Shown here one piece after another: positions 1-64,000 of a stretch of 64,000 nucleotides of DNA (position 1 is its first letter; every line of letters begins with the position of its first letter). The position numbers and the translations under genes are program-made. The notes under the pieces were generated by a model. The model did no database searches, was not told the origin of the DNA, and saw nothing but the letters and a program-made list of their open reading frames with translations. This DNA comes from an uncultured Gemmatimonadales bacterium (GTDB lineage Bacteria; Gemmatimonadota; Gemmatimonadetes; Longimicrobiales; RSA9), in contig CAVUKA010000005.1 in NCBI GenBank assembly GCA_963741945.1, positions 384,001-448,000 of the forward strand, written 5' to 3'.

Positions 1-930
<930 letters not shown>

Positions 931-935
931 ACGGA

Positions 936-968
936 ACCATAGCACTGATTCTGGAACAGGTCAAGAAT
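936..968 (-). promoter_or_regulatory. Sigma70-type promoter with an overlapping FurA-like operator
   Basis: Minus strand reads TTGACC-17 nt-TATGGT. An imperfect palindrome, ATTCTTGACCTGTTCCAGAAT, covers the -35 element. Confidence 0.7.
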
Positions 969-1138
969 TGTGAACGGTCCGCGAAGACCGGGAGGGGGCC
1001 GTCGGACCCGCGGCCGAAGCGGGTTCAGCCGCGCGCAGCGGGGCCGGGGCGAGGCGCGCCGTCGACTGGGCGGTAGCGTTCTTGCACCGTACATTACAGG
1101 TCGGTTCGCACACCAACCCGCCGGTCTGCCGAGGACCC

Positions 1139-4100
1139 ATGGCGCCAGATCCCGAAACTGCAATGGAAGCGCCTCCCCGTCAGCCCCGGCACGTCCGGCT
1201 GGTGGGGATCGGCGCATCGGCCGGTGGTGTCCGGGCGCTTGGAGACTTCTTCCGTGCGCTTCCGAACGATCCCGGGCTGGCGTTCGTGGTGGTGATGCAC
1301 CTGTCGCCGGAGCACGAGAGTCAGCTCGCGGAGGTGCTGCAGTCGGATTCCAGTATTCCGGTGCGACAGGTCCAGGGCCGGACTCGGATCGAGGAGAATC
1401 ACGTGTACGTGATCCCCCCGAACCGCAACCTGGAGCTGACGGACGGCCACCTCGAGTTGTCGGAGTTCAGTGAGGTGCGGGGCCGGCGCACGCCCATCGA
1501 CACGTTCTTCCGGGGGCTGGCCACGGTCCATCCGGACGGGATCGGCATCCTCCTCTCCGGTTCGGGCACGGACGGCGTGGTGGGCCTGAAGGCGATCAAG
1601 GAGGGGGGCGGCATCATCATGGCCCAGTCGCCGGAGGAAGCGGAGTACGACACCATGCCCAGGAGCGCCATCGCGACCGGGCTGGTGGACTTCGTCCTGC
1701 CGGTGCGGGAGCTGGCGAGGAAGGTGCTCGAGCTGCGATCGGTGAAGGAAGCGTGGCGGCCGCCAGACCCGGACGGCCTCGAAGACGGTGAGGCGGAGGC
1801 GCTGCGCGCCATCCTCGCGGACGTCCAGACCCGGACGGGGCGAGACTTCCGCGGTTACAAGAAGAGCACCGTACTGCGCCGTATCGGGCGTCGCATGCAG
1901 GTCCACGGGTCGCGAGACCTCGAGCAGTACGTGGGCGTGCTGCGGGCGGATCCGGCGGAGCCGCAGGCGCTGCTCGAGGACCTCCTGATCAGCGTCACCA
2001 ACTTCTTCCGGGATCCCGAAGCGTTCGCCAAGCTGGAGCACACGGTGGTGCCCGCGCTGTTCGAGCGCGGCGAGCGTCCGCCGGAGGAGATCCGGGTGTG
2101 GGTGCCGGGGTGCGCGACCGGTGAGGAGGCCTACTCCGTGGCGATGCTGCTGGCGGAACAGGCCGAGCGGCGGGGCCTGGTGGAATCGGTGCAGGTGTTC
2201 GCCTCGGACCTCGACGCGCACGCGCTCGCGTATGCCCGGGAAGGGCTGTACCCGGATGCCATCGCCGCCGACGTGCCGCCGGGACGGCTGGAGCGGTTCT
2301 TCCGGCGGGAGGGGGCGTACTACCGGGTGCGGAAGGAGTTGCGGGATCTCGTGCTCTTCGCGGAGCACGACCTGCTCCGGGACCCGCCGTTCTCGCGTCT
2401 CGACCTGCTGACGTGCCGGAACCTCCTGATCTATCTGGAACGGGGCCTCCAGGAGCGCGTGGCGGAAGTTTTCCGGTACGCGCTGCGCCCCGGCGGTTTC
2501 CTTTTCCTGGGAAGCTCCGAAAGCCCGCCGGACCACGGCGGCTTCCAGGCAGTGGACAAGCAGCACCGCATCTATCGGCGCACCAGTGAGATCGAGGGGC
2601 CAGGGCCACTCCCGGACATGCCGCTCATCCCAGGCCCCCGGAGGCGATCGCCGGGCGAGCGCATCGAGACCGTGTCGCCGCAGCAGGAGGTTGCCGCCGC
2701 CGCAATGCACCGCCAGGCACTGGAGATGCACGCGCCCCCGAGCGTGCTGGTGGACGCAGGCCACAACATCCTCCACGTCTCGCCCGGAGCCCGCCGGTAC
2801 ATGGAGTTTCCCGCCGGCAGCCCGTCGGCGAACATCCTGAAAGTCAGCCGCCCTGAGCTCAGGGTCGAGCTCCGCAGCGTCCTGTATCACGCGCTCGACA
2901 AGGAGGGCGCCGCGCGCTCCGGCTGGGTGCGCGTGCACATCGAGGGCGAGGTGCGCCAGGTCGAGATGTATGCGGCACCCGCGCCCGTGGCCGAGGACCT
3001 GCCCCTCGCCCTGATCACATTCCTGGAGGCGCCGGTCGGGGCGGACCTGGAGCAGGCGGCGGACGGGGCCGATGCGTCGCGGCGGCTGGGCCACGTGGAA
3101 GCGGAGCTCGAGACATCCCGAACGCGGCTGCGCGAGCTGGTGGAGGCGTCGGAGACGCACCAGGAGAAGCTCAGGGCGGCGAACGAGGAGCTCCAGTCGA
3201 TCAACGAGGAGTACAGGTCGACGCTCGAGGAGCTGGAGACCAGCCGGGAGGAGCTCCAGGTCTCCAACGAGGAGCTCCGGACCGTCAACGAGGAGCTGAA
3301 CCGGAAGGTCGCGGAGCTGGCCAGCGCCAACGACGACCTCAACAACCTGATGGCGGCGACGGAGGTGCCCACCCTCTTCCTGGACCGCCGACTGCGCGTG
3401 CAGCGCTACACGCCCGCCCTCCAGACCATCTTCAACATCATGCCGGTGGACGAGGGGCGGCCGCTCGACCACCTGACGTACAGGGTCGACTACCCGGAGC
3501 TCCGGCAGGACTGCCAGGATGTTCTCGACCGGCTACAGCCCGTCGAGCGCGAGATCGGCAATGGCAGCGGCCACTCCTGGCTCGTGCGGATCACACCCTA
3601 CCGCTCCGACGAGGACCGGATCGGCGGCGTCGTGGTCACGTTCACGGATGTCTCACGCGTGCGCGAGGCCCAGCGCTCCGTCCGTGAGAGCGAGGAGCGA
3701 TTCCGGGCGCTCGTGGACGCCACGGCCGAGATCGTATGGTCGACCAACCCCGAGGGTGTCGCGGTGCGGGACTCCCCGAGCTGGCGGGGTTTCACCGGGC
3801 AAACGGAGGAGGAATGGCTGGGCTTGGGCTCGCTCGATGTCGTCCACCCCGACGACCGGGAGCGGGCCGCCGAGACGTGGCAGACCGCCGTTTCGGAACG
3901 CCGGCCCATGGACACGGAGTTCCGCCTCTGGCACGCCCGCTCGCAGACGTGGCGGCTGACTTCCGCCCGCGCTGTCCCGCTTCGGGGCGCGGACGGCAAC
4001 ATCCGCGAATGGGTGGGGATGAACACCGACATCACCCAGGAACGGGAGCGGGAGCGGGAGCTCCTCGACGCGAAAGCGGCGGCCGAGCGGGCAGCGGAGG

Positions 4101-4801
4101 TGAAGAGTCAGTTCCTCGCCACCATGAGCCATGAGCTGCGGACGCCGCTCACGGCCGTCATCGGCATTGCCGATCTCATGGAAACCGAGGTGGTCGGCCC
4201 GATGAACCCGAAGCAGAAGAAGCACCTCCAGCGGATCAAGAGAGCCGCCTGGCACCTGGTCACCATCATCGAGGAAGTACTCACCTTCTCGCGCTCCGAC
4301 GCCGGCCGAACGGAGCTCCACCGGAGCACGATCGACCTCGCCGCCATCGCACGGGAGGTCGTGGACATACTGGGGCTGGAAGCCGAAGAGAAGGGGCTCC
4401 GGCTGACAGTGCACGGAGCGGAGCGGCCGGAGTTCATCTTCGGGGATGCAGGCAAGATCCGACAGGTCGTGACGAACCTCGTTGGCAACGCCATCAAGTT
4501 CACCGATGCCGGCGAGGTCGTGGTCCGGCTGGAGCCCGGTCAGCGGGATGTCGCGCTGCATGTGACCGATACGGGGCCCGGTATAGCGCCCGACCAGCAC
4601 GACGAGATCTTCGAGCCGTTCACCCAGGCCGACAACTCCACCACACGGTCCAAGGGCGGGGTCGGGCTCGGGCTCGCAGTGTCACTCCGGCTCGCGCGCC
4701 TCATGAACGGTGAGATCGAGCTCGAGAGCACGGCGGGCGAAGGCGCGACCTTCACGTTCCGTCTGCCCCGGGAGCCGGAGCCCGGCAACGGCCGGGAATA
4801 G
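1139..4801 (+). CDS. CheB methylesterase-CheR methyltransferase-coiled coil-PAS-histidine kinase fusion
   Basis: CheB motifs GIGASAGG, VMHL and SGSGTDG; CheR motifs ISVTNFFRD, GCATGEEAYS and CRNLLIY; EELQSINEE coiled coil; PAS (VHPDDRER); HisKA HELRTPL; HATPase NLVGNAIKFT and GLGL. Confidence 0.93.
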   Translation: MAPDPETAMEAPPRQPRHVRLVGIGASAGGVRALGDFFRALPNDPGLAFVVVMHLSPEHESQLAEVLQSDSSIPVRQVQGRTRIEENHVYVIPPNRNLELTDGHLELSEFSEVRGRRTPIDTFFRGLATVHPDGIGILLSGSGTDGVVGLKAIKEGGGIIMAQSPEEAEYDTMPRSAIATGLVDFVLPVRELARKVLELRSVKEAWRPPDPDGLEDGEAEALRAILADVQTRTGRDFRGYKKSTVLRRIGRRMQVHGSRDLEQYVGVLRADPAEPQALLEDLLISVTNFFRDPEAFAKLEHTVVPALFERGERPPEEIRVWVPGCATGEEAYSVAMLLAEQAERRGLVESVQVFASDLDAHALAYAREGLYPDAIAADVPPGRLERFFRREGAYYRVRKELRDLVLFAEHDLLRDPPFSRLDLLTCRNLLIYLERGLQERVAEVFRYALRPGGFLFLGSSESPPDHGGFQAVDKQHRIYRRTSEIEGPGPLPDMPLIPGPRRRSPGERIETVSPQQEVAAAAMHRQALEMHAPPSVLVDAGHNILHVSPGARRYMEFPAGSPSANILKVSRPELRVELRSVLYHALDKEGAARSGWVRVHIEGEVRQVEMYAAPAPVAEDLPLALITFLEAPVGADLEQAADGADASRRLGHVEAELETSRTRLRELVEASETHQEKLRAANEELQSINEEYRSTLEELETSREELQVSNEELRTVNEELNRKVAELASANDDLNNLMAATEVPTLFLDRRLRVQRYTPALQTIFNIMPVDEGRPLDHLTYRVDYPELRQDCQDVLDRLQPVEREIGNGSGHSWLVRITPYRSDEDRIGGVVVTFTDVSRVREAQRSVRESEERFRALVDATAEIVWSTNPEGVAVRDSPSWRGFTGQTEEEWLGLGSLDVVHPDDRERAAETWQTAVSERRPMDTEFRLWHARSQTWRLTSARAVPLRGADGNIREWVGMNTDITQERERERELLDAKAAAERAAEVKSQFLATMSHELRTPLTAVIGIADLMETEVVGPMNPKQKKHLQRIKRAAWHLVTIIEEVLTFSRSDAGRTELHRSTIDLAAIAREVVDILGLEAEEKGLRLTVHGAERPEFIFGDAGKIRQVVTNLVGNAIKFTDAGEVVVRLEPGQRDVALHVTDTGPGIAPDQHDEIFEPFTQADNSTTRSKGGVGLGLAVSLRLARLMNGEIELESTAGEGATFTFRLPREPEPGNGRE

Positions 4802-5017
4802 ACGACGGCCCGTCCGCACCCGTGGCATCGCTGGTGGCGTGGGGCCCCAGCCGTTAGATTCGAGCAGCCAAGTGAACGACGCCCGGTGCGCGCAATCGCC
4901 GTCCGCCGGTGCACGCCCCGGCGACCCTGGCCGTGAGCCGCGGTCCCAGCGCCCGTCCAGGGCGGCTGCCGTGCCCCGTCGCTCGACCTGGAGATCCCCC
5001 AGTCGCCAGGAGGGCGC

Positions 5018-5335
5018 ATGACCAGTCACCTGTCGCTCGGCACCACCCCCACCTCCCGGGGACGACGCAGCCTGCGCGTCGACCCCGAGCAGTCCCCCGG
5101 ATGGGTGGCCGGCTCGGAGCGTATCCCCGGTCCCGGCGAACGGGTCCACACCCACGAGGGGACCGGTGTCGTCGTCCGCATCCTCAACAAGACCGCCGAC
5201 GGCGGCCGCGTCCTCGAGGTGTCCATGGACGACGGACGCAAACAGCCGTTCTTCGCCGCCACCGCGAACGTGCGTGTCCGGCCGCTGGCCTCTGGCGACC
5301 TGAGCGCTGGCGACGGAGTGGCGTCCGACCACTGA
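5018..5335 (+). CDS. Small hypothetical protein (possible SH3/KOW-like beta domain)
   Basis: AGGAGG RBS before the ATG, GC3-biased codons and a beta-strand-like residue pattern. Confidence 0.65.
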   Translation: MTSHLSLGTTPTSRGRRSLRVDPEQSPGWVAGSERIPGPGERVHTHEGTGVVVRILNKTADGGRVLEVSMDDGRKQPFFAATANVRVRPLASGDLSAGDGVASDH

Positions 5336-5544
5336 TGCGGTGATCCCTACCCCTCCGCTCCGACCCGCCCGGGTCGGTGGCGGAAGCGTTGTGTTCGGCT
5401 CCACACCTTCGCAGTAGGGCTTCGGTAGCCCGCCCGATTGCGTGGTGTGGGGCGGAGCCCGTATCCGGATGCAGGATTTCCCCCACTGACAGCTGCGGTA
5501 GTGCGTGCAATCTTTTAATCGACTTCTCGATTGCAGGGGGATGC

Positions 5545-5949
5545 ATGGACCGGCTGGACGAGATCTTCAAGGCGCTGTCCAACGAGACGCGGCTCCGCAT
5601 CATGGGGCTGATCTTCCGCCATGGGCCCCTGTGCGTCTGCGAGGTGGAGCAGATCCTGGGGATCACGCAGCCGAAGGCATCGCGGCACCTTCGTTACCTG
5701 CGCGACGCGGGTGTGCTGGAGGACGAGCGTGAGGGTCTGCTGGTGAACTACGGGCTGCCCAGTCGCCCGGACGGTGACCTTTCGGCGATCCTGGTGCTGC
5801 TGCGCGGGCTGCTGTGGGACCGTCCGCTCCCGGACGCGGGGCCGCTGCTGGTCGAGATCCGGGATGCGCGAGCGGAGGGTCGGTCGGCGGAGGATGCGGT
5901 GCGGTGCAGTGGTCGGTGGAACGCGGCGGCTGCGGCGGCAGCCGGCTGA
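5545..5949 (+). CDS. arsR: ArsR/SmtB-family repressor
   Basis: FKALSNETRLRI, LCVCE metal-binding box and SRHLRYLRDAG. Confidence 0.9.
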   Translation: MDRLDEIFKALSNETRLRIMGLIFRHGPLCVCEVEQILGITQPKASRHLRYLRDAGVLEDEREGLLVNYGLPSRPDGDLSAILVLLRGLLWDRPLPDAGPLLVEIRDARAEGRSAEDAVRCSGRWNAAAAAAAG

Positions 5950-5962
5950 GGGGGGGCCGGGG

Positions 5963-7369
5963 ATGCCAGGGTCGACGTCGGCGGCGGAGGGGATGGAGGA
6001 GCGTGGAGGTCGGTGGCGTCGTCTCGCCGGGTGGTGGGAGCGGCGGCGGGCTCAGGCGGGCGCCACGGACTGGGGCTCGGAGTGGAAGCCGCTGGCGTGG
6101 ATCGGCGGTGTGTTCCTCCTCTTCTACTTCCTCCCGGTTGGCAACGCCCGCTTCGATGGTGCGGTCACGGAAGCGCTGGCGCTGACGAAGTGGTACGCGC
6201 GGGAGCACGTTCTGCTGTGCCTGGTTCCCGCGTTCTACATTGCCGGCGCCATCTCGGTCTTCCTGAGCCAGGAAGCGGTGCTGAAGTACCTCGGTCCGCG
6301 AGCGCCGAAGCCGGTGGCCTACGGCGTCGCTTCGGTCTCGGGGTCGCTGCTGGCGGTCTGCTCGTGCACCGTTCTGCCGCTGTTCGGCGGGATCTACGCC
6401 AACGGCGCGGGCCTCGGCCCCGCGTCCGCGTTCCTCTACGCTGGCCCGGCGATCAACGTGCTTGCGATCGTGCTCACGGCGAACGTGCTGGGCGTGGAGA
6501 TCGGGATCGCCAGGGCGGCAGGCGCGGTCGTGTTCGCGCTGGTGATCGGGCTCCTCATGCACGTGATCTTCCGCCGTTCGGAGATGGAGCGGTCGGGGCA
6601 GTGGATGGCTGGCCCCGAAGCCGGGGACGCCGGGGGCCGGCCGCTGTGGCAGACCGCCACCTTCTTCGGTGCAATGGTGGCCGTTCTGGTCTTCGCCAAC
6701 TGGGGTGCGCCCGAGTCCTCGCGTGGCTTCTGGTTCGCCGTGTACGCCGCGAAATGGAAGCTGACGGCCGGATCCGCGCTGGTGCTGGCGTACGCGCTGG
6801 TCCGGTGGATCGGCATGAGCGCCATCGAAGTAGTGGCGACGGCGGGCGTCACGACCGCGCTCGCGCTGCTCTTCCCGCGGGAGCCCCTCGTTCCTTTCGC
6901 GGCTGCCGCGGTGGGGCTGTCGCTGATCGGAAGCACGAGCGGGGGCGAGGCGGGCGAGTGGTTCAGCGCTTCGTGGGGCTTCGCCAAGCAGATCTTCCCG
7001 CTCCTCTTCATCGGGATCCTCGTTGCCGGGCTGCTCCTGGGCCGCCCCGGCCACGAAGGGCTGGTCCCGTCCTCGTGGGTGGCCGGAGCGGTGGGAGGCA
7101 ACTCGCTGGGCGCCAACCTTTTCGCCTCCGTGGCCGGCGCGTTCATGTACTTCGCCACCCTGACCGAGGTGCCGATCCTCCAGGGGCTGATCGGCGCCGG
7201 AATGGGCAAGGGGCCGGCCCTCACCCTGCTCCTCGCCGGGCCCGCCCTCTCGCTCCCGAGCATCCTCGTGATCCGGAGCTTCATCGGGACCCGGAAGACG
7301 CTGGTGTTCTTGACGCTGACGGTGACGATGGCCACCGCAGCCGGGATGATCTACGGCGTGATCGCCTGA
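5963..7369 (+). CDS. arsP: ArsP/DUF318 permease (organoarsenical efflux family)
   Basis: LAVCSCTVLPLF, AFLYAGPAIN, YFATLTEVPI and LLAGPALSLPS motifs; many transmembrane segments. Confidence 0.85.
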   Translation: MPGSTSAAEGMEERGGRWRRLAGWWERRRAQAGATDWGSEWKPLAWIGGVFLLFYFLPVGNARFDGAVTEALALTKWYAREHVLLCLVPAFYIAGAISVFLSQEAVLKYLGPRAPKPVAYGVASVSGSLLAVCSCTVLPLFGGIYANGAGLGPASAFLYAGPAINVLAIVLTANVLGVEIGIARAAGAVVFALVIGLLMHVIFRRSEMERSGQWMAGPEAGDAGGRPLWQTATFFGAMVAVLVFANWGAPESSRGFWFAVYAAKWKLTAGSALVLAYALVRWIGMSAIEVVATAGVTTALALLFPREPLVPFAAAAVGLSLIGSTSGGEAGEWFSASWGFAKQIFPLLFIGILVAGLLLGRPGHEGLVPSSWVAGAVGGNSLGANLFASVAGAFMYFATLTEVPILQGLIGAGMGKGPALTLLLAGPALSLPSILVIRSFIGTRKTLVFLTLTVTMATAAGMIYGVIA

Positions 7370-7420
7370 CGCGGTCGCGGCCGGACCGACCAGGACACGA
7401 AACGGACGGAGAGCACGAGA

Positions 7421-7672
7421 ATGAAGGTACAGATCCTCGGGACCGGCTGTCCCAAGTGCAGGGCGCTCACCGCCAACACGGAGAAGGCCATCGCAGAGCT
7501 CGGCATCAGCGCCGAGATCGAGAAGGTGGAGAAGATCAGGGACATCGCGCGCATGGGCGTGGCCATGACGCCCGCTCTGGCCGTGGATGGGCAGGTGAAG
7601 TCCGCCGGGCACCTGCTCTCGGTGGGCCAGGTCAAGAAGCTGCTGGCCGGGGACGGGGCTGCCGGATCGTAG
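7421..7672 (+). CDS. Small thioredoxin-like redox-active disulfide protein (MTH895 type)
   Basis: MKVQILGTGCPKC and TPALAVDG; this family commonly sits beside DUF318 permeases. Confidence 0.88.
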   Translation: MKVQILGTGCPKCRALTANTEKAIAELGISAEIEKVEKIRDIARMGVAMTPALAVDGQVKSAGHLLSVGQVKKLLAGDGAAGS

Positions 7673-7710
7673 GACGCCCACCCAGCACCGGGGTCAGGGG
7701 CCCGCGCGGC

Positions 7711-8475
7711 TCAGGATGCCGGCCGCACCCCCGCCCCACCCACTGCCAGGTGCTCGGCAAAATCGTCCGGCAGCTCGCTCTCCCGGATCGCGGCCGTCGC
7801 CCGCTCGAGATCGTAGTCGACACGGGCGAGCTCGACCGAAACGGCCTCCCCGTCCATCTCCACGAGCACGTAGCCCGCGCGCCAGTCCCCGTCCTTGGGA
7901 CGTCCCACGGAGCCCGTGTTGACGAAGTGGATCCCGGCCACGGTCCGGTGCCACGGCTTGTGCGTGTGCCCGAACGCGACCACGTCGCCCGCTTTCGCGG
8001 CGAGCTTCTCCGCCATCTGCAGGCAGAACCGGTCGGAGCGGTCCTCCGTCCAGTAGACGGTGTTGAGAACCGGGTTGCCGTGCACCAGGATCAGCCGCGG
8101 GCCGGCCGTATGCCCGCCGAGCGGGCGGATGTCGATCCGGAACGGCAGGCTCCCTAACCAGGCCTTCGTGGCCGCCGAGACGTGCGCCCGCGTCCATGCG
8201 TAGCTCACGTGACTCAGCTCCTCCTGGCGCGGGTCCTCGTACGCGCACCCACAGTGCTCGTAGTCCGTGGCCGTGGTCGAGTCGTAGTTGCCGGCCACGC
8301 CCTGGATCCCGCGCTCGCGCAACAGCATCACCACCTCGTTCGGCCACGGCGCATACCCCACCAGGTCCCCGAGATGGTAGGTCCCCGCCAGCACGCTCCG
8401 CGCGTCAATGTCGGCCAGCACCGCTTCCAGCGCCGGCAGGTTGGCGTGGATGTCACTGATCAGCGCGTATCGCAC
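7711..8475 (-). CDS. Metallophosphoesterase (calcineurin-like)
   Basis: DIH, GDLVG, GNYD, VHG, GHTH and NTGSVG motifs, plus an extra HCGC. Confidence 0.9.
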   Translation of the reverse strand: MRYALISDIHANLPALEAVLADIDARSVLAGTYHLGDLVGYAPWPNEVVMLLRERGIQGVAGNYDSTTATDYEHCGCAYEDPRQEELSHVSYAWTRAHVSAATKAWLGSLPFRIDIRPLGGHTAGPRLILVHGNPVLNTVYWTEDRSDRFCLQMAEKLAAKAGDVVAFGHTHKPWHRTVAGIHFVNTGSVGRPKDGDWRAGYVLVEMDGEAVSVELARVDYDLERATAAIRESELPDDFAEHLAVGGAGVRPAS

Positions 8476-8476
8476 G

Positions 8477-9379
8477 TCACTCCTCCATGATCGGCTTCGC
8501 CACCACGGACGCGGGCGCGGCCACGGCGGCGGGCGCGTTCTCGCCCAGCGGCTTCCGCGCCCTCACGAACGCCGACATGATCCGACCCTCCACCGCCTCC
8601 GCGACCACGTCCGCGTCCAGCCCCGCCTCCGCGAGAAACGACCGCGCGTCCGCCGGCTCGTACACCCGCGTCGGCTCCAGGCTAGGGTCCTCGAACCCCA
8701 CCTCCGCGAGCAGCGCCTCGAACTCCCGCTCATCCAGCGCACCCGCGACACACCCCACCCACAGCTCCATGCTCCGCCGCACTTCCGCCGGAATCTCGCC
8801 CCGCGTCACCACGTCCGAGACCGCGAAGCGACCGCCCGGCTTCAGCACCCGGAACGCCTCCTTCAACACCTGCCGCTTGTCCGCCGACAGATTGATCACG
8901 CAGTTGCTGATGACCACGTCCACGCTCCCGTCCGGCAGCGGGATGGCCTCGATGTCGCCCTTCAGGAACTCCACGTTCCCGGCCCCCGCCTCCGCCGCGT
9001 TCCGCCGCGCCAGCGCCAGCATCTCGTCCGTCATGTCCAGCCCGAACGCCTTCCCCCCAGCACCCACCCGCTTCGCGCTCAACAGCACATCGATCCCGCC
9101 GCCACTCCCCAGGTCCAGCACCACCTCGCCTTCGTTCAGCTCCGCCAGCGCCGTGGGATTCCCGCACCCCAGCGATGCCAGCACCGCCGCCTCCGGCAGC
9201 GACGACGCCGTTACCGCGTCGTACAGGTCCCGCGTGATCGGATCCGCGAAGCCACCATCCCCCTGCGTGTCCCCGCACCCGCACGACGTCCCGCAACACG
9301 TCCCCTTCTCCCCCGTCACCACCCGCAGCGCCGCCTCCCCGTACTTCTGCCGCACCACCGCCTTCACGTTCTCGCTCAT
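8477..9379 (-). CDS. arsM: Arsenite S-adenosylmethionine methyltransferase
   Basis: N-terminal CC, SLGCGNP, VLDLGSGGG, ISNCVINL and WVGCVAGA. Confidence 0.93.
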   Translation of the reverse strand: MSENVKAVVRQKYGEAALRVVTGEKGTCCGTSCGCGDTQGDGGFADPITRDLYDAVTASSLPEAAVLASLGCGNPTALAELNEGEVVLDLGSGGGIDVLLSAKRVGAGGKAFGLDMTDEMLALARRNAAEAGAGNVEFLKGDIEAIPLPDGSVDVVISNCVINLSADKRQVLKEAFRVLKPGGRFAVSDVVTRGEIPAEVRRSMELWVGCVAGALDEREFEALLAEVGFEDPSLEPTRVYEPADARSFLAEAGLDADVVAEAVEGRIMSAFVRARKPLGENAPAAVAAPASVVAKPIMEE

Positions 9380-9390
9380 GGGCCACTCCG

Positions 9391-9408
9391 CATCAACAGA
9401 AATTGATG
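9391..9408. promoter_or_regulatory. ArsR operator upstream of arsM
   Basis: Perfect inverted repeat CATCAA-cagaaa-TTGATG, matching the ArsR-type ATCAA-N6-TTGAT pattern. Confidence 0.75.
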
Positions 9409-9438
9409 TTATCCACCAAAAAAATTCGCCCTCCCCCA

Positions 9439-9768
9439 TCACCCGCAGCAGTCACCCGAACGGCGCACCGGCAGCCATCCGGCCGCTGGCTTCACCTCGC
9501 CCAGGAACGAGCGCATCTCCTCCAGCGCGTCCGGCACCAGCGAGTAGTACACCCAGCGGCCGTCGCGCCGGTCCGACACCACTCCGGCGTCCTTGAGCTT
9601 CTTCAGATGGAACGACAGCCGGGACTGCGCCGCGTCCAGCTCCTCCTGAAGCTCGCACACGCACCGCTCCCCACCCGCAAGCAGCTGGACCAGGCGGAAT
9701 CGCGTCTCTTCGGCCACGGCCTGGAACCGCTGGAGCAGCGCGTCGTCCGGGAGGATCTCGTTCGGCAT
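9439..9768 (-). CDS. arsR: ArsR/SmtB-family repressor
   Basis: ERCVCEL, SRLSFHLKKLKDAG, GRWVYYSL and a C-terminal CC. Confidence 0.92.
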   Translation of the reverse strand: MPNEILPDDALLQRFQAVAEETRFRLVQLLAGGERCVCELQEELDAAQSRLSFHLKKLKDAGVVSDRRDGRWVYYSLVPDALEEMRSFLGEVKPAAGWLPVRRSGDCCG

Positions 9769-9774
9769 GGCCGG

Positions 9775-9804
9775 ATAATGCATCAACGATCATCGATATG
9801 TCAA
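9775..9804 (-). promoter_or_regulatory. Promoter and ArsR operator of the arsR-arsM operon
   Basis: Minus strand reads TTGACA-18 nt-CATTAT. The spacer holds CATCAA-cgatca-TCGATA (9781-9798), a near copy of the 9391 site. Confidence 0.72.
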
Positions 9805-9924
9805 GCCCCCGGTCGGCGCCACGCCCACCGCGTCCGCTCGCAGGCCGGCCGGTGGAGCAGGTCATCGGCGGGGCGTCCGGGTCAGCCGTGGGCCTGGCAG
9901 TGGCAGCCCGTGCCCTCCGGGTCC

Positions 9925-11196
9925 CTACGGGCCAAGTAGCGCGGCCGGGATCACACCGACTCCGTCCGCGCGGCGATAGGCCGCCGGACCGGTAGTCACG
10001 ACCACCGCGTCCAGGAGATCGCGGCCCATGCGATCGCGGAGCCACAGGAGGTGTTTGACGTCATCGTCGGAAACCGTGCGGGCGAGCGTCACCTCCATCG
10101 CCAGCGCCCGCCCGTCCGCGCGCTCAATGATCAGGTCCACTTCGTGGCGCCCGCCCTTGGTCCGCAGGTGCCTGACGTGCGCCTCCGCCGCATGGGCGTA
10201 GACCCGCACCGAAAGCGTCACCAGCGACTCGAAAAGGTGACCGAGCAGGGTCCCGTCGCGAGGGATGATGGCCGCGCCCTCTCCACCCTCGATCAGTGTG
10301 TCCACTCCAACCCCGAGCAGGCGGGCGGCCAACGCAGGATCCGCCAGTTGATGCTTCTCCGGCCGGGCCAACCGGGAAAAATAGCTCCGGGACGGCACCC
10401 ACGCAGGCACAGGGTCCAGGAGCCAGAGGCGCTGGAGCACGTCTCGATAGTGAATGACCGTGGTTCGTGCCGGTTTCTCGGCTTCGCCGGGAGTCGCGGC
10501 ATCCCGGATCGATTCCAGGGTCGCGGTGGTCGAGGCGGCGGCCGCGTACGCCGTCATCCATCGACGCAGCGTATCCGGCCGGCGTACCGTCTGTCCGACC
10601 TCCTCGAAATCGCGATCGACCACTCGGTCGAGGTAGCTATCCAGCTGCGCCCTTCGAGCGCGATCGGGAAGGGATCGGATGGCGGGAAAACCGGACCCCA
10701 CGATCTCCTCCGCATAATCGCTCAGACCCATCGAGGTCTCCCCCCTGAGCGGCGACGCCCCTCCACCCAACAGCTCCCGCAATGGAATGGACGGCGGGCC
10801 CAGTCCGCGCTCGATAAGGCTCATCGGACGCAGCCGCAGTCGCACAATTCGACCCGCACCCGAATGCGTCGCCGGCGACTCCGGCGCCGCCGAACCAGTG
10901 AGCAGAAACCGTCCGGGTACCGGGTCCGCATCCACCGCCCGGCGCACCGCGTCCCACACCTCCGGCACCCGCTGCCACTCGTCCAGCAGCACTGGTGGAT
11001 CGCCAGAGACGGCCCTGACCGGATCGGCCCGCGCAAGAGCCGCCTGGGCCGGATCGTCGAGACGCCGTACGGTCGCCGCCCGCTGAAGCGCCGTCTCGGT
11101 CTTCCCGACTGCCTTCGGCCCTTCAATCGTGAGCGCCGGGAGCCCCGTCAGGAGCTCATCCAGCTCGTCATCGATGACCCTTCGCGTGTACGGCAT
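9925..11196 (-). CDS. AAA+ ATPase (AAA_14) with C-terminal DUF4143 domain
   Basis: Walker A GPKAVGKT, Walker B LLDEWQ, FLLTGS, LADPALA, GHLFESLV and HEVDLII. Confidence 0.88.
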   Translation of the reverse strand: MPYTRRVIDDELDELLTGLPALTIEGPKAVGKTETALQRAATVRRLDDPAQAALARADPVRAVSGDPPVLLDEWQRVPEVWDAVRRAVDADPVPGRFLLTGSAAPESPATHSGAGRIVRLRLRPMSLIERGLGPPSIPLRELLGGGASPLRGETSMGLSDYAEEIVGSGFPAIRSLPDRARRAQLDSYLDRVVDRDFEEVGQTVRRPDTLRRWMTAYAAAASTTATLESIRDAATPGEAEKPARTTVIHYRDVLQRLWLLDPVPAWVPSRSYFSRLARPEKHQLADPALAARLLGVGVDTLIEGGEGAAIIPRDGTLLGHLFESLVTLSVRVYAHAAEAHVRHLRTKGGRHEVDLIIERADGRALAMEVTLARTVSDDDVKHLLWLRDRMGRDLLDAVVVTTGPAAYRRADGVGVIPAALLGP

Positions 11197-11533
11197 GCGC
11201 CCCCCGTGGTCGAGTCCAGGATTTCCCAAGCTACATCTGGACCGCCCATTACGCTGCGTTTGGACCCATCTGTACACTACAGCCGGTCCATCCACCCGCC
11301 GCGGGGGCTGCCGTCTCCTTGGAACCACCAGAACGCTGGAGGATGTGGCCGGGACCGGACCGCCAGAGGTAGCGGTCCGCGAAGGACCCGAGGCCCTGGA
11401 ACGCCCTGCCTGGAAAGTGGCTTCGTTCCGCGAAATCCTGCGCGAACGCCCGCGGATGTCCCAGAGAGCCAGAAGCGACGCAATACGCCCCAGCGGCGTA
11501 AGCCCCTGGGGCGCAACAACTTCCGAAAACCTA

Positions 11534-11607
<74 letters not shown>

Positions 11608-11625
11608 GCAGGGAGCGTAGCGAAG

Positions 11626-11790
11626 TCTCGTCGCGCGAAGCGTGGCGAGAACTACCTCTCCCGCGCCAACCGTCCTTCTGCGGGCTTCTCGTCGCGCGAA
11701 GCGTGGCGAGAACTACCTCTCCCGCACCAACCGTCCTTCTGCGGGCTTCTCGTCGCGCGAAGCGTGGCGAGAACTACCTCTCCCGCGCCA
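11626..11790. repeat. 61-bp tandem repeat (about 2.7 copies) with an internal hairpin, between the two tRNAs
   Basis: Unit TCTCGTCGCGCGAAGCGTGGCGAGAACTACCTCTCCCGCGCCAACCGTCCTTCTGCGGGCT starts at 11626, 11687 and 11748. Confidence 0.95.
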
Positions 11791-11800
11791 GCACTCCTGA

Positions 11801-11873
11801 TACCCCCACGGGGAATCGAACCCCGGTCTTCTGGCTGAGAACCAGATATCCTAGGCCACTAGACGATGGGGGC
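11801..11873 (-). tRNA. tRNA-Glu(CTC)
   Basis: GCCCCCATCGTCTAGTGGCCTAGGA, anticodon arm TCTGG-TTCTCAG-CCAGA and T-arm GGTTCGATTCC. CCA is not encoded. Confidence 0.97.
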
Positions 11874-11885
11874 AAGGCAGCCCGA

Positions 11886-11913
11886 AGTATAATGGGGTGG
11901 CGGGGCAGGTCAA
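11886..11913 (-). promoter_or_regulatory. tRNA operon promoter
   Basis: Minus strand reads TTGACC-16 nt-TATACT, 12 nt before tRNA-Glu. Confidence 0.7.
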
Positions 11914-11952
11914 CCCCTCGATGGAAGGCGCTCCGACGCCACCGCGGCTGGC

Positions 11953-12918
11953 TCAGCCGTCCAGCCGATCGATCACCGCCCAGGCCAGGAGCGGAATCAT
12001 GATCTCGTGGTGCCCCGTGATCTGGTAGCCTTTTCCGCCGCCCGTTCGCGTGGGGCGCTCGACCACGTTCACGCGGGGCCGGTACTGGCGGATCATGTCG
12101 AGATCCACGGCCGTGAACGCCCGCGGCCTGCCCTCGTTCACGTTGCGGCAGACGGTCAGCGCTTTCAGGAAGACTTCAGGCATCACCACCGCCGAGCCGA
12201 GGTTCAGGACCACTCCGCCGTCGAGATCCGCAAGCGACGCCGCCAGGCGGCGGAAGTCTCTGTGGCTGGTGTCGCCGATAGCGGCGCCATCGGCGGCCGG
12301 GTGCTGGTGTATGATCTCCGCGCCGAGCGCCGCGTGGACCGTGTATGCGACGCCCGCCCGGTGGGCAGCCAGCAGCAGGGAGCGATCGCCGTGCGCCAGC
12401 TCATCCGCGGCCGCCCGCGCCTCCAGCGCGCGCCCGAGCGCCTCGCCGAGTCCCCACCCCTCCATGGCGCCGCGGCGGATGGCGTCGTTCATCTCCCGAC
12501 CGGTCTCTTCCGCCATCCCGAAGGTGCCGTCGCGGAGCCCGGCCTCCACGTCCTCGCTGGTCCCGCCCCAGCGCGCCATCTCGTAATCGTGGATCACGGC
12601 CGACCCGTTGCTGGCCAGGTGCGAGATCACGCCCCGCCGGACCAGCTCGATGAGGAGCGGGCCGACGCCAGTCTTCACCACGTGGCCGCCCATCATGCAG
12701 ATCACCGGGCGTTCGCGGCGCGCGGCCTCGACAATGGCGTCCACCACGGCCAGGAAGCTGCGGGCTTCGAGGATGTCCGGGAGGGAGGCAAGGAAGGCGG
12801 AGAAGGACCGATCGTCGCCCGGGACGCGGGCGAAGTCGTCGGCGCGGACCTTGTTCGGCCGATCACCCACCGCGACGGTGCGTACGCGCGAAAGGTCGAT
12901 CTCGTCGTACTGGCTCAT
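11953..12918 (-). CDS. Conserved hypothetical protein, distantly deoxyhypusine-synthase-like
   Basis: GGHVVK, NGSAVIHDYE, GTFGMAEETG, LNLGSAVVMPEVFLKAL and GHHEIMIPLL motifs; GGAGAG RBS. Confidence 0.7.
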   Translation of the reverse strand: MSQYDEIDLSRVRTVAVGDRPNKVRADDFARVPGDDRSFSAFLASLPDILEARSFLAVVDAIVEAARRERPVICMMGGHVVKTGVGPLLIELVRRGVISHLASNGSAVIHDYEMARWGGTSEDVEAGLRDGTFGMAEETGREMNDAIRRGAMEGWGLGEALGRALEARAAADELAHGDRSLLLAAHRAGVAYTVHAALGAEIIHQHPAADGAAIGDTSHRDFRRLAASLADLDGGVVLNLGSAVVMPEVFLKALTVCRNVNEGRPRAFTAVDLDMIRQYRPRVNVVERPTRTGGGKGYQITGHHEIMIPLLAWAVIDRLDG

Positions 12919-12955
12919 CGCGTTGTCTCTCCGGGCTCCGGTCGCGACGCCCGCC

Positions 12956-13720
12956 TCAACGCGGCGCGGGCGTATAGCTGGTGAGCGTGAGCCCGAGCCG
13001 CCCGATCACGGGCACCTTGGACGTCATCTTCACCAGGATCCGCCGCCAGTCATCGGTGAAATAGACCTCGGCCTGGCCTCCTTCCCCGAACAGCCCCTTC
13101 GTGCGGATGATCGGCTGCACGACGACCACCGGGATCTTGCTCCCGTTCAGGCCGTCCATCTGTTCGCGGCGGAGCACCTTGAGCCTCACGGGGTTCCCCG
13201 ATTCCTTGTAGTACCGGTGGAACGTATAGGTGTCCCCCACCTCCAGCGGGAGAGTCCGGACGAAGTAGAGGAAGGAGACCTCGTCCAGCGGTTGCGCGCT
13301 GGCCAGCGTATCCACGGATCCGGTGGAGCGCCGGACATAGATCATGCGCTCCGGATAGACGTCGTACCACCGTTCGGTCTCGTAATTGACCTCGTCCTGG
13401 TCCTTGTGAATGCGACGAGTGAACAGCCCGTCCACGTCCACCCAGGACTCCAGCAGGTCGTCCACGCCCGCGAACGCCACCTTGCCCTTCACCGTGAACC
13501 GGAGGTGATACGTGGGATGGCCGTCCACCAGCTCCGTCCCCACCACTTCCATGGTGCCCTTGCCCACGTTCCCGAAGAGACCGAGCGACACCGCGTACTC
13601 CCCCCGCTCACCGGGACCGAAGGGCATCACGGTCGTGGCGGCGGCCGTCTGCGCCTCCGCGCCGCCGGCCAGCCCGAGAGCGAGCGTCAGCGCCGCGGCC
13701 AGCATGCGCGCTCGCGTCAC
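12956..13720 (-). CDS. DUF3108-family exported protein
   Basis: Signal peptide ending AGGAEA, PFGPGE motif, LDEVSFLYFVR and YFTDDWRRILVK. Confidence 0.75.
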   Translation of the reverse strand: MTRARMLAAALTLALGLAGGAEAQTAAATTVMPFGPGERGEYAVSLGLFGNVGKGTMEVVGTELVDGHPTYHLRFTVKGKVAFAGVDDLLESWVDVDGLFTRRIHKDQDEVNYETERWYDVYPERMIYVRRSTGSVDTLASAQPLDEVSFLYFVRTLPLEVGDTYTFHRYYKESGNPVRLKVLRREQMDGLNGSKIPVVVVQPIIRTKGLFGEGGQAEVYFTDDWRRILVKMTSKVPVIGRLGLTLTSYTPAPR

Positions 13721-14571
13721 GCCGACTCCCGCGTAGGCTTGCGGCCCGACTCGCCCGCCCCGCCCGACGGACCGGGCGCGTCCCGCGCCGCGATGCTGCC
13801 CACGGCGGCATCCCCGGCGGCCTCCGCCGGTGCAGGCGGCGCGGCGCCGCGGCCGGAGCGGAACAGGTGGGCGAGCTCGGCGGACGCCCGCCGCGCATCG
13901 AAGCGGCTGGTCCGCTGCCGGCGCACCGGGTGCACGCGTATGTCCACGGCCTCGGTGCGCCGGGCGTGTGGCACCACGCGGCCGAGCAGCTCCGCGCTGG
14001 CGGCCCAGACGTCGCCCGTGGCCAGCGGCCGGTCGCCTTCCGCCTCGATGGCCTTGCGGAGGACGATCACGCGATACGCGCGGAACCCCGAGAAGAGGTC
14101 CGCCTCGCCGTTCCCGCCGCGCAGGCGACGGAGCAGGTAGCTCCACAGCCGTCGCGACCAGCGCACCAGTCGCGGCATCCCCTTCGGGGCGGGCTGCAGC
14201 CGTCCGGTGACCACATCGGCACCGCCCTCGATCCGCTTCACCAGCGTGGCCACGTCTTCCGGCTCGTCCGTGAAGTCGGCCTGGAGCGTCACCACCACGT
14301 CCCGCTTCGGGTAGGTCGAGCGTGCGACGGCCTCGCGCAGGAGCGCGTCCAGCGAAGCCGCGTAGCCTTCCCTGCGCTCGTGGCGGCGGACGTGGACAGG
14401 CATGATCCGGGCGTACGGCTCGATCACGTCGCCGGTCCCATCAGTGGAGGCGTCGTCCACCACCAGCACCTGGTAGTCCCGGTCGAAGTCCGACATCACC
14501 TGTCGGATCTTCCACAGGACCACGCCGATGGTCCGCTCCTCGTTGTAGGCCGGTATGCAGATATAGACCAA
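13717..14571 (-). CDS. Glycosyltransferase family 2
   Basis: YICIPAYNEE, VDDASTDGT, QAD and SGFRAYR motifs. Start (TTG) is approximate. Confidence 0.85.
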   Translation of the reverse strand: MVYICIPAYNEERTIGVVLWKIRQVMSDFDRDYQVLVVDDASTDGTGDVIEPYARIMPVHVRRHERREGYAASLDALLREAVARSTYPKRDVVVTLQADFTDEPEDVATLVKRIEGGADVVTGRLQPAPKGMPRLVRWSRRLWSYLLRRLRGGNGEADLFSGFRAYRVIVLRKAIEAEGDRPLATGDVWAASAELLGRVVPHARRTEAVDIRVHPVRRQRTSRFDARRASAELAHLFRSGRGAAPPAPAEAAGDAAVGSIAARDAPGPSGGAGESGRKPTRESA

Positions 14572-14612
14572 GAGACCGCTTCCAGAGCCAGGATTCCGTT
14601 CAACCCACGGCG

Positions 14613-15572
14613 TTATACCTGCCTGCCGTGGGCCCGTTCCGCGGGCGGCGCCGTCTTCCACCGCCGGTGGTGCCAGAAATACTGCTCCGGCGCGCCCCGT
14701 ACCGCGGCCTCGAGCGCGGCCACGTGCGCGGCCGTGAGCGCCACCACTTCCGCCTCCGGGTCATCGAAGGGAGGACGGGGGATCTTCCGCAGCCGGACGT
14801 CGTAGCGTCCGTCGGGGAGGCGCCGCGCCGTGCCAATGAATACGGGCGCTCCGGAGCGCTGCGCCAGTACCGCCGGGCCTCTGAACGTGGACGCCGGGCG
14901 GCCCATGAAGGGGACGAACACGCCAGCCGCGCGCGCGTCCTGATCCGCGACCAGGGCCAGCACGCGTCCTTCCCGCAGCGTTCGCAGCGACTTCCGGGTG
15001 GCTTCCCAGCGCTCGATCACCCGCATGCCGAGCCGCTCCCTCGCCGCGTTGATGAGCCGGTCGAACAGCGGGTTTGACTGACGGCGCGCCACCACGTCCA
15101 GCGGGATGCCGCGCGCGGCAACGGCCGCGCCGCCGATCTCCCAGTTGCCGAAATGCCCGGCGACCACGATCGCACCCGTGCCCGCCTCCACGGCCTGGCG
15201 CATCGCCTCGATTCCGTCGTCCACGTCCGTGAGCGCCAGGACTTCGTCCCGGCTCAGTCGGGATGCCCGCAGCAGCGCGAGTCCCTCCCGGGCCACGTGG
15301 CCGTACGCCGCCGCCGCGGTGCGGTGCAGCCACGCCGCGTCCCGCTCCGGGAACGCCCGCCGGAGCTGCTCATCCACCACGGCCGCGCGTATCCCGAGCG
15401 GCCGGTAGGCGAAGCGGCCGAGGCGCGTCACCGCCCACTCCATTGCCCGCCGACCCAGGACCCGGTCGAGCCAGCGCGCCAGGAGGACCAGCGCGTATTC
15501 GATGCGGTGCTGCAGCGACCGCCGGAACCGTCGCGCGCCGCCCCGCTCAGGCATCGGTCCGTGGAGCGTCAT
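14613..15572 (-). CDS. lpxL: Lipid A late acyltransferase (LpxL/HtrB family)
   Basis: GHFGNWE, LVADQD and PEQYFWHHRRWK motifs. Confidence 0.88.
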   Translation of the reverse strand: MTLHGPMPERGGARRFRRSLQHRIEYALVLLARWLDRVLGRRAMEWAVTRLGRFAYRPLGIRAAVVDEQLRRAFPERDAAWLHRTAAAAYGHVAREGLALLRASRLSRDEVLALTDVDDGIEAMRQAVEAGTGAIVVAGHFGNWEIGGAAVAARGIPLDVVARRQSNPLFDRLINAARERLGMRVIERWEATRKSLRTLREGRVLALVADQDARAAGVFVPFMGRPASTFRGPAVLAQRSGAPVFIGTARRLPDGRYDVRLRKIPRPPFDDPEAEVVALTAAHVAALEAAVRGAPEQYFWHHRRWKTAPPAERAHGRQV

Positions 15573-16629
15573 CGGAGCGACCGCGGCCGGTACGGGCGGC
15601 GGGAAAGCGCTCCACGGCCAGCGCGACCCGCTCCAGCACCTGGTCCGCCGTGATCCGCTCCATCCGCCCGAGCTTCGGCTCGGCGTTCGAAGCGTCGGGC
15701 GCTTCCCCCGGCTCCGTGTATGCGTCCACCCACAGCTCCTGGTAGCGTCGATACGGTCCGACCCGCCACGGGTTGGTATGGCCGTACAGCCCGACGACGG
15801 GCACGTCCATGGCCCGGGCAAGGTGCACGGGACCCGTGTCCGGCGCCACCACCAGTGCGCTCCCGTGCAGGATCCAGATCAGACGCCGGATGCCGTCGCC
15901 CAGCTCGACCGCAGGCCGCGCGGAGGTCCGGCGCACGATCTCCGCCGTGAGATCCCGCTCTCGCTTCGACGGCCCGCCCACGATCACCGGCGCGAAGCCG
16001 AAGTCACGCTCCAGCGAATCCAGCACGTGAGCGTACCGCTCCGGGAACCAGTCCTTCTTCGGGTTGGCCGATGCGGGCACCACCGCGGCCACGGGGCGGT
16101 CGAAGCGGTGGAAGAAAGCCGCCTGCCGCTCCCGCTCCTCCGATGTCGGCCCGAGCCGCCATGCCAGCGGCTCGGCCGGCGCGTCGAACGGTTCGAGGAA
16201 CTCCAGGAACATGTCCTGGGTGTGCGCCCGCGGCCTGGGCGGGAGGTGGCGATTGGCGAACAACCATACCCCGTCGGCCGCGCGCCGCCGGTCGAATCCC
16301 AGCCGCAGCGGCGCGCCCGAAAGCACGGTGGGGAAGACGCTCTTGAAGTAGATGTTGAAATTGAGAGTGGCATCGAACCGCAGCGGCCGGAGCTCACCCG
16401 CCAGCCGGGCCACGCCACGCACACCCTCCTTCTTGTGGAAGACCACCACGCGGTCCACGGCCGGATGCGCCTCGAGCACCGGCGCGGCCACCGGCTCCAC
16501 CACCCACGTGATGCGGCGCTCCGGCATGGCGCGCTTGAGCGCGTCCACCACCGGGAGCCCGTGGACGACGTCGCCCAGCCCCGTGAGCAGCACCATGCAG
16601 ATCTCGCGCGCGTCCGCCAGCTCGCTCAC
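15547..16629 (-). CDS. GT9 heptosyltransferase (WaaC/WaaF-like)
   Basis: LGDVVH, PKKDW, PDTGPVHLA and GLYGHTNP motifs. Confidence 0.88.
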   Translation of the reverse strand: MSELADAREICMVLLTGLGDVVHGLPVVDALKRAMPERRITWVVEPVAAPVLEAHPAVDRVVVFHKKEGVRGVARLAGELRPLRFDATLNFNIYFKSVFPTVLSGAPLRLGFDRRRAADGVWLFANRHLPPRPRAHTQDMFLEFLEPFDAPAEPLAWRLGPTSEERERQAAFFHRFDRPVAAVVPASANPKKDWFPERYAHVLDSLERDFGFAPVIVGGPSKRERDLTAEIVRRTSARPAVELGDGIRRLIWILHGSALVVAPDTGPVHLARAMDVPVVGLYGHTNPWRVGPYRRYQELWVDAYTEPGEAPDASNAEPKLGRMERITADQVLERVALAVERFPAARTGRGRSDDAPRTDA

Positions 16630-17723
16630 CCCGCCACTCCACTCCCCAGGAGCACCCGTTCCGTCTCCTCCACCGTCCGCTCCGGCGAAAACCACTCGGA
16701 CACGCGGTACGCCAGCTCCCGCCTCATGGCTGCCGCCGTGGCGGCGTCGGCGCCGAGTGCCGAGCCGAGCGCCGCGGCCATGGCATCCGCGTCGTCCGGA
16801 GGAACGATCCAGCCTCCCTGGTTCCTCCCAGCCACGGGGCCAAGCGCATCCATCACGCCGCTCACGTCCGTGGCCACCACCAGGCACCCCGCCGCCATGG
16901 CCTCGAGCATCACGTTGGCCATCCCCTCGCGGCGGCTGGCCAGCACGAAGAGGTCTGCCCCGGCCAGCACCTCCTCCACGTCCGTCCGGAACCCGAGCCA
17001 GTGCACCCGCTCCGCCACCCCCAGCGCGGCACCCAGCGCCCGCAGCTCCGCGGCCGCCGGCCCGGTTCCGGCCACGGCCAGGTGCGCGGAGCCACCGCCC
17101 GCGCGTGCAAACGCGCGAAGCAGGATGTCGAATCCCTTCCGCTCCTCCAGCCGCCCCACCCCCACCACCAGCCTCGCCCCCGCCTCGAGGCCGAGCTCCT
17201 CCCGGATGGCGCCGGCTGCCGAGCCCGCCTGGCGGATCCCGTTCAGCACCACGTGCACCTCCCCGGCCGGGAACCACGGCGCCGATGCCAGCCAGGTCTC
17301 GCGGATCGCCCGTGAATTCACGATCAACGCATCGATGTAGTGGCGGAACGCGTGGATGTACTTCCAGCGGCGAGGCAGCGCGCGCTCGATCCCGAGCCGC
17401 TCCACGATCCGCGGCACCCCGGCGCGCCGGGCCGCCCATCCGCCCCAGAAAGAGCGCTTGAACGCGGAGAGAAGGAGCGCATCGGGCCGCTCGAGGCGGA
17501 GCATGCGGGCGAAGCCGAGCGCGTGGAACAGATCGGCGTCGCCGGACGGGCGGGCATGGGTGACGCGCAGCCCCGCGGCCCGCGCCCGCTCCGCCACCGC
17601 ACCTCCCCGGTGGCAGGACACGAGCACGTCGTGACCGCGGTCGGCCAGACCCTCGCCCACCATCATCAGCCACTTCTCGTTCCCGCCCCAGGCGCGGCTG
17701 TCACTCTGGACCACCAGCTTCAT
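16626..17723 (-). CDS. Glycosyltransferase family 4
   Basis: GGNEK, VGRLEERKG and SRREGMANVMLEAMAAG. Confidence 0.9.
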   Translation of the reverse strand: MKLVVQSDSRAWGGNEKWLMMVGEGLADRGHDVLVSCHRGGAVAERARAAGLRVTHARPSGDADLFHALGFARMLRLERPDALLLSAFKRSFWGGWAARRAGVPRIVERLGIERALPRRWKYIHAFRHYIDALIVNSRAIRETWLASAPWFPAGEVHVVLNGIRQAGSAAGAIREELGLEAGARLVVGVGRLEERKGFDILLRAFARAGGGSAHLAVAGTGPAAAELRALGAALGVAERVHWLGFRTDVEEVLAGADLFVLASRREGMANVMLEAMAAGCLVVATDVSGVMDALGPVAGRNQGGWIVPPDDADAMAAALGSALGADAATAAAMRRELAYRVSEWFSPERTVEETERVLLGSGVAG

Positions 17724-17786
17724 CGATGGGCCCTCACCCCGCGGGCACGCAGCGGAGATCCCGCTCCGGCCCGTCCATCCGGTCCA

Positions 17787-18914
17787 TCAATTCTCCAGCC
17801 CGAGAAGAACGCGCTCCCATGCGTCCAGCATCCGCTCCTCCGAGAAGCGCTCCCGCGAAACCCGCAGCGCCGCCGCCCGCATGGCACGCATCCGCCCGGG
17901 CGATCCGAGCAGCGACGCGAGCGAACGGCCGATCGCGGCGGGATCGCTCCCCACGATCAGCCCCGGCGACGCGCCATCGGGCAGCGGCGCCAGCGCTTCG
18001 GCCGCTCCACTCACGTCGGTGCTCACCACAGGAAGCCCGGCCGCCATGGCTTCCAGCATGGCATTGCTCATCCCCTCCCGCTCCGATGTGAGCACGAACA
18101 CATCCATGGCGTCCAGTGCGGGCGCCACATCGGCGAAGTGCCCGGGCAGGTGAAGCCGGCCCGCCACCCCCTCCGCCGCGGCCAGGGCCAGCAGCGCGTC
18201 CCGCTCCTCGCCCTCGCCCACGATCAGCGCGTGCGTGTCCGGGAGCATCGCCAGCGCTCTGACCAGGCGGTCGTAGCGCTTCTGCACGGCCAGGCGCCCC
18301 ACCGACCCCACCACGCGCGCGGCAACCGGAATACCGAGCGCGTCCCGGAGCGCGCTTCCGCCCCGGGCGTCGGGCCTCGGGACGCCGGTGTGGATGGTGA
18401 CAGCCCGGCCGCGGAAGGGGGGCATCGTCGCCAGGAACCGCTGCCGCGTGGCCTCGGCGTTGAACACCACGGCGTCCACCCAGCGCCCGAAGACGAAGCG
18501 GTACTTTGCGTTGCGGGGCACGTCGGTCTCCAGCCCGACGCGGGCCACCACCCGCGGCACGCCCGCCAGCGCCGCCGCCAGCGTGACCAGCCAGATCTTC
18601 CGGAACGTTCCGACCACGAGGACGTCCGGGCGCTGGCGCCGGAGCTCAATGGCGAAGCGGAGAGCGTCGTGGACGGCGATGTCGCCACCCAGCCGGTAGC
18701 GGCGAGACGGGGTCCCGAGCTCCGCGGCCTCGCTCATCACGCGGGGGTGGTTGCAGTAGAGGAGGACATCGTGACCCCGGCCGCGCAGGCCGGCGAGCAG
18801 CCGGGCGAGGGCGATCTCGGCGCCACCCAGGACCGGGGCGCCATTGTGGGCGGTGATCCGGAGCACCCGGGCGGGGGCGGTCGGTGGCGCGGCGACATCC
18901 ATGACCGGTGGCAT
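17787..18914 (-). CDS. Glycosyltransferase family 4
   Basis: GGAE, VGRLAVQK and SEREGMSNAMLEAMAAG. Confidence 0.9.
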   Translation of the reverse strand: MPPVMDVAAPPTAPARVLRITAHNGAPVLGGAEIALARLLAGLRGRGHDVLLYCNHPRVMSEAAELGTPSRRYRLGGDIAVHDALRFAIELRRQRPDVLVVGTFRKIWLVTLAAALAGVPRVVARVGLETDVPRNAKYRFVFGRWVDAVVFNAEATRQRFLATMPPFRGRAVTIHTGVPRPDARGGSALRDALGIPVAARVVGSVGRLAVQKRYDRLVRALAMLPDTHALIVGEGEERDALLALAAAEGVAGRLHLPGHFADVAPALDAMDVFVLTSEREGMSNAMLEAMAAGLPVVSTDVSGAAEALAPLPDGASPGLIVGSDPAAIGRSLASLLGSPGRMRAMRAAALRVSRERFSEERMLDAWERVLLGLEN

Positions 18915-18915
18915 G

Positions 18916-20760
18916 TCAGGTGGGCAGTGGCCGGAGCGGGGTGTCGCTGGCGAACTGGAGCTCGTAGAGGCGACGGTACAGCCCGTCCCGCGCCAGGAGC
19001 TGATCGTGCGTCCCCTGGTCCTCCACGCGTCCGTTCTGCAGGACGACGATGCGGTCCGCCCTCCGGACAGTGGAGAGCCGATGCGCGATCACCAGCACGG
19101 TGCGATCCGTCATGAGCCGCTCGATGGCATCCTGGACCAGCACTTCGCTTTCGGTGTCCAGTGCGCTGGTCGCCTCATCCAGGATCAGGATCGGCGCGTT
19201 CCGCAGCAGCGCACGGGCAATGGCCACGCGCTGCCGCTGCCCGCCGGACAGCCGGGTCCCGCGCTCCCCCAGCACCGTGTCGTAGCCGTCGGGCAGCTCC
19301 ATGATGAAGTGGTGGGCGTTCGCCGCCTGCGCCGCAGACTCCAGTTCTTCCTGCGTCACGTCCAGGCGGCCGTACGCGATGTTCGCCCGCACGGTGTCGT
19401 GGAAGAGCACCGTCTCCTGGGTCACGATGCCCATGAGGGAGCGGAGGTCCCGCACCCGCAGCTCGCGCAGGTCGCGGCCGTCCAGGCTCAGCCGCCCGGC
19501 AGTGGGGTCGTAGAAGCGGGGCACCAGGTTGGCCACCGTGGTCTTCCCCGCCCCGCTCGGCCCTACCAGCGCCACCACCTGGCCGCGGCCGATCTCGATG
19601 TCCACACCACGCAGCACCGGTTGCTCCGCTTCGTACTGGAACGACACGCCCTCCAGCCGGAGCGCGTCCTCGATCCCGGTCACCGGCAACGCACCCGGGC
19701 GGTCCTCGATCTCCGCTTTCGCGTCCAGCAGCTCGAAGCCGCGCTCCGCCGCGGCCAGCCCCGGCTGTACCACCGACGGCAGCTTCCCCAGCCACTTCAC
19801 CGGCGGCAGGATGCGCGCGGCCATGACCGTGAACGCCAGGAACGCATCCGGCTGGAGCGTGCCGCGCACCAGCACCAGTCGGCTGCCGTACCAGAGCACG
19901 GCCAGCAGCGCGGACGCCACGATCATCTCGTTCGCCGACGGGAAAACCTGGCGCCACCGCTCGTTCCGCACCGCCGCCTTGTACTGGCGCCGCGTCAGCT
20001 CACGAAAGCGTGCCGACTCGTACGCCTCCGCCCCCGTCGCCTTGACCAGCCGGATCCCGCCCACCGTCTCCTGGATGTGCGACGACACTTCCCCCACCGC
20101 GTTCCAGACTTTCAGCACGCCCTTCCAGATCCGGTCCCGGAACTTGTTCCACAGCCCCACCATGAGCGGCAGGGCCACGGCGGTGAGCAGCGTCAGCTTC
20201 CACGAGAACGCGATCAGGAAGCCCAGGAACACCAGGGTCTGGATGGCGTTGGACAGCCCCTGCGCCAGGTTCCGCGTCACCAGCGTGCGCAGCTGGTCGA
20301 CGTCGTTGGTGATCCGCGAGATGATCTGCCCCGACTTCGTCCTGAGGAAGAAGCCCAGGTCCATCGACATCAGGTGCTCGTAGATCTGGTTGCGCAGGTC
20401 CCGCGTCACCCGCTGCTCGATGACGGCCACCGTGTAGGACTGGATGTAGAGCGCGATGTTCTTGAACAGGAACGCCGCAAACAGTAGCAGCAGCACGTTG
20501 CGCAGCCCCGCCATGGGGTCGCCCGTGGGGATCAGCCCGCCCACCACCACGTGCAGCAGGTCGAAAATCCGGCCGTGGCGCCCCGCGAACAGCGACACGC
20601 CCCCGCCCACTCCATCCCCGAACAGCATGTTCAGGAACGGGATCAGCATCACCATGCTGAACGCGTCCAGCGCGCTGAACACCACCATGGCGACCACGCT
20701 GACCACGAACAGCCCCACGTAGGGCCGCAGGTAGCCGAGGATTCTCAGGTACAGGCGCAA
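18916..20760 (-). CDS. msbA: Lipid A flippase-type ABC exporter
   Basis: Transmembrane domain plus GPSGAGKT, LSGGQRQR and ILDEATSALD; located in the LPS cluster. Confidence 0.85.
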   Translation of the reverse strand: MRLYLRILGYLRPYVGLFVVSVVAMVVFSALDAFSMVMLIPFLNMLFGDGVGGGVSLFAGRHGRIFDLLHVVVGGLIPTGDPMAGLRNVLLLLFAAFLFKNIALYIQSYTVAVIEQRVTRDLRNQIYEHLMSMDLGFFLRTKSGQIISRITNDVDQLRTLVTRNLAQGLSNAIQTLVFLGFLIAFSWKLTLLTAVALPLMVGLWNKFRDRIWKGVLKVWNAVGEVSSHIQETVGGIRLVKATGAEAYESARFRELTRRQYKAAVRNERWRQVFPSANEMIVASALLAVLWYGSRLVLVRGTLQPDAFLAFTVMAARILPPVKWLGKLPSVVQPGLAAAERGFELLDAKAEIEDRPGALPVTGIEDALRLEGVSFQYEAEQPVLRGVDIEIGRGQVVALVGPSGAGKTTVANLVPRFYDPTAGRLSLDGRDLRELRVRDLRSLMGIVTQETVLFHDTVRANIAYGRLDVTQEELESAAQAANAHHFIMELPDGYDTVLGERGTRLSGGQRQRVAIARALLRNAPILILDEATSALDTESEVLVQDAIERLMTDRTVLVIAHRLSTVRRADRIVVLQNGRVEDQGTHDQLLARDGLYRRLYELQFASDTPLRPLPT

Positions 20761-20911
20761 TTCAGCGTTCCGCGTTGCAGCAATGGAGGATGCGGCGCTC
20801 CCGCCGCCTCACAGACCGCATTGTACCGCGCAGCCGGGCGGGGGGTCCAGTCCCTGGCGCCCGGGCGCGGACGATCGACCACGGTCGGCGAGCCGGAGGC
20901 CGCCGGCCGCG

Positions 20912-22465
20912 TCACCGCGGCGTCAGGGTGGTCACGGGCAGGATCATCTCCTCGGGCGTGGCGCCGCCGTGCAGGAAGGAGTTGCGGTAGCGCGCCTGGT
21001 ATTCACGGAGCTTTGTGGGATAAACGAAGAAGTAGTCCTCGAGCGCGATCAGGTAGTTCGTGGCCAGGCGGCCGGGCGGGAGCCGGAGCAAGCTCTCGTC
21101 GTTCACGGCCATCACCGCCTCCGCCTCCTCCGCGCGCAGGTCCTGGCCGAACTTGTACCGGAGATTGGCCGTCGCATCCCGGCGCGCGTAAACGGTCACC
21201 GGCCGCTCGCACAGGATGGAGCCGTGATCGGACGTCAGCACCACCTCCACGCCCTCGGCGGCCGCATCGCGCAGGATCCGGAGCGCGGCGGAGCGCTCGA
21301 ACCACTGCCGTGTGAGCGCGCGCAGTCCGCGAACGTCCCGGGCCACTTCCATGAGCAGCGAGGACTCGCTCCGCCCGTGCGTGAGGAGATCCACGAAGTT
21401 GAACACGAGGCTCACCACGGAGCCGTTCCGGATCGCGTTCCTGACCCTCGCCGCCAGCTCGTCCGCCTGCTCGTCCGTGAACACCTTCTCGTAATGGACG
21501 GGCAGGCTCTTACCCTTGAGCTCCGCGAGGTGCTCCCTGAACAGCTCGTCCTCGAACGCGTTCAGGCTCCCTTCGTCCGTTCCCCACCAGTCCGGCCGGG
21601 CGCGCGCGATCTCGTCCGGGTAGCGCCCGCTGAACAGCGCGTTGCGGGCGTACGGGGTGGCCGTGGGGAGGATGCTGAAATACAGCTCCTCCTCCATGTC
21701 GAAGGAACCGGCCAGCAACGGCCGCAGTCCGCGCCACTGATCGAGGCGGAGGCAGTCGATGATGACGAACAGCATCGCCCCCTTCCCCACGCGCGGCGCC
21801 ACCCAGCGCCGCACCACGTCCGTGCTCAACGGCGGCCGCTCCGTCGCGTCGGAGCGGAGCCAGTCCGGATAGGCGTCGCGGATGTACACGCCGAACTTCC
21901 GCCTCAGCTCCGTCTTGAGCGACCGGACCGAGTCGAGCAGCCCCGCCTCGCCCGCTTCCTCCAGCCGGAGGTCCCAGTCCACCAGCTCGGAGTAGATCTC
22001 GAGGTAGTCCCGCCACTCCGAGGCGCGATCCTTCGCCCGGGAGAGGCCGATGAAGCGCGCCGCGAAATCCTGCGCGGCCTGCTGCTGGCGCAGCTGTGAC
22101 CCTTCCAGAAGACGGGTCACCACCGACAGCACCTGCCGCGGCGATGCCGGCTTCACCAGGTAGTCGTCCACCTGCCGGCCGATCGCCTCCTCCAGCGTCC
22201 GGTCCTCCTCCGACTTCGTCACCATGACGATCCGCGCGTGCGGCTCCTGGCGACGGATCAGCGAGAGCACTTCCAGCCCGCTCCGCCCCGGCATCTGCTG
22301 GTCCAGCAGCACCAGGTCGTACGGTCCGCGCCGCAGGAGCTCCAGGGCGTCGTCGCCATTCGTGGTGGTGTCCACGCTGTAGCCGCGCTGGCGCAGGAAG
22401 AGAAGGTGCGGCTCGAGCAGCTCGACCTCGTCGTCGACCCAGAGGATTCGCTTTTCCGTCGCCAT
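20912..22465 (-). CDS. PorX-like response regulator with PglZ/alkaline-phosphatase domain
   Basis: REC domain ILWVDDE...LLDQQMPG...MVTKS; PglZ motifs IIDCLR, SILPTATPYARN, FVDLLTH, TSDHG and FLHGG. Confidence 0.88.
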   Translation of the reverse strand: MATEKRILWVDDEVELLEPHLLFLRQRGYSVDTTTNGDDALELLRRGPYDLVLLDQQMPGRSGLEVLSLIRRQEPHARIVMVTKSEEDRTLEEAIGRQVDDYLVKPASPRQVLSVVTRLLEGSQLRQQQAAQDFAARFIGLSRAKDRASEWRDYLEIYSELVDWDLRLEEAGEAGLLDSVRSLKTELRRKFGVYIRDAYPDWLRSDATERPPLSTDVVRRWVAPRVGKGAMLFVIIDCLRLDQWRGLRPLLAGSFDMEEELYFSILPTATPYARNALFSGRYPDEIARARPDWWGTDEGSLNAFEDELFREHLAELKGKSLPVHYEKVFTDEQADELAARVRNAIRNGSVVSLVFNFVDLLTHGRSESSLLMEVARDVRGLRALTRQWFERSAALRILRDAAAEGVEVVLTSDHGSILCERPVTVYARRDATANLRYKFGQDLRAEEAEAVMAVNDESLLRLPPGRLATNYLIALEDYFFVYPTKLREYQARYRNSFLHGGATPEEMILPVTTLTPR

Positions 22466-22544
22466 GGCTCGGGGGGTGCAGGGCTGCAGAGGGGGGCGGG
22501 TGCCGCCAATCTACGTCACGGCGCCGGTCGGTGCGATGCGGGCG

Positions 22545-23595
22545 TCAGCCGGCTCCCGCCCGCAGCCCGCGCTCGACGGCGGCCAGCACGTCGTCCACCC
22601 GCACCCGCGCCATCCCGTCCGGCCGATACTCCATGCTCGGAGGATAGTCCTCGCCCGGGTAGCGCGCGTACCCATCCACGACCAGGTCCTGGAAGCTGAC
22701 GATATGGACCGTAGCGCTTCGGGTTGGTATAGCCGTAGAGCCCCACCACGGGCGTGTCGAGCGCGCGCGCGAGGTGGAGCGGCCCGGTGTCGGGGCTGAC
22801 GACGAGAGGCAGTCCGTCCAGGAGCCAGGCCAGGCGGCGCAGGTCGTCTCCCAGCGCGTCCACCACCGTGGCGCTGGTGCGCGCCAGGATCTCGTCCGCC
22901 ATGCGACGCTCCACGGCCGACGGTCCGCCCACGATCACCGGCCGCAGCCCGAAGTCCTGCTCCAGCGCGTCCATCAGCCGGGCGTAGCGCTCGGGCGCCC
23001 AGTTCTTCTCCGGCTTGCTCGTCCCCACCACGATGCCGCAGCCGGGCCGGTCCAGGCCCTCCAGGAACGCCCGCTGCGCCAGCCGCTCCTCGTCGCGGAT
23101 CGGGATCCGCCATTCCACGGGGAACGGGTCGACACCCATGTGCTCCAGGAACTCGAAATACTGGTCCTGCACGTGCTGGACGGGGTGCGGCCGGATGCGC
23201 TCGCTGGTGACCAGCCAGTTCAGGTCCCGGGCGCGCGCCCGGTCGAAGCCGACCTTGCGGTCCGCCTTCGCCAGCGCCACCAGCAGGCCGGCCTTGGCGT
23301 AGACCTGGAGCGCCAGCAGGATATCGAAGCGGGTCTCCCGCAGCCTGGCCGCCGTATCGGCGAATGACCGCCACGCGCCCACGCCTCGGCGGCGGTGGAA
23401 CACCACCAGCCGGTCCACGGCCGGGTGGTCCCGAACCAGGAGGAAGGGGACGGGCTGCACCACCCAGGTGATCCGTGTCTCCGGCCATTTCCGCTTCAGC
23501 GCGTTCACCACCGGCAGCACGTGCACGGCATCGCCCAGCGCGCTGAGCATGACGATGCAGATCTCCGCCGGGGCGGCCGTGTTCGTGGGGGTCAT
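22545..23595 (-). pseudogene. GT9 heptosyltransferase with a +1 frameshift near 22698 (real lesion or sequencing error)
   Basis: SALGDAVH and PDTGPLHLA motifs. Similarity to the paralog at 15547-16629 continues only in the shifted frame (SFQDLVVDGY...VDDVLAAV, TGA at 22545). Confidence 0.75.
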
Positions 23596-23707
23596 GGCGC
23601 CGGGAAGCTCCGGCCGCGGGCTCGCGAAGTCAACCGCAGCCCCCGGATGGGCGGACCTCGCCCGGTGTCGCCCGCACGGCCACCTCAGCCCGTCGCCTTC
23701 CTGACCT

Positions 23708-26149
23708 TCACTCGCTGCGCAGCGCCGCCGCCGGATCCACGGCCGCGGCACGCATCGCCGGGATCCAGCTGGCCGCCGCGGCGGCCCCGATCAGCAGCGC
23801 GGCCACGGCCACGTAGGTGAGCGGGTCCGTGGCGCTGACGCCGTAGAGCATGCTGGCCAGCAGGCGACTGGCGGCGAGCGAACCGACCACGCCGAGCCCG
23901 ACGCCCACGCCCGCCAGCATCAGCCCCTGGCCCAGGACCATTCCGCGCACGGCAGACCCCGCCGCGCCCAGCGCGATGCGGACGCCGATTTCCCGGGTCC
24001 GCTGGCTCACCACGTAGGAGACCACGCCGTAGATCCCGATGACGCCCAGCAGCAGCGCCACCAGCGAGGCGGCGCCGAGCACCACCATGGTGAACGAAGT
24101 CCGCGACGCCGAGCGTGCCACCACGGTCTCGAACGGCCGCGCGTCGGCCAGCGGGATGCGGGCGTTGAGCTCGCGGACCTCACGCCGCAGCACGGGCAGG
24201 AAGCGCGCGGGATCACCCGCCACCCGGATCACGAGGTCGCGCGACCGGACCGCCCCGGGCTGTCCGGGCTCCCCGACCATGGTGGGGTAGTAGACCATCT
24301 CTTCCGGATCGTCGGAAAGACTCCGGTTCCGCACGTTCCCCACCACCCCCACCACCTGCCACCACTCGCCGCCGCCGGGGCGCAGCCGCTTCCCCAGCGC
24401 GCTGCCATCCGGCCACCAGCGCTGCGCGAACGCCTGGCTGACCACCACGGCCCGGTAGCCGTTGCCCGCGTCCCCGTCCTCGAGCGTCCGACCCTCCACC
24501 ACCGGCACGCCCATCGCTTCGAAGTAGCCGGGATCCACCCACGCCCCGTGCGCGAGCGGCGGGAGGCCATTGGAGGCCATCGGCTGATCCTCGATGTCGT
24601 GCGCGAAGAAGCTCACGTTCCCCGTGAGCGGCGCCGCGCTGATCGCCCCCACCCCGAGCACGCCCGGCTGGCTCCGGAGCCGCGATTCCAGGGTGCGGTA
24701 GTAGTCGCCCACGACCGTTGCCTCCGGGATCTCGCCCGGCGGCACCGAAAGCCGCGCCGTGAGCACGCCCTCCGCCTGGAACCCGGGGTCCGCGGCGAGC
24801 AGCGCAACCATGCTGCGCACCATCAGCCCCGACCCGATCAGCAGGACCAGCGCGAGCGCCACCTGGATCACCACGAGCGCGTTCCGCACGCGGTGCCGTT
24901 CGCGGCCTGCCGTGCCGCCGTGGGCGCCGCCTTCCTTCAGCCGCCCCGACAGGTCGCTACGGGCGTAGCGGAGGGCCGGCACGGGGCCGAACAGCAGCGC
25001 CGCCAGCAGCGATGCCGCCGCCGCGAACGCCAGCACCCGCAGGTCAACGCCCACTTCCGCCGTGCGCGGCAGATCCGCGCTCGCCATCCGGAGCCCCGCC
25101 CCCACCGCCACCGTGGCCAGTCCCGCGCCGAGCGCGCCTCCGATCCCCGCCAGCACCAGGCTCTCGGCGAGGAACGGCCGCAACACCTGCCACGACCCGG
25201 CACCGATCGCCCGCCGGAGCGCCAGCTCCCGCTGCCGCCCCTCCGCACGCACAAGCAGCAGGTTGGCCACGTTGGCGCACGCGATCAGGAGCACGAAGCC
25301 CACCATCCCCAGCAGCGTCCACAGCGTCCGCCCGATGTCGCCGACCACCGACGCCTTCAGCGGCCGGGGGACGGCCTTGAGCTGCACTTCCCGCAGGAAG
25401 CCCAGCACGGGCCCGGCGTCCGGCCGCAGCTCCGGCAGCTGCTCGATCAGACCGCCCAGCTCCGAGCGCACGGCCTCCGGCGTCGCCCCGTCCGCCATCC
25501 TGCCCACACCGCCGAGCCCGAACGCGCCCAGCGGCGCCGTCACCGGGTCCATCTCCATGGGGATCCAGAGCCGCACCTCCGCCGCCGGGAAATGGAAGCC
25601 GGCCGGCATCACGCCCACCACACGGCGCGACACCCCGTCCACATCGACCGTTCGCCCGACCGTGGCCGGGTCCTCTCCGAACCGGCTCCGCCACAGCGCA
25701 CGGCTCAGCACCATCACCGGCTCGGCGCCCGGCTCGCCATCCGTCGTCAGCAGCGGGCGCCCCATGAGCGGCGCCACCCGCAGCACGTCGAACAGCGACG
25801 GTGTCACCGCCTGCCCGTCCACCCGCTCCGCCTCGCCCCCATCGCCCACGAGGTTCACCACCACGTCCCGGTACACCGCCACCGACGACAGCGTGCGCGC
25901 ATGGTCCCGGTACAGGAAATAGAGCCCCGGCGAGATCGGGAGCTGGTCCTCGCCGCCCCGTCCCTCGTGGTCCAGCGACACCAGCCGGTCCGCGGCCGGG
26001 TACGGCAGCGGCCGCAGCAGCACGCCGTCCACCAGCGTGAACACGGCCGTGCTCGCGCCGATCCCCAGTGCCAGCGTGAGGATCGCGGCCAGCGCAAAGC
26101 CGGGGCTCCGGGCCAGGCCGCGCCAGGCGAAGCGGAAGTCCTTCCACAT
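23708..26149 (-). CDS. Duplicated MacB/FtsX-type ABC permease (ADOP-like)
   Basis: MWKDFRFAWRGLARSPGF, LLIACANVANLLL, RTREIGVRIALGA and VDPAAALRSE. Confidence 0.92.
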   Translation of the reverse strand: MWKDFRFAWRGLARSPGFALAAILTLALGIGASTAVFTLVDGVLLRPLPYPAADRLVSLDHEGRGGEDQLPISPGLYFLYRDHARTLSSVAVYRDVVVNLVGDGGEAERVDGQAVTPSLFDVLRVAPLMGRPLLTTDGEPGAEPVMVLSRALWRSRFGEDPATVGRTVDVDGVSRRVVGVMPAGFHFPAAEVRLWIPMEMDPVTAPLGAFGLGGVGRMADGATPEAVRSELGGLIEQLPELRPDAGPVLGFLREVQLKAVPRPLKASVVGDIGRTLWTLLGMVGFVLLIACANVANLLLVRAEGRQRELALRRAIGAGSWQVLRPFLAESLVLAGIGGALGAGLATVAVGAGLRMASADLPRTAEVGVDLRVLAFAAAASLLAALLFGPVPALRYARSDLSGRLKEGGAHGGTAGRERHRVRNALVVIQVALALVLLIGSGLMVRSMVALLAADPGFQAEGVLTARLSVPPGEIPEATVVGDYYRTLESRLRSQPGVLGVGAISAAPLTGNVSFFAHDIEDQPMASNGLPPLAHGAWVDPGYFEAMGVPVVEGRTLEDGDAGNGYRAVVVSQAFAQRWWPDGSALGKRLRPGGGEWWQVVGVVGNVRNRSLSDDPEEMVYYPTMVGEPGQPGAVRSRDLVIRVAGDPARFLPVLRREVRELNARIPLADARPFETVVARSASRTSFTMVVLGAASLVALLLGVIGIYGVVSYVVSQRTREIGVRIALGAAGSAVRGMVLGQGLMLAGVGVGLGVVGSLAASRLLASMLYGVSATDPLTYVAVAALLIGAAAAASWIPAMRAAAVDPAAALRSE

Positions 26150-26262
26150 TGAATGCACCTCGGGATGAAGAATGCCGGCGGACGGTGCACCGTTGGATGC
26201 ATCATCCCGCTCGAGGGTTGCCGACGATCCCGACCCGGGGCAGCTCCGGTCGCCCCCGAGCC

Positions 26263-27108
26263 TCAGCCTCCGTAGCCCGCCTCGAACGCGGAACGCGCAC
26301 CCGCCGGCAGCGAGCGCCCGGTCCGTCGCTCCCACTTCCGGGCGGAGCGCCAGAACCGGTCGATCATGCGACGCCGCCCGGCCGCGCCCACCGGGCTCCC
26401 CAGCCGCGCGCCGTCCAGATCGATCACCAGCGCTTCCGGGCCACCGGCCTCATCCACGATCAGGATGTTCTTGAGATTGAGATCCGGGTGGCGGACACCG
26501 GCATCGTGAAGCCTGCGAATCAGCCGCCCCGCCGACTCCATCGCCGCCGCCCGCCGGGCTGCGATGACGCCGGGTGCTCCCGCGTCGGCGGATCCCGCCC
26601 ACAGCCCTCCCTCCGCGGACGCGCCCTCGAAGAGCACGCCTGCCAGGTCGCGTGACCGGGGGATCCATTCCGTGACCAGGTCGCCCCGATACCAGATCCC
26701 GGCCGGGTACACGGCCGCGCCCACCGGCGCCGGCGAGGGGATCCCCAACTCCTGCAATCTGGCCGAGACGCGGAACTCCCGGATCGGCCTCGGGATCCCG
26801 AGACGCAGATAGCGGTCGCCCAGGTGGCGGGCCACCGCCCCACCCCGATGATAATGCCTCACCACCCATTTCCCGGCGCCGCCACCCGGACGGCCCACGA
26901 CGTAGACGGTGCCACGGCCCTGGAGCGGGCGAGCGTCCGGACTGCCGGCCGCCGCGGCCATGAGCGAGCCGGCTGAAGCGAGCCACCCCTCCAGGACGGA
27001 ACGGGCTCCGGGACGCGCAACGAGTCTGGTCAGCGGCTTCTCCTCTCCCGGCCGGGAACGCCTGGATTCTCCCCCTCCCTGTGCGGCCCCCGACGGGCGG
27101 GCAGCCAT
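26263..27108 (-). CDS. kdkA: Kdo/LPS kinase (KdkA-like)
   Basis: GRG, VVRHYHRGG, HPDLNLKNIL and IDLD motifs. Start is uncertain. Confidence 0.75.
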   Translation of the reverse strand: MAARPSGAAQGGGESRRSRPGEEKPLTRLVARPGARSVLEGWLASAGSLMAAAAGSPDARPLQGRGTVYVVGRPGGGAGKWVVRHYHRGGAVARHLGDRYLRLGIPRPIREFRVSARLQELGIPSPAPVGAAVYPAGIWYRGDLVTEWIPRSRDLAGVLFEGASAEGGLWAGSADAGAPGVIAARRAAAMESAGRLIRRLHDAGVRHPDLNLKNILIVDEAGGPEALVIDLDGARLGSPVGAAGRRRMIDRFWRSARKWERRTGRSLPAGARSAFEAGYGG

Positions 27109-27287
27109 CTCCACAACGCTACGCTCGCGCGCGACGCGGCACCAGCGCACCGAGCCGAGTGGATTCTGGTCCACATTGGCCTTCCAGGTGAACGGCTGCC
27201 GCCTTGACCGGCCAGCGGGCGTTCATGAAACTTGGAGTACACGATCTCCGGGACCGTCGGACGAACGGCGGTACCGACTGACCCATG

Positions 27288-27330
27288 AAAGGTCCCGCGC
27301 CGACTCGCGCCGGGACCTTTGTTCGTTTTT
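27288..27330 (+). terminator. Intrinsic terminator-like hairpin upstream of a lipoprotein gene
   Basis: AAAGGTCCCG-N13-CGGGACCTTT followed by GTTCGTTTTT. Confidence 0.65.
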
Positions 27331-27395
27331 GCGCACTTCTGCGCAAATTGCCGCTCCGGCGCGGCACAACTGCCCCTCACGACAAGGAGATCGTC

Positions 27396-28070
27396 GTGAA
27401 TACCCGTACCTTTTCCGTTGCACTGAAAGCCGCTCTCGTGATTCCGCTCGTGGCGGGATGCAGCGGCGACACTCCCACCTCGCCCCCCGCGCAGGCGGCC
27501 CCGACCACCCTCGCCGCCAGCAGGGCGCCGACGCCAACCACGGAGATGCCCACGGGCGAGCGCATCTTCGGTCAGGTCGCCATCGAGCCCGCGTACAACG
27601 CCGACACGGGTGAGCTCATGTACCTGCTGACACCGATCAAGGCGCCGCTGCCTTCCAAGGCGAACAGCCACGCCGTGTCGCCGCTGTACCTGGTGGAGTA
27701 TCCGGCTGATGCGGATGTGGGCGTGCTCAACTGCATGGGCGTTCCGGGCAATTGCCCCGACCATGACGGAGAGGTGGCGCAGGTAGCCATGGGAGCGATG
27801 CCGGACGTCTACGGCAGCGACCCGACCTACCTCGGCCACGACCATATCGCGGACCCCCCGGGCAAGCCGGACTTCAACATCGCGTGGGAAGTGATCGAGG
27901 TGGTGTTCACGAGCAAGGAGGCAGTCACGCACCTCACGACCGACGCCCAGATCGAAGCCGCAGTCGAGGCCGGCGACGCCGTGGAGATCAACCTCGGCTT
28001 CGCCTTCAACTGCAACGTGGTCCCGGCCTCGCTCTACTGGAGGGGAACGCCCGTCGGCGAGTCCTCCTGA
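27396..28070 (+). CDS. Hypothetical lipoprotein, Cys/His-rich
   Basis: AAGGAG RBS, GTG start, lipobox LVAGC, and LNC..NCPDHD, GHDH and FNC motifs. Confidence 0.75.
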   Translation: MNTRTFSVALKAALVIPLVAGCSGDTPTSPPAQAAPTTLAASRAPTPTTEMPTGERIFGQVAIEPAYNADTGELMYLLTPIKAPLPSKANSHAVSPLYLVEYPADADVGVLNCMGVPGNCPDHDGEVAQVAMGAMPDVYGSDPTYLGHDHIADPPGKPDFNIAWEVIEVVFTSKEAVTHLTTDAQIEAAVEAGDAVEINLGFAFNCNVVPASLYWRGTPVGESS

Positions 28071-28097
28071 CCCGCTGGCGAGACGGACGGTACTCGC

Positions 28098-28129
28098 TGT
28101 CGCCGACGGTCCCCGGACCGTCGGCGACA
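28098..28129. terminator. Perfect inverted repeat between convergent genes
   Basis: TGTCGCCGACGGTCC-cc-GGACCGTCGGCGACA. Confidence 0.6.
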
Positions 28130-28139
28130 CCGGGTTCCG

Positions 28140-28841
28140 CTACATGACGATGGTGTAGCGGAACCACTCGGCCACCGCCCGTCCGTTCCGGCGAGCGGCT
28201 TCGAAGACCCACGCCGCTGCGTGCTCCCTCAGCCGCCGGTCGAACGACCGGTCGCCGGTGGACGGGTCGAGGCGCGTGGAGTCCGCGACCACGTGGCCGT
28301 TCGCCGCCACGAAGACCCAGACGTCCACCTCCTTCCCCCGCACCTCGTCGGGGCGATCGCCGGGCGGGAGGATCATGCCCCGCGGCTTCGGGGGCATCAC
28401 GCCGCTTCGCCCTGAAGCCGCCGTCCCGCCGCCGCCCACGCCGGTCCCATCGCCGGTGCCCACCCCCAGCTCCGGCAGGGGCCCCGAGCCGCCCGCCGTC
28501 AGCGGGCCCCGGGCCAGCGCCACCGCCGGCATGTCGTCCGGGACCTCCTCCGGCTCCGGCTGCTCCATTTCCGGCGTCTCCACCACCGGCCGCACTTCCG
28601 CGGGTGCCGGCGGCGACGGTGCCCGCGGCGGCTCCAGCGCCACTTCCTGCATCCCGCCGCCCCGCGCCGCCGCGGCGCCGCCCCGGCGCTCCCCGGCGGC
28701 CGCCAGCGGCAGGCGCGGCAGGGGATGCGCATCGAAATAGAGGAACGCCGCCGCGTGCACGAGGACGGACACCGCCAGCGCCCAGCCGAGCGCTCGGCCG
28801 TAGCGGCGGTCCGGGTCCAGGTTGCGGGCTTTGCGTACCAT
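28140..28841 (-). CDS. TonB-like protein (TM anchor, Pro-rich linker, C-terminal domain)
   Basis: ALAVSVLVHA (SxxxH) anchor, Pro/Glu-rich linker, and a VWVFV..G.V...WVFEAARRNG C-terminus. Confidence 0.6.
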   Translation of the reverse strand: MVRKARNLDPDRRYGRALGWALAVSVLVHAAAFLYFDAHPLPRLPLAAAGERRGGAAAARGGGMQEVALEPPRAPSPPAPAEVRPVVETPEMEQPEPEEVPDDMPAVALARGPLTAGGSGPLPELGVGTGDGTGVGGGGTAASGRSGVMPPKPRGMILPPGDRPDEVRGKEVDVWVFVAANGHVVADSTRLDPSTGDRSFDRRLREHAAAWVFEAARRNGRAVAEWFRYTIVM

Positions 28842-29022
28842 CGTGCGGAGGCTCCCCTGTGCTACCTGTCCTACGCTCGACCGGGGCGGCCGGGTTTCAT
28901 CAAGATAACGCGCGGCCGGCCGGGAATTGAACGGCCGGTGCTCCTGACCGCGACGACGCGCTCGCCGCGCCCTCACCCGCCGTGATCAGTACCGCCGCGG
29001 CGAGCGGACCGTTCCGGACCGC

Positions 29023-30027
29023 TCAGCCGTATCGCTCGAGGAAGCGCATCAGCGCCGCTTCCTCCGGGTAGTACTCCACCGGCTCCTCCGAGTGCACCGC
29101 CCGCTCCTGCTTCCGCATCAGCGGCTCGATGGTCCGCCCCTCCGCTTCATATTCCTCGAACACCGCCGGATGGATGTACGCGCTGCGCGCGATCGCCGGC
29201 GTGTTCCCCAGCTCGCTCGCCACCAGCCGCGCCGTCAGAACCGTGTTCCTGTGCGCTTCACGGTCACTCGAAGCCTCGCCGATGTCCGCAAGGATCGTCG
29301 CCGCCCGCACCGTGCCGCCGAACGTCCGCAGGTCCTTCGACGTGTACCGCTCCCCCACCATCTCCTTGATGTAGCGGTTCACGTGCTTCGCCGTGACGTT
29401 GCACACGCGCCCGTCCTCTCCCGCGTAGCGGAACAGCCGCGAGCCGGGCAGCCCGGCGATCTCCCCCACGATCTCCACCAGCGGCGTGTCCGCCACCACC
29501 CGCCGCTGGTCCTTCCGCCGCTTCCCGCGATACGTGAAAATCAGATCGTTTCCCCGGATCTCCAGGTGCGCCTTCTTCAGTGTGGCGATCCCGAACGTCT
29601 TGTTCTCCACCGCGTACCGCTCGCTCCCGATCCGGAAGAACGACCGGCTCATCAGCCGCACCACCGTGGCCAGCACTTTCTCCCGACCCGCGCCCTCCAG
29701 CTTCAGGTGCGCGTTCGTCGCCGCCCGCAGACGCGGCAGCACGTGCGCGTACGCCAGCACCCGCGCCCACTTCCGCTGCTGACGCGCCTCCACCGCCTCC
29801 TCGCTGTAGATGTACTGCTTCCGCCCGGCTGCATCCCTCCCCCACGCCTGAACTTTCCGCTGCGACGTGGGAGCGATGTGCACGTCCGTCCACGCCGGCG
29901 GGATCGCCAGCCGGTCGATCCGCGCCAGACCGGCTTCCCATACCAGCTCGCCGCCGCCCACTTTCTCGTAGCGGAACCCGGAGTCCTTCTCCCCCACACG
30001 CCGCCACCATCCCTTGTCTTCCGTCAT
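29023..30027 (-). CDS. DNA topoisomerase IB (bacterial, poxvirus-like)
   Basis: IPPAWTDV, GRDAAGRKQYIY, FRIGSE, SKDLRT and GNTPAIARSAYIHP (catalytic Tyr). Confidence 0.93.
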   Translation of the reverse strand: MTEDKGWWRRVGEKDSGFRYEKVGGGELVWEAGLARIDRLAIPPAWTDVHIAPTSQRKVQAWGRDAAGRKQYIYSEEAVEARQQRKWARVLAYAHVLPRLRAATNAHLKLEGAGREKVLATVVRLMSRSFFRIGSERYAVENKTFGIATLKKAHLEIRGNDLIFTYRGKRRKDQRRVVADTPLVEIVGEIAGLPGSRLFRYAGEDGRVCNVTAKHVNRYIKEMVGERYTSKDLRTFGGTVRAATILADIGEASSDREAHRNTVLTARLVASELGNTPAIARSAYIHPAVFEEYEAEGRTIEPLMRKQERAVHSEEPVEYYPEEAALMRFLERYG

Positions 30028-30104
30028 TGCCCCCGCTCGGATTCACGACGTGTGCCACACCGCCCGGGCACGCCCCGCGCCCGACCCCTGCACCGCCCCA
30101 CCCC

Positions 30105-30145
30105 TTGACGCTTTCCTCCCCCTTGTATAGGGTAGGGGGGTATGG
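30105..30145 (+). promoter_or_regulatory. Promoter and CsoR-type G-tract operator
   Basis: TTGACG at 30105, then TATAGGGTAGGGGGGTATGG, which resembles CsoR operators that end in GGGGGTAT. Confidence 0.6.
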
Positions 30146-30171
30146 CTCCAGAACGCGACGGGAGAAGACCG

Positions 30172-30486
30172 ATGGCAGACCAAACGGCGCAGACCGGCGC
30201 ACTCGCCGTTCAGCCCGACACGCGCGCGGCCGCGGCCAGGCGGCTGAAGCGGATCGAGGGGCAGGTGCGCGGGATCGAGAAGATGGTGGATGAAGGGCGC
30301 TATTGCCCCGACATCCTGACGCAGCTGGCGTCGGTGCACGCCGCGCTGCGGGGAGTGGGGAAGCTGCTGATGCGGAGCCATCTGCAGCACTGCGTGACGG
30401 ACGCGTTGCGGTCGGGTGACCCGGTGGCGGCGGAGCGGACGTACGACGAGGTGATGGACCTGATGTACAGGCACGTCCGGGAGTAG
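30172..30486 (+). CDS. csoR: Copper-sensing repressor CsoR
   Basis: [18 protein letters not shown] and HLQHC (C-H-C ligand set). Confidence 0.92.
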
Positions 30487-30494
30487 GGGGAGTC

Positions 30495-33080
30495 ATGGCG
30501 GATAGCACGACAACGGCCGGGAAGGACGCGGGTGAAGGTCATCGTACGGCCGGGTTCGCGAAGCTGGAGATCCCGGTGACGGGGATGACGTGCGCGGCGT
30601 GCGCGACGCGGGTTCAGAAGGGGCTGTCGAAGTCGGAAGGTGTCCGCGACGCGGGCGTGAATTTCGCCACGGAGCGGGCGACGGTGGAATACGATCCGTC
30701 GTCGACCAGCGCGGCGTCGCTGGTGGAGGCGATCCGCTCGTCGGGATACGGTGCGCGGCTGGAGGAGACGGAGCTGCAGGTGGCCGGGCTGGAGATGGCG
30801 GCCACGGGCGGCGGAATCGAGGCGGCGCTGAAGGAGCTGGCGGGGGTGCTGACGGCGGACGTGAACATCGCCACCGGCACGGCGCGCGTCGTCTATCTCC
30901 CGGACGTGGTGACGCCGCACGACTTCGAGTCGGCGGTGGAAGCCGCCGGCTACGAGCTGGCGGCGCCGGTGGACGTGGCGGACCCGGCGGAGCGGGAGCG
31001 GATCGCGCGCGAGCGGGAGTACCGCACGCTGCGGAACAAGTTCTCGCTGGCGGCGGTGGTGAGCGTGTTCGCCATGCTGGCGTCGATGCCGCTGATGGCG
31101 CGCGACTCGGCGGCCATGCAGAACGACCTGTTCCACCGTCTCATGACTCCGGTGAACGGCGTTCTCTCGTCGGTGGTCCCCTGGCTCTACGCCATCGACC
31201 CGCGGGTGCTCACGTGGACGCTGCTGGCGCTCACCATCCCGGTGGTCTTCTGGGCAGGCCGTCAGTTCTACAAGGGCGCGTGGAGCGGGCTTCTGCACGG
31301 CAGCTCGGACATGAACACGCTGATCGCGGTGGGGACGGGCGCAGCGTTCCTGTACAGCATCGTGGCCACCGTGGCGCCGGGGATCTTCATCCGGGCGGGC
31401 CTGCCGGCGGACGTGTACTACGAGGCGGTGGTGATGATCATCGCCCTGATCCTGCTCGGGAAGCTGCTGGAAGCGCGGGCGAAGGGTCGCACGAGCGAGG
31501 CGATCCGCAAGCTGGCCGGTCTGCAGCCGCGGACGGCGAGGGTGGTCCGGGATGGCGAGGCGGCGGACGTGGACATCGAGGACGTGGTCGTGGGCGACGT
31601 GGTGGTCGTCCGTCCCGGTGAGAAGATCCCGGTGGATGGACGCGTGGTGGACGGCCACAGCGCGGTGGACGAGTCGCTGCTCACGGGCGAGCCGCTCCCG
31701 GTGGAGAAGACCGAGGGCGACGAGGTGGTGGGCGGGACGATCAACGGCCAGGGCAGCTTCCGTTTCGAGGCGACGAAAGTGGGCCGCGACACGGCGCTGG
31801 CGCAGATCGTCAAGCTGGTGCGGGACGCCCAGGGCTCAAAAGCGCCGATCCAGCGGCTGGCCGATGTGATCGCCGGCATCTTCGTTCCCGTGGTCATCAG
31901 TCTCGCGCTGATCGCGGCCGCCGTCTGGTGGGTGGTGGGCCCGCAGCCGGCGTTCGTGTTCGCGCTGGTCACGTTCGTGACCGTCCTGATCATCGCGTGC
32001 CCGTGCGCCATGGGGCTGGCCACGCCCACGGCCGTGATGGCCGGCACGGGCGCGGGCGCCGAGCGCGGCGTGCTCTTCAAGGGAGGCGAATCACTGGAGA
32101 CGGCGCACAGGCTGGACACCATCGTGCTGGACAAGACGGGCACGATCACGGAGGGGAAGCCCGCCGTGGTGGAGGTCACCACCGCCGACGGCCTTTCAGA
32201 CGACGAGCTCCTCCGCCTCGCCGCCTCCATAGAGACCGCCTCCGAGCACCCCCTCGCCGCCGCCATCGTGGACGCAGCCCGCGCCCGCGAGATCTTCCTC
32301 GCGGAGCCGGCCGATTTCTACGCGACGGCGGGGCGTGGGGCGGAAGCGGTGGTGGACGGGCGTCTGATCTTCGTGGGCAACGCCGCGTTCATGGCGGAGC
32401 AGGAGATGGACACCGGGCGCCTCTCGGAGGCTGCGGAGCGCATGGCCGCGGAGGCGAGGACGCCCGTGTTCGTGGGGAGCGAGGGGCGAGTGCTGGGGGT
32501 GATCGCCGTCGCCGACCCGGTGAAGCCGTCCAGCGCCGCCGCCATCGGCCGGCTCCGGTCCATGGGGCTCGAAGTGGTCATGCTGACCGGTGACCACCGG
32601 GCGACGGCCGAGGCCATAGCGCGCCAGGTCGGGGTCGACCGGGTCGTCGCCGAGGTGCTGCCCCGCGGGAAGGTGGAGGAGATCCAGCGGCTCCAGGCGG
32701 ACGGCCGCAAGGTCGGCATGGTGGGCGACGGGCTGAACGACGCCCCGGCGCTGGCGCAGGCCGACATCGGGATCGCCATCGGCACGGGGACGGATGTGGC
32801 GCTGGAGGCGTCGGACGTCACGCTCATGGGCGGCGACCTGAACGGCGTCCCCGACGCGATCCACCTGTCGCGCCGAACCATGCGGGTGATCAAGCAGAAC
32901 CTGTTCTGGGCGTTCATCTACAACGCCATCGGGATCCCCATTGCTGCCGGCGTGCTCTACCCGGTCTGGGGGATCCTGCTGTCGCCCGTGATCGGGAGCG
33001 CCGCCATGGCGATGAGTTCCGTGAGCGTGGTGACCAATTCCCTCCGCCTGCGGCGGCTGGGCAAGAACGCAAATTACTGA
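30495..33080 (+). CDS. copA: Cu(I)-translocating P1B-type ATPase
   Basis: GMTCAAC, TGE, CPC, DKTGT, SEHP, GDGLND, YN and MAMSS motifs. Confidence 0.96.
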
Positions 33081-33104
33081 CCCTGAATCCAGGAGGAGCC
33101 GAAA

Positions 33105-33320
33105 ATGGCGAGAACGACGTTGAACGTGACCGGCATGACCTGCAATCACTGCGTGCACACGGTGAAGAGCGCGCTGGAGGCCGTTTCGGGCGTGCGGAGC
33201 GCCCGCGTGGACCTGGACAACGGGCGTGCCGTGGTGGATTACGACGATGGCCTGACCAGCCCACGCGAGATGAGCGCGGCCGTGGCCGACGCCGGTTACC
33301 AGGCGGAAGCGCAGGCGTGA
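33105..33320 (+). CDS. copZ: Copper chaperone
   Basis: GMTCNHC HMA motif; AGGAGG RBS. Confidence 0.92.
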   Translation: MARTTLNVTGMTCNHCVHTVKSALEAVSGVRSARVDLDNGRAVVDYDDGLTSPREMSAAVADAGYQAEAQA

Positions 33321-33407
33321 CGGGCTGAGCTCGGCGCCGCACGTCTGACGGGAGCCGGCCTGCGCCCCACCGCTCGGCGGCCCGGGGCCCAGGCCGGTTT
33401 CGTTCGG

Positions 33408-34436
33408 CTACCGCTCCGCGCGGAGGAAGATGTAGGCGTCGGCCACGTCGCGCATCGTGTAGCCGCCGGGGAGGATCTCCATGGCGAGCCCGGGCGACGT
33501 GGGGGTCAGGACCGGGTCCTGCACTGCGGTGAACGCCCTGTCCACGCGCACGCCGGCCGCCCTGCCGAGCTCACGGCTCACCGGTCGGTAGAGCGACGTG
33601 CCGTGGTATTCCGGAATCGCCCCCAGCACGCCCGAGGCCGGACGCCCGGCGTCCAGCAGCACGGTGCGCGTGTCGTCGGCGGCGCGGCGGCGGAGCAGGT
33701 CCCCGAGCCAGGTCACTTCCTCTTCGTTCCCGCCCGCCGAGCGCAGCACGCCGCGCGTTCCGTGGAGCGTCAGGTACCCGTCCATGAACACCAGGATGCG
33801 CGCATCCGGGTTGACGGACAGGAGCTGCTCATCCATCTGCCGCAGCATGTGGGCGGGACGCCTCGCGTAGAGGGCCGCCACCCGCTCCGGCCGCGTCCCA
33901 TCGGGGGGCGGCCAGCCCGGCAGGTCGGCCGCGATCACGCGCACCCGCCGGGCCGCACCCACATCCCGGTTCACAGACCGCACCGCGCGGTAGATGTCCA
34001 GGAAGGCGCGGGCGGTTCCGTCCGCCTCGCGGACGGCGGCAGGGCGTGAAAGCAGGGCCGTGGCGTCTTCCGCGGGGCTCGAGAGGTACGCGTCGATGTA
34101 CGGCTGCTCGTCGCTCGGCACCTCCAGCACCACCGCGTCCAGACCGGGGCCTTCCGCCAGCGACCGGATCGCCGTCGATGCCAGCCGCTTCGGCCCCACC
34201 TGCCCGTGTTCGTCCGCGAGCAGCAGCACGCGGGAGCCACGCCCCATGGCCACCAGCAGGTCCGTCGGCTCGCGACCGTCCTCCTGCAGACGCTGGATCA
34301 GCGGTCGAAGCTCCTGGTCTCCCGTGTTGTCCAGGTATACGGCCACCGCCACGGCGACCACCAGCGCCGCCAGCGCCACACCGCCGCCCCGCTGCCACGA
34401 CATCGGCTGCCGCATCCACCGTTTCCGTCGAGCCAT
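33408..34436 (-). CDS. Hypothetical membrane-anchored protein (possibly EreA/ChaN-like fold)
   Basis: N-terminal TM segment; LLLADEHG, VVLEV and VIAADLP patterns. Confidence 0.55.
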   Translation of the reverse strand: MARRKRWMRQPMSWQRGGGVALAALVVAVAVAVYLDNTGDQELRPLIQRLQEDGREPTDLLVAMGRGSRVLLLADEHGQVGPKRLASTAIRSLAEGPGLDAVVLEVPSDEQPYIDAYLSSPAEDATALLSRPAAVREADGTARAFLDIYRAVRSVNRDVGAARRVRVIAADLPGWPPPDGTRPERVAALYARRPAHMLRQMDEQLLSVNPDARILVFMDGYLTLHGTRGVLRSAGGNEEEVTWLGDLLRRRAADDTRTVLLDAGRPASGVLGAIPEYHGTSLYRPVSRELGRAAGVRVDRAFTAVQDPVLTPTSPGLAMEILPGGYTMRDVADAYIFLRAER

Positions 34437-34451
34437 GCCAGCTCCCCCGGC

Positions 34452-36446
34452 TCAGCCGCCGGTCCACACGTTGTTGGACCGGTCGATGTCGGGGAAATAG
34501 TGCTGCGCGTCGATCTCGACCCGGGTCACCGGATCACCCGCGGGCAGTGTGATGCTCACGCGATCCTTCCCCGTGAGCCATGCGTCCACGGGAATGGTCC
34601 GCTCGCTGGTCTCCGTTCCCCGGGTGATCGTGAGCGGGGTGGGCATGGGCACCCACCCGAGGTCACTGATGGTGACCCGCGTCTCGCCATCCGGCAGCCG
34701 CTCCACGCCGGACACCGCCTGGTCCAGCCACCATTTCCCGTCCCAGCTGCTCTCGTAGTACCAGCTGCGCCAGAACCAGTCGAGATCGCGTCCGCTCACG
34801 TCCTCGAACGTGTTGAACAGGTCCCACGGGTACGGGTGCTTGAACGCCCAGCGGTCGAAGAACGCCCGGAACGCGTCCATGAACGTGTCCTCCCCGAGGA
34901 CCCCGGTGAGGGCGTGCAGCAGCGTCGCCGGCTTCGCATAGGAGGCCACGCCGTAGGCCGGGCCGGGATAGTGGAAGTCGGACCAGCGCATGATCGGACC
35001 TTCCACACGCGCCCGCGCCACCTGCGCGTACGTCTGCTGCTCCTGCAGGAACGGGTTGGAGCCGGGATAGAAGCTGGCATACGCATTGTCTTCGAGGAAA
35101 CTGGTGGTCCCCTCGTCCATCCACGCGTAGCGACGCTCGTTCGTGCTCACCATCATGGGCACCCACTCGTGCCCCAGCTCGTGGGCGATCACGCCATAGA
35201 GCGCCGTGTCCGGCCGCCCTTCGTACGCCCCGATGAGCGTCATCATGGGGAACTCCATCCCGCCGCCGATGATGCCACCGCCCTCCACGGCCGACATGTG
35301 GCTCCACGCGTACGGCAGCCCCGTGAAATCGGAGTGGAAGGCAATGGACTGCCGCGCGAAGCCGGCCGCCTCCGCCCATGTCTTCGCGTCCTTCCGCCAG
35401 AACGCGTCGACACGCGCGAAGTCCGTCGCCCCATCCCCGTCGCGGTCGCCCACTGCCGTGCGCTCCGCGTCCCACGCGAAGTCCTTCATCACCGCGAACG
35501 CCGCGTCGTGCACGCTGTCCGCCACGAAATGCCAGCTCAGCCGGCCGTCCGGAGCGTCCATGGTGGCGGAGGAGGCGCCGTCGTGCGTCACCACGTGCAC
35601 CACCGTGTCGCTGGACTCCGCCTGCCGCAGCCGCTCCACCACGTCGCCCTGGAGCACTTCGTCGGCGTTGTCGAGCCGACCGGTCCCCATGACGATCCAG
35701 CCGGATGGCGCATCGACGGTGATGTCGTAGGAGGCGAAGTCGGCGTAGAACTCGGCGGTCCCTCGGAACGCATCGGCGTGCCACCCGATGATGTCGTCGT
35801 AAACCGCCATCTGGGGATACCAGTAGCCGAGATACAGGAGGTTGTCCCGGCTGTACCCCATGCGCCCACCCACGCCCGACTGCGGGAGCTCGAAATTGAA
35901 GTCCAGCGCGAGATCGACGGTGTCCCCGGGCTGCACCGGCCGGGGAGGGACGATATACATGACGGTCCCCTGCACAGCCCAGCCCGCCTGTCCCTGGCTC
36001 TCCGTGGTCCCGAGCTCCTGACCGTCCACGGCCACCCGCTCGATGGTCATCCCGCCCGTCACTTCGGCCGGCCGGTTCCGCTCCACGCCCGCCTCGTGAA
36101 CGTTCTGCGTCACGTTCAGAACGAGCACCGGCAGCGGGCCCGGCGAGTTGTTGTGGTACCGGATCGTCTCCGACCCGTTCAGCGTCTTCGCGTCCACGTC
36201 CACCCTCGCCTCGATGGCATAGTCCGCCCACTGCAGCCAGTACGCCGGGCCCGGCTCGCCCGTGGTCGTGCGCGTGTGTCTCGCCACCGCCCGCTCGAAC
36301 GTCGGTGGGGGCAGCACCGGGTACGGCACCGGCCGCGCGGCAGCGGACTCGGCGGGCAGAGGCGCGGTGGGCGACGGTGCGGCTGCGGGGACGGACACGC
36401 ACGCGCCGGCGGCGAGCGCGAGCAGGGGGATGATCAGGCGACGCAT
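34452..36446 (-). CDS. M1-family metallopeptidase lipoprotein
   Basis: Lipobox AGAC, YWLQWADY, GGMEFP, HELGHEW and WMDEG. Confidence 0.92.
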   Translation of the reverse strand: MRRLIIPLLALAAGACVSVPAAAPSPTAPLPAESAAARPVPYPVLPPPTFERAVARHTRTTTGEPGPAYWLQWADYAIEARVDVDAKTLNGSETIRYHNNSPGPLPVLVLNVTQNVHEAGVERNRPAEVTGGMTIERVAVDGQELGTTESQGQAGWAVQGTVMYIVPPRPVQPGDTVDLALDFNFELPQSGVGGRMGYSRDNLLYLGYWYPQMAVYDDIIGWHADAFRGTAEFYADFASYDITVDAPSGWIVMGTGRLDNADEVLQGDVVERLRQAESSDTVVHVVTHDGASSATMDAPDGRLSWHFVADSVHDAAFAVMKDFAWDAERTAVGDRDGDGATDFARVDAFWRKDAKTWAEAAGFARQSIAFHSDFTGLPYAWSHMSAVEGGGIIGGGMEFPMMTLIGAYEGRPDTALYGVIAHELGHEWVPMMVSTNERRYAWMDEGTTSFLEDNAYASFYPGSNPFLQEQQTYAQVARARVEGPIMRWSDFHYPGPAYGVASYAKPATLLHALTGVLGEDTFMDAFRAFFDRWAFKHPYPWDLFNTFEDVSGRDLDWFWRSWYYESSWDGKWWLDQAVSGVERLPDGETRVTISDLGWVPMPTPLTITRGTETSERTIPVDAWLTGKDRVSITLPAGDPVTRVEIDAQHYFPDIDRSNNVWTGG

Positions 36447-36577
36447 CGGCTCTTCTCCGTCGGGTTTCTGTGTTCGGGGTTCTCAACCTCGGCCGGGGTG
36501 TCACGGCCCGCAAGACAGGGGCCCGCGCTCCCGCGACGCCCGCTGCATGACCTCCCGCCGCCGCAGGTCCGGCCGGG

Positions 36578-37465
36578 TCAGCCTTTCAGGCCGGTCAGCT
36601 GGATCCCGCGAATGAAGTACCGCTGTGCGAAGACGAACAGCACAAGGATGGGGAGGATGGCCACCACGGACGCCGCCATCTGGTACGGCCAGTTCGCGTA
36701 GTAGATGCCGGCGAAGCGGGCGATCCCCACTTCCACGGTGCGCATGTCCGTGGAGCGGGTGACGATGAGCGGCCAGAGGAACCCCTTCCACTGGTCCACG
36801 AAGATGAAGAGCGCCACAGTGGCCAGCGCGGGCCGGGCGAGCGGGAGGGCGATGCGCGTGAACACCCTCCATTCGCTGGCTCCGTCGATCCGGGCTGCGT
36901 CCTCCAGGTCCCGGGGCACCGACAGGAAGTACTGTCGCAGGAGGAAGATCCCCCAGACCTGCACCAGCTCCGTCACGATCAGCCCCTGGAACGTGTCCAC
37001 CCAGCCGAACGCGTTCACGAGCAGGAAGCGCGGGATCAGCAGCACGATCCCCGGCACCATGAGCGTGGAGAGGTAGAGCAGGAAAATGCGGTCGCGCCCC
37101 GGGAACTCCAGCCTGGCGAACGCATAGCCGGCCGTGGCCGAGGAGAGGAGCGTCCCCAGCACCACGGCCACACTGGTCACCCCGGAGACCAGGAAGAACC
37201 GCCCGAACGGCAGCGCGGTCAGCGCTTCCGGGTAGTTCTGCCACCGCGGGTGCGCGGGTACGAGGGGCGGTGGGAAGCGGAACACCTCCAGCTCATCCAT
37301 GAGCGACGTGCTGACCATGTAGAGGAAAGGCGCCAGCATCGTGAGCGCCACCACGGACAGCAGCGCGTACGTCAGCGCCCGCCTCCACCCCGCCTCGCCG
37401 TCGCTTCCTCCCCGGCCGACCCCCTTGAAGCGCCTCTCCGCGGCACCCGCCATGCCCGCGCTCAT
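36578..37465 (-). CDS. Carbohydrate ABC transporter permease (MalG-like)
   Basis: AGYAFARLEFPG and the EAA loop LEDAARIDGA. Confidence 0.92.
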   Translation of the reverse strand: MSAGMAGAAERRFKGVGRGGSDGEAGWRRALTYALLSVVALTMLAPFLYMVSTSLMDELEVFRFPPPLVPAHPRWQNYPEALTALPFGRFFLVSGVTSVAVVLGTLLSSATAGYAFARLEFPGRDRIFLLYLSTLMVPGIVLLIPRFLLVNAFGWVDTFQGLIVTELVQVWGIFLLRQYFLSVPRDLEDAARIDGASEWRVFTRIALPLARPALATVALFIFVDQWKGFLWPLIVTRSTDMRTVEVGIARFAGIYYANWPYQMAASVVAILPILVLFVFAQRYFIRGIQLTGLKG

Positions 37466-39162
37466 GCCCGCTCCCTCCCGATCCACCGCCACTGCGCCAT
37501 GGTCAGCGCGAAGACCACCGCGAACAGCACCCATGCCATGGCCGAGGCGTACCCCATCCGCAGGTACTCCCACGCGTTCCGGTAGATGTGGTACACGATC
37601 ACGTCCGTGGCGTGGAGTGGGCCGCCCTCCGTCATGACGTACACGGCGGTGAACACCTGGAACATGAAGATCACCATGGTGACCAGCACGAAGAACGTGG
37701 TGGGGCGGAGCAGTGGCAGCGTGATGTGGCGGAAGCGCTGCCACGGCCCGGCCCCGTCCATGCGCGCGCTCTCGTACAGGCTGGCCGGGATGGACTGGAG
37801 CCCGGCCAGGAAGAGGACCATCATGTAGCCGGCGTACATCCACACCGACATGATCTGAAGCGACAGCATGGCCGTGGCCGGCGACGTGAGCCAGGGCAGT
37901 CCGCCGAGTCCCAGCCGCTCCAGGACCAGGTTGAAGAGTCCGAAGTCCGGCTCGTATATCCACTTCCAGACCAGGCTGATGGCCACGAAGCTGGTGATGT
38001 AGGGGAGAAAGAGGATCGCCCGCACCACGCGCACCCCCCGGAACGGCCGGTTCACCAGCAGCGCCAGCCCGAGCGCCACGGCCATGCCCACGGGCACGAA
38101 GAGCACGTAGACGGCCGTGTTGGCGAGCGAGTGGAGAAACGCCCCGTCGCCCGCAAGCTCCACGTAGTTGGCCAGCCCCACGAACGGGCGCTGCGGCTCG
38201 ACCAGGTTCCAGCGATGGAAGCTGAGCCAGAGCGCGAACGCGATCGGCCCCAGGGAGAACACCAGCAGGTGCGCCAGGGATGGCGCGAGGAAAGCCCAGC
38301 CCGTGGCCGCCTCGCGCAGCGCGAGCCGCTGCCGGTCGAGCGGAAGGAGCGACACGCCCACCCCCGCCACCACCAGCCACGCCGCCCCAACCACGCCCAC
38401 CGCCGGCGCGGCCCGCGGGGCCAGCAGCACCACGGACGCGGCAAGGCCGGCGCCGGGAGCCAGGACGGCTGCAGCGCGCATCCACGCCGGCCGCGCTTCG
38501 GTGATCCGGAGCGCGAGCCAGGCAAGGACGAGCGCCACCACACCCCCCAGGAGCGGCCATCCCGCGAAACGGGCGGGGAACGGCCCGCGCCGCGCCACGA
38601 CTACGGCTCCCAGCGTCTCCCACTCCGTTGCGTCGTGCAGCGGCGCCACCGCCACCATTCGGCCGTCCATCCTGGCCTCGAACGGCCGATCGAGGCGGTC
38701 CAGCCGGGCCACTACCCCCGCGGGCAGCCGCCGGGGGAATGCAGGGCCAGGCTCCACATTCCACAAATGGCCGGTCTCGCCATGGTCCTTTCCCACAATG
38801 TCCTTGTGGCTCGTACCGGAGTCGGGGGCAACGCCGGATTGTAGACCGGAAAGTGGATTGTGGAGCCTGGCCCTGGGCCGGGGCAGAGCCGTACTCAGCG
38901 CAAAGCCGGCGTCCGAGCGGCGGTACATCGCCACGTCGTAGCTGTCCCCGGCAGGGAGGATCGCGGCTCCGACCGATATGGACCCGTTCTCCGCCGCGTC
39001 CGGGGCCAGCGCGCGCCACCGCTCCGCCACAGCTCCGGCCACCGTCGCGTCCGCCGCCGACCGGCCCTCCCGCGCATGCGCGCCGACCAGCCCCGACATC
39101 AGCGCGGCCGAGAGCGCGAGTGGCCCGAGGATGAGCCAGCCCCGGACGGCGCGGCCGGTCAT
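37462..39162 (-). CDS. Carbohydrate ABC transporter permease (MalF-like) with a long N-terminal extension
   Basis: FVGLANY, LYESARMDGA and VMTEGGP in the C-terminal half. Confidence 0.88.
   Translation of the reverse strand: MTGRAVRGWLILGPLALSAALMSGLVGAHAREGRSAADATVAGAVAERWRALAPDAAENGSISVGAAILPAGDSYDVAMYRRSDAGFALSTALPRPRARLHNPLSGLQSGVAPDSGTSHKDIVGKDHGETGHLWNVEPGPAFPRRLPAGVVARLDRLDRPFEARMDGRMVAVAPLHDATEWETLGAVVVARRGPFPARFAGWPLLGGVVALVLAWLALRITEARPAWMRAAAVLAPGAGLAASVVLLAPRAAPAVGVVGAAWLVVAGVGVSLLPLDRQRLALREAATGWAFLAPSLAHLLVFSLGPIAFALWLSFHRWNLVEPQRPFVGLANYVELAGDGAFLHSLANTAVYVLFVPVGMAVALGLALLVNRPFRGVRVVRAILFLPYITSFVAISLVWKWIYEPDFGLFNLVLERLGLGGLPWLTSPATAMLSLQIMSVWMYAGYMMVLFLAGLQSIPASLYESARMDGAGPWQRFRHITLPLLRPTTFFVLVTMVIFMFQVFTAVYVMTEGGPLHATDVIVYHIYRNAWEYLRMGYASAMAWVLFAVVFALTMAQWRWIGRERA
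38742..38875. mobile_element. MITE-like palindromic element within a CDS
   Basis: 23-bp terminal inverted repeats CAGGGCCAGGCTCCACA(T/A)TCCAC, 22/23 identical. The interior is lower in GC and has internal hairpins. Confidence 0.65.
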
Positions 39163-40463
39163 GGCCCCGGCTCCAGGAGACCGTCGATCCGCACCGCCAG
39201 GTCGTGCGCCACAGAGTCCACGGGCTCACCCGCCACCAGCGGCCGGTCGAGGAGGTCGAACAGCGCGTCCTGCACTTCCCGCCACTTCTCGACTCTCGCG
39301 CCCCACGTGTTGCGGCCCGTGGGCACGGCCTCCAGGAACACCCGCTCCCGGCCCGTGGTGTCCCCCGCCGCCACCTCCTCGGCCACTTCCGGGATCGATG
39401 GCACGGCCAGCCCGCTCGCCGCGCGCATCCGCTGCGCGGTGGTCGAGGAGAGGAAAGCGGCCAACTCCACGGCCCAGCGACGGTGCTCCGCCGCCTTCGG
39501 CACCGCCCACCCCGACGCGTACAGCACCGTTACCGGGTCCACTCCTGCGCGGGTCGGCATCGGCACCACGCCATAGTGCAGCCGCCCCGCTGCCTCCTGC
39601 GGCGCCAGGGTCGGTCCCGCCCAGTGCCCGGACTGGAGCATGGCCACCTGGCCGCTGTAGAACATGCGGCTCAGACCGCCCAGGCCGCGTCGGAACATCT
39701 CGACCCTCGGCGCGACGCGCCATTTCCGCACCAGGTCCAGGTAGAATGAAACCGCCGCCACCGTGGCCGGGGAATCCAGGTAGCCCGTGGCCCGGTACCC
39801 GCCATCGTCGCGGGCCCCGAGCAGCTCGCCCCCACCCGCCCAGATCCACGTCTGCAGATAGAAGAAGTCCCGGGGCCATCCGAACCCCCAGACGTCCGGC
39901 TCACCATCCCCGTCCCTGTCCCGCGTCAGCCGCCTCGCCGTCTCCAGGAACTCCGCCCACGTCCATCCCGCCCGCGGATACGGCACGCCCGCCGCATCGA
40001 AGACGTCCTTGTTGTAGTAGATCACCATCGGCGTGAAGTCCTTCGGGAACGCCCACAGCGCGCTGTCCCCCGAAGCGGCCGGCGTTCGGAAGAGCGACAG
40101 GATCCGCGGATCGTACGCCGGCAGGTCTACGCCCACCCGGCTCACATACGGCGACAGGTCCAGCAGCACGCCCCGGTTCACGAACGCCGGGATGTCGATC
40201 CCATCCAGCAGGAACACGGCCGGCGGGGCGCCCCCGGCGATCGAGATCAGCACCTTCTCACGGTAGATCCCTGACCCTTCCAGCGACTCCATGCACACCG
40301 GGATCTCCGGATGCCTCGTCCGGAACGAGTCCACCACCGCCCGGTCCAGCGACAGCTCCCGGTAGTCCGCCCACGAAACCGCGCGGATGCAGTCTCCGTC
40401 GCTACCACCGCAGGCGGCGAGCAGCGCCACCACTATTACCATGCAGTTGATCAGTGCGCGCAC
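39159..40463 (-). CDS. Sugar ABC transporter substrate-binding lipoprotein
   Basis: Lipobox LAAC, YYNKDVFDAAG, WTWAEF and FYSGQVAM. Confidence 0.9.
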   Translation of the reverse strand: MRALINCMVIVVALLAACGGSDGDCIRAVSWADYRELSLDRAVVDSFRTRHPEIPVCMESLEGSGIYREKVLISIAGGAPPAVFLLDGIDIPAFVNRGVLLDLSPYVSRVGVDLPAYDPRILSLFRTPAASGDSALWAFPKDFTPMVIYYNKDVFDAAGVPYPRAGWTWAEFLETARRLTRDRDGDGEPDVWGFGWPRDFFYLQTWIWAGGGELLGARDDGGYRATGYLDSPATVAAVSFYLDLVRKWRVAPRVEMFRRGLGGLSRMFYSGQVAMLQSGHWAGPTLAPQEAAGRLHYGVVPMPTRAGVDPVTVLYASGWAVPKAAEHRRWAVELAAFLSSTTAQRMRAASGLAVPSIPEVAEEVAAGDTTGRERVFLEAVPTGRNTWGARVEKWREVQDALFDLLDRPLVAGEPVDSVAHDLAVRIDGLLEPGP

Positions 40464-40512
40464 TTTGACTATCTTTGTTCGTTCCGTTCCGATCTCGACT
40501 TCAGGAGGATCC

Positions 40513-40701
40513 ATGGACGAGGTGGCCAAGGATGCAAAGCGGCTGCTCCTCCGGTACGGCGCTCCCATCGCCGTCGTTAATCAGCTATCGGACGATGACC
40601 GGATCAGTTATGCGCGATCCATCGTGCGCACCACGCTCGGCGATCGGCCGGCAAAGGTGAAAGAGCTCCTGTCCGAGGGTGGGTGGCTCGACCAGGGCTG
40701 A
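40513..40701 (+). CDS. Small hypothetical protein (62 aa)
   Basis: AGGAGG RBS, helical sequence MDEVAKDAKRLLLRYGAP..., followed by a terminator. Confidence 0.7.
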   Translation: MDEVAKDAKRLLLRYGAPIAVVNQLSDDDRISYARSIVRTTLGDRPAKVKELLSEGGWLDQG

Positions 40702-40725
40702 TCGCCGCGGACATCCGGCTGCATC

Positions 40726-40761
40726 AGAGCGCCCGGCCCGAAAGCCGGGCGCTCTGCTTTT
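40726..40761 (+). terminator. Intrinsic terminator
   Basis: AGAGCGCCCGGC-ccgaaa-GCCGGGCGCTCT followed by GCTTTT. Confidence 0.75.
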
Positions 40762-40774
40762 CCCCACGCCGGCT

Positions 40775-43747
40775 TCACGGCGCCATCGTCACTTCGAGCG
40801 ACCGCTCCGCGTCCAGCACGAGCTGAACGGACACGCGCCACCGCTCCCCGACCCTGTGGGCGCCCAGATCGGCCGGCGCGCCGTCCACGCGCGTCTCGGC
40901 GACCCCCGCTCCGGGCAGCTCGGGCGCGAGCACGAGCTGAAGCGGACGCGCGCCGCGCTCCTGAGCGAGCGTGAACCGGTGTGTCGACCCCTGCCGCCGA
41001 TACGTCAGCGTGACACCGGCGTCGCCGACGCTCAGCTGTCGAACGCGGAACCGCTCCCACTCCTTCGGCGGCCGCGGCCGCAGCACCAGCCGTCCCCTGG
41101 TGGCGTCCGGCTCCGCGCCGAGGAGCCCGTACACCAGCGGGCTCACGACCATGGCCGTCGACCAGGCCTGGTCCGGACAGACGCCCCGTGCTTCGGGCTC
41201 GGTGCCGTGCAGCACTTCGTCCCACGCCCCTCGTTCGCGCCAGAACACCTGGTCCACGTTCATGCGCCAGTGCCGGTACGCCGCTTCGGGGCGACCGGCC
41301 GTGTACTCCGCCCAGCTGGTCCACCCCGTGAACAGCGGCCACACCGCGCCGCCATGATAGCTGGCGGGGTTGTACTCGGGGTCGTCACTGGGGAGCATGC
41401 GCACGCCCCAGGGCGCGCTGAAACGGTCGGTCGCCACTTCGTCCAGCCAGCTCCCCATGGCCGCCGGGTCGACCACGCCGAGCAGCAGCGGTACGCCCTG
41501 CATCACGGTCTGCACGGATAGGCGACGCCAGCCGTTGCCTCCTGCGTCGCCACTCCCCCGCCGCACGTTGATCGACCACGTGCCGGTTTCCGGGTCACGG
41601 AACGTCGGCTCGAGCGCCTCGGCCGCCCTCTCCGCCATCCGGCGCAGCCGGCGGGCGTCCTCGGCCTGCCCGATGCCCTCGGCGGCCCGGGCCAGCTCGG
41701 CCGTGGCCCGTGTCCAGATGGCCGCGTTGTAAAAGGTCACATCGCCGCCTCCGAGCCGCCCGAACTCCACCCAGCCGTGCCCTTCGCCCGTGTTCTCGAT
41801 GAGACCGTCTCCGTCCCGGTCCGTGCACGCGCAGTATGCCAGCGCAGCCCGCACCCGCTGCCACTGCGCCTGGAGGAAGCGGATATCGCCGGACCATTCC
41901 AGGTAGCGGGCCATGAGCAGGAGGTAGAGCGGCGAGGCGTCGGCCGCATCGTAATGGACCACCCCGCTGGAGCTGCACTCGTGCAGGATCTTTCCCGAGA
42001 GCGCCTGGTGGTCGCCGAGGAAGGAGAGGACGTCGCGCGCGGCGCCGAAGTCTCCCGTGGCGAGCGACGCCAGGGCGGTCCAGACGGCGTCTCGGCCGAA
42101 ATACCAGGCATAGCCAGGTCGTCCGTGTCCGAACCATCCGTCGTCCGACGCCCAGTAGCCGGCCACCAGGGAACGCCCGATCCCGGGCGTCTCCACGAGA
42201 TAGGATGCGAGCCGCACCTTCGCCCACTCCACGGCCTGCGTGACCAGCGGGTCCGGCGCGTCGAACGACAGCTGCTCCGACAGGAGACGGTCGGTCGCCC
42301 CGCTCCGGGCGAGGACGGCGGTGGCGGCTCGGTTCGCTGCGCGGAGCGACCGATCCAGCTGCGCGGCGGGGGCGGCGGCCATGGCCAGGCGGACGGACTC
42401 CCCGCGTCCCAGCCGGAGCCGGGCCCGTACACGGACGGCCGCCACCTCCTCCGTGCTGGCATCGGTTACCGTCAGCTGCTCCGGCGGGCGGTTGAACGCG
42501 AACGCGGCGGCTTCCCCGGCTCCCGAGCCCACCACGACCCCGCGTGAAGCGCGCCGCCACCGCAGCGGCGAGGATGCCGTGGCGGGGTACGGCCACATGA
42601 GCCGCAGGTCCGATGTCCACTCCACATCAACGGTCACGGGCTCCGCGACGGCGCGCCATTCGACCAGGCAGACGGGCGCGTCCCGCGGCACCGTGATCCG
42701 CTCCAGGATCGGCGCTCCATCCACCCTCAGGCGCCGCTCGAGGCCCAGCGGTGTCACGGTCGCGGTCTCCGCACTGGCGCCCGCCAGCCTCGGACCGCTC
42801 GCCAGCCGCACCGGATGCGCCCAGACCTCGTCCACGCCGCGCGCTTCGCCGCCGGCCGCGAACGCCCTGCGGCCGGCCACGGTGAAGGGGGCATCCCCAT
42901 CCGCGGGGCCGGCGGCCCGGAGCGAATGCTCCAGCGAAGGCAGGTCTTCGTGCAGCAGGGGCAGCTCCGGCATGGGCAGCGAGTGGTCCTCCCGGGCTTC
43001 CACCGGCCGGATGACCCAGACGCGCTCGCGATCCCCCTGTGCTGCCGCACTCCCTGCGGCCCGACGCAGCGCGTTGCTTGCGAGCCGCTGCACGTTCTCC
43101 CGGAAGGCCCCGCCCGCAGCGGCGAACGGGAGATAGGCGCCGATGCAGAGGACCGGACCGGCGTCGCCATCCATTTCCCAGATCGTGGCTCTCCCGGCGT
43201 TCAGGTGGATGTAGCTCCGCTCGACCGCCAGGACCCGGGCGCGGGTCGGCCAGTCCGGCCGCAGGTAGGCCACGCGAGTGAACGCTTCACCCTCCGCGGC
43301 CGACCAGGTGAACGCCCCCGCGCCGAGCCCCTCGAAGAGCGGATGCCCGCGGAAGCTGCCGTGCCCCCTGATCCGCGGGAAGCTGGAGAACGACGGGAAC
43401 AGGTACAGGTCGTCATCCGCGTCATGCCACTCGAGCCGCGCGGAATCCCCGGGCGTCACCGGCTCGAGCCCCACCGCGGCCGGCAATGCGGCGGCGCCGC
43501 CCGTGAGAAGCGCCCTCCCGCGGCGCAGCAGCTCCACCGCCCCACCACCGAGCGCCTCGGCGGCCATCGGCTCCACGCCATGGATCCAGACGACGGCCCC
43601 CGGCGCGGCCTTCGACACCACGGCGTCCAGCCGGGCCACGGCCGCGTCCGTCCCGGACACACCGGCGAGCCAGCTGACGATCCCCTTCGACTCCGCGTGC
43701 TGCGGCGCGTCCGACGCCAGCACCACGCTGGGCAGGGCTCCCCTCAC
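40775..43747 (-). CDS. Amylo-alpha-1,6-glucosidase/GDE-like (alpha/alpha)6 glycoside hydrolase with N-terminal extension
   Basis: YAWYFGRD, GKILHE, YDAADASP, DRDGDGLIE, YHGGAVWP and QAWS. Confidence 0.8.
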   Translation of the reverse strand: MRGALPSVVLASDAPQHAESKGIVSWLAGVSGTDAAVARLDAVVSKAAPGAVVWIHGVEPMAAEALGGGAVELLRRGRALLTGGAAALPAAVGLEPVTPGDSARLEWHDADDDLYLFPSFSSFPRIRGHGSFRGHPLFEGLGAGAFTWSAAEGEAFTRVAYLRPDWPTRARVLAVERSYIHLNAGRATIWEMDGDAGPVLCIGAYLPFAAAGGAFRENVQRLASNALRRAAGSAAAQGDRERVWVIRPVEAREDHSLPMPELPLLHEDLPSLEHSLRAAGPADGDAPFTVAGRRAFAAGGEARGVDEVWAHPVRLASGPRLAGASAETATVTPLGLERRLRVDGAPILERITVPRDAPVCLVEWRAVAEPVTVDVEWTSDLRLMWPYPATASSPLRWRRASRGVVVGSGAGEAAAFAFNRPPEQLTVTDASTEEVAAVRVRARLRLGRGESVRLAMAAAPAAQLDRSLRAANRAATAVLARSGATDRLLSEQLSFDAPDPLVTQAVEWAKVRLASYLVETPGIGRSLVAGYWASDDGWFGHGRPGYAWYFGRDAVWTALASLATGDFGAARDVLSFLGDHQALSGKILHECSSSGVVHYDAADASPLYLLLMARYLEWSGDIRFLQAQWQRVRAALAYCACTDRDGDGLIENTGEGHGWVEFGRLGGGDVTFYNAAIWTRATAELARAAEGIGQAEDARRLRRMAERAAEALEPTFRDPETGTWSINVRRGSGDAGGNGWRRLSVQTVMQGVPLLLGVVDPAAMGSWLDEVATDRFSAPWGVRMLPSDDPEYNPASYHGGAVWPLFTGWTSWAEYTAGRPEAAYRHWRMNVDQVFWRERGAWDEVLHGTEPEARGVCPDQAWSTAMVVSPLVYGLLGAEPDATRGRLVLRPRPPKEWERFRVRQLSVGDAGVTLTYRRQGSTHRFTLAQERGARPLQLVLAPELPGAGVAETRVDGAPADLGAHRVGERWRVSVQLVLDAERSLEVTMAP

Positions 43748-46008
43748 GCCTCCACCTCGATGCGGTCACCCACTCCGCCACTCCCGGCGACGCGTCCATC
43801 CACGGTCACCCGGAAGCGGCCGCCCGTGATGGCCACGCCCACTTCATGGCCACGCCACGGCAGCCGGTCCAGCCGCAGCTCCTCGGGACCGCCCGGGAAC
43901 GGGTCCACGACCGCGCGCTCGCCGGACGGGCGGAACCCGGCGAGGAAGCGGATCACGAGATCGTTGATCCACGAGTGCTGGTAGTCATCGATGCCGCGGT
44001 ACACGGAGGCCCGGCCGGTCACCGGGGAGTAGTGCTCGAAGCAGTTCGGACGCGCCGGGTCGCCATCGAAGCAGAGCATCCGCACATAGCGCTGCAGCAG
44101 CTCCGAAACCCGGACCCGGAGCCCTGGATCGTGGGTGGCGGCGCCCGCCAGCGCCTCCACCACGTGGGAGTTCGTCATGGGCCAGACCCGGCCGTTCCAC
44201 GCGCAGCTCCGGCGAACGCCCCGCCACTCCGCATCGGCGCTGAACGTGGGGTCGTCCGCGGCGGTGCTGGGCACGGGGAACGGCGTCCAGAACGTCGCCG
44301 GATCGAACAGGTTGCGGCGCAGCCCGTCCACGTGTTCCGCGCCGGCGATGTCGGTGCCGTACGGGTAGAAGCAGACGGCCGCCTTCACGCCCGTCCGCCC
44401 CATGGTGCGAGGATCCACGTCGAAGAAGAGGCCGGCGTCGGGGTCCCACATCCTCGCCCGGACGGCGTCCCTGATCCGCTCCGCCACCGCATCGTGCTGC
44501 CCGGCTTCCTCGTCCCGACCGAGCTGGCGGGCGGCCGCGGCCAGCGCGCGCCGCAGCCTGTACGCGTACACCGTGATGTCCACGCCCTTCAGCCGCAGCC
44601 GGAAGTCGAAATGCTGGCGGTCCGCTTCCGCGTCCACGGCCGTGTACCGCCGCATGTATTCCTGTCCGGTCTCGTACGGATCCCGCACGTCGTACAGCCC
44701 CGTGCCTTCACCATCCCGGTCGCCGTCCAGCCAGTCGGCATAGCGATGGAGCGGGCCATAGAGGTCCGCCGCGGGCGCGCCCCCGGGGAGCGCCTCTTCG
44801 AGCGCGGTCAGCGCGCCACCCCAGTCGGCGATGTAGAAGTCGGTGCGGCGGTCGTGGTCCAGGTAGACCCGGCCGGGGAGCGACCCGTCCGCGCGCTGGT
44901 GCTCGAGGAACGTCTGGACGGCGCCACGCGCCCGCCTGGTATCCGGCAGCCAGCGCAGCTCCCGGGCATGACACCAGGCGCTGTAGCTGATCGCGCAGTG
45001 GAAGTAGTCCGTCCCCTCGGCGCACGTGCGGTGGCGGTAGTTGCCGGCGGGATCCAGGAAGTTCAGGCGGAGGCCGTACCACCGGTAGGCGAAGTACCGG
45101 GACAGCCACGGATCCGAGCAGCGGAGGGACGGCGCGCGGTCGAAGAACTCGATCCATTCGTCGCGCGATTCCGCGGCGGCCGACCCGCGTCGCATCTCCG
45201 GTGCACGGGGCGACATGGCGGCGTTGCGCAGCCCCGGCGACGCGGGGCGCACCGTCATCCCGGCCCGCACCCGCCCCACACCCATCCCGTTCAGCACGAT
45301 CCGGGTGGCGAGCCCGATGTACAGGAGCCTCCGGCCGCCTCCTTCCGGGCTCTCCCCGTTCGTCACGCCCCCGATCCCGCCGTCCCCCCCGTCCCACCGG
45401 TCCGCGAACGGGGTCACGCCCCAGCGCGGGACGTTGGGGTAGTCGGGCATCATCTCCGACTCGTGCACGGCCCAGCCGGATGCGCCCTCCAGCTCCAGCG
45501 TACACTCCATCGCCAGCGGCTCGCCCCGGCGCTGGGCATCCTCGGCAAAGCGAGTGAAGCGGATCCCACCGGGGCCGGCCTCCACGCTCGAACGGTCCGG
45601 GACCAGCGTGGTCTCCTGGGCCGTCCACGCCACCACCCACCCGCCCGCGCGCACGCCCGAGAGCACGTCAAGCTCGCTTACGAAGTGGCCGCCCGGGCGC
45701 ACCGACCGCCGCTCCACCACTTCCACTTCGCCGTCACTGTAAATGGCCGCCATCCCGTGGGGCGACCACGCCCGCTCCACCAGCCGGAGCGGCCGCTCGA
45801 GCCCGCCGTCGTCCACCAGTGACATCGTGAACAGCGGGCCCAGCCGGTGCAGGTACACCTGCCCCTCGTCCCAGAAGCCGGGCACGTCCAGCCAGAGCGG
45901 GTGCGGTGGGGCGAAGAGCGTTCCGTCTCCCGCGCCCAGGTAGTGCTTGTCGGATCGGCGCAGCAGGTCCAGGGCCTCTTCACCCGATACCGGTATGTCG
46001 AAGTCCAT
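43744..46008 (-). CDS. GH63/MGH1-like (trehalase-fold) glycoside hydrolase
   Basis: ETG, MWDPDAGLFFD, FWTPFPVPS, WNGRVWP and FEHYSP. Confidence 0.75.
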   Translation of the reverse strand: MDFDIPVSGEEALDLLRRSDKHYLGAGDGTLFAPPHPLWLDVPGFWDEGQVYLHRLGPLFTMSLVDDGGLERPLRLVERAWSPHGMAAIYSDGEVEVVERRSVRPGGHFVSELDVLSGVRAGGWVVAWTAQETTLVPDRSSVEAGPGGIRFTRFAEDAQRRGEPLAMECTLELEGASGWAVHESEMMPDYPNVPRWGVTPFADRWDGGDGGIGGVTNGESPEGGGRRLLYIGLATRIVLNGMGVGRVRAGMTVRPASPGLRNAAMSPRAPEMRRGSAAAESRDEWIEFFDRAPSLRCSDPWLSRYFAYRWYGLRLNFLDPAGNYRHRTCAEGTDYFHCAISYSAWCHARELRWLPDTRRARGAVQTFLEHQRADGSLPGRVYLDHDRRTDFYIADWGGALTALEEALPGGAPAADLYGPLHRYADWLDGDRDGEGTGLYDVRDPYETGQEYMRRYTAVDAEADRQHFDFRLRLKGVDITVYAYRLRRALAAAARQLGRDEEAGQHDAVAERIRDAVRARMWDPDAGLFFDVDPRTMGRTGVKAAVCFYPYGTDIAGAEHVDGLRRNLFDPATFWTPFPVPSTAADDPTFSADAEWRGVRRSCAWNGRVWPMTNSHVVEALAGAATHDPGLRVRVSELLQRYVRMLCFDGDPARPNCFEHYSPVTGRASVYRGIDDYQHSWINDLVIRFLAGFRPSGERAVVDPFPGGPEELRLDRLPWRGHEVGVAITGGRFRVTVDGRVAGSGGVGDRIEVEA

Positions 46009-46018
46009 GCTCAGGCGC

Positions 46019-46456
46019 TCATCCGCGGCGCTCGTCGTCCGGTCCGCCTTTCTCGCGCGGCTCGAACGCGAGCGACGCCGAGTTCAGGCAGTAGCGAAGC
46101 CCCGTCGGGCGCGGACCGTCCGGGAAGACATGCCCCAGGTGCGACTCACAGCGCGCACACAGGACTTCGGCTCGCCGCATGCCGTGACTCCGGTCCTCGC
46201 GCGTCTCGATCCGCTCCTCCGCCAGCGGCTGTGAGAAGCTCGGCCAGCCGGTGCCCGATTCGTACTTCGTCTCAGAGCTGAACAGCGGCTCGCCGCACGC
46301 CACGCAGCGGTACGTCCCGGGATCCTTGTTGTCCCAGTACTCCCCCGTGAACGCCCGCTCCGTCCCGCCCTGCCTCGCCACCCGGTACTGCTCGGGCGTC
46401 AGCGACTCCCGCCACTCCGCCTCGCTCTTCCGCACGTTCTCCGGCTGCTCTGACAT
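46019..46456 (-). CDS. msrB: Peptide-methionine (R)-S-oxide reductase
   Basis: [23 protein letters not shown] and RYCLNS. Confidence 0.96.
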
Positions 46457-46472
46457 CCTGGCCCGCTCCGCG

Positions 46473-46895
46473 TCACTGTCCCTGGATCCACTCCGGCTCC
46501 GCCACGGTCCGCTCCGTCACTTCCGTACCGGTGTTCAGCGTCCCGCGTGGCTCTACCAGCAGCACGTGGCATTCCTCGGGGGCGACGGGGCGGTGCTCCT
46601 CGCCGCGCGGGACCAGCACCATCTCACCCTCCTCCACCCAGACGTCACGGTCCCGGAACTGGAGCAGCAGGCGACCTTTCACCACCAGGAACAGCTCGTC
46701 CTCGTCCGCGTGGCGGTGCCAGTCGAACTCCCCCAGCAGGCGCGCCAGCTTCACGTGCGTGTCGTTCACTTCCGCCGCGATCCTCGGCGACCAGTGACCG
46801 GGAATCCGTGACAGCTCCCGCGCGATGTTGATGGCCTCCCGGGACCGACCGGGGCCCGGTCCCCGCGCGCCCGACTCCCCCTGCGCTCCGGCCAC
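46473..46895 (-). CDS. Cupin domain protein
   Basis: [22 protein letters not shown] and VPRGEEHRP. Start is approximate. Confidence 0.85.
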
Positions 46896-46896
46896 G

Positions 46897-47775
46897 CTAC
46901 GCCTCTGCGGAGCGACGGAGCATGGCTTCCATCTCCCGGTCCAGCGCTTCCGGGTACTCGTGGCCACAATCCCGCCCCACGGCGCGAGCGGCCTTCCGGA
47001 ACAGTGCCACCATGGAGAACAGCGCCTCGCGGCCGCCCGCCAGTGTGGGGCCACCATAGCTCCCGTCCAGCAGGTCGCGATCCGAGGGGTCGAGGAGCCA
47101 GCGCAGGCCGCGGCCGCGCACTCCCACCGCCTGGTCCCACCCCCGTCCGAGCTGGACGTACCACTCGAGCATCGGGATGAGGCAGCGGTAGCGCATGACG
47201 CACTCGGCGCTGTAGCGCGCGGGAAGCAGCTCCCCGCGGGCCAGGTACTTGCCCACGTAATAGCTCTCCCACCAGAACTCATCGACCAGCGCTTCGTACT
47301 CCGCCGCCTGCGGCTGCCGCGGGATGTACGCGCTCCCGGACGGGAGCGGCAGGCGAGCGGCGTCGCCATCCCGGTCCAGCAGCACGCGGTAGCCGTTCCC
47401 GAGCCAGTCGGGGAGGTTCACCTGTTCCGCGATCCGGTGCAGCAGATCCACGCGCGACAGGGTGAAGTCGATCCGGTGCCCGCCCCGGTACTGCACCAGG
47501 CGGGTCGGCACCCGCTCGCCCCGGTGCTCCGTCCACTCCCGCAGGACGATGAGCGGCTTGCCGAAGGTCTCGATCCAGGCGTCCCGTTCCGCGTGCCGCG
47601 CCCCCGGCGACAGGAACAGGACTACGTCATAGTCCGAATGGCTGTCCATCGCCCCCTGCGGTGTGGCTCGCGAGCCCACCAGCAGGGCGGCGCGCACCGA
47701 GGGGTCACCCGCCGCCCACTCCTGCAGCCGCGTCTCCATCTCATCGCTGTATGGCGATTCCCGTGTCACCGTCAC
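46897..47775 (-). CDS. Aminoglycoside 6-adenylyltransferase-like nucleotidyltransferase (AadK/ANT(6) family)
   Basis: GSRA, DSHSDYDV, RIDFTL, VLLDRDG and EFWWESYYVGK. Confidence 0.82.
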   Translation of the reverse strand: MTVTRESPYSDEMETRLQEWAAGDPSVRAALLVGSRATPQGAMDSHSDYDVVLFLSPGARHAERDAWIETFGKPLIVLREWTEHRGERVPTRLVQYRGGHRIDFTLSRVDLLHRIAEQVNLPDWLGNGYRVLLDRDGDAARLPLPSGSAYIPRQPQAAEYEALVDEFWWESYYVGKYLARGELLPARYSAECVMRYRCLIPMLEWYVQLGRGWDQAVGVRGRGLRWLLDPSDRDLLDGSYGGPTLAGGREALFSMVALFRKAARAVGRDCGHEYPEALDREMEAMLRRSAEA

Positions 47776-48488
47776 CTCGTCGAATGGGGTTCGAGCGCGT
47801 CCATGACGCGGCTCGCCAGCGCCTCCAGCGCCGCGCGGCGCCCATGGACCACCTGGCGGAAGATCGTCCTCGCCAGGACGTAGCTGCCGCCGAACGCCAC
47901 CAGCGGGACACCGAGCCCGATCACCAGCGAGCCCAGTGTGGCGCCGACGCCCACACCCACACCCAGTCCCACGCCACCGCCGACTCCGCCGACCAGGCCG
48001 CCGAAGAGCCCGCCGGCCAGACCGCCGTAGCGCTCCTCCACGCGCACCAGCGTTCGGCCACCGGACGCGGTTACCATCACCTGGAGCGTCCGGACGCTGC
48101 TCGCGCTCTGGGACTGCCACGTGAGCGACCGTCCCACCAGGCTGCCGTGACCGGGCAGATCCGCCGTCTGCTGGATCACGGCCACCACCGCGCCCAGCGC
48201 TTCCGTCGTGACCTCGAACGGGAGCACACGCTCCGTCCGCACCCTGGTCGGCGCTCCCGCCAGCCGCGCCACCGAGGCGTCCGCCCCGCCGGTGTCCAGC
48301 TCGATGGCGGCCTGCCGGAGGTGCGCCGGATCCAGCCCGACCTCGGCCGCGATCGCTTCCAGCTCCCCGAGCGTCAGGCCGGCCGAGGGAGCCGCGGCCC
48401 CCTCCGTCGCCTGCAGCTCGGCCGCCCGCTCCAGGATGCGGCTGACTTCCCGCTCCCCGTAGCGTCGCACGGCCGGAAGTTCGCTCAT
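47772..48488 (-). CDS. Hypothetical membrane protein
   Basis: RYGEREVSRILERAAELQ...LTLGELEAIAAEVG, with two C-terminal Gly-rich TM segments. Confidence 0.75.
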   Translation of the reverse strand: MSELPAVRRYGEREVSRILERAAELQATEGAAAPSAGLTLGELEAIAAEVGLDPAHLRQAAIELDTGGADASVARLAGAPTRVRTERVLPFEVTTEALGAVVAVIQQTADLPGHGSLVGRSLTWQSQSASSVRTLQVMVTASGGRTLVRVEERYGGLAGGLFGGLVGGVGGGVGLGVGVGVGATLGSLVIGLGVPLVAFGGSYVLARTIFRQVVHGRRAALEALASRVMDALEPHSTR

Positions 48489-48570
48489 CCCGGTACTATA
48501 GCCCCGACCCCACACCCCTGCCATGCCGCTCCCCTCCCGCCGCGCCCGAGATTCACTACCTTCCTCATCC

Positions 48571-50412
48571 ATGCGCACCTTGCGAGGGCCGGCACTCGAG
48601 CCGTATGAGCGGCGCACGCTCGCCGCCACCTTCTTCGGCGCAGTGGACCGCTTCGGTCCGGCGCCGGCATTGCGATGGCGGGAGGGCGACGCCTGGCGAG
48701 AGCTGTCCTACCAGGAGGCGGCCGACCACGTGGCCAGGATCGCTGCCTGGCTCCACGGCCGCGGCGTGGGCCCGGGCGACCGCGTGGGCCTGCTGTCCGA
48801 GAACCGGGTCGAATGGACGCTCACGGACTACGCCGTCCTGACGCTCGGTGCGGTCACGGTCCCCGTGTACGCGTCGCTCCCCGCCGACCAGGCCGCCTAC
48901 ATCCTGGGAGATGCGGGCGTGCGCGGGGTGGTGGTGTCCAGCGCGGCGCAGGCGGCGAAGATCCGGAACGCCATGCGCTCGGAGGGGCTCACCGGAGTGG
49001 AGTGGCTGGCGGCCATGGAGCCGGCGGCCGACGCGGTCGCATGGAACGAAGTCATGGGGTCACCCCCGCTCGCCGATCTGCGACGCCTGGCCGCCGCCGT
49101 TCGGCCCCGCGACCTGGCCAGCATCGTGTACAGCTCCGGCACCACCGGCGCGCCCAAGGGCGTCATGCTCACGCACGCCAACCTCGCCTACATGGTCGCC
49201 GCCACGGGCCAGTCCGGCTGCGTGCCGGTCACGCGCGGCGACACCTGCATCTCCATCCTCCCCCTCGCCCACGTGCTGGAGCGCGCCGCTGACTTCTTCT
49301 TCTGGGACGAGGGCGTCACCATCACGTTCGCGCGCGGCGTCGAAACGCTGGCCGAGGACCTCCTCGCCGCGCGGCCCCACGTCATGGTCTCCGTCCCCCG
49401 CCTCTTCGAGAAGCTCCACGACCGCGTGGTGCGCGGGCCGGGGGCCCGGGGACGCCTGGGCCGCTGGGCCCGCGACGTGGCTGCCCGCGTACGGGCGGCG
49501 GAGCGCGAGGGCCGACGGGTCACGGTCGCGGATCGGGCGCGGCTGGCCGTTGCGGACCGCACCGTGTTCGCCACGCTCCGGCGACGCACCGGCGGCCGCC
49601 TGCGCGGGTCCATCTCGGGCGGCGCGCCGCTCTCGGCGGCGGTGGGCGACTTCTTCTTCGCGGCGGGGCTTCCGATCTACGAGGGGTACGGCCTGACGGA
49701 GACTTCGCCCGTGCTCACGGGCAACCACCCGGAGGCCGTACGGATCGGTACGGTGGGACGCCCCTATCCTGGGGTGGAGATCCGCATCGCCGAAAGCGGC
49801 GAGATCCTGGCGAAGAGTCCGGGCGTCATGGTGGGCTACTGGGACGATCCCGACGCGACGGGCGAGGTCATCGATGAGGAAGGGTGGTTTCACACGGGCG
49901 ACGTGGGGGAGATCGATGACGAGGGCTTCCTCCGGATCACCGACCGCCTCAAGGATCTCATCGTGACGGCGGGCGGGAAGAACATCGCGCCGCAGGCGGT
50001 GGAAAACCGAATCACGTCCTCGCCCTACATCGCGCAGGCGGTGATGATCGGAGATCGTCGGGCGTTCCCGGTTCTGCTGGTGGTCCCGGACTGGGAAGCG
50101 CTCTCGCCGTGGGCCGAGCGGCATGGCGTGGACCTGTCGAACCGCGCCGCCGCGACCCGGGACCCGCGGCTCCTCGACCTGTTGCACGATGAGACGGCCG
50201 ACCGCGTCCGGGACCTGGCCCGTTTCGAAACGCCGAAGCGGTTCTCGCTGCTGCCCGATGAGTTCACCGTCGACGCGGGGCTCCTGACGCCCAGCCTGAA
50301 GACCCGCCGGCGGGCCATCGAGCAGGCGTTCCACGAAGCCATCGAACGCCTCTATGCCGAAGTGGGGCACCTGCGCGATGAAGTCATGAACCTGCGCGCC
50401 CGTCGGGATTGA
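48571..50412 (+). CDS. fadD: Long-chain fatty acid-CoA ligase
   Basis: YSSGTTGAPKG, YEGYGLTE, WFHTGD and DRLKDLIVTAGGKNIAP. Confidence 0.9.
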   Translation: MRTLRGPALEPYERRTLAATFFGAVDRFGPAPALRWREGDAWRELSYQEAADHVARIAAWLHGRGVGPGDRVGLLSENRVEWTLTDYAVLTLGAVTVPVYASLPADQAAYILGDAGVRGVVVSSAAQAAKIRNAMRSEGLTGVEWLAAMEPAADAVAWNEVMGSPPLADLRRLAAAVRPRDLASIVYSSGTTGAPKGVMLTHANLAYMVAATGQSGCVPVTRGDTCISILPLAHVLERAADFFFWDEGVTITFARGVETLAEDLLAARPHVMVSVPRLFEKLHDRVVRGPGARGRLGRWARDVAARVRAAEREGRRVTVADRARLAVADRTVFATLRRRTGGRLRGSISGGAPLSAAVGDFFFAAGLPIYEGYGLTETSPVLTGNHPEAVRIGTVGRPYPGVEIRIAESGEILAKSPGVMVGYWDDPDATGEVIDEEGWFHTGDVGEIDDEGFLRITDRLKDLIVTAGGKNIAPQAVENRITSSPYIAQAVMIGDRRAFPVLLVVPDWEALSPWAERHGVDLSNRAAATRDPRLLDLLHDETADRVRDLARFETPKRFSLLPDEFTVDAGLLTPSLKTRRRAIEQAFHEAIERLYAEVGHLRDEVMNLRARRD

Positions 50413-50854
50413 CGGCCGCCGGCCGCGCAGGCCGCCAGACCACCCAGCGGAAGAACAGGAGCAGGAGGGCCACCCCGATCAGGCTCACGCCCACGCTGAA
50501 GCCACCCACCCTCACGCTCACCACCACTTCCAGCGGCACCACCTCGTACCAGTCCGCGGCCCGCCAGCCCACGGCCGGGACCGCCAGCCACGCGGCCAGG
50601 CCGAGCCACCGCCGAACCAGGACGCCCGTGCGGAGCAGGTGGACCAGTGCGCGTACCACGAGCGCCACGAAGATCGCGGTGGACACCAGCCGGGTGACGT
50701 ACGCGCCAGCGCTCGCGCCTTCCACCACCCCCGTCCCGATCCAGGCGCCCAGCTCCTGCAGCCGCTCCACCGCCGCCCCGCCGGCGAACAGCGTGAAGAG
50801 CGTGACCAGCAGGATCACGCGGCGCGAGAGCAGCCCCGCGTCACCCGAGACCAT
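50384..50854 (-). CDS. Hypothetical membrane protein
   Basis: Four hydrophobic segments; translationally coupled to the upstream gene. Confidence 0.6.
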   Translation of the reverse strand: MVSGDAGLLSRRVILLVTLFTLFAGGAAVERLQELGAWIGTGVVEGASAGAYVTRLVSTAIFVALVVRALVHLLRTGVLVRRWLGLAAWLAVPAVGWRAADWYEVVPLEVVVSVRVGGFSVGVSLIGVALLLLFFRWVVWRPARPAAVNPDGRAGS

Positions 50855-51267
50855 CAGAGCGCGCCGAGCTGCGTCATGAGCGACACCAGGTCCGCCACGC
50901 CCCGCTCCTCCACGATCCGCCCGTGCTCCGCCCGGTACAGCGTCACGCCCCGCACGCTCACGCGGGCGCCCGCGGCCGCGACCCCGAACAGATCACCCTG
51001 AGTGTGTGTGCCGCCGTACGTCCACTCCACGGCTGCCCGGTGCCCGTCCACCAGCACCGTCCGTGTCGTGGTCACCAGGTCGGGGAAATGACGGAACGTC
51101 TGCTCCAGCGCCGCCCGGAAGGTGTCGACGCCACGGATCGGGCGGTCGAAATGGGCGTAGTCCACCACGATGTCCGGGTCCGCCAGCTCATCCAGCAGGT
51201 GCAGGTTGCCGGCGCTCCAGACCTGGATGAACTCACGGGCCAGGAGGTCCATGGCCGACTCGGTCAT
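50854..51267 (-). CDS. SnoaL-like ester cyclase
   Basis: FPDL, GTHTQGDLFG and GRIVEER. Confidence 0.85.
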   Translation of the reverse strand: MTESAMDLLAREFIQVWSAGNLHLLDELADPDIVVDYAHFDRPIRGVDTFRAALEQTFRHFPDLVTTTRTVLVDGHRAAVEWTYGGTHTQGDLFGVAAAGARVSVRGVTLYRAEHGRIVEERGVADLVSLMTQLGAL

Positions 51268-52076
51268 TCCGCTCCCCCGCCCAGCGAGAGCACCTGATCG
51301 AGCCCGCGCCTCAGACCGGCCTGCTCCGCCACGTGTCTCGCCGCCACCAGCGTCCCTTCCACGTACGGCGCCGCGCTGCTTCCGCCGTCGAACCGGAGCG
51401 ACAGACGCTCGCCCTCCGCGCCGAAGATCACTTCCGCGCCGATCACGATCCCGGGGACCCGCACCGAGTGCACCTGAATCCCCCCCATCGTTGCGCCCCG
51501 GCACGCTCGCTCGCCCTCCGTTGCCTCCACCGGTACCGCCACTTCGGGGCGGGCGACGCGGGAAATGCGGCTCACCAGCTCCCGGACCGTTCCGCTCGGG
51601 GCGTCAGGCTTGCGGGCATCCGCGTAGTCGAGGATCTCCCACGCGGGCAGCACCGCCGCCGCCATTTCCGCGAAGCGCTGGAGGAGAACGGCCGTGATGG
51701 CGAAGTTCCCGGCAGCCAGGACGCCCACACCGGCCGCGCTCGCGGCCGCGTCGATCTCGGCATAATCCTCCTCCGTCAGCCCGGACGTGCCGATGACCAC
51801 GTGCACGCCGCGCTCGATGGCGGTGAGCGTGTGAGCTTTCGCACTGGAGGGTGAGGTGTAGTCGATCAGCACGTCGGCACCCCCGTCGAGCGCTTCCGCT
51901 ACCGTCCCCCGGATGAGGAGGTCGGTCGTGCACCCGGGCACTGCCTCCCCCAGCGGCCGCCCCGCCGCCGAGCGCGACACGGCCCCGGACAGCTCCAGGT
52001 CAGGCGCCGCTTCCACCGCCGGCGTGAGGCTCCGCCCCACCCATCCAGTCGCTCCCGCCACACAGATCCGGATCAC
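51264..52076 (-). CDS. dapB: 4-hydroxy-tetrahydrodipicolinate reductase
   Basis: GATGWVG, IDYT, VIGTSG, NFA, KPDAPSGT and HSVR. Confidence 0.88.
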   Translation of the reverse strand: MIRICVAGATGWVGRSLTPAVEAAPDLELSGAVSRSAAGRPLGEAVPGCTTDLLIRGTVAEALDGGADVLIDYTSPSSAKAHTLTAIERGVHVVIGTSGLTEEDYAEIDAAASAAGVGVLAAGNFAITAVLLQRFAEMAAAVLPAWEILDYADARKPDAPSGTVRELVSRISRVARPEVAVPVEATEGERACRGATMGGIQVHSVRVPGIVIGAEVIFGAEGERLSLRFDGGSSAAPYVEGTLVAARHVAEQAGLRRGLDQVLSLGGGAE

Positions 52077-52095
52077 CCTCTCGCCTCCCCCGCGT

Positions 52096-52674
52096 TCATT
52101 GACCGTGTCCATCCATTCCGCTGTCGGCGGCACCCGGGGAACCGCCGCCCCGGCGCACCGCCGCAATGTGCCCCACGTGGTGTCTGCCGTGCCATGCGTA
52201 CAGCTGGAGCAGGAAATCCAGTGTGATCCGCCCCGACTCCGGGTGCATCACGGTTCGCTGGAAGTCCGCTGGAGACAGCGATCGGAGCAGCCGCGCCCAG
52301 CGCGTGTGCAGCCCGTCCAGGATCGCCAGCGAGGCGTCCACGCCGCCGCGGGTGGCGTCGGGCAGCTCCGCCCACGCCGCCTCCTCGAACGTCTTGATGG
52401 TCGGCTCATCCTCGGTGAGCGCCAGCTTGAATCGGATGAACGCATTCAGGTGGCTGTCCGGCAGATGATGCACCACCTGACGCCCCGTCCACCCGCCCGG
52501 CCGGTACGGCGAGTCCAGCTCGGTCCCGGACAATCCGGCAACCGCCTGCCTCACCATCGATGGCAGCGCCGCGATCGCTTCGATGAGCGCGTCCCGCTCA
52601 CCCTGGGAGAGCGTATCGCGCGGGCGGAAACGCCCGCTCGGGTAGCGCAGCCGCTCCAGCTCCTGCTCCGTCAT
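52096..52674 (-). CDS. yfiT: YfiT/BstA-like DinB-family thiol transferase
   Basis: LRYP.G, YRPGGWT..QVVHHLPDSH and YAWHGRHH. Confidence 0.88.
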   Translation of the reverse strand: MTEQELERLRYPSGRFRPRDTLSQGERDALIEAIAALPSMVRQAVAGLSGTELDSPYRPGGWTGRQVVHHLPDSHLNAFIRFKLALTEDEPTIKTFEEAAWAELPDATRGGVDASLAILDGLHTRWARLLRSLSPADFQRTVMHPESGRITLDFLLQLYAWHGRHHVGHIAAVRRGGGSPGAADSGMDGHGQ

Positions 52675-52704
52675 CTCCGCCAAGCTCGCCTCGTCGTTTG
52701 GGAG

Positions 52705-53250
52705 TCAGCTCCGGTTCCGCCAGGCCGCCCTCGGATGCCCGTCCGGCCCCATCTCGTACAGCCCCAGCCCCTCCCCCGCGCGCGCCTTGGCGATCCACAG
52801 GATCTGCCCCGTATGCATGGAGAAGTGCTCCACCGCGTGGCAGATTGCCTTCAGCACGGTCGTTTCATGCCCCTGGATCCGGATCTCCTCGCCCAGCCGC
52901 GCCGGATCCAGCTCCGCCAGCACCGCCGCGGCATCGGTCACGGCCGCCTCGAGCCGCTCCAGCAATGCGGCCCCGCCCTGACCCTCCGCCGCATCGAACT
53001 CCGCCTGGCGATGGCGCGCGTCGGGCGCGCCGCCAACCCCGCTCACGATCCACTGCCGGATGTTCCCGGCCAGGTGGAGGAGCAGGTTGCCCACGCTGTT
53101 CGACGCCTCGTTCGGCCGCCACCAGAGGTCCTCCTCCGGCATCCGTTCCAGCGCCCGGCGGATCTTGGGCACGTAGTCCTCGCGCAGCAGGCGACGCGAC
53201 TCGGCCACGATTGCCGTCCCCGCATCGAATCCGGTACCGGCATTCACCAT
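52705..53250 (-). CDS. DinB-family protein (DUF1572-like)
   Basis: WWRPNEASNSVGNLLLHLAGN, R..EF and HFSMHTGQI. Confidence 0.88.
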   Translation of the reverse strand: MVNAGTGFDAGTAIVAESRRLLREDYVPKIRRALERMPEEDLWWRPNEASNSVGNLLLHLAGNIRQWIVSGVGGAPDARHRQAEFDAAEGQGGAALLERLEAAVTDAAAVLAELDPARLGEEIRIQGHETTVLKAICHAVEHFSMHTGQILWIAKARAGEGLGLYEMGPDGHPRAAWRNRS

Positions 53251-53272
53251 CAGGCTCCTCGTTCCACGGTGG

Positions 53273-53701
53273 CTACAGCGCCTTGCCCAGTCCTCGCAGG
53301 ATACGGTTCGCCACTTCGCGATCGTGCTGCACCAGCTGGTTGGCGTACTCGTAGACGAAATCCCGCAGCCCGGGGTGGCGCACGCCCACTTCGGCCGGAC
53401 TCATCAGCGTCAGGTCGCCATCCGCGATCTGGCGCAGCAGCGCCCACGGCTTCTCGTATTCGGTGCCCGGCCCCTCGATGGAGAACGTGTGCAGCGCCAC
53501 GCGCAGCGCGAGCATGAACGCGTCCAGCGCCGCCCGGTCCGCCACGGCTTCCGGCCCCGTCGGTATGGCCTTCCCGGGCGGAGCGGTGCCCGATTCCTGC
53601 TCGTTCGCCCCGGTCCCCGGCTCCCGCTCGGGACCGAGATCCTCCTGCCAGCTGCGGCGGTCGGCCTCACCGCCGCCCGCACCCTGCGAGCTGTCGTTCA
53701 T
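53273..53701 (-). CDS. Hypothetical protein
   Basis: Coupled to the upstream ADH stop codon; the C-terminal half looks globular. Confidence 0.55.
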   Translation of the reverse strand: MNDSSQGAGGGEADRRSWQEDLGPEREPGTGANEQESGTAPPGKAIPTGPEAVADRAALDAFMLALRVALHTFSIEGPGTEYEKPWALLRQIADGDLTLMSPAEVGVRHPGLRDFVYEYANQLVQHDREVANRILRGLGKAL

Positions 53702-54717
53702 GGCTTCAGCACGATCCTCCCCAGAACGGCTCCATCGCGCACGGCGTCGAGAGCCTCCTGGAAACGGTTCAGTGGAAGGGTCCGGTCCACCAGCGTTTTC
53801 ACCTTCCCCTCAGACACCAGCCGCACGGCCTCCTCCAGCTCCGCCAGCGTGTTCCCCACGCTGCCCATGACGCGCGTTTCGCCGATCACCAGCCCGATCG
53901 GGTGCGTCTGGAGCGTGTCGAACGAGTACCCGATGAACACCAGGGCGCCTCGCTTCGCCAGCATGCCCACCGCCACGGGCATGGTCTCCTTCGTCGCCAC
54001 CAGCTCGAACACGACGTCGGCTCCACGCCCCCCCGTCAGCTCGCGCACGGCCGCGGCCACGTCGTCCGTCTCGTCTGCATTGACCACGTGGTCGGCGCCC
54101 AGCATGCGGGCCCGCTCCAGCTTCACGGGCGTCCGCCCGATCCCCACCACGGTGGCGCCCCGGAGCTTCGCGACCTGCACCAGCCCGTACCCGACCGCAC
54201 CAATGCCGTACACCACCACCACGTCGCCCTGTCCCACTTCGGCCAGGTTGCACGCGTGGATGGCCGTGGTGACTCCGCAGCCGATCGGCGCCGCGGCCTC
54301 CGGGGAGAGCGAGTCCGGCAGCCTGACGGCGTTCCCGGCCGGGACCACGATCGCTTCCGCGTAGCCCCCGTCGTTGAAGAAGCCGTACTCCGCCTTCAGC
54401 TGACCGCAGAGATTCTCATCGCCCCGCCGGCACCACTCGCACTCCCCGCAGCCGGCGTAGTAGTAGACGAGCACCCGATCGCCTTCGGACCGGTCCGTTA
54501 CGCCCGGTCCCACGGCGTCGATCACGCCGGCGATCTCGTGCCCCATGGTCAGCGGCTGCACGCCCAGGTTCAGCAAGCCCGACTGGAAGTGCAGCTCCGT
54601 GTGGCACACGCCCGCCGCCTCGATCCGCACCCGCACGTCTCCCTCGCCGGGCTCCGGCCGCGCTACCTCCTCCAGGCGGAACGGCTGCTCCGGGCCGTGA
54701 TAGCGGACCGCCCTCAC
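53698..54717 (-). CDS. Zinc-dependent alcohol dehydrogenase
   Basis: GVCHTE, GHE, CGECEWC..C and GIGAVG. Confidence 0.92.
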   Translation of the reverse strand: MRAVRYHGPEQPFRLEEVARPEPGEGDVRVRIEAAGVCHTELHFQSGLLNLGVQPLTMGHEIAGVIDAVGPGVTDRSEGDRVLVYYYAGCGECEWCRRGDENLCGQLKAEYGFFNDGGYAEAIVVPAGNAVRLPDSLSPEAAAPIGCGVTTAIHACNLAEVGQGDVVVVYGIGAVGYGLVQVAKLRGATVVGIGRTPVKLERARMLGADHVVNADETDDVAAAVRELTGGRGADVVFELVATKETMPVAVGMLAKRGALVFIGYSFDTLQTHPIGLVIGETRVMGSVGNTLAELEEAVRLVSEGKVKTLVDRTLPLNRFQEALDAVRDGAVLGRIVLKP

Positions 54718-55337
54718 CGCGAGCCCCCCACCCCGCCGCCGGACCCCGCGCCGGGCTCCTCGCCCGCTTCGCTCGCCGTCGCGTTCGCGCTGTCCACCGG
54801 CTCCGGGGTGCGGTTCTGGACGCCCAGCAGCTCGACATCGAACACCAGCGTCGACATTGCCGGAATGACGCCGTTGGCGGCCGGCCGTGTTCCATACGCC
54901 AGACCCGGCGGGATCACCAGGCGACGCTCGCCGCCCACCTTCATGCCGACCACGCCCTGATCCCACCCCTTGATGACCTGGCCGTAGCCCAGCGCGAACT
55001 GGAACGGCTCGTCACGATCACGGCTCGAGTCGAACTTCTTCCCCGACGGCAGCCATCCCGTGTACTGCACCGTGACAATGTCGCCCGAGTCCGCACGGGC
55101 GCCGGTGCCCTCCCGCACTTCCTGCACGTATAGCCCGCTCGGCCGGTGCTCCATGGCGGATAGATCCACGTTCAGCGAGTCGGCGTAGTTGCGCGCCGCG
55201 CGCAACGTGGGGTCGCGGTTCTCCTGCGCCGTGTCACCGCCGCTGCAGGCGACGAGGCCGGTCACCACCAGTGCGGCGAGCGAGAGCGGGACCGCCCCCC
55301 GGGCGGCCAGGGTCGAAAGTCTCATGGTCCGTTCCAT
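54714..55337 (-). CDS. FKBP-type peptidyl-prolyl isomerase lipoprotein
   Basis: Lipobox LVAC, YTGWL, FDSS, VIKGWD, IPPGLAYG and LVFDVEL. Confidence 0.93.
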   Translation of the reverse strand: MERTMRLSTLAARGAVPLSLAALVVTGLVACSGGDTAQENRDPTLRAARNYADSLNVDLSAMEHRPSGLYVQEVREGTGARADSGDIVTVQYTGWLPSGKKFDSSRDRDEPFQFALGYGQVIKGWDQGVVGMKVGGERRLVIPPGLAYGTRPAANGVIPAMSTLVFDVELLGVQNRTPEPVDSANATASEAGEEPGAGSGGGVGGSR

Positions 55338-55449
55338 TCGAAGAGGGAGCGCCGATGGCGGATGGTAGGATGCCGCGGCCAGGATGCCAAGCGGGCGCCG
55401 GCACCGCCGACGCCCGCGCCCTTCCCCATACTTCCCCGTCGGGCGGCGG

Positions 55450-56178
55450 CTAGTCCAGGGAATACTCGATCGTGGAGACCACGCGCACCGTCTTGTTCAG
55501 CTGGTCCGCTTCATTGATCCCGGGCGCCTGGTCCCGCGGCAGGATCTGGAACACGCCCTGGTTCGCCGTGCGGATCCCGCCGACTTCGCTTCCCGAATCC
55601 TTGGCGAACTGCGCCGCCGCCTCCCGCGCGCTCGCCGTGGCCTCCGCGATCATCGAGGGCTTGAGATCGTTCAACCGTGTGAACAGGAACGTGGGCTTCA
55701 CGGGGCCCCAGCCGGTGCCGCTCCGGAGCAGCACGCCCGCGTCCACGAGCTCGCCCACACGCTGGCTGGCGGCGTGCACCGCCGCGACGTCCTCCGAGCG
55801 CACGACCATCAGCTGCTGGATCGTGTACCGCATGCCCCGCTGATTCGGGTCCCCGTACGGCACCGCCAGCCGGTCGGTCACTTCCACGCCCTGCAGCTCC
55901 ACGTTCGTGGTGTCGATCCCGTGCGACGCCAGGAACGCCAGGACCGCCCGTGTGCTCCGCTGGACCTGCGACTGCGCTTCCGCCAGCGCGTCGCTCGCGG
56001 CCACGACCTGGAACGGCCACAATGCCAGGTCAGCCTCGACGTCCCGCTCCGCCAGACCCTTCACGGTCACGTACCGATCGCGCCGGCTCTCCAGCACCCC
56101 GTGGCCCGCCGCCCAGCCCGCGAACCCGATCCCCACCGCCAGCACAAGGGCCGCCATGACCCACCGGTTCCCGTTCAT
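55450..56178 (-). CDS. SIMPL (DUF541) domain protein
   Basis: VTVKGLAERDV, KPSMIAEAT..AR.AA.QFA and KTVRVVSTIEY. Confidence 0.88.
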   Translation of the reverse strand: MNGNRWVMAALVLAVGIGFAGWAAGHGVLESRRDRYVTVKGLAERDVEADLALWPFQVVAASDALAEAQSQVQRSTRAVLAFLASHGIDTTNVELQGVEVTDRLAVPYGDPNQRGMRYTIQQLMVVRSEDVAAVHAASQRVGELVDAGVLLRSGTGWGPVKPTFLFTRLNDLKPSMIAEATASAREAAAQFAKDSGSEVGGIRTANQGVFQILPRDQAPGINEADQLNKTVRVVSTIEYSLD

Positions 56179-56271
56179 GCGCTCCGCTCTCCCTCTGCGC
56201 CCGTACGCCGGGTTGGCCCTCGCGGCCACCTCCGGTCACCGGCTCTGCATCCGTCTACCAGCCGCCCATCC

Positions 56272-57072
56272 CTACAGTTCCGACCGAGACCGCCCCGCGT
56301 TCGCACGGACTGCCGCCGCCACATACGCGCTCAGCCCCTTCGCACGCTCCTCGTAATGCGCCGCGAAGCGCGCGTCCGTCTCGTACATCGCGGCCAGCTC
56401 CGCGTGCATCCCCGGGGCGCACGGATAGAACCACCGGTCGATGTGGAGGCGCGCCCGCTCCGCAGCGGCCATGGCCGCTTCCCCGCCCGGCGGCTCCCCC
56501 GCGGCCATGAGACGCGCCATATCCGCCTCGATCGCCGATGACTCGGACTTCAGCAGCTCCCAGTCCGCTCTCGTGTACCCCCGCGCCCGCCGCATCGACT
56601 CACGATACGACGACGTCTCTCCCCAGCGCTCCCGGACTTCGCCGCCGTGTCTCGCCTGCTCCGCGCGGACCTCCTCCGGTGCATCCAGCGACTCGAATCC
56701 CTCGAACATGTCTTCCACCTCCAGCCTCTCGCCTCGATCCATGGCTTCCAATGCGCGGTCCACTGCGCGGATCATTGCTTCCGCGCGCTCCGCCCTCTCC
56801 CCCAGCAGCTCCCGCTGCGCCGACAGCGCGGCCCGACGATCCGGCGCGGGACCGTCCATCAGCCCGCTGATCGCCTCCAACGACAGACCGAGCTCCCGAT
56901 ACAGAAGCACCTGGTGCAGCCGCTCGAGATCCCCTGGCGCGTAGAGCCGATACCCGGACGCCGTCCGCCCCGACGGCGTCAGCAGCCCGATCGCGTGATA
57001 GTGATGGAGCGTCCTCACGGTCACGTTCGCAAGCGCCGCCACTTCCCCCACCGTCCATTCCTTGCCCACCAT
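56272..57072 (-). CDS. MerR-family regulator with TipAS effector domain
   Basis: TVRTLHHYHAIGLL, GYRLY, ERWGET and MYETDARF. Confidence 0.92.
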   Translation of the reverse strand: MVGKEWTVGEVAALANVTVRTLHHYHAIGLLTPSGRTASGYRLYAPGDLERLHQVLLYRELGLSLEAISGLMDGPAPDRRAALSAQRELLGERAERAEAMIRAVDRALEAMDRGERLEVEDMFEGFESLDAPEEVRAEQARHGGEVRERWGETSSYRESMRRARGYTRADWELLKSESSAIEADMARLMAAGEPPGGEAAMAAAERARLHIDRWFYPCAPGMHAELAAMYETDARFAAHYEERAKGLSAYVAAAVRANAGRSRSEL

Positions 57073-57156
57073 GCCTCCTTTCGCCGAGCCGCCGGTTGCG
57101 GCCGGATCGCTCCCGTCGAGCGCACGACCGCTCCGCTGGCCGCCACCCTTCCGACC

Positions 57157-57187
57157 ACGGTAATCGCTGACGCTGCGTGAGGGTCAA
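57157..57187 (-). promoter_or_regulatory. MerR/TipA-type promoter with 19-bp spacer and dyad operator
   Basis: Minus strand reads TTGACC-CTCACGCAGCGTCAGCGAT (19 nt)-TACCGT. Confidence 0.8.
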
Positions 57188-58119
57188 GGCCCCCGCGATG
57201 CGGGGTCGAACACGGGCGATGCGGCCGCGCGCCGGAGCGCCCGTTCGGCGAGATCCGCCACGCGCAGCATGCCATAATCGTTCAGCCGCTCCACGCGGTC
57301 CTCCGTGGTGTGGTAGTCCGGGTGGAGCCCGGTGAAGAGGTGGATGGCCGGAATGCCGGCGTGATGGAAGGTGGCATGATCGGAGTCGTCGTCCATGGGC
57401 TCGAAGCGGAGGTCGAGATCGACGCCTTCGTTGGCGTCCAGGAGGATCGCCTCCCAGGCCGGATGGGTGGACGCTCCGATGACCGTGAGGCGTCCGCGTC
57501 GCAGGCGTCCCACCATGTCGAGGTTGATCATGGCCACGGCGGAGTCCAGGGGGAGCGGCGCCCCGGCGATGAACTTCGCGGAGCCCAGCAGGCCCAGCTC
57601 CTCGGCGTCGAAAGCCACGAAGACGATCGTTCGAGCGGCAGGCCGCCGCGCCACGCGCCGGGCCAGCTCCAGCAGCGTGGCCACACCGGATGCGTTGTCG
57701 TCCGCCCCGGGCCGGATGCCCGTCCGAGCGGGATCGCGGGACAGCGGGGCCAGTCGGCCGATGTGGTCGTAGTGCGCGCCCACCACCACGTACTGCCCCC
57801 GCAGGCGGGCGTCCGATCCTCGCGCTATTCCGGCCACGTTGACGCCCTCGCCGTTCATGAGCACGCCGTGAACGTCGAACGGCTGCCGGATCACCGGGTC
57901 GAGCCCAGCTTCCCGGAACCGGCGGGCGATATAGCTCATCGCCTGGTCCCGCCCCGCCGACCCGAGCACCCGCCCATCACGGGCCGCATCGCCCAGATAG
58001 CCGACGTCCGCGGCCATGGCCGCAGCCACTGGCGGCGCTGGCGGCGGCGGGAGCGGCGGCTGGCATGCGACGAGGAACGCCAGCAGCGCCCCCGCGATGG
58101 GAGCGACCGGACGAATCAT
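57184..58119 (-). CDS. M28-family peptidase lipoprotein
   Basis: Lipobox LVAC, GAHYDH, GADDNASG, AEELGLLGS, NLDMVG and YHT. Confidence 0.92.
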   Translation of the reverse strand: MIRPVAPIAGALLAFLVACQPPLPPPPAPPVAAAMAADVGYLGDAARDGRVLGSAGRDQAMSYIARRFREAGLDPVIRQPFDVHGVLMNGEGVNVAGIARGSDARLRGQYVVVGAHYDHIGRLAPLSRDPARTGIRPGADDNASGVATLLELARRVARRPAARTIVFVAFDAEELGLLGSAKFIAGAPLPLDSAVAMINLDMVGRLRRGRLTVIGASTHPAWEAILLDANEGVDLDLRFEPMDDDSDHATFHHAGIPAIHLFTGLHPDYHTTEDRVERLNDYGMLRVADLAERALRRAAASPVFDPASRGP

Positions 58120-58281
58120 CCCCGCGGCGCGAACCGTGCCCGGCCGACCACATGCCTCACGCTGCCACTCTCGCACCTTGCCTCCCGTTCCGGGCCGCGG
58201 GTCGCGCGTTCCGCTCCCCCACCCCATAATATCGGCCACCCCGACCACGACACAGGCACACCCGGGTTTCAGGAGACACCA

Positions 58282-60351
58282 ATGCGCACCACGGCGCCGC
58301 TGCTGTCCTTACTCCTCCTTGCCACCGCCATTTCGACAGCGGACGCTCAGGCCGGCTCACCCGCTGCGGAACGGTTCACGGTCGACCGCGCCATCGACAT
58401 GACGCGAGTGGGAAACCCGGAGCTCAGCCCCGATGGCCGCCGCGTCCTGTTCACGAGGACCGAGCTGAACTGGGACGACAACGACCGGCTGACCCGCCTC
58501 TGGATCGCCAACGCCAATGGCAGCGACGCGCGCCCGTACACGGCCGAGAAGGGCGATGGCTCGCCGCAGTGGTCCCCCGACGGCCGCTGGATCGCGTTCG
58601 CCCGCTCCGCCGATGACGACGATGACGACGCCGGCAGTGGACGCCAGATCTGGCTCATCCGCACCGACGGCGGCGAGGCGAGGCAGCTCACGCACCACGC
58701 CACCAGCGTGCGCGCCTTCCAGTGGACGCCAGACGCCCGGCGGCTCGTTTTCATCGCTGCCGACAGTGTCCCGAAGAAGGAGAAGGACGAGCGGAAGGAC
58801 GGCTACGACGCCGTGATCGTGGACGAGGGGCCGAACGGCCAGAGCCGCGGCAGCTGGTCCAATCTCTGGTGGGTCCCCGCCGATTTCGACGACGCCGACG
58901 CCCGGCCGATCACCAGCGGCGAGCGCATCGTCGGCGACTTCGATGTCGACCCCGCCGGTGAGCGGGTGGCGTTCACCTTCCGCACCGAGGACCGACGCAA
59001 CGACGAGTTCCGCTCCGAGATCGCCGTGGTGGGGATGGATGGTGGAGAGATCCGCGAGCTCACGCACAACGAAGCGCCCGAGTCGGGACTCCGCTGGACG
59101 CCCGATGGCACGTCGCTGCTCTTCGTGGCGCCATCGCTCGAGACCTGGACCCTCGACCAGGGCAACCTCTACTTCATGGACCCGGCCACCGGGGACACCC
59201 GGCAGCTCCTGGCCGACTCCGACCTCGACATCCGCGTCGGCGGGTTCACGCGCGACGGCCGCTTCCTCGACTTCACCGCCACGGATGGCACCGTCACCAA
59301 CTTCTACCGCCTCGACCTCCGCCGAGGCGAGGTCCGGCCCATGAGCCAGTGGAGGGGCGTGGTGGGGAGCGCCAGCTGGTCCCGCGATCACGAACGCGTG
59401 GCGTTCACGTTCGAAACCCCCACCTCGCCACCGGAAGTCTACACGTCCGCGTTCAACCGGCGCATGGAGCGCACGGCCGTCACCGACGTGGGCGCCGACA
59501 TCCGCGAACTCGCGCTCGCGGAGCCCGAAGTCGTCCAGTGGACGAGCACGGATGGGCTGCCCGTCGAGGGAATCCTCTACCCCGCACTGGGAGACCGCTC
59601 CGCCCCCGGCGCCTTCGTGCTCCACATCCATGGCGGCCCCGCCGGCGGCTATACGCTCGGCTTCAACCCCGACGCCCAGATCCTGGCCGCCCATGGCTTT
59701 GCCGTGCTCGAGCCCAACGTCCGCGGCTCCACCGGCTATGGCGACGATCTCCTGCGCGGCAATGTCAACGACATCGGCGGCGGCGACTTTCAGGACCTCA
59801 TGAGCGGCGTCGACGCCATGATCGAGCGCGGCGTGGCCGACCCCGACTCCATGGCCGTCAAAGGATGGAGCTATGGCGGGATCCTCGGCGGCTGGACCAT
59901 CACCCAGACCGACCGGTTCAAGGCCGCTTCCCTCGGCGCCATGGTCGCCGACTGGCCGGGCGAGTTCGGCGTGGGCTTCAACTACGACGTCACTCGCTGG
60001 TATCTCGGCGGCGACCCGTGGTCGAACCGGGCCTTCTGGATCGAGCGCAGCGCGTTCTACCACGCCGACCAGATCCACACACCCACCATCCTCTTCCACG
60101 GCGATGAGGACTCCACCGACACGCCCGGTCAGTCCATGAACTTCCACGCCGCCCTCAGCCGCTTCGGCGTCCCGAACCGCCTCATCCGCTTCCCGCGCGA
60201 GCCCCACGGGTTCCGTGAGCCGCGTCATCAGCGCACTCGCATGGTCGAGGAGCTGCGCTGGTTCGAGCAGTACGTCCGCGGAAACCCCGACTGGCAGGCG
60301 CCGGAGCGCGCCGGAAAGGAAGACGCGAAAGCCGCGAACGCCGGAGCCTGA
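58282..60351 (+). CDS. S9-family (prolyl oligopeptidase-like) peptidase
   Basis: Signal peptide, PD40-like repeats, HGGP, GWSYGG, HGDED and EPHG; AGGAG RBS. Confidence 0.93.
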   Translation: MRTTAPLLSLLLLATAISTADAQAGSPAAERFTVDRAIDMTRVGNPELSPDGRRVLFTRTELNWDDNDRLTRLWIANANGSDARPYTAEKGDGSPQWSPDGRWIAFARSADDDDDDAGSGRQIWLIRTDGGEARQLTHHATSVRAFQWTPDARRLVFIAADSVPKKEKDERKDGYDAVIVDEGPNGQSRGSWSNLWWVPADFDDADARPITSGERIVGDFDVDPAGERVAFTFRTEDRRNDEFRSEIAVVGMDGGEIRELTHNEAPESGLRWTPDGTSLLFVAPSLETWTLDQGNLYFMDPATGDTRQLLADSDLDIRVGGFTRDGRFLDFTATDGTVTNFYRLDLRRGEVRPMSQWRGVVGSASWSRDHERVAFTFETPTSPPEVYTSAFNRRMERTAVTDVGADIRELALAEPEVVQWTSTDGLPVEGILYPALGDRSAPGAFVLHIHGGPAGGYTLGFNPDAQILAAHGFAVLEPNVRGSTGYGDDLLRGNVNDIGGGDFQDLMSGVDAMIERGVADPDSMAVKGWSYGGILGGWTITQTDRFKAASLGAMVADWPGEFGVGFNYDVTRWYLGGDPWSNRAFWIERSAFYHADQIHTPTILFHGDEDSTDTPGQSMNFHAALSRFGVPNRLIRFPREPHGFREPRHQRTRMVEELRWFEQYVRGNPDWQAPERAGKEDAKAANAGA

Positions 60352-60461
60352 TCACCGGAGCCGACCGGAGCCGGTCCGAGAGCCTGGATTGCGCACGAAG
60401 GCCATGAACGCGGCGCCGGAAGCGCTCTCCCGGCACGGCTCGTTCCCCGACTCGGAGCGAA

Positions 60462-60491
60462 CGGCCGGGGGAGTTGCTGCTCCCCCGGCCG
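60462..60491. terminator. Inverted repeat between convergent genes
   Basis: CGGCCGGGGGAG-ttgctg-CTCCCCCGGCCG. Confidence 0.55.
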
Positions 60492-60571
60492 CTTCCGTTA
60501 CCCTCGATCGTTCCCGGCCCCACGACTTCGCGTGAGACCCGTTGCCCCTGACGGGGCCTCCTGCCTCTCGC

Positions 60572-61063
60572 TCAGGACTCGGCCTCCCGGTTCACCCGGC
60601 TCTCCGCGATCCGCGACAGCTTGTGGTCCGTCTCCCCTTCCTCGTTCAACGTCTGCTGCAGCAGCTCCGCCGCACGGCTGTTCCCGAGCCGGCGCGCAAA
60701 CGTCCGGGCACTCCCGTACGCCGCCATCTCGTAGTGCTCCACCCGCTGCGCCGCCGCGATCATCGCCGCATCACGGACTTCGCCCTCGTCCGCTTCCTTC
60801 ATCCCCTCCTCCCCTTCCTCGATGATCCCGCGGATCCCCCTGCACTTCACGCCGCCCGGCTTCTCGCCGATGTCGTCGAAGATCTCCTCCAGACGCCTCA
60901 CGTGCCCCTCCGTCTGGCGACGATGCTCCTCGAACGCGCTCCGCAACTCTTCGTGCTGCGACTTCTCCGCCATCTTCGGCAGCGCCTTCAGGATCTGCCT
61001 CTCCGCATCGTGCAGGTCCTTCAGCTCGTGCACGAACAGCTCCTCGAGATTCTTGACGCCCAT
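60572..61063 (-). CDS. yciF: YciE/YciF ferritin-like protein (DUF892)
   Basis: ELKDLHDAERQI, EEH..QTEGH, AQRVEHYEMAAYG and TLNEEGETD. Confidence 0.92.
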   Translation of the reverse strand: MGVKNLEELFVHELKDLHDAERQILKALPKMAEKSQHEELRSAFEEHRRQTEGHVRRLEEIFDDIGEKPGGVKCRGIRGIIEEGEEGMKEADEGEVRDAAMIAAAQRVEHYEMAAYGSARTFARRLGNSRAAELLQQTLNEEGETDHKLSRIAESRVNREAES

Positions 61064-61163
61064 CGCTCTTCCCCCTTGGCCAAATGTGTGTCCCAGAATG
61101 CGAAACCGCCGCGAGATCCCGCCCCGCGACGGCACTCCCCACCGTCGCAATCGCCATACCGGT

Positions 61164-61235
61164 CACACCCTTCCGCACACCCCTCCGCACACCCCTCCGC
61201 ACACCCCTCCGCACACCCCTCCGCACACCCCTCCC
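61164..61235. repeat. 12-bp tandem repeat, 6 copies (CACACCCCTCCG)
   Basis: Six consecutive units; the first and last each have one mismatch. Confidence 0.95.
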
Positions 61236-61280
61236 AGCCCCCTTCCGGGCACTTCCAATGGCCGCGCCCCAGCCGTGCTT

Positions 61281-61327
61281 CTTTGTGAGACAAAGTACTT
61301 GACGTATACCGCCGCCATCGCCATCCT
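61281..61327 (+). promoter_or_regulatory. Palindromic operator and promoter of a probably leaderless operon
   Basis: CTTTGT-gag-ACAAAG at 61281-61295, then TTGACG-17 nt-CATCCT ending 6 nt before the ATG at 61334. Confidence 0.65.
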
Positions 61328-61333
61328 CTGCGC

Positions 61334-61930
61334 ATGGGAACACCTGAGCGGGCGCACCCGATTGCGCTGCACGAGCGCGCGGCGGACAACCTCCGTTTCA
61401 TCCGCGAGACCATGGAGCGCGCCACTGCGTTCACGGCTCTGTCGGGGTCGGGGTTCGTGCTGGTTGGGCTGACGGCGGTGCTGGCGTCGGGAGCGGCGGC
61501 GATCCAGCCCACGCCGGGTCGCTGGCTGGGGGTATGGGTGGGGGAGCTGGTGCTGGCGGGGATGATTTCCGTTGGCACGACGGCGCGGAAGGCGCGGGCG
61601 CAGGGCGTCGCCCTGCGTTCGCACACTGCGCGCAAGCTGCTGCTGGCGTTCGCGCCGCCGATGGTGGCCGGGGCGCTCCTGACGGCCGCGGCGTTCCGGG
61701 GCGGGAACATGTGGTTGCTGCCGGGATTGTGGCTGGTGCTGTATGGCGCGGGCGTGATGACGGGGGGCGCGTACAGCGTCCGCGTGGTGCCGCTGATGGG
61801 TTCGGTGTTCATCGGGGTGGGGGGGCTGGCGCTTCTGGTTCCCGGGTGGGGAGACGAGCTGCTCGCGCTGGGGCTGGGCGGTCTGCACGTGGTTCTGGGC
61901 GCGTTGATCTGGAGGCGGCACGGTGGCTGA
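61334..61930 (+). CDS. Hypothetical membrane protein
   Basis: AADNLRFIRETMERA..FTALSG followed by about six TM segments. Confidence 0.8.
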   Translation: MGTPERAHPIALHERAADNLRFIRETMERATAFTALSGSGFVLVGLTAVLASGAAAIQPTPGRWLGVWVGELVLAGMISVGTTARKARAQGVALRSHTARKLLLAFAPPMVAGALLTAAAFRGGNMWLLPGLWLVLYGAGVMTGGAYSVRVVPLMGSVFIGVGGLALLVPGWGDELLALGLGGLHVVLGALIWRRHGG

Positions 61931-62294
61931 GGCGCGGGCGTCGCGAGGTGCCGCGGTGGCGAGGTCCGGATCGGGCGGTAAGGCCGGGGGCCTGGTGGCG
62001 CCGGCGCCGGATCTCAACCGGCTGATCCACGAGCGCGTGCGGCTCGGGATCGTGAGCGCGTTGGCGGTGAACCAGACGCTGGCGTTCAACGACCTGAAGG
62101 AGCTGCTGGGATTGACGGATGGCAATCTGAGCGCCCATGCCCGCAAGCTGGAGGACGCGGGCTACATCCGGTGCATCAAGGATTACGATGGGCGGGTGCC
62201 GCGAACGCGGTATCGCCTGACGGCCGAGGGTCGATTGGCCCTGGAAGGTTATTTGGAGCACATGGAAGCCCTGATCCGGGCTGTCCGGGACTGA
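61923..62294 (+). CDS. Winged-helix transcriptional regulator (HTH_34/MarR-like)
   Basis: [29 protein letters not shown] and T.Y.LT..G. Confidence 0.9.
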
Positions 62295-62311
62295 TTGGAT
62301 ACGCCTCGGCA

Positions 62312-63076
62312 ATGACAGAACGCAGAGATTTCGCGCGGAAATTCGGGCAGCACGCCGCACCCGACGGCGAGCGACTGCACGTGGCGATCATCATGGACGG
62401 CAACGGCCGGTGGGCCACGCGCCGGCGGCGGCCGCGCTCGCGGGGCCACCGTCGCGGCTCGGGCGTCGTGCGCCCCATCGTGGAGGCGGCGGCGCAGCCC
62501 GAGCTCGGCATCGGCATCCTGACGCTGTACGCGTTCTCATCGGACAACTGGGCGCGGCCGCCGCAGGAGGTCGCCGCGCTCATGACGCTCCTCGAGGAGT
62601 ACCTGGCGAGGGAGACTCCGCATTGCGTGGAGAACGGGATCCGCCTGCAGGTGATCGGGCGTCGGGATCGGATCCCCGCAGCGCTGGTGGAAGCCATCGA
62701 GGCCGCGGAGGCGGCCACGGCGGAGGGCCGGGCGCTCACGCTGCGCCTTGCCATCGACTACTCCGGTCGCGACGCCATTCTGCGCGCTGCGGCGCGGGCA
62801 CTGTCCGCGGACGCGTGTGGCAGCCGGGAGGCGTTCTCGGCGGTGCTCGGCCAGGTGGAGGGCTGTTCGGGTGGCGCACCGGATGTCGACCTGCTGATCC
62901 GGACCGGCGGAGAGCAGCGTCTGAGCGATTTCCTGCTGTGGGAGTGCGCCTATGCCGAGCTCTACTTCACGCCCACGCTCTGGCCCGACTTCACCGACCG
63001 TGACCTGAGGGAGGCGGTTGTGGAGTTCCGTCGCCGGGATCGCCGCTTCGGCCGGGTCCTGGATCCCGCCGTTTGA
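62312..63076 (+). CDS. uppS: cis-Prenyltransferase (undecaprenyl diphosphate synthase family)
   Basis: [23 protein letters not shown] and [16 protein letters not shown]. Confidence 0.93.
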
Positions 63077-63142
63077 GGCGACTGCGCCGCGCCGGACCGC
63101 GGATCTCATTGCGCACCGGCAATGGATCGGTACCTTGCCGAC

Positions 63143-63880
63143 ATGATCCGCTACGGCACTGTCATCTTCGACTGTGATTCCACGCTTTCGGCTCTCGAAG
63201 GAGTGGAGGCTCTGGCGGTCGGGAACCGCCGCGAAGTGGAGACGCTCACCGACTCGGCCATGCGCGGCGAGCTCCCCCTCGACGCGGTTTACGGTCGGCG
63301 CCTGGAGCTGATCCGCCCGAGCCGGGCGGCCGTGGAAGCGCTGGTCGACCGCTACATCGAGGAGCTGGTGGACGACGCCGCCGCGACGGTGGCCACATTG
63401 ACCGCGGCCGGCGTGGATGTTCGCGTGATTTCAGGTGGCCTGCGCCCGGCGGTGCTCGGCCTGACCCGGCACCTCGGACTCTCCGATGACGCCATCACCG
63501 CGGTGCCGGTCTACTTCGACGCCGCGGGCGAGTACGCCGGCTTCGATGAGCGCGCGCCCACGGCCCGTGCCGGCGGCAAGGCCGAGGTGATCCGCGCCCT
63601 GAGAGCCGCCCCGACCCCGCTCCCCGCCCGTGTCATGTTCGTGGGTGACGGCGCGACGGACCTGGAAGCCCGGGACGAGGTGGATCTGTTCGTCGCCTAT
63701 GCCGGCGTGATCGAGCGCCCCGAGGTGGTGGCCGCCGCCCCCGTCGTCCTCCGCGCCGCGTCCCTCGCCCCGATCCTGCCGCTTGCGCTCGGTGACACTC
63801 CCCCCGACGATGAGGCCGGGCGCCGCCTCTACGACCGGGGCAAGGCGCTCGTGGATCGGGGGCTCGTGGAATGGAAGTAG
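63143..63880 (+). CDS. serB: HAD-family phosphoserine phosphatase-like protein
   Basis: FDCDSTL, TDSAMRG, ISGG and VGDGATD. Confidence 0.8.
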   Translation: MIRYGTVIFDCDSTLSALEGVEALAVGNRREVETLTDSAMRGELPLDAVYGRRLELIRPSRAAVEALVDRYIEELVDDAAATVATLTAAGVDVRVISGGLRPAVLGLTRHLGLSDDAITAVPVYFDAAGEYAGFDERAPTARAGGKAEVIRALRAAPTPLPARVMFVGDGATDLEARDEVDLFVAYAGVIERPEVVAAAPVVLRAASLAPILPLALGDTPPDDEAGRRLYDRGKALVDRGLVEWK

Positions 63881-63927
63881 GATCCGGAGCCCCGGAAACG
63901 CCGACATCATCAGCGCGCAGGTCCCCC

Positions 63928-64000
63928 ATGGTCTCGAAGACAACCGAGTTCGGACGCTTCTTCCTCCCTGGACCCACGGAGGTGCGGCGCGAAGTCCTGG
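63928..64000 (+). CDS. Class V PLP aminotransferase, N-terminus (truncated by the window edge)
   Basis: MVSKTTEFGRFFLPGPTEVRREVL, containing the PGP motif. Confidence 0.7.
   Translation, partial: MVSKTTEFGRFFLPGPTEVRREVL

Follow-up and report, generated by a model that had tools for sequence, protein, structure and literature searches.

A probable TIRtron-type TIR dimer in frame in a sugar ABC permease gene, and a family of dimers whose lengths suggest looped synapsis

The stretch of DNA analysed here (64,000 nucleotides, the window) carries a gene for a sugar ABC transporter permease that contains a short element bounded by terminal inverted repeats (TIRs). The permease gene is neighboured by the gene for a solute-binding protein (39159-40568) and by a second permease gene, in the setting of a sugar-uptake operon with glycoside hydrolases. 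Throughout, G000 denotes the genome of origin and G001 a congener, C a contig and L a locus. The features of the locus are as follows:

37462-39162, negative strand: host gene, sugar ABC permease (UgpA/MalF-like, 566 aa), with BPD_transp_1 at residues 361-555
38560-39090, negative strand: predicted extracytoplasmic Cache/PAS-like domain, residues ~25-201 (low-confidence model, mean pLDDT 52.9)
38743-38874, no strand: TIR dimer, 132 bp in the family register (38742-38875 with the paired outer bases)
38742-38764, positive strand: left terminal inverted repeat, equivalent to the 5′ end of the TIRtron at G000:C1:754735-755837
38853-38875, negative strand: right terminal inverted repeat
38768-38794, positive strand: subterminal motif set common to the family dimers and TIRtron 5′ ends
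38730-38736, positive strand: 7-nt direct repeat, copy 1, 6 nt outside the left end, a tentative offset target duplication
38877-38883, positive strand: 7-nt direct repeat, copy 2, 2 nt outside the right end

The original prediction described a palindromic, MITE-like element with 23-bp inverted repeats differing at one position. The arms are indeed 23 nt long and 96% complementary, and form the strongest among 25 inverted pairs in 38500-39100. The further pairing of CCGGTCT with AGACCGG is present in the sequence and in the predicted fold, as is an internal CCACAA-N5-TTGTGG dyad, however the dyad is not kept in other copies. On both strands the element folds far better than shuffled sequences, with z-scores of -4.1 on the positive strand (1 of 200 shuffles as good) and -4.5 on the negative strand (0 of 200). 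The segment is also poorer in GC, as first noticed (61% versus 71% for the open reading frame), with a GC3 of 0.66 in the insert versus 0.90 and 0.92 in the flanking parts of the gene. A sigma-70 promoter and terminator scan returned none, and the single Rfam match, MIR815, is at chance level (20.5 bits versus 63).

A length of 134 bp, not a multiple of three, had been a puzzle and had raised the suspicion that the true boundaries differ slightly. They do: in the CGGAC...GTCCG register of the family the element is 132 bp and corresponds exactly to codons 97-140 of the permease on the negative strand, and these 44 whole codons remove the puzzle. The extra base on each side of this register is partly symmetric in the family (0.56 versus 0.33 shuffled). 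The permease reading frame stays open through the element, as had been claimed. That no target-site duplication could be recognised holds for the sequence abutting the element, where none is found; instead, the 7-nt direct repeat stands 6 and 2 nt outside the ends. The focal left arm contains TGGCC (arm positions 26-30), CATG (39-42), and a C-run (50-52), and its subterminal stretch is identical to the 5′ side of the TIRtron at 19 of 32 positions and to the 3′ side at 12 of 32. Contigs of read run X1, patchy over the window, show one joint and two loose ends, all matching a paralogous copy, and no empty allele of the focal site was found in this patchy cover.

The segment represents an in-frame insertion into the permease, absent from all five orthologs whose N-terminal domain could be aligned (41 genomes searched; L012 and L013 unparsed and left out), confirming the gap expected from the original prediction. 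Between shared anchors the focal permease has 55 residues, that of G001, in the same genus, 18, and that of G019 10, the length of the insertion site differing among orthologs. As G001 holds 18 residues against 55 here, its site is not a clean empty one, and the exact breakpoint is unreadable from the orthologs. A feature of the G001 permease may be a TIR scar, a tentative reading.

Ends of this type have 12 matches in G000 at up to four mismatches, with two further pairs added by a looser motif, and they bound five dimers (132, 132, 133, 176, and 172 bp in the family register), two 1.1-kb elements, and one degenerate direct pair. Rather than a single-copy segment whose peptide persists in orthologs around a broken repeat, the copy count thus gives five dimers and two transposase-bearing elements, alongside the gap in the orthologs. 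At G000:C1:1185522-1185632 (L003), two degenerate TIR copies of the same orientation, 87 bp apart, occupy an intergenic region. A second genic dimer of 132 bp (L002, C1:1047465-1047596) is read in frame close to the start of a ZnuA-family protein, placed after a hydrophobic leader and absent in 4/4 aligned orthologs. The permease and ZnuA-like copies use different reading frames and encode unrelated peptides. G001 has a TIR-like stub of 14 nt at the ZnuA-like site, suggesting that an earlier insertion there has since collapsed.

Several sites are common to the two congeners. The second TIRtron of G000 (C1:1228131-1229233, L040), adjoining a gene that we take to be pntB, has its orthologous site at G001:C2:166510-167610 (L043), where it is frameshifted. 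An intergenic site before what is presumably a ctaA-like gene holds dimers in both genomes (G000:C2:61354-61529 and G001:C6:1297411-1297584). Dimers at the same site differ in length between G000 and G001 (176 and 174 bp at ctaA, 172 and 226 bp on C3) and their interiors align poorly, while at ctaA both arms have changed alike. The sharing of the ctaA, C3, and pntB sites indicates that mobility is slow. Beside ctaA, G021 carries a whole TIRtron with another TIR type (L039), suggesting that the site is a hot spot or an old TIRtron locus. A solo AGGGC-type TIR occurs directly 3′ of a histidine kinase-like gene in G001 (L022:1500-1525; C3:186747), and none of the four G001 TIRtrons seen has the AGGGC end type.

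The search for a cognate transposase recommended with the original prediction succeeded, the enzyme with the same ends being a HUH tyrosine transposase and not a DDE enzyme. The 1.1-kb element at C1:754735-755837 encodes a 324-aa HUH/Y1 protein with a Y1_Tnp domain (PF01797) above cut-off and a weak HTH_23 match below it (E 0.0086); the RAYT equivalog NF047646 scores 72.1 bits against a cut-off of 80 (E 4e-20). Residues H59, H61, and Y118 are invariant in 91 homologs. By source name, homologs of the enzyme are from Longimicrobiales. The predicted structure (pLDDT 91) resembles TnpA-REP (4ER8; Z 15.2, rmsd 3.0, 154 aligned), and the modelled residues 248-324 resemble the DnaA DNA-binding domain, domain IV (3PVP; Z 11.0, rmsd 2.0, 75 aligned). 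With DnaA-box-like 9-mers in just 25 of 322 arms, the TIR does not qualify as a DnaA box. A TIR pair flanks 29 of 32 parsed loci encoding this enzyme, TIRYT (5 of 37 loci unparsed), with nearly all TIRs starting CGGAC and the TIRYT start codon ~75 nt from the 5′ end of the element. The AGGGC end of G000 is a variant in the CGGAC register, found in 2 of 41 genomes. Among all ends of this type in G000, no DDE transposase was found, and the long elements encode HUH enzymes.

Since its ends recur on five short elements and on the 1.1-kb HUH/Y1 element, the segment is a TIRtron TIR dimer of the non-autonomous kind (TIRYT, in all likelihood TnpA-Y1 subclass 2.1), the subclass (2.1.2 layout) being assigned by domain layout and not by the authors' subclass HMM or tree. 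The MITE-like description therefore stands in that the element is multi-copy and shares its ends with the TIRtron. The idea of an undescribed repeat family does not, as the kind, TIRtron/TIRYT with TIR dimers, is already in the consulted text of PMC3733652.

The TIRYT enzyme probably moved the focal dimer and the other dimers. The dimer arms of G000 are 0.92 identical to their own TIRtron ends versus 0.47 for other genera, although identity to the TIRs of the own genome exceeds that to the best other genus in just 7 of 14 genomes, with mostly one TIRtron taken per genome. The TIRYT clade is present in 35 of 73 family genomes, plus two weak matches, and genomes with at least four dimer matches carry the enzyme in 16 of 17 cases, whereas 1 of 38 enzyme-free genomes reaches four; these counts include kin that are not independent and the unpublished G076 and G017 (15 of 16 without G076). 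A locus search with TIRYT returned one weak, uninformative locus, and exact TIR scans of genome contigs and of metagenome contigs gave 0 matches each, own-genome records possibly lying outside both sets.

Across the 73 family genomes a degenerate dimer pattern gives 273 matches versus 26 for a control. The 181 innermost pairs were taken (8 of 36 in G080, 8 of 24 in G084, and none in G076), and 161 dimers from 20 related genomes were kept by arm identity and an AT-tract filter. A stricter pattern applied to a phylum sample matched 5 of 401 genomes, of which just G005, in the same family, looked real. Dimers can be locally dense, with six in 24 kb at G083:C56:22961-46453 and three, ~3.5 kb apart, at G008:C3:683-7916.

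The lengths of the 161 dimers cluster at 121, 131, 143, 154, 164, and 175 bp, with a period of 11.1 bp (R 0.77; 0/2000 nulls); the 78 lengths unique per genome give a period of 10.9 (R 0.63; 0/2000). Below 117 bp, one or two of 43 matches look real by eye. In a search for longer dimers 75 of 114 matches were listed and 63 kept, with 10 outer duplicate pairs, one repeat, and one chance match dropped. Among the matches listed, these add classes of 186, 198, 205, 214, and 227 bp, and the resulting 11 class centres from 121 to 227 bp are evenly spaced (CV 0.15; 1/20000 nulls), with a whole-range period of 10.4 outside genus g4 and 11.1 within it. Out-of-sample phasing, again among the matches listed, is found for all copies (mean cos 0.30, 0/20000) and for genus g4 (0.37, 25/20000), and is marginal for unique values (970/20000). 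The 11.0-bp period of the short dimers failed for the 16 long dimers outside g4 among those listed (mean cos -0.30), for which lineage-specific training gave a weak result (0.15, 2462/20000 nulls). Because copies descend from few founders, the per-copy nulls overstate significance.

The arms tend to carry the TGGCC, CATG, and C-run described for the focal copy, like TIRtron 5′ ends. At positions 13-25 arms are more alike within a copy than between copies (identity 0.85 versus 0.57); the excess stops at position 25, and no within-copy pairing excess is seen across the family at positions 26-55. A GT[AG]G foot with a short hairpin is absent from the profile of 322 arms. Complete tandem duplications over the outer junction occur at 44 of 320 ends, versus 1-6 of ~315 flank controls and 0-1 of 320 inside. 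Most of them begin 4-10 nt outside the TIR and reach 1-19 nt into it. Family-wide, target duplications of at least 6 nt are found in 0 of 160 copies and no offset pair from 0 to 10 is enriched; neither CTAG nor TAG is preferred at a fixed distance. A 7-8-nt direct repeat at 6 and 1-2 nt outside the ends is present in the focal and ferritin-side copies, 2 of 7 elements in G000, both lacking in G001, and in 1 of 160 in the relatives, a tentative hint of a target duplication. At one site a dimer is present in G083 and G080, whereas G084 shows the empty site. At this intergenic G083/G080 site, L308 (G081:C143:76081-76365) has an unrelated long imperfect palindrome of short tandem units.

A mechanism can be proposed in which the focal dimer would have been placed in the permease by the TIRYT enzyme, whose helix-turn-helix may bind both TIRs on double-stranded DNA and bring them together in a small loop, while the HUH/Tyr core would nick the DNA at the ends or immediately beyond them. 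These nicks could then be repaired, or the reactions aborted, in ways that leave the junction tandem duplications and hold the two arms of a copy similar as its interior diverges. With two TIRs looped on double-stranded DNA, just those spacings that differ by helical-turn steps above ~120 bp would persist. We slightly favour the reading that TIRYT, bound to two TIRs on double-stranded DNA, forms a phased loop and nicks near the ends. The wider proposal, in which a subclass-2.1 HUH enzyme left the single-strand hairpin mode for a phased loop of at least ~120 bp, with nicks, arm rewriting, end duplications, and occasional protein loops as its products, falls a little short of even odds and is offered tentatively.

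Less probable, though still the foremost alternative, is a REPIN-like single-strand route in which the dimer acts as one long hairpin and the length classes reflect a few founder subfamilies instead of looping. The good fold of the element, the TnpA-REP-like core of the enzyme, the lack of family-wide target duplications, the dominance of one or two dimer lengths within single genomes, and the failed out-of-sample test would all fit such a route. However, the pairing excess ends at arm position 25, a GTAG foot is lacking from the TIRs, and neither the 11 even classes nor the ~120-bp floor would obviously follow from a hairpin loop; in the consulted text of PMC6006769, moreover, no REP-like sequences were found near subclass 2.1 genes.

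Somewhat less likely again, the dimers may be domesticated DNA-binding sites that the enzyme mainly binds or loops for the host (regulation, supercoiling, nucleoid), with phasing selected and insertions rare accidents. TIRtrons are few per genome and 35-46% identical to that of the focal genome, hence not recent copies, and orthologous occupancy at pntB, ctaA, and C3, together with the whole TIRtron of G021 adjoining ctaA, would agree with such a role. Duplication rates are low for most RAYT groups according to the part of PMC5581495 consulted. Presence and absence among congeners, two insertions into genes, the patchy distribution of the clade, and fresh duplications at the ends speak against domestication.

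The structure model of the permease (six sequences) predicts residues 92-140 to be an unstructured loop (pLDDT 31-36), placed with low confidence in a small alpha/beta domain that separates membrane helices 1 and 2. The modelled domain is similar to Cache/PAS sensor domains (8PY0; Z 10.8, rmsd 3.6, 131 aligned). Several family genomes (L007-L011) keep the additional membrane helix at the N terminus and the periplasmic Cache/PAS-like domain, which may together be a module for sensing or an accessory role joined to a MalF-type permease. The focal insert probably survived owing to its whole number of codons, a stop-free frame, and the variable loop of an accessory periplasmic domain, conditions under which the 44 inserted residues are most likely a neutral loop or passenger. 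It is improbable that the insert inactivates the permease, or that translation starts downstream of it; 44 foreign residues within a domain could be cited for this, however the reading frame is intact, residues 1-95 keep a GC3 of 0.90 and are 65% identical to G001 (86% for residues 142-565), and the site is one where ortholog length varies.

The comparison with Rickettsia, according to which this might be a coding-compatible repeat family, was not supported. Although two of the five G000 dimers are in frame in genes, both of 132 bp and with 5/6 and 6/6 frames stop-free, none of the 161 dimers in relatives is an internal in-frame insertion, a count that decayed genic copies would escape and that covers the 161-dimer set and not the longer dimers, some loci ending close to the element. 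Coding-like flanks in one open frame are seen in chance matches and in the focal copy, and in none of the 161. Two or three of the 161 are read through as C-terminal tails: at L132:1460-1631 (G083) a 9-nt junction repeat, amplified four times, forms with the dimer the C-terminal tail of a gene, and L145 (G004) shows a similar read-through. A search with permease residues 40-200 against 5.8 billion proteins matched the query alone among the best 8000 candidates scored. A coding-adapted palindrome family preferring proteins, like the Rickettsia palindromic elements (RPEs), is therefore very unlikely and largely refuted at the family level, the two G000 coding copies also using different frames. 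Least likely is an ordinary MITE of a DDE insertion sequence, for which the 23-bp TIRs and the 7-8-nt direct repeat near the ends of two young copies could be cited, since the long elements bounded by these ends in G000 encode HUH enzymes alone and the end in relatives is CGGAC, not the CAGGG with which ISAs1 ends begin.

The kind of element is known, and so is the phenomenon of which the in-frame insert, taken alone, is a modest example. At the family level, length classes ~10.4-11 bp apart, symmetric subterminal motifs, and duplications at 44 of 320 ends together suggest looped double-stranded synapsis, with one extrapolation test having failed. Subclass 2.1 is the second largest Y1 HUH group, present in 14.9% of strains (PMC6006769, text consulted), yet TIRYT is little studied, and its substrate and mechanism are a question that this family can address. 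With more than 200 natural mini-substrates, the family provides a rule for spacing, a minimum length, a motif in the subterminal region, and scars at the junctions, and defines a direct biochemical test. If true, the loop model would describe a HUH enzyme that recognises double-stranded inverted ends, bridging two usually separate transposition chemistries.

Among known systems the closest are the TIRtrons with TIRYT and TIR dimers (Di Nocera 2013, PMC3733652) and TnpA-Y1 subclass 2.1.2 (Quentin 2018, PMC6006769). As far as the consulted texts describe them, both they and the present family combine a HUH/Y1 transposase with a C-terminal DnaA_C/HTH_23-like domain, have TIRs instead of REP hairpins flanking the gene, and show TIR copies in moderate abundance, many of them paired into dimers, that correspond to the resident enzyme. 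The family TIR, in contrast, starts CGGAC (AGGGC in G000) and not GGGGWSAS; this motif is found in many published TIRs, with others unrelated to it in the same portion of PMC3733652, so it is not obligatory for TIRtrons. No account of length phasing, subterminal motifs, end duplications, or in-frame TIR dimers was found in the portions covered of the literature on TIRYT and REPIN elements, the supplements of PMC3733652 and PMC6006769 lying outside this scope.

The REP/REPIN-RAYT system (4ER8) shares the catalytic fold, and its inverted doublets likewise match the resident enzyme, are mostly extragenic, and have no adjacent target duplication; in-frame genic REP copies are reported in the sections consulted of PMC3733652 and, for subclass 2.4, of PMC6006769. 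It differs from the present family, in which the single arm is not a GTAG-footed hairpin, TIRYT has an extra domain of the double-stranded-DNA-binding type, and spacing classes lie about one helical turn apart. The RPEs, in the part of PMC10969869 consulted, are likewise palindromic elements of ~150 bp translated inside unrelated proteins, however about half are genic with a conserved peptide, whereas in the present family none of the 161 copies in relatives is internally genic and G000 has two of five, read in different frames, and the cognate enzyme is known. A size periodicity of ~10 bp, read as DNA-loop synapsis, is described for Paramecium IESs and in IS1/IS50 helical-twist experiments in the text consulted of PMC3464196; the enzymes there are of the DDE type, whereas here the periodicity accompanies a HUH enzyme, a class known for acting on single-stranded DNA.
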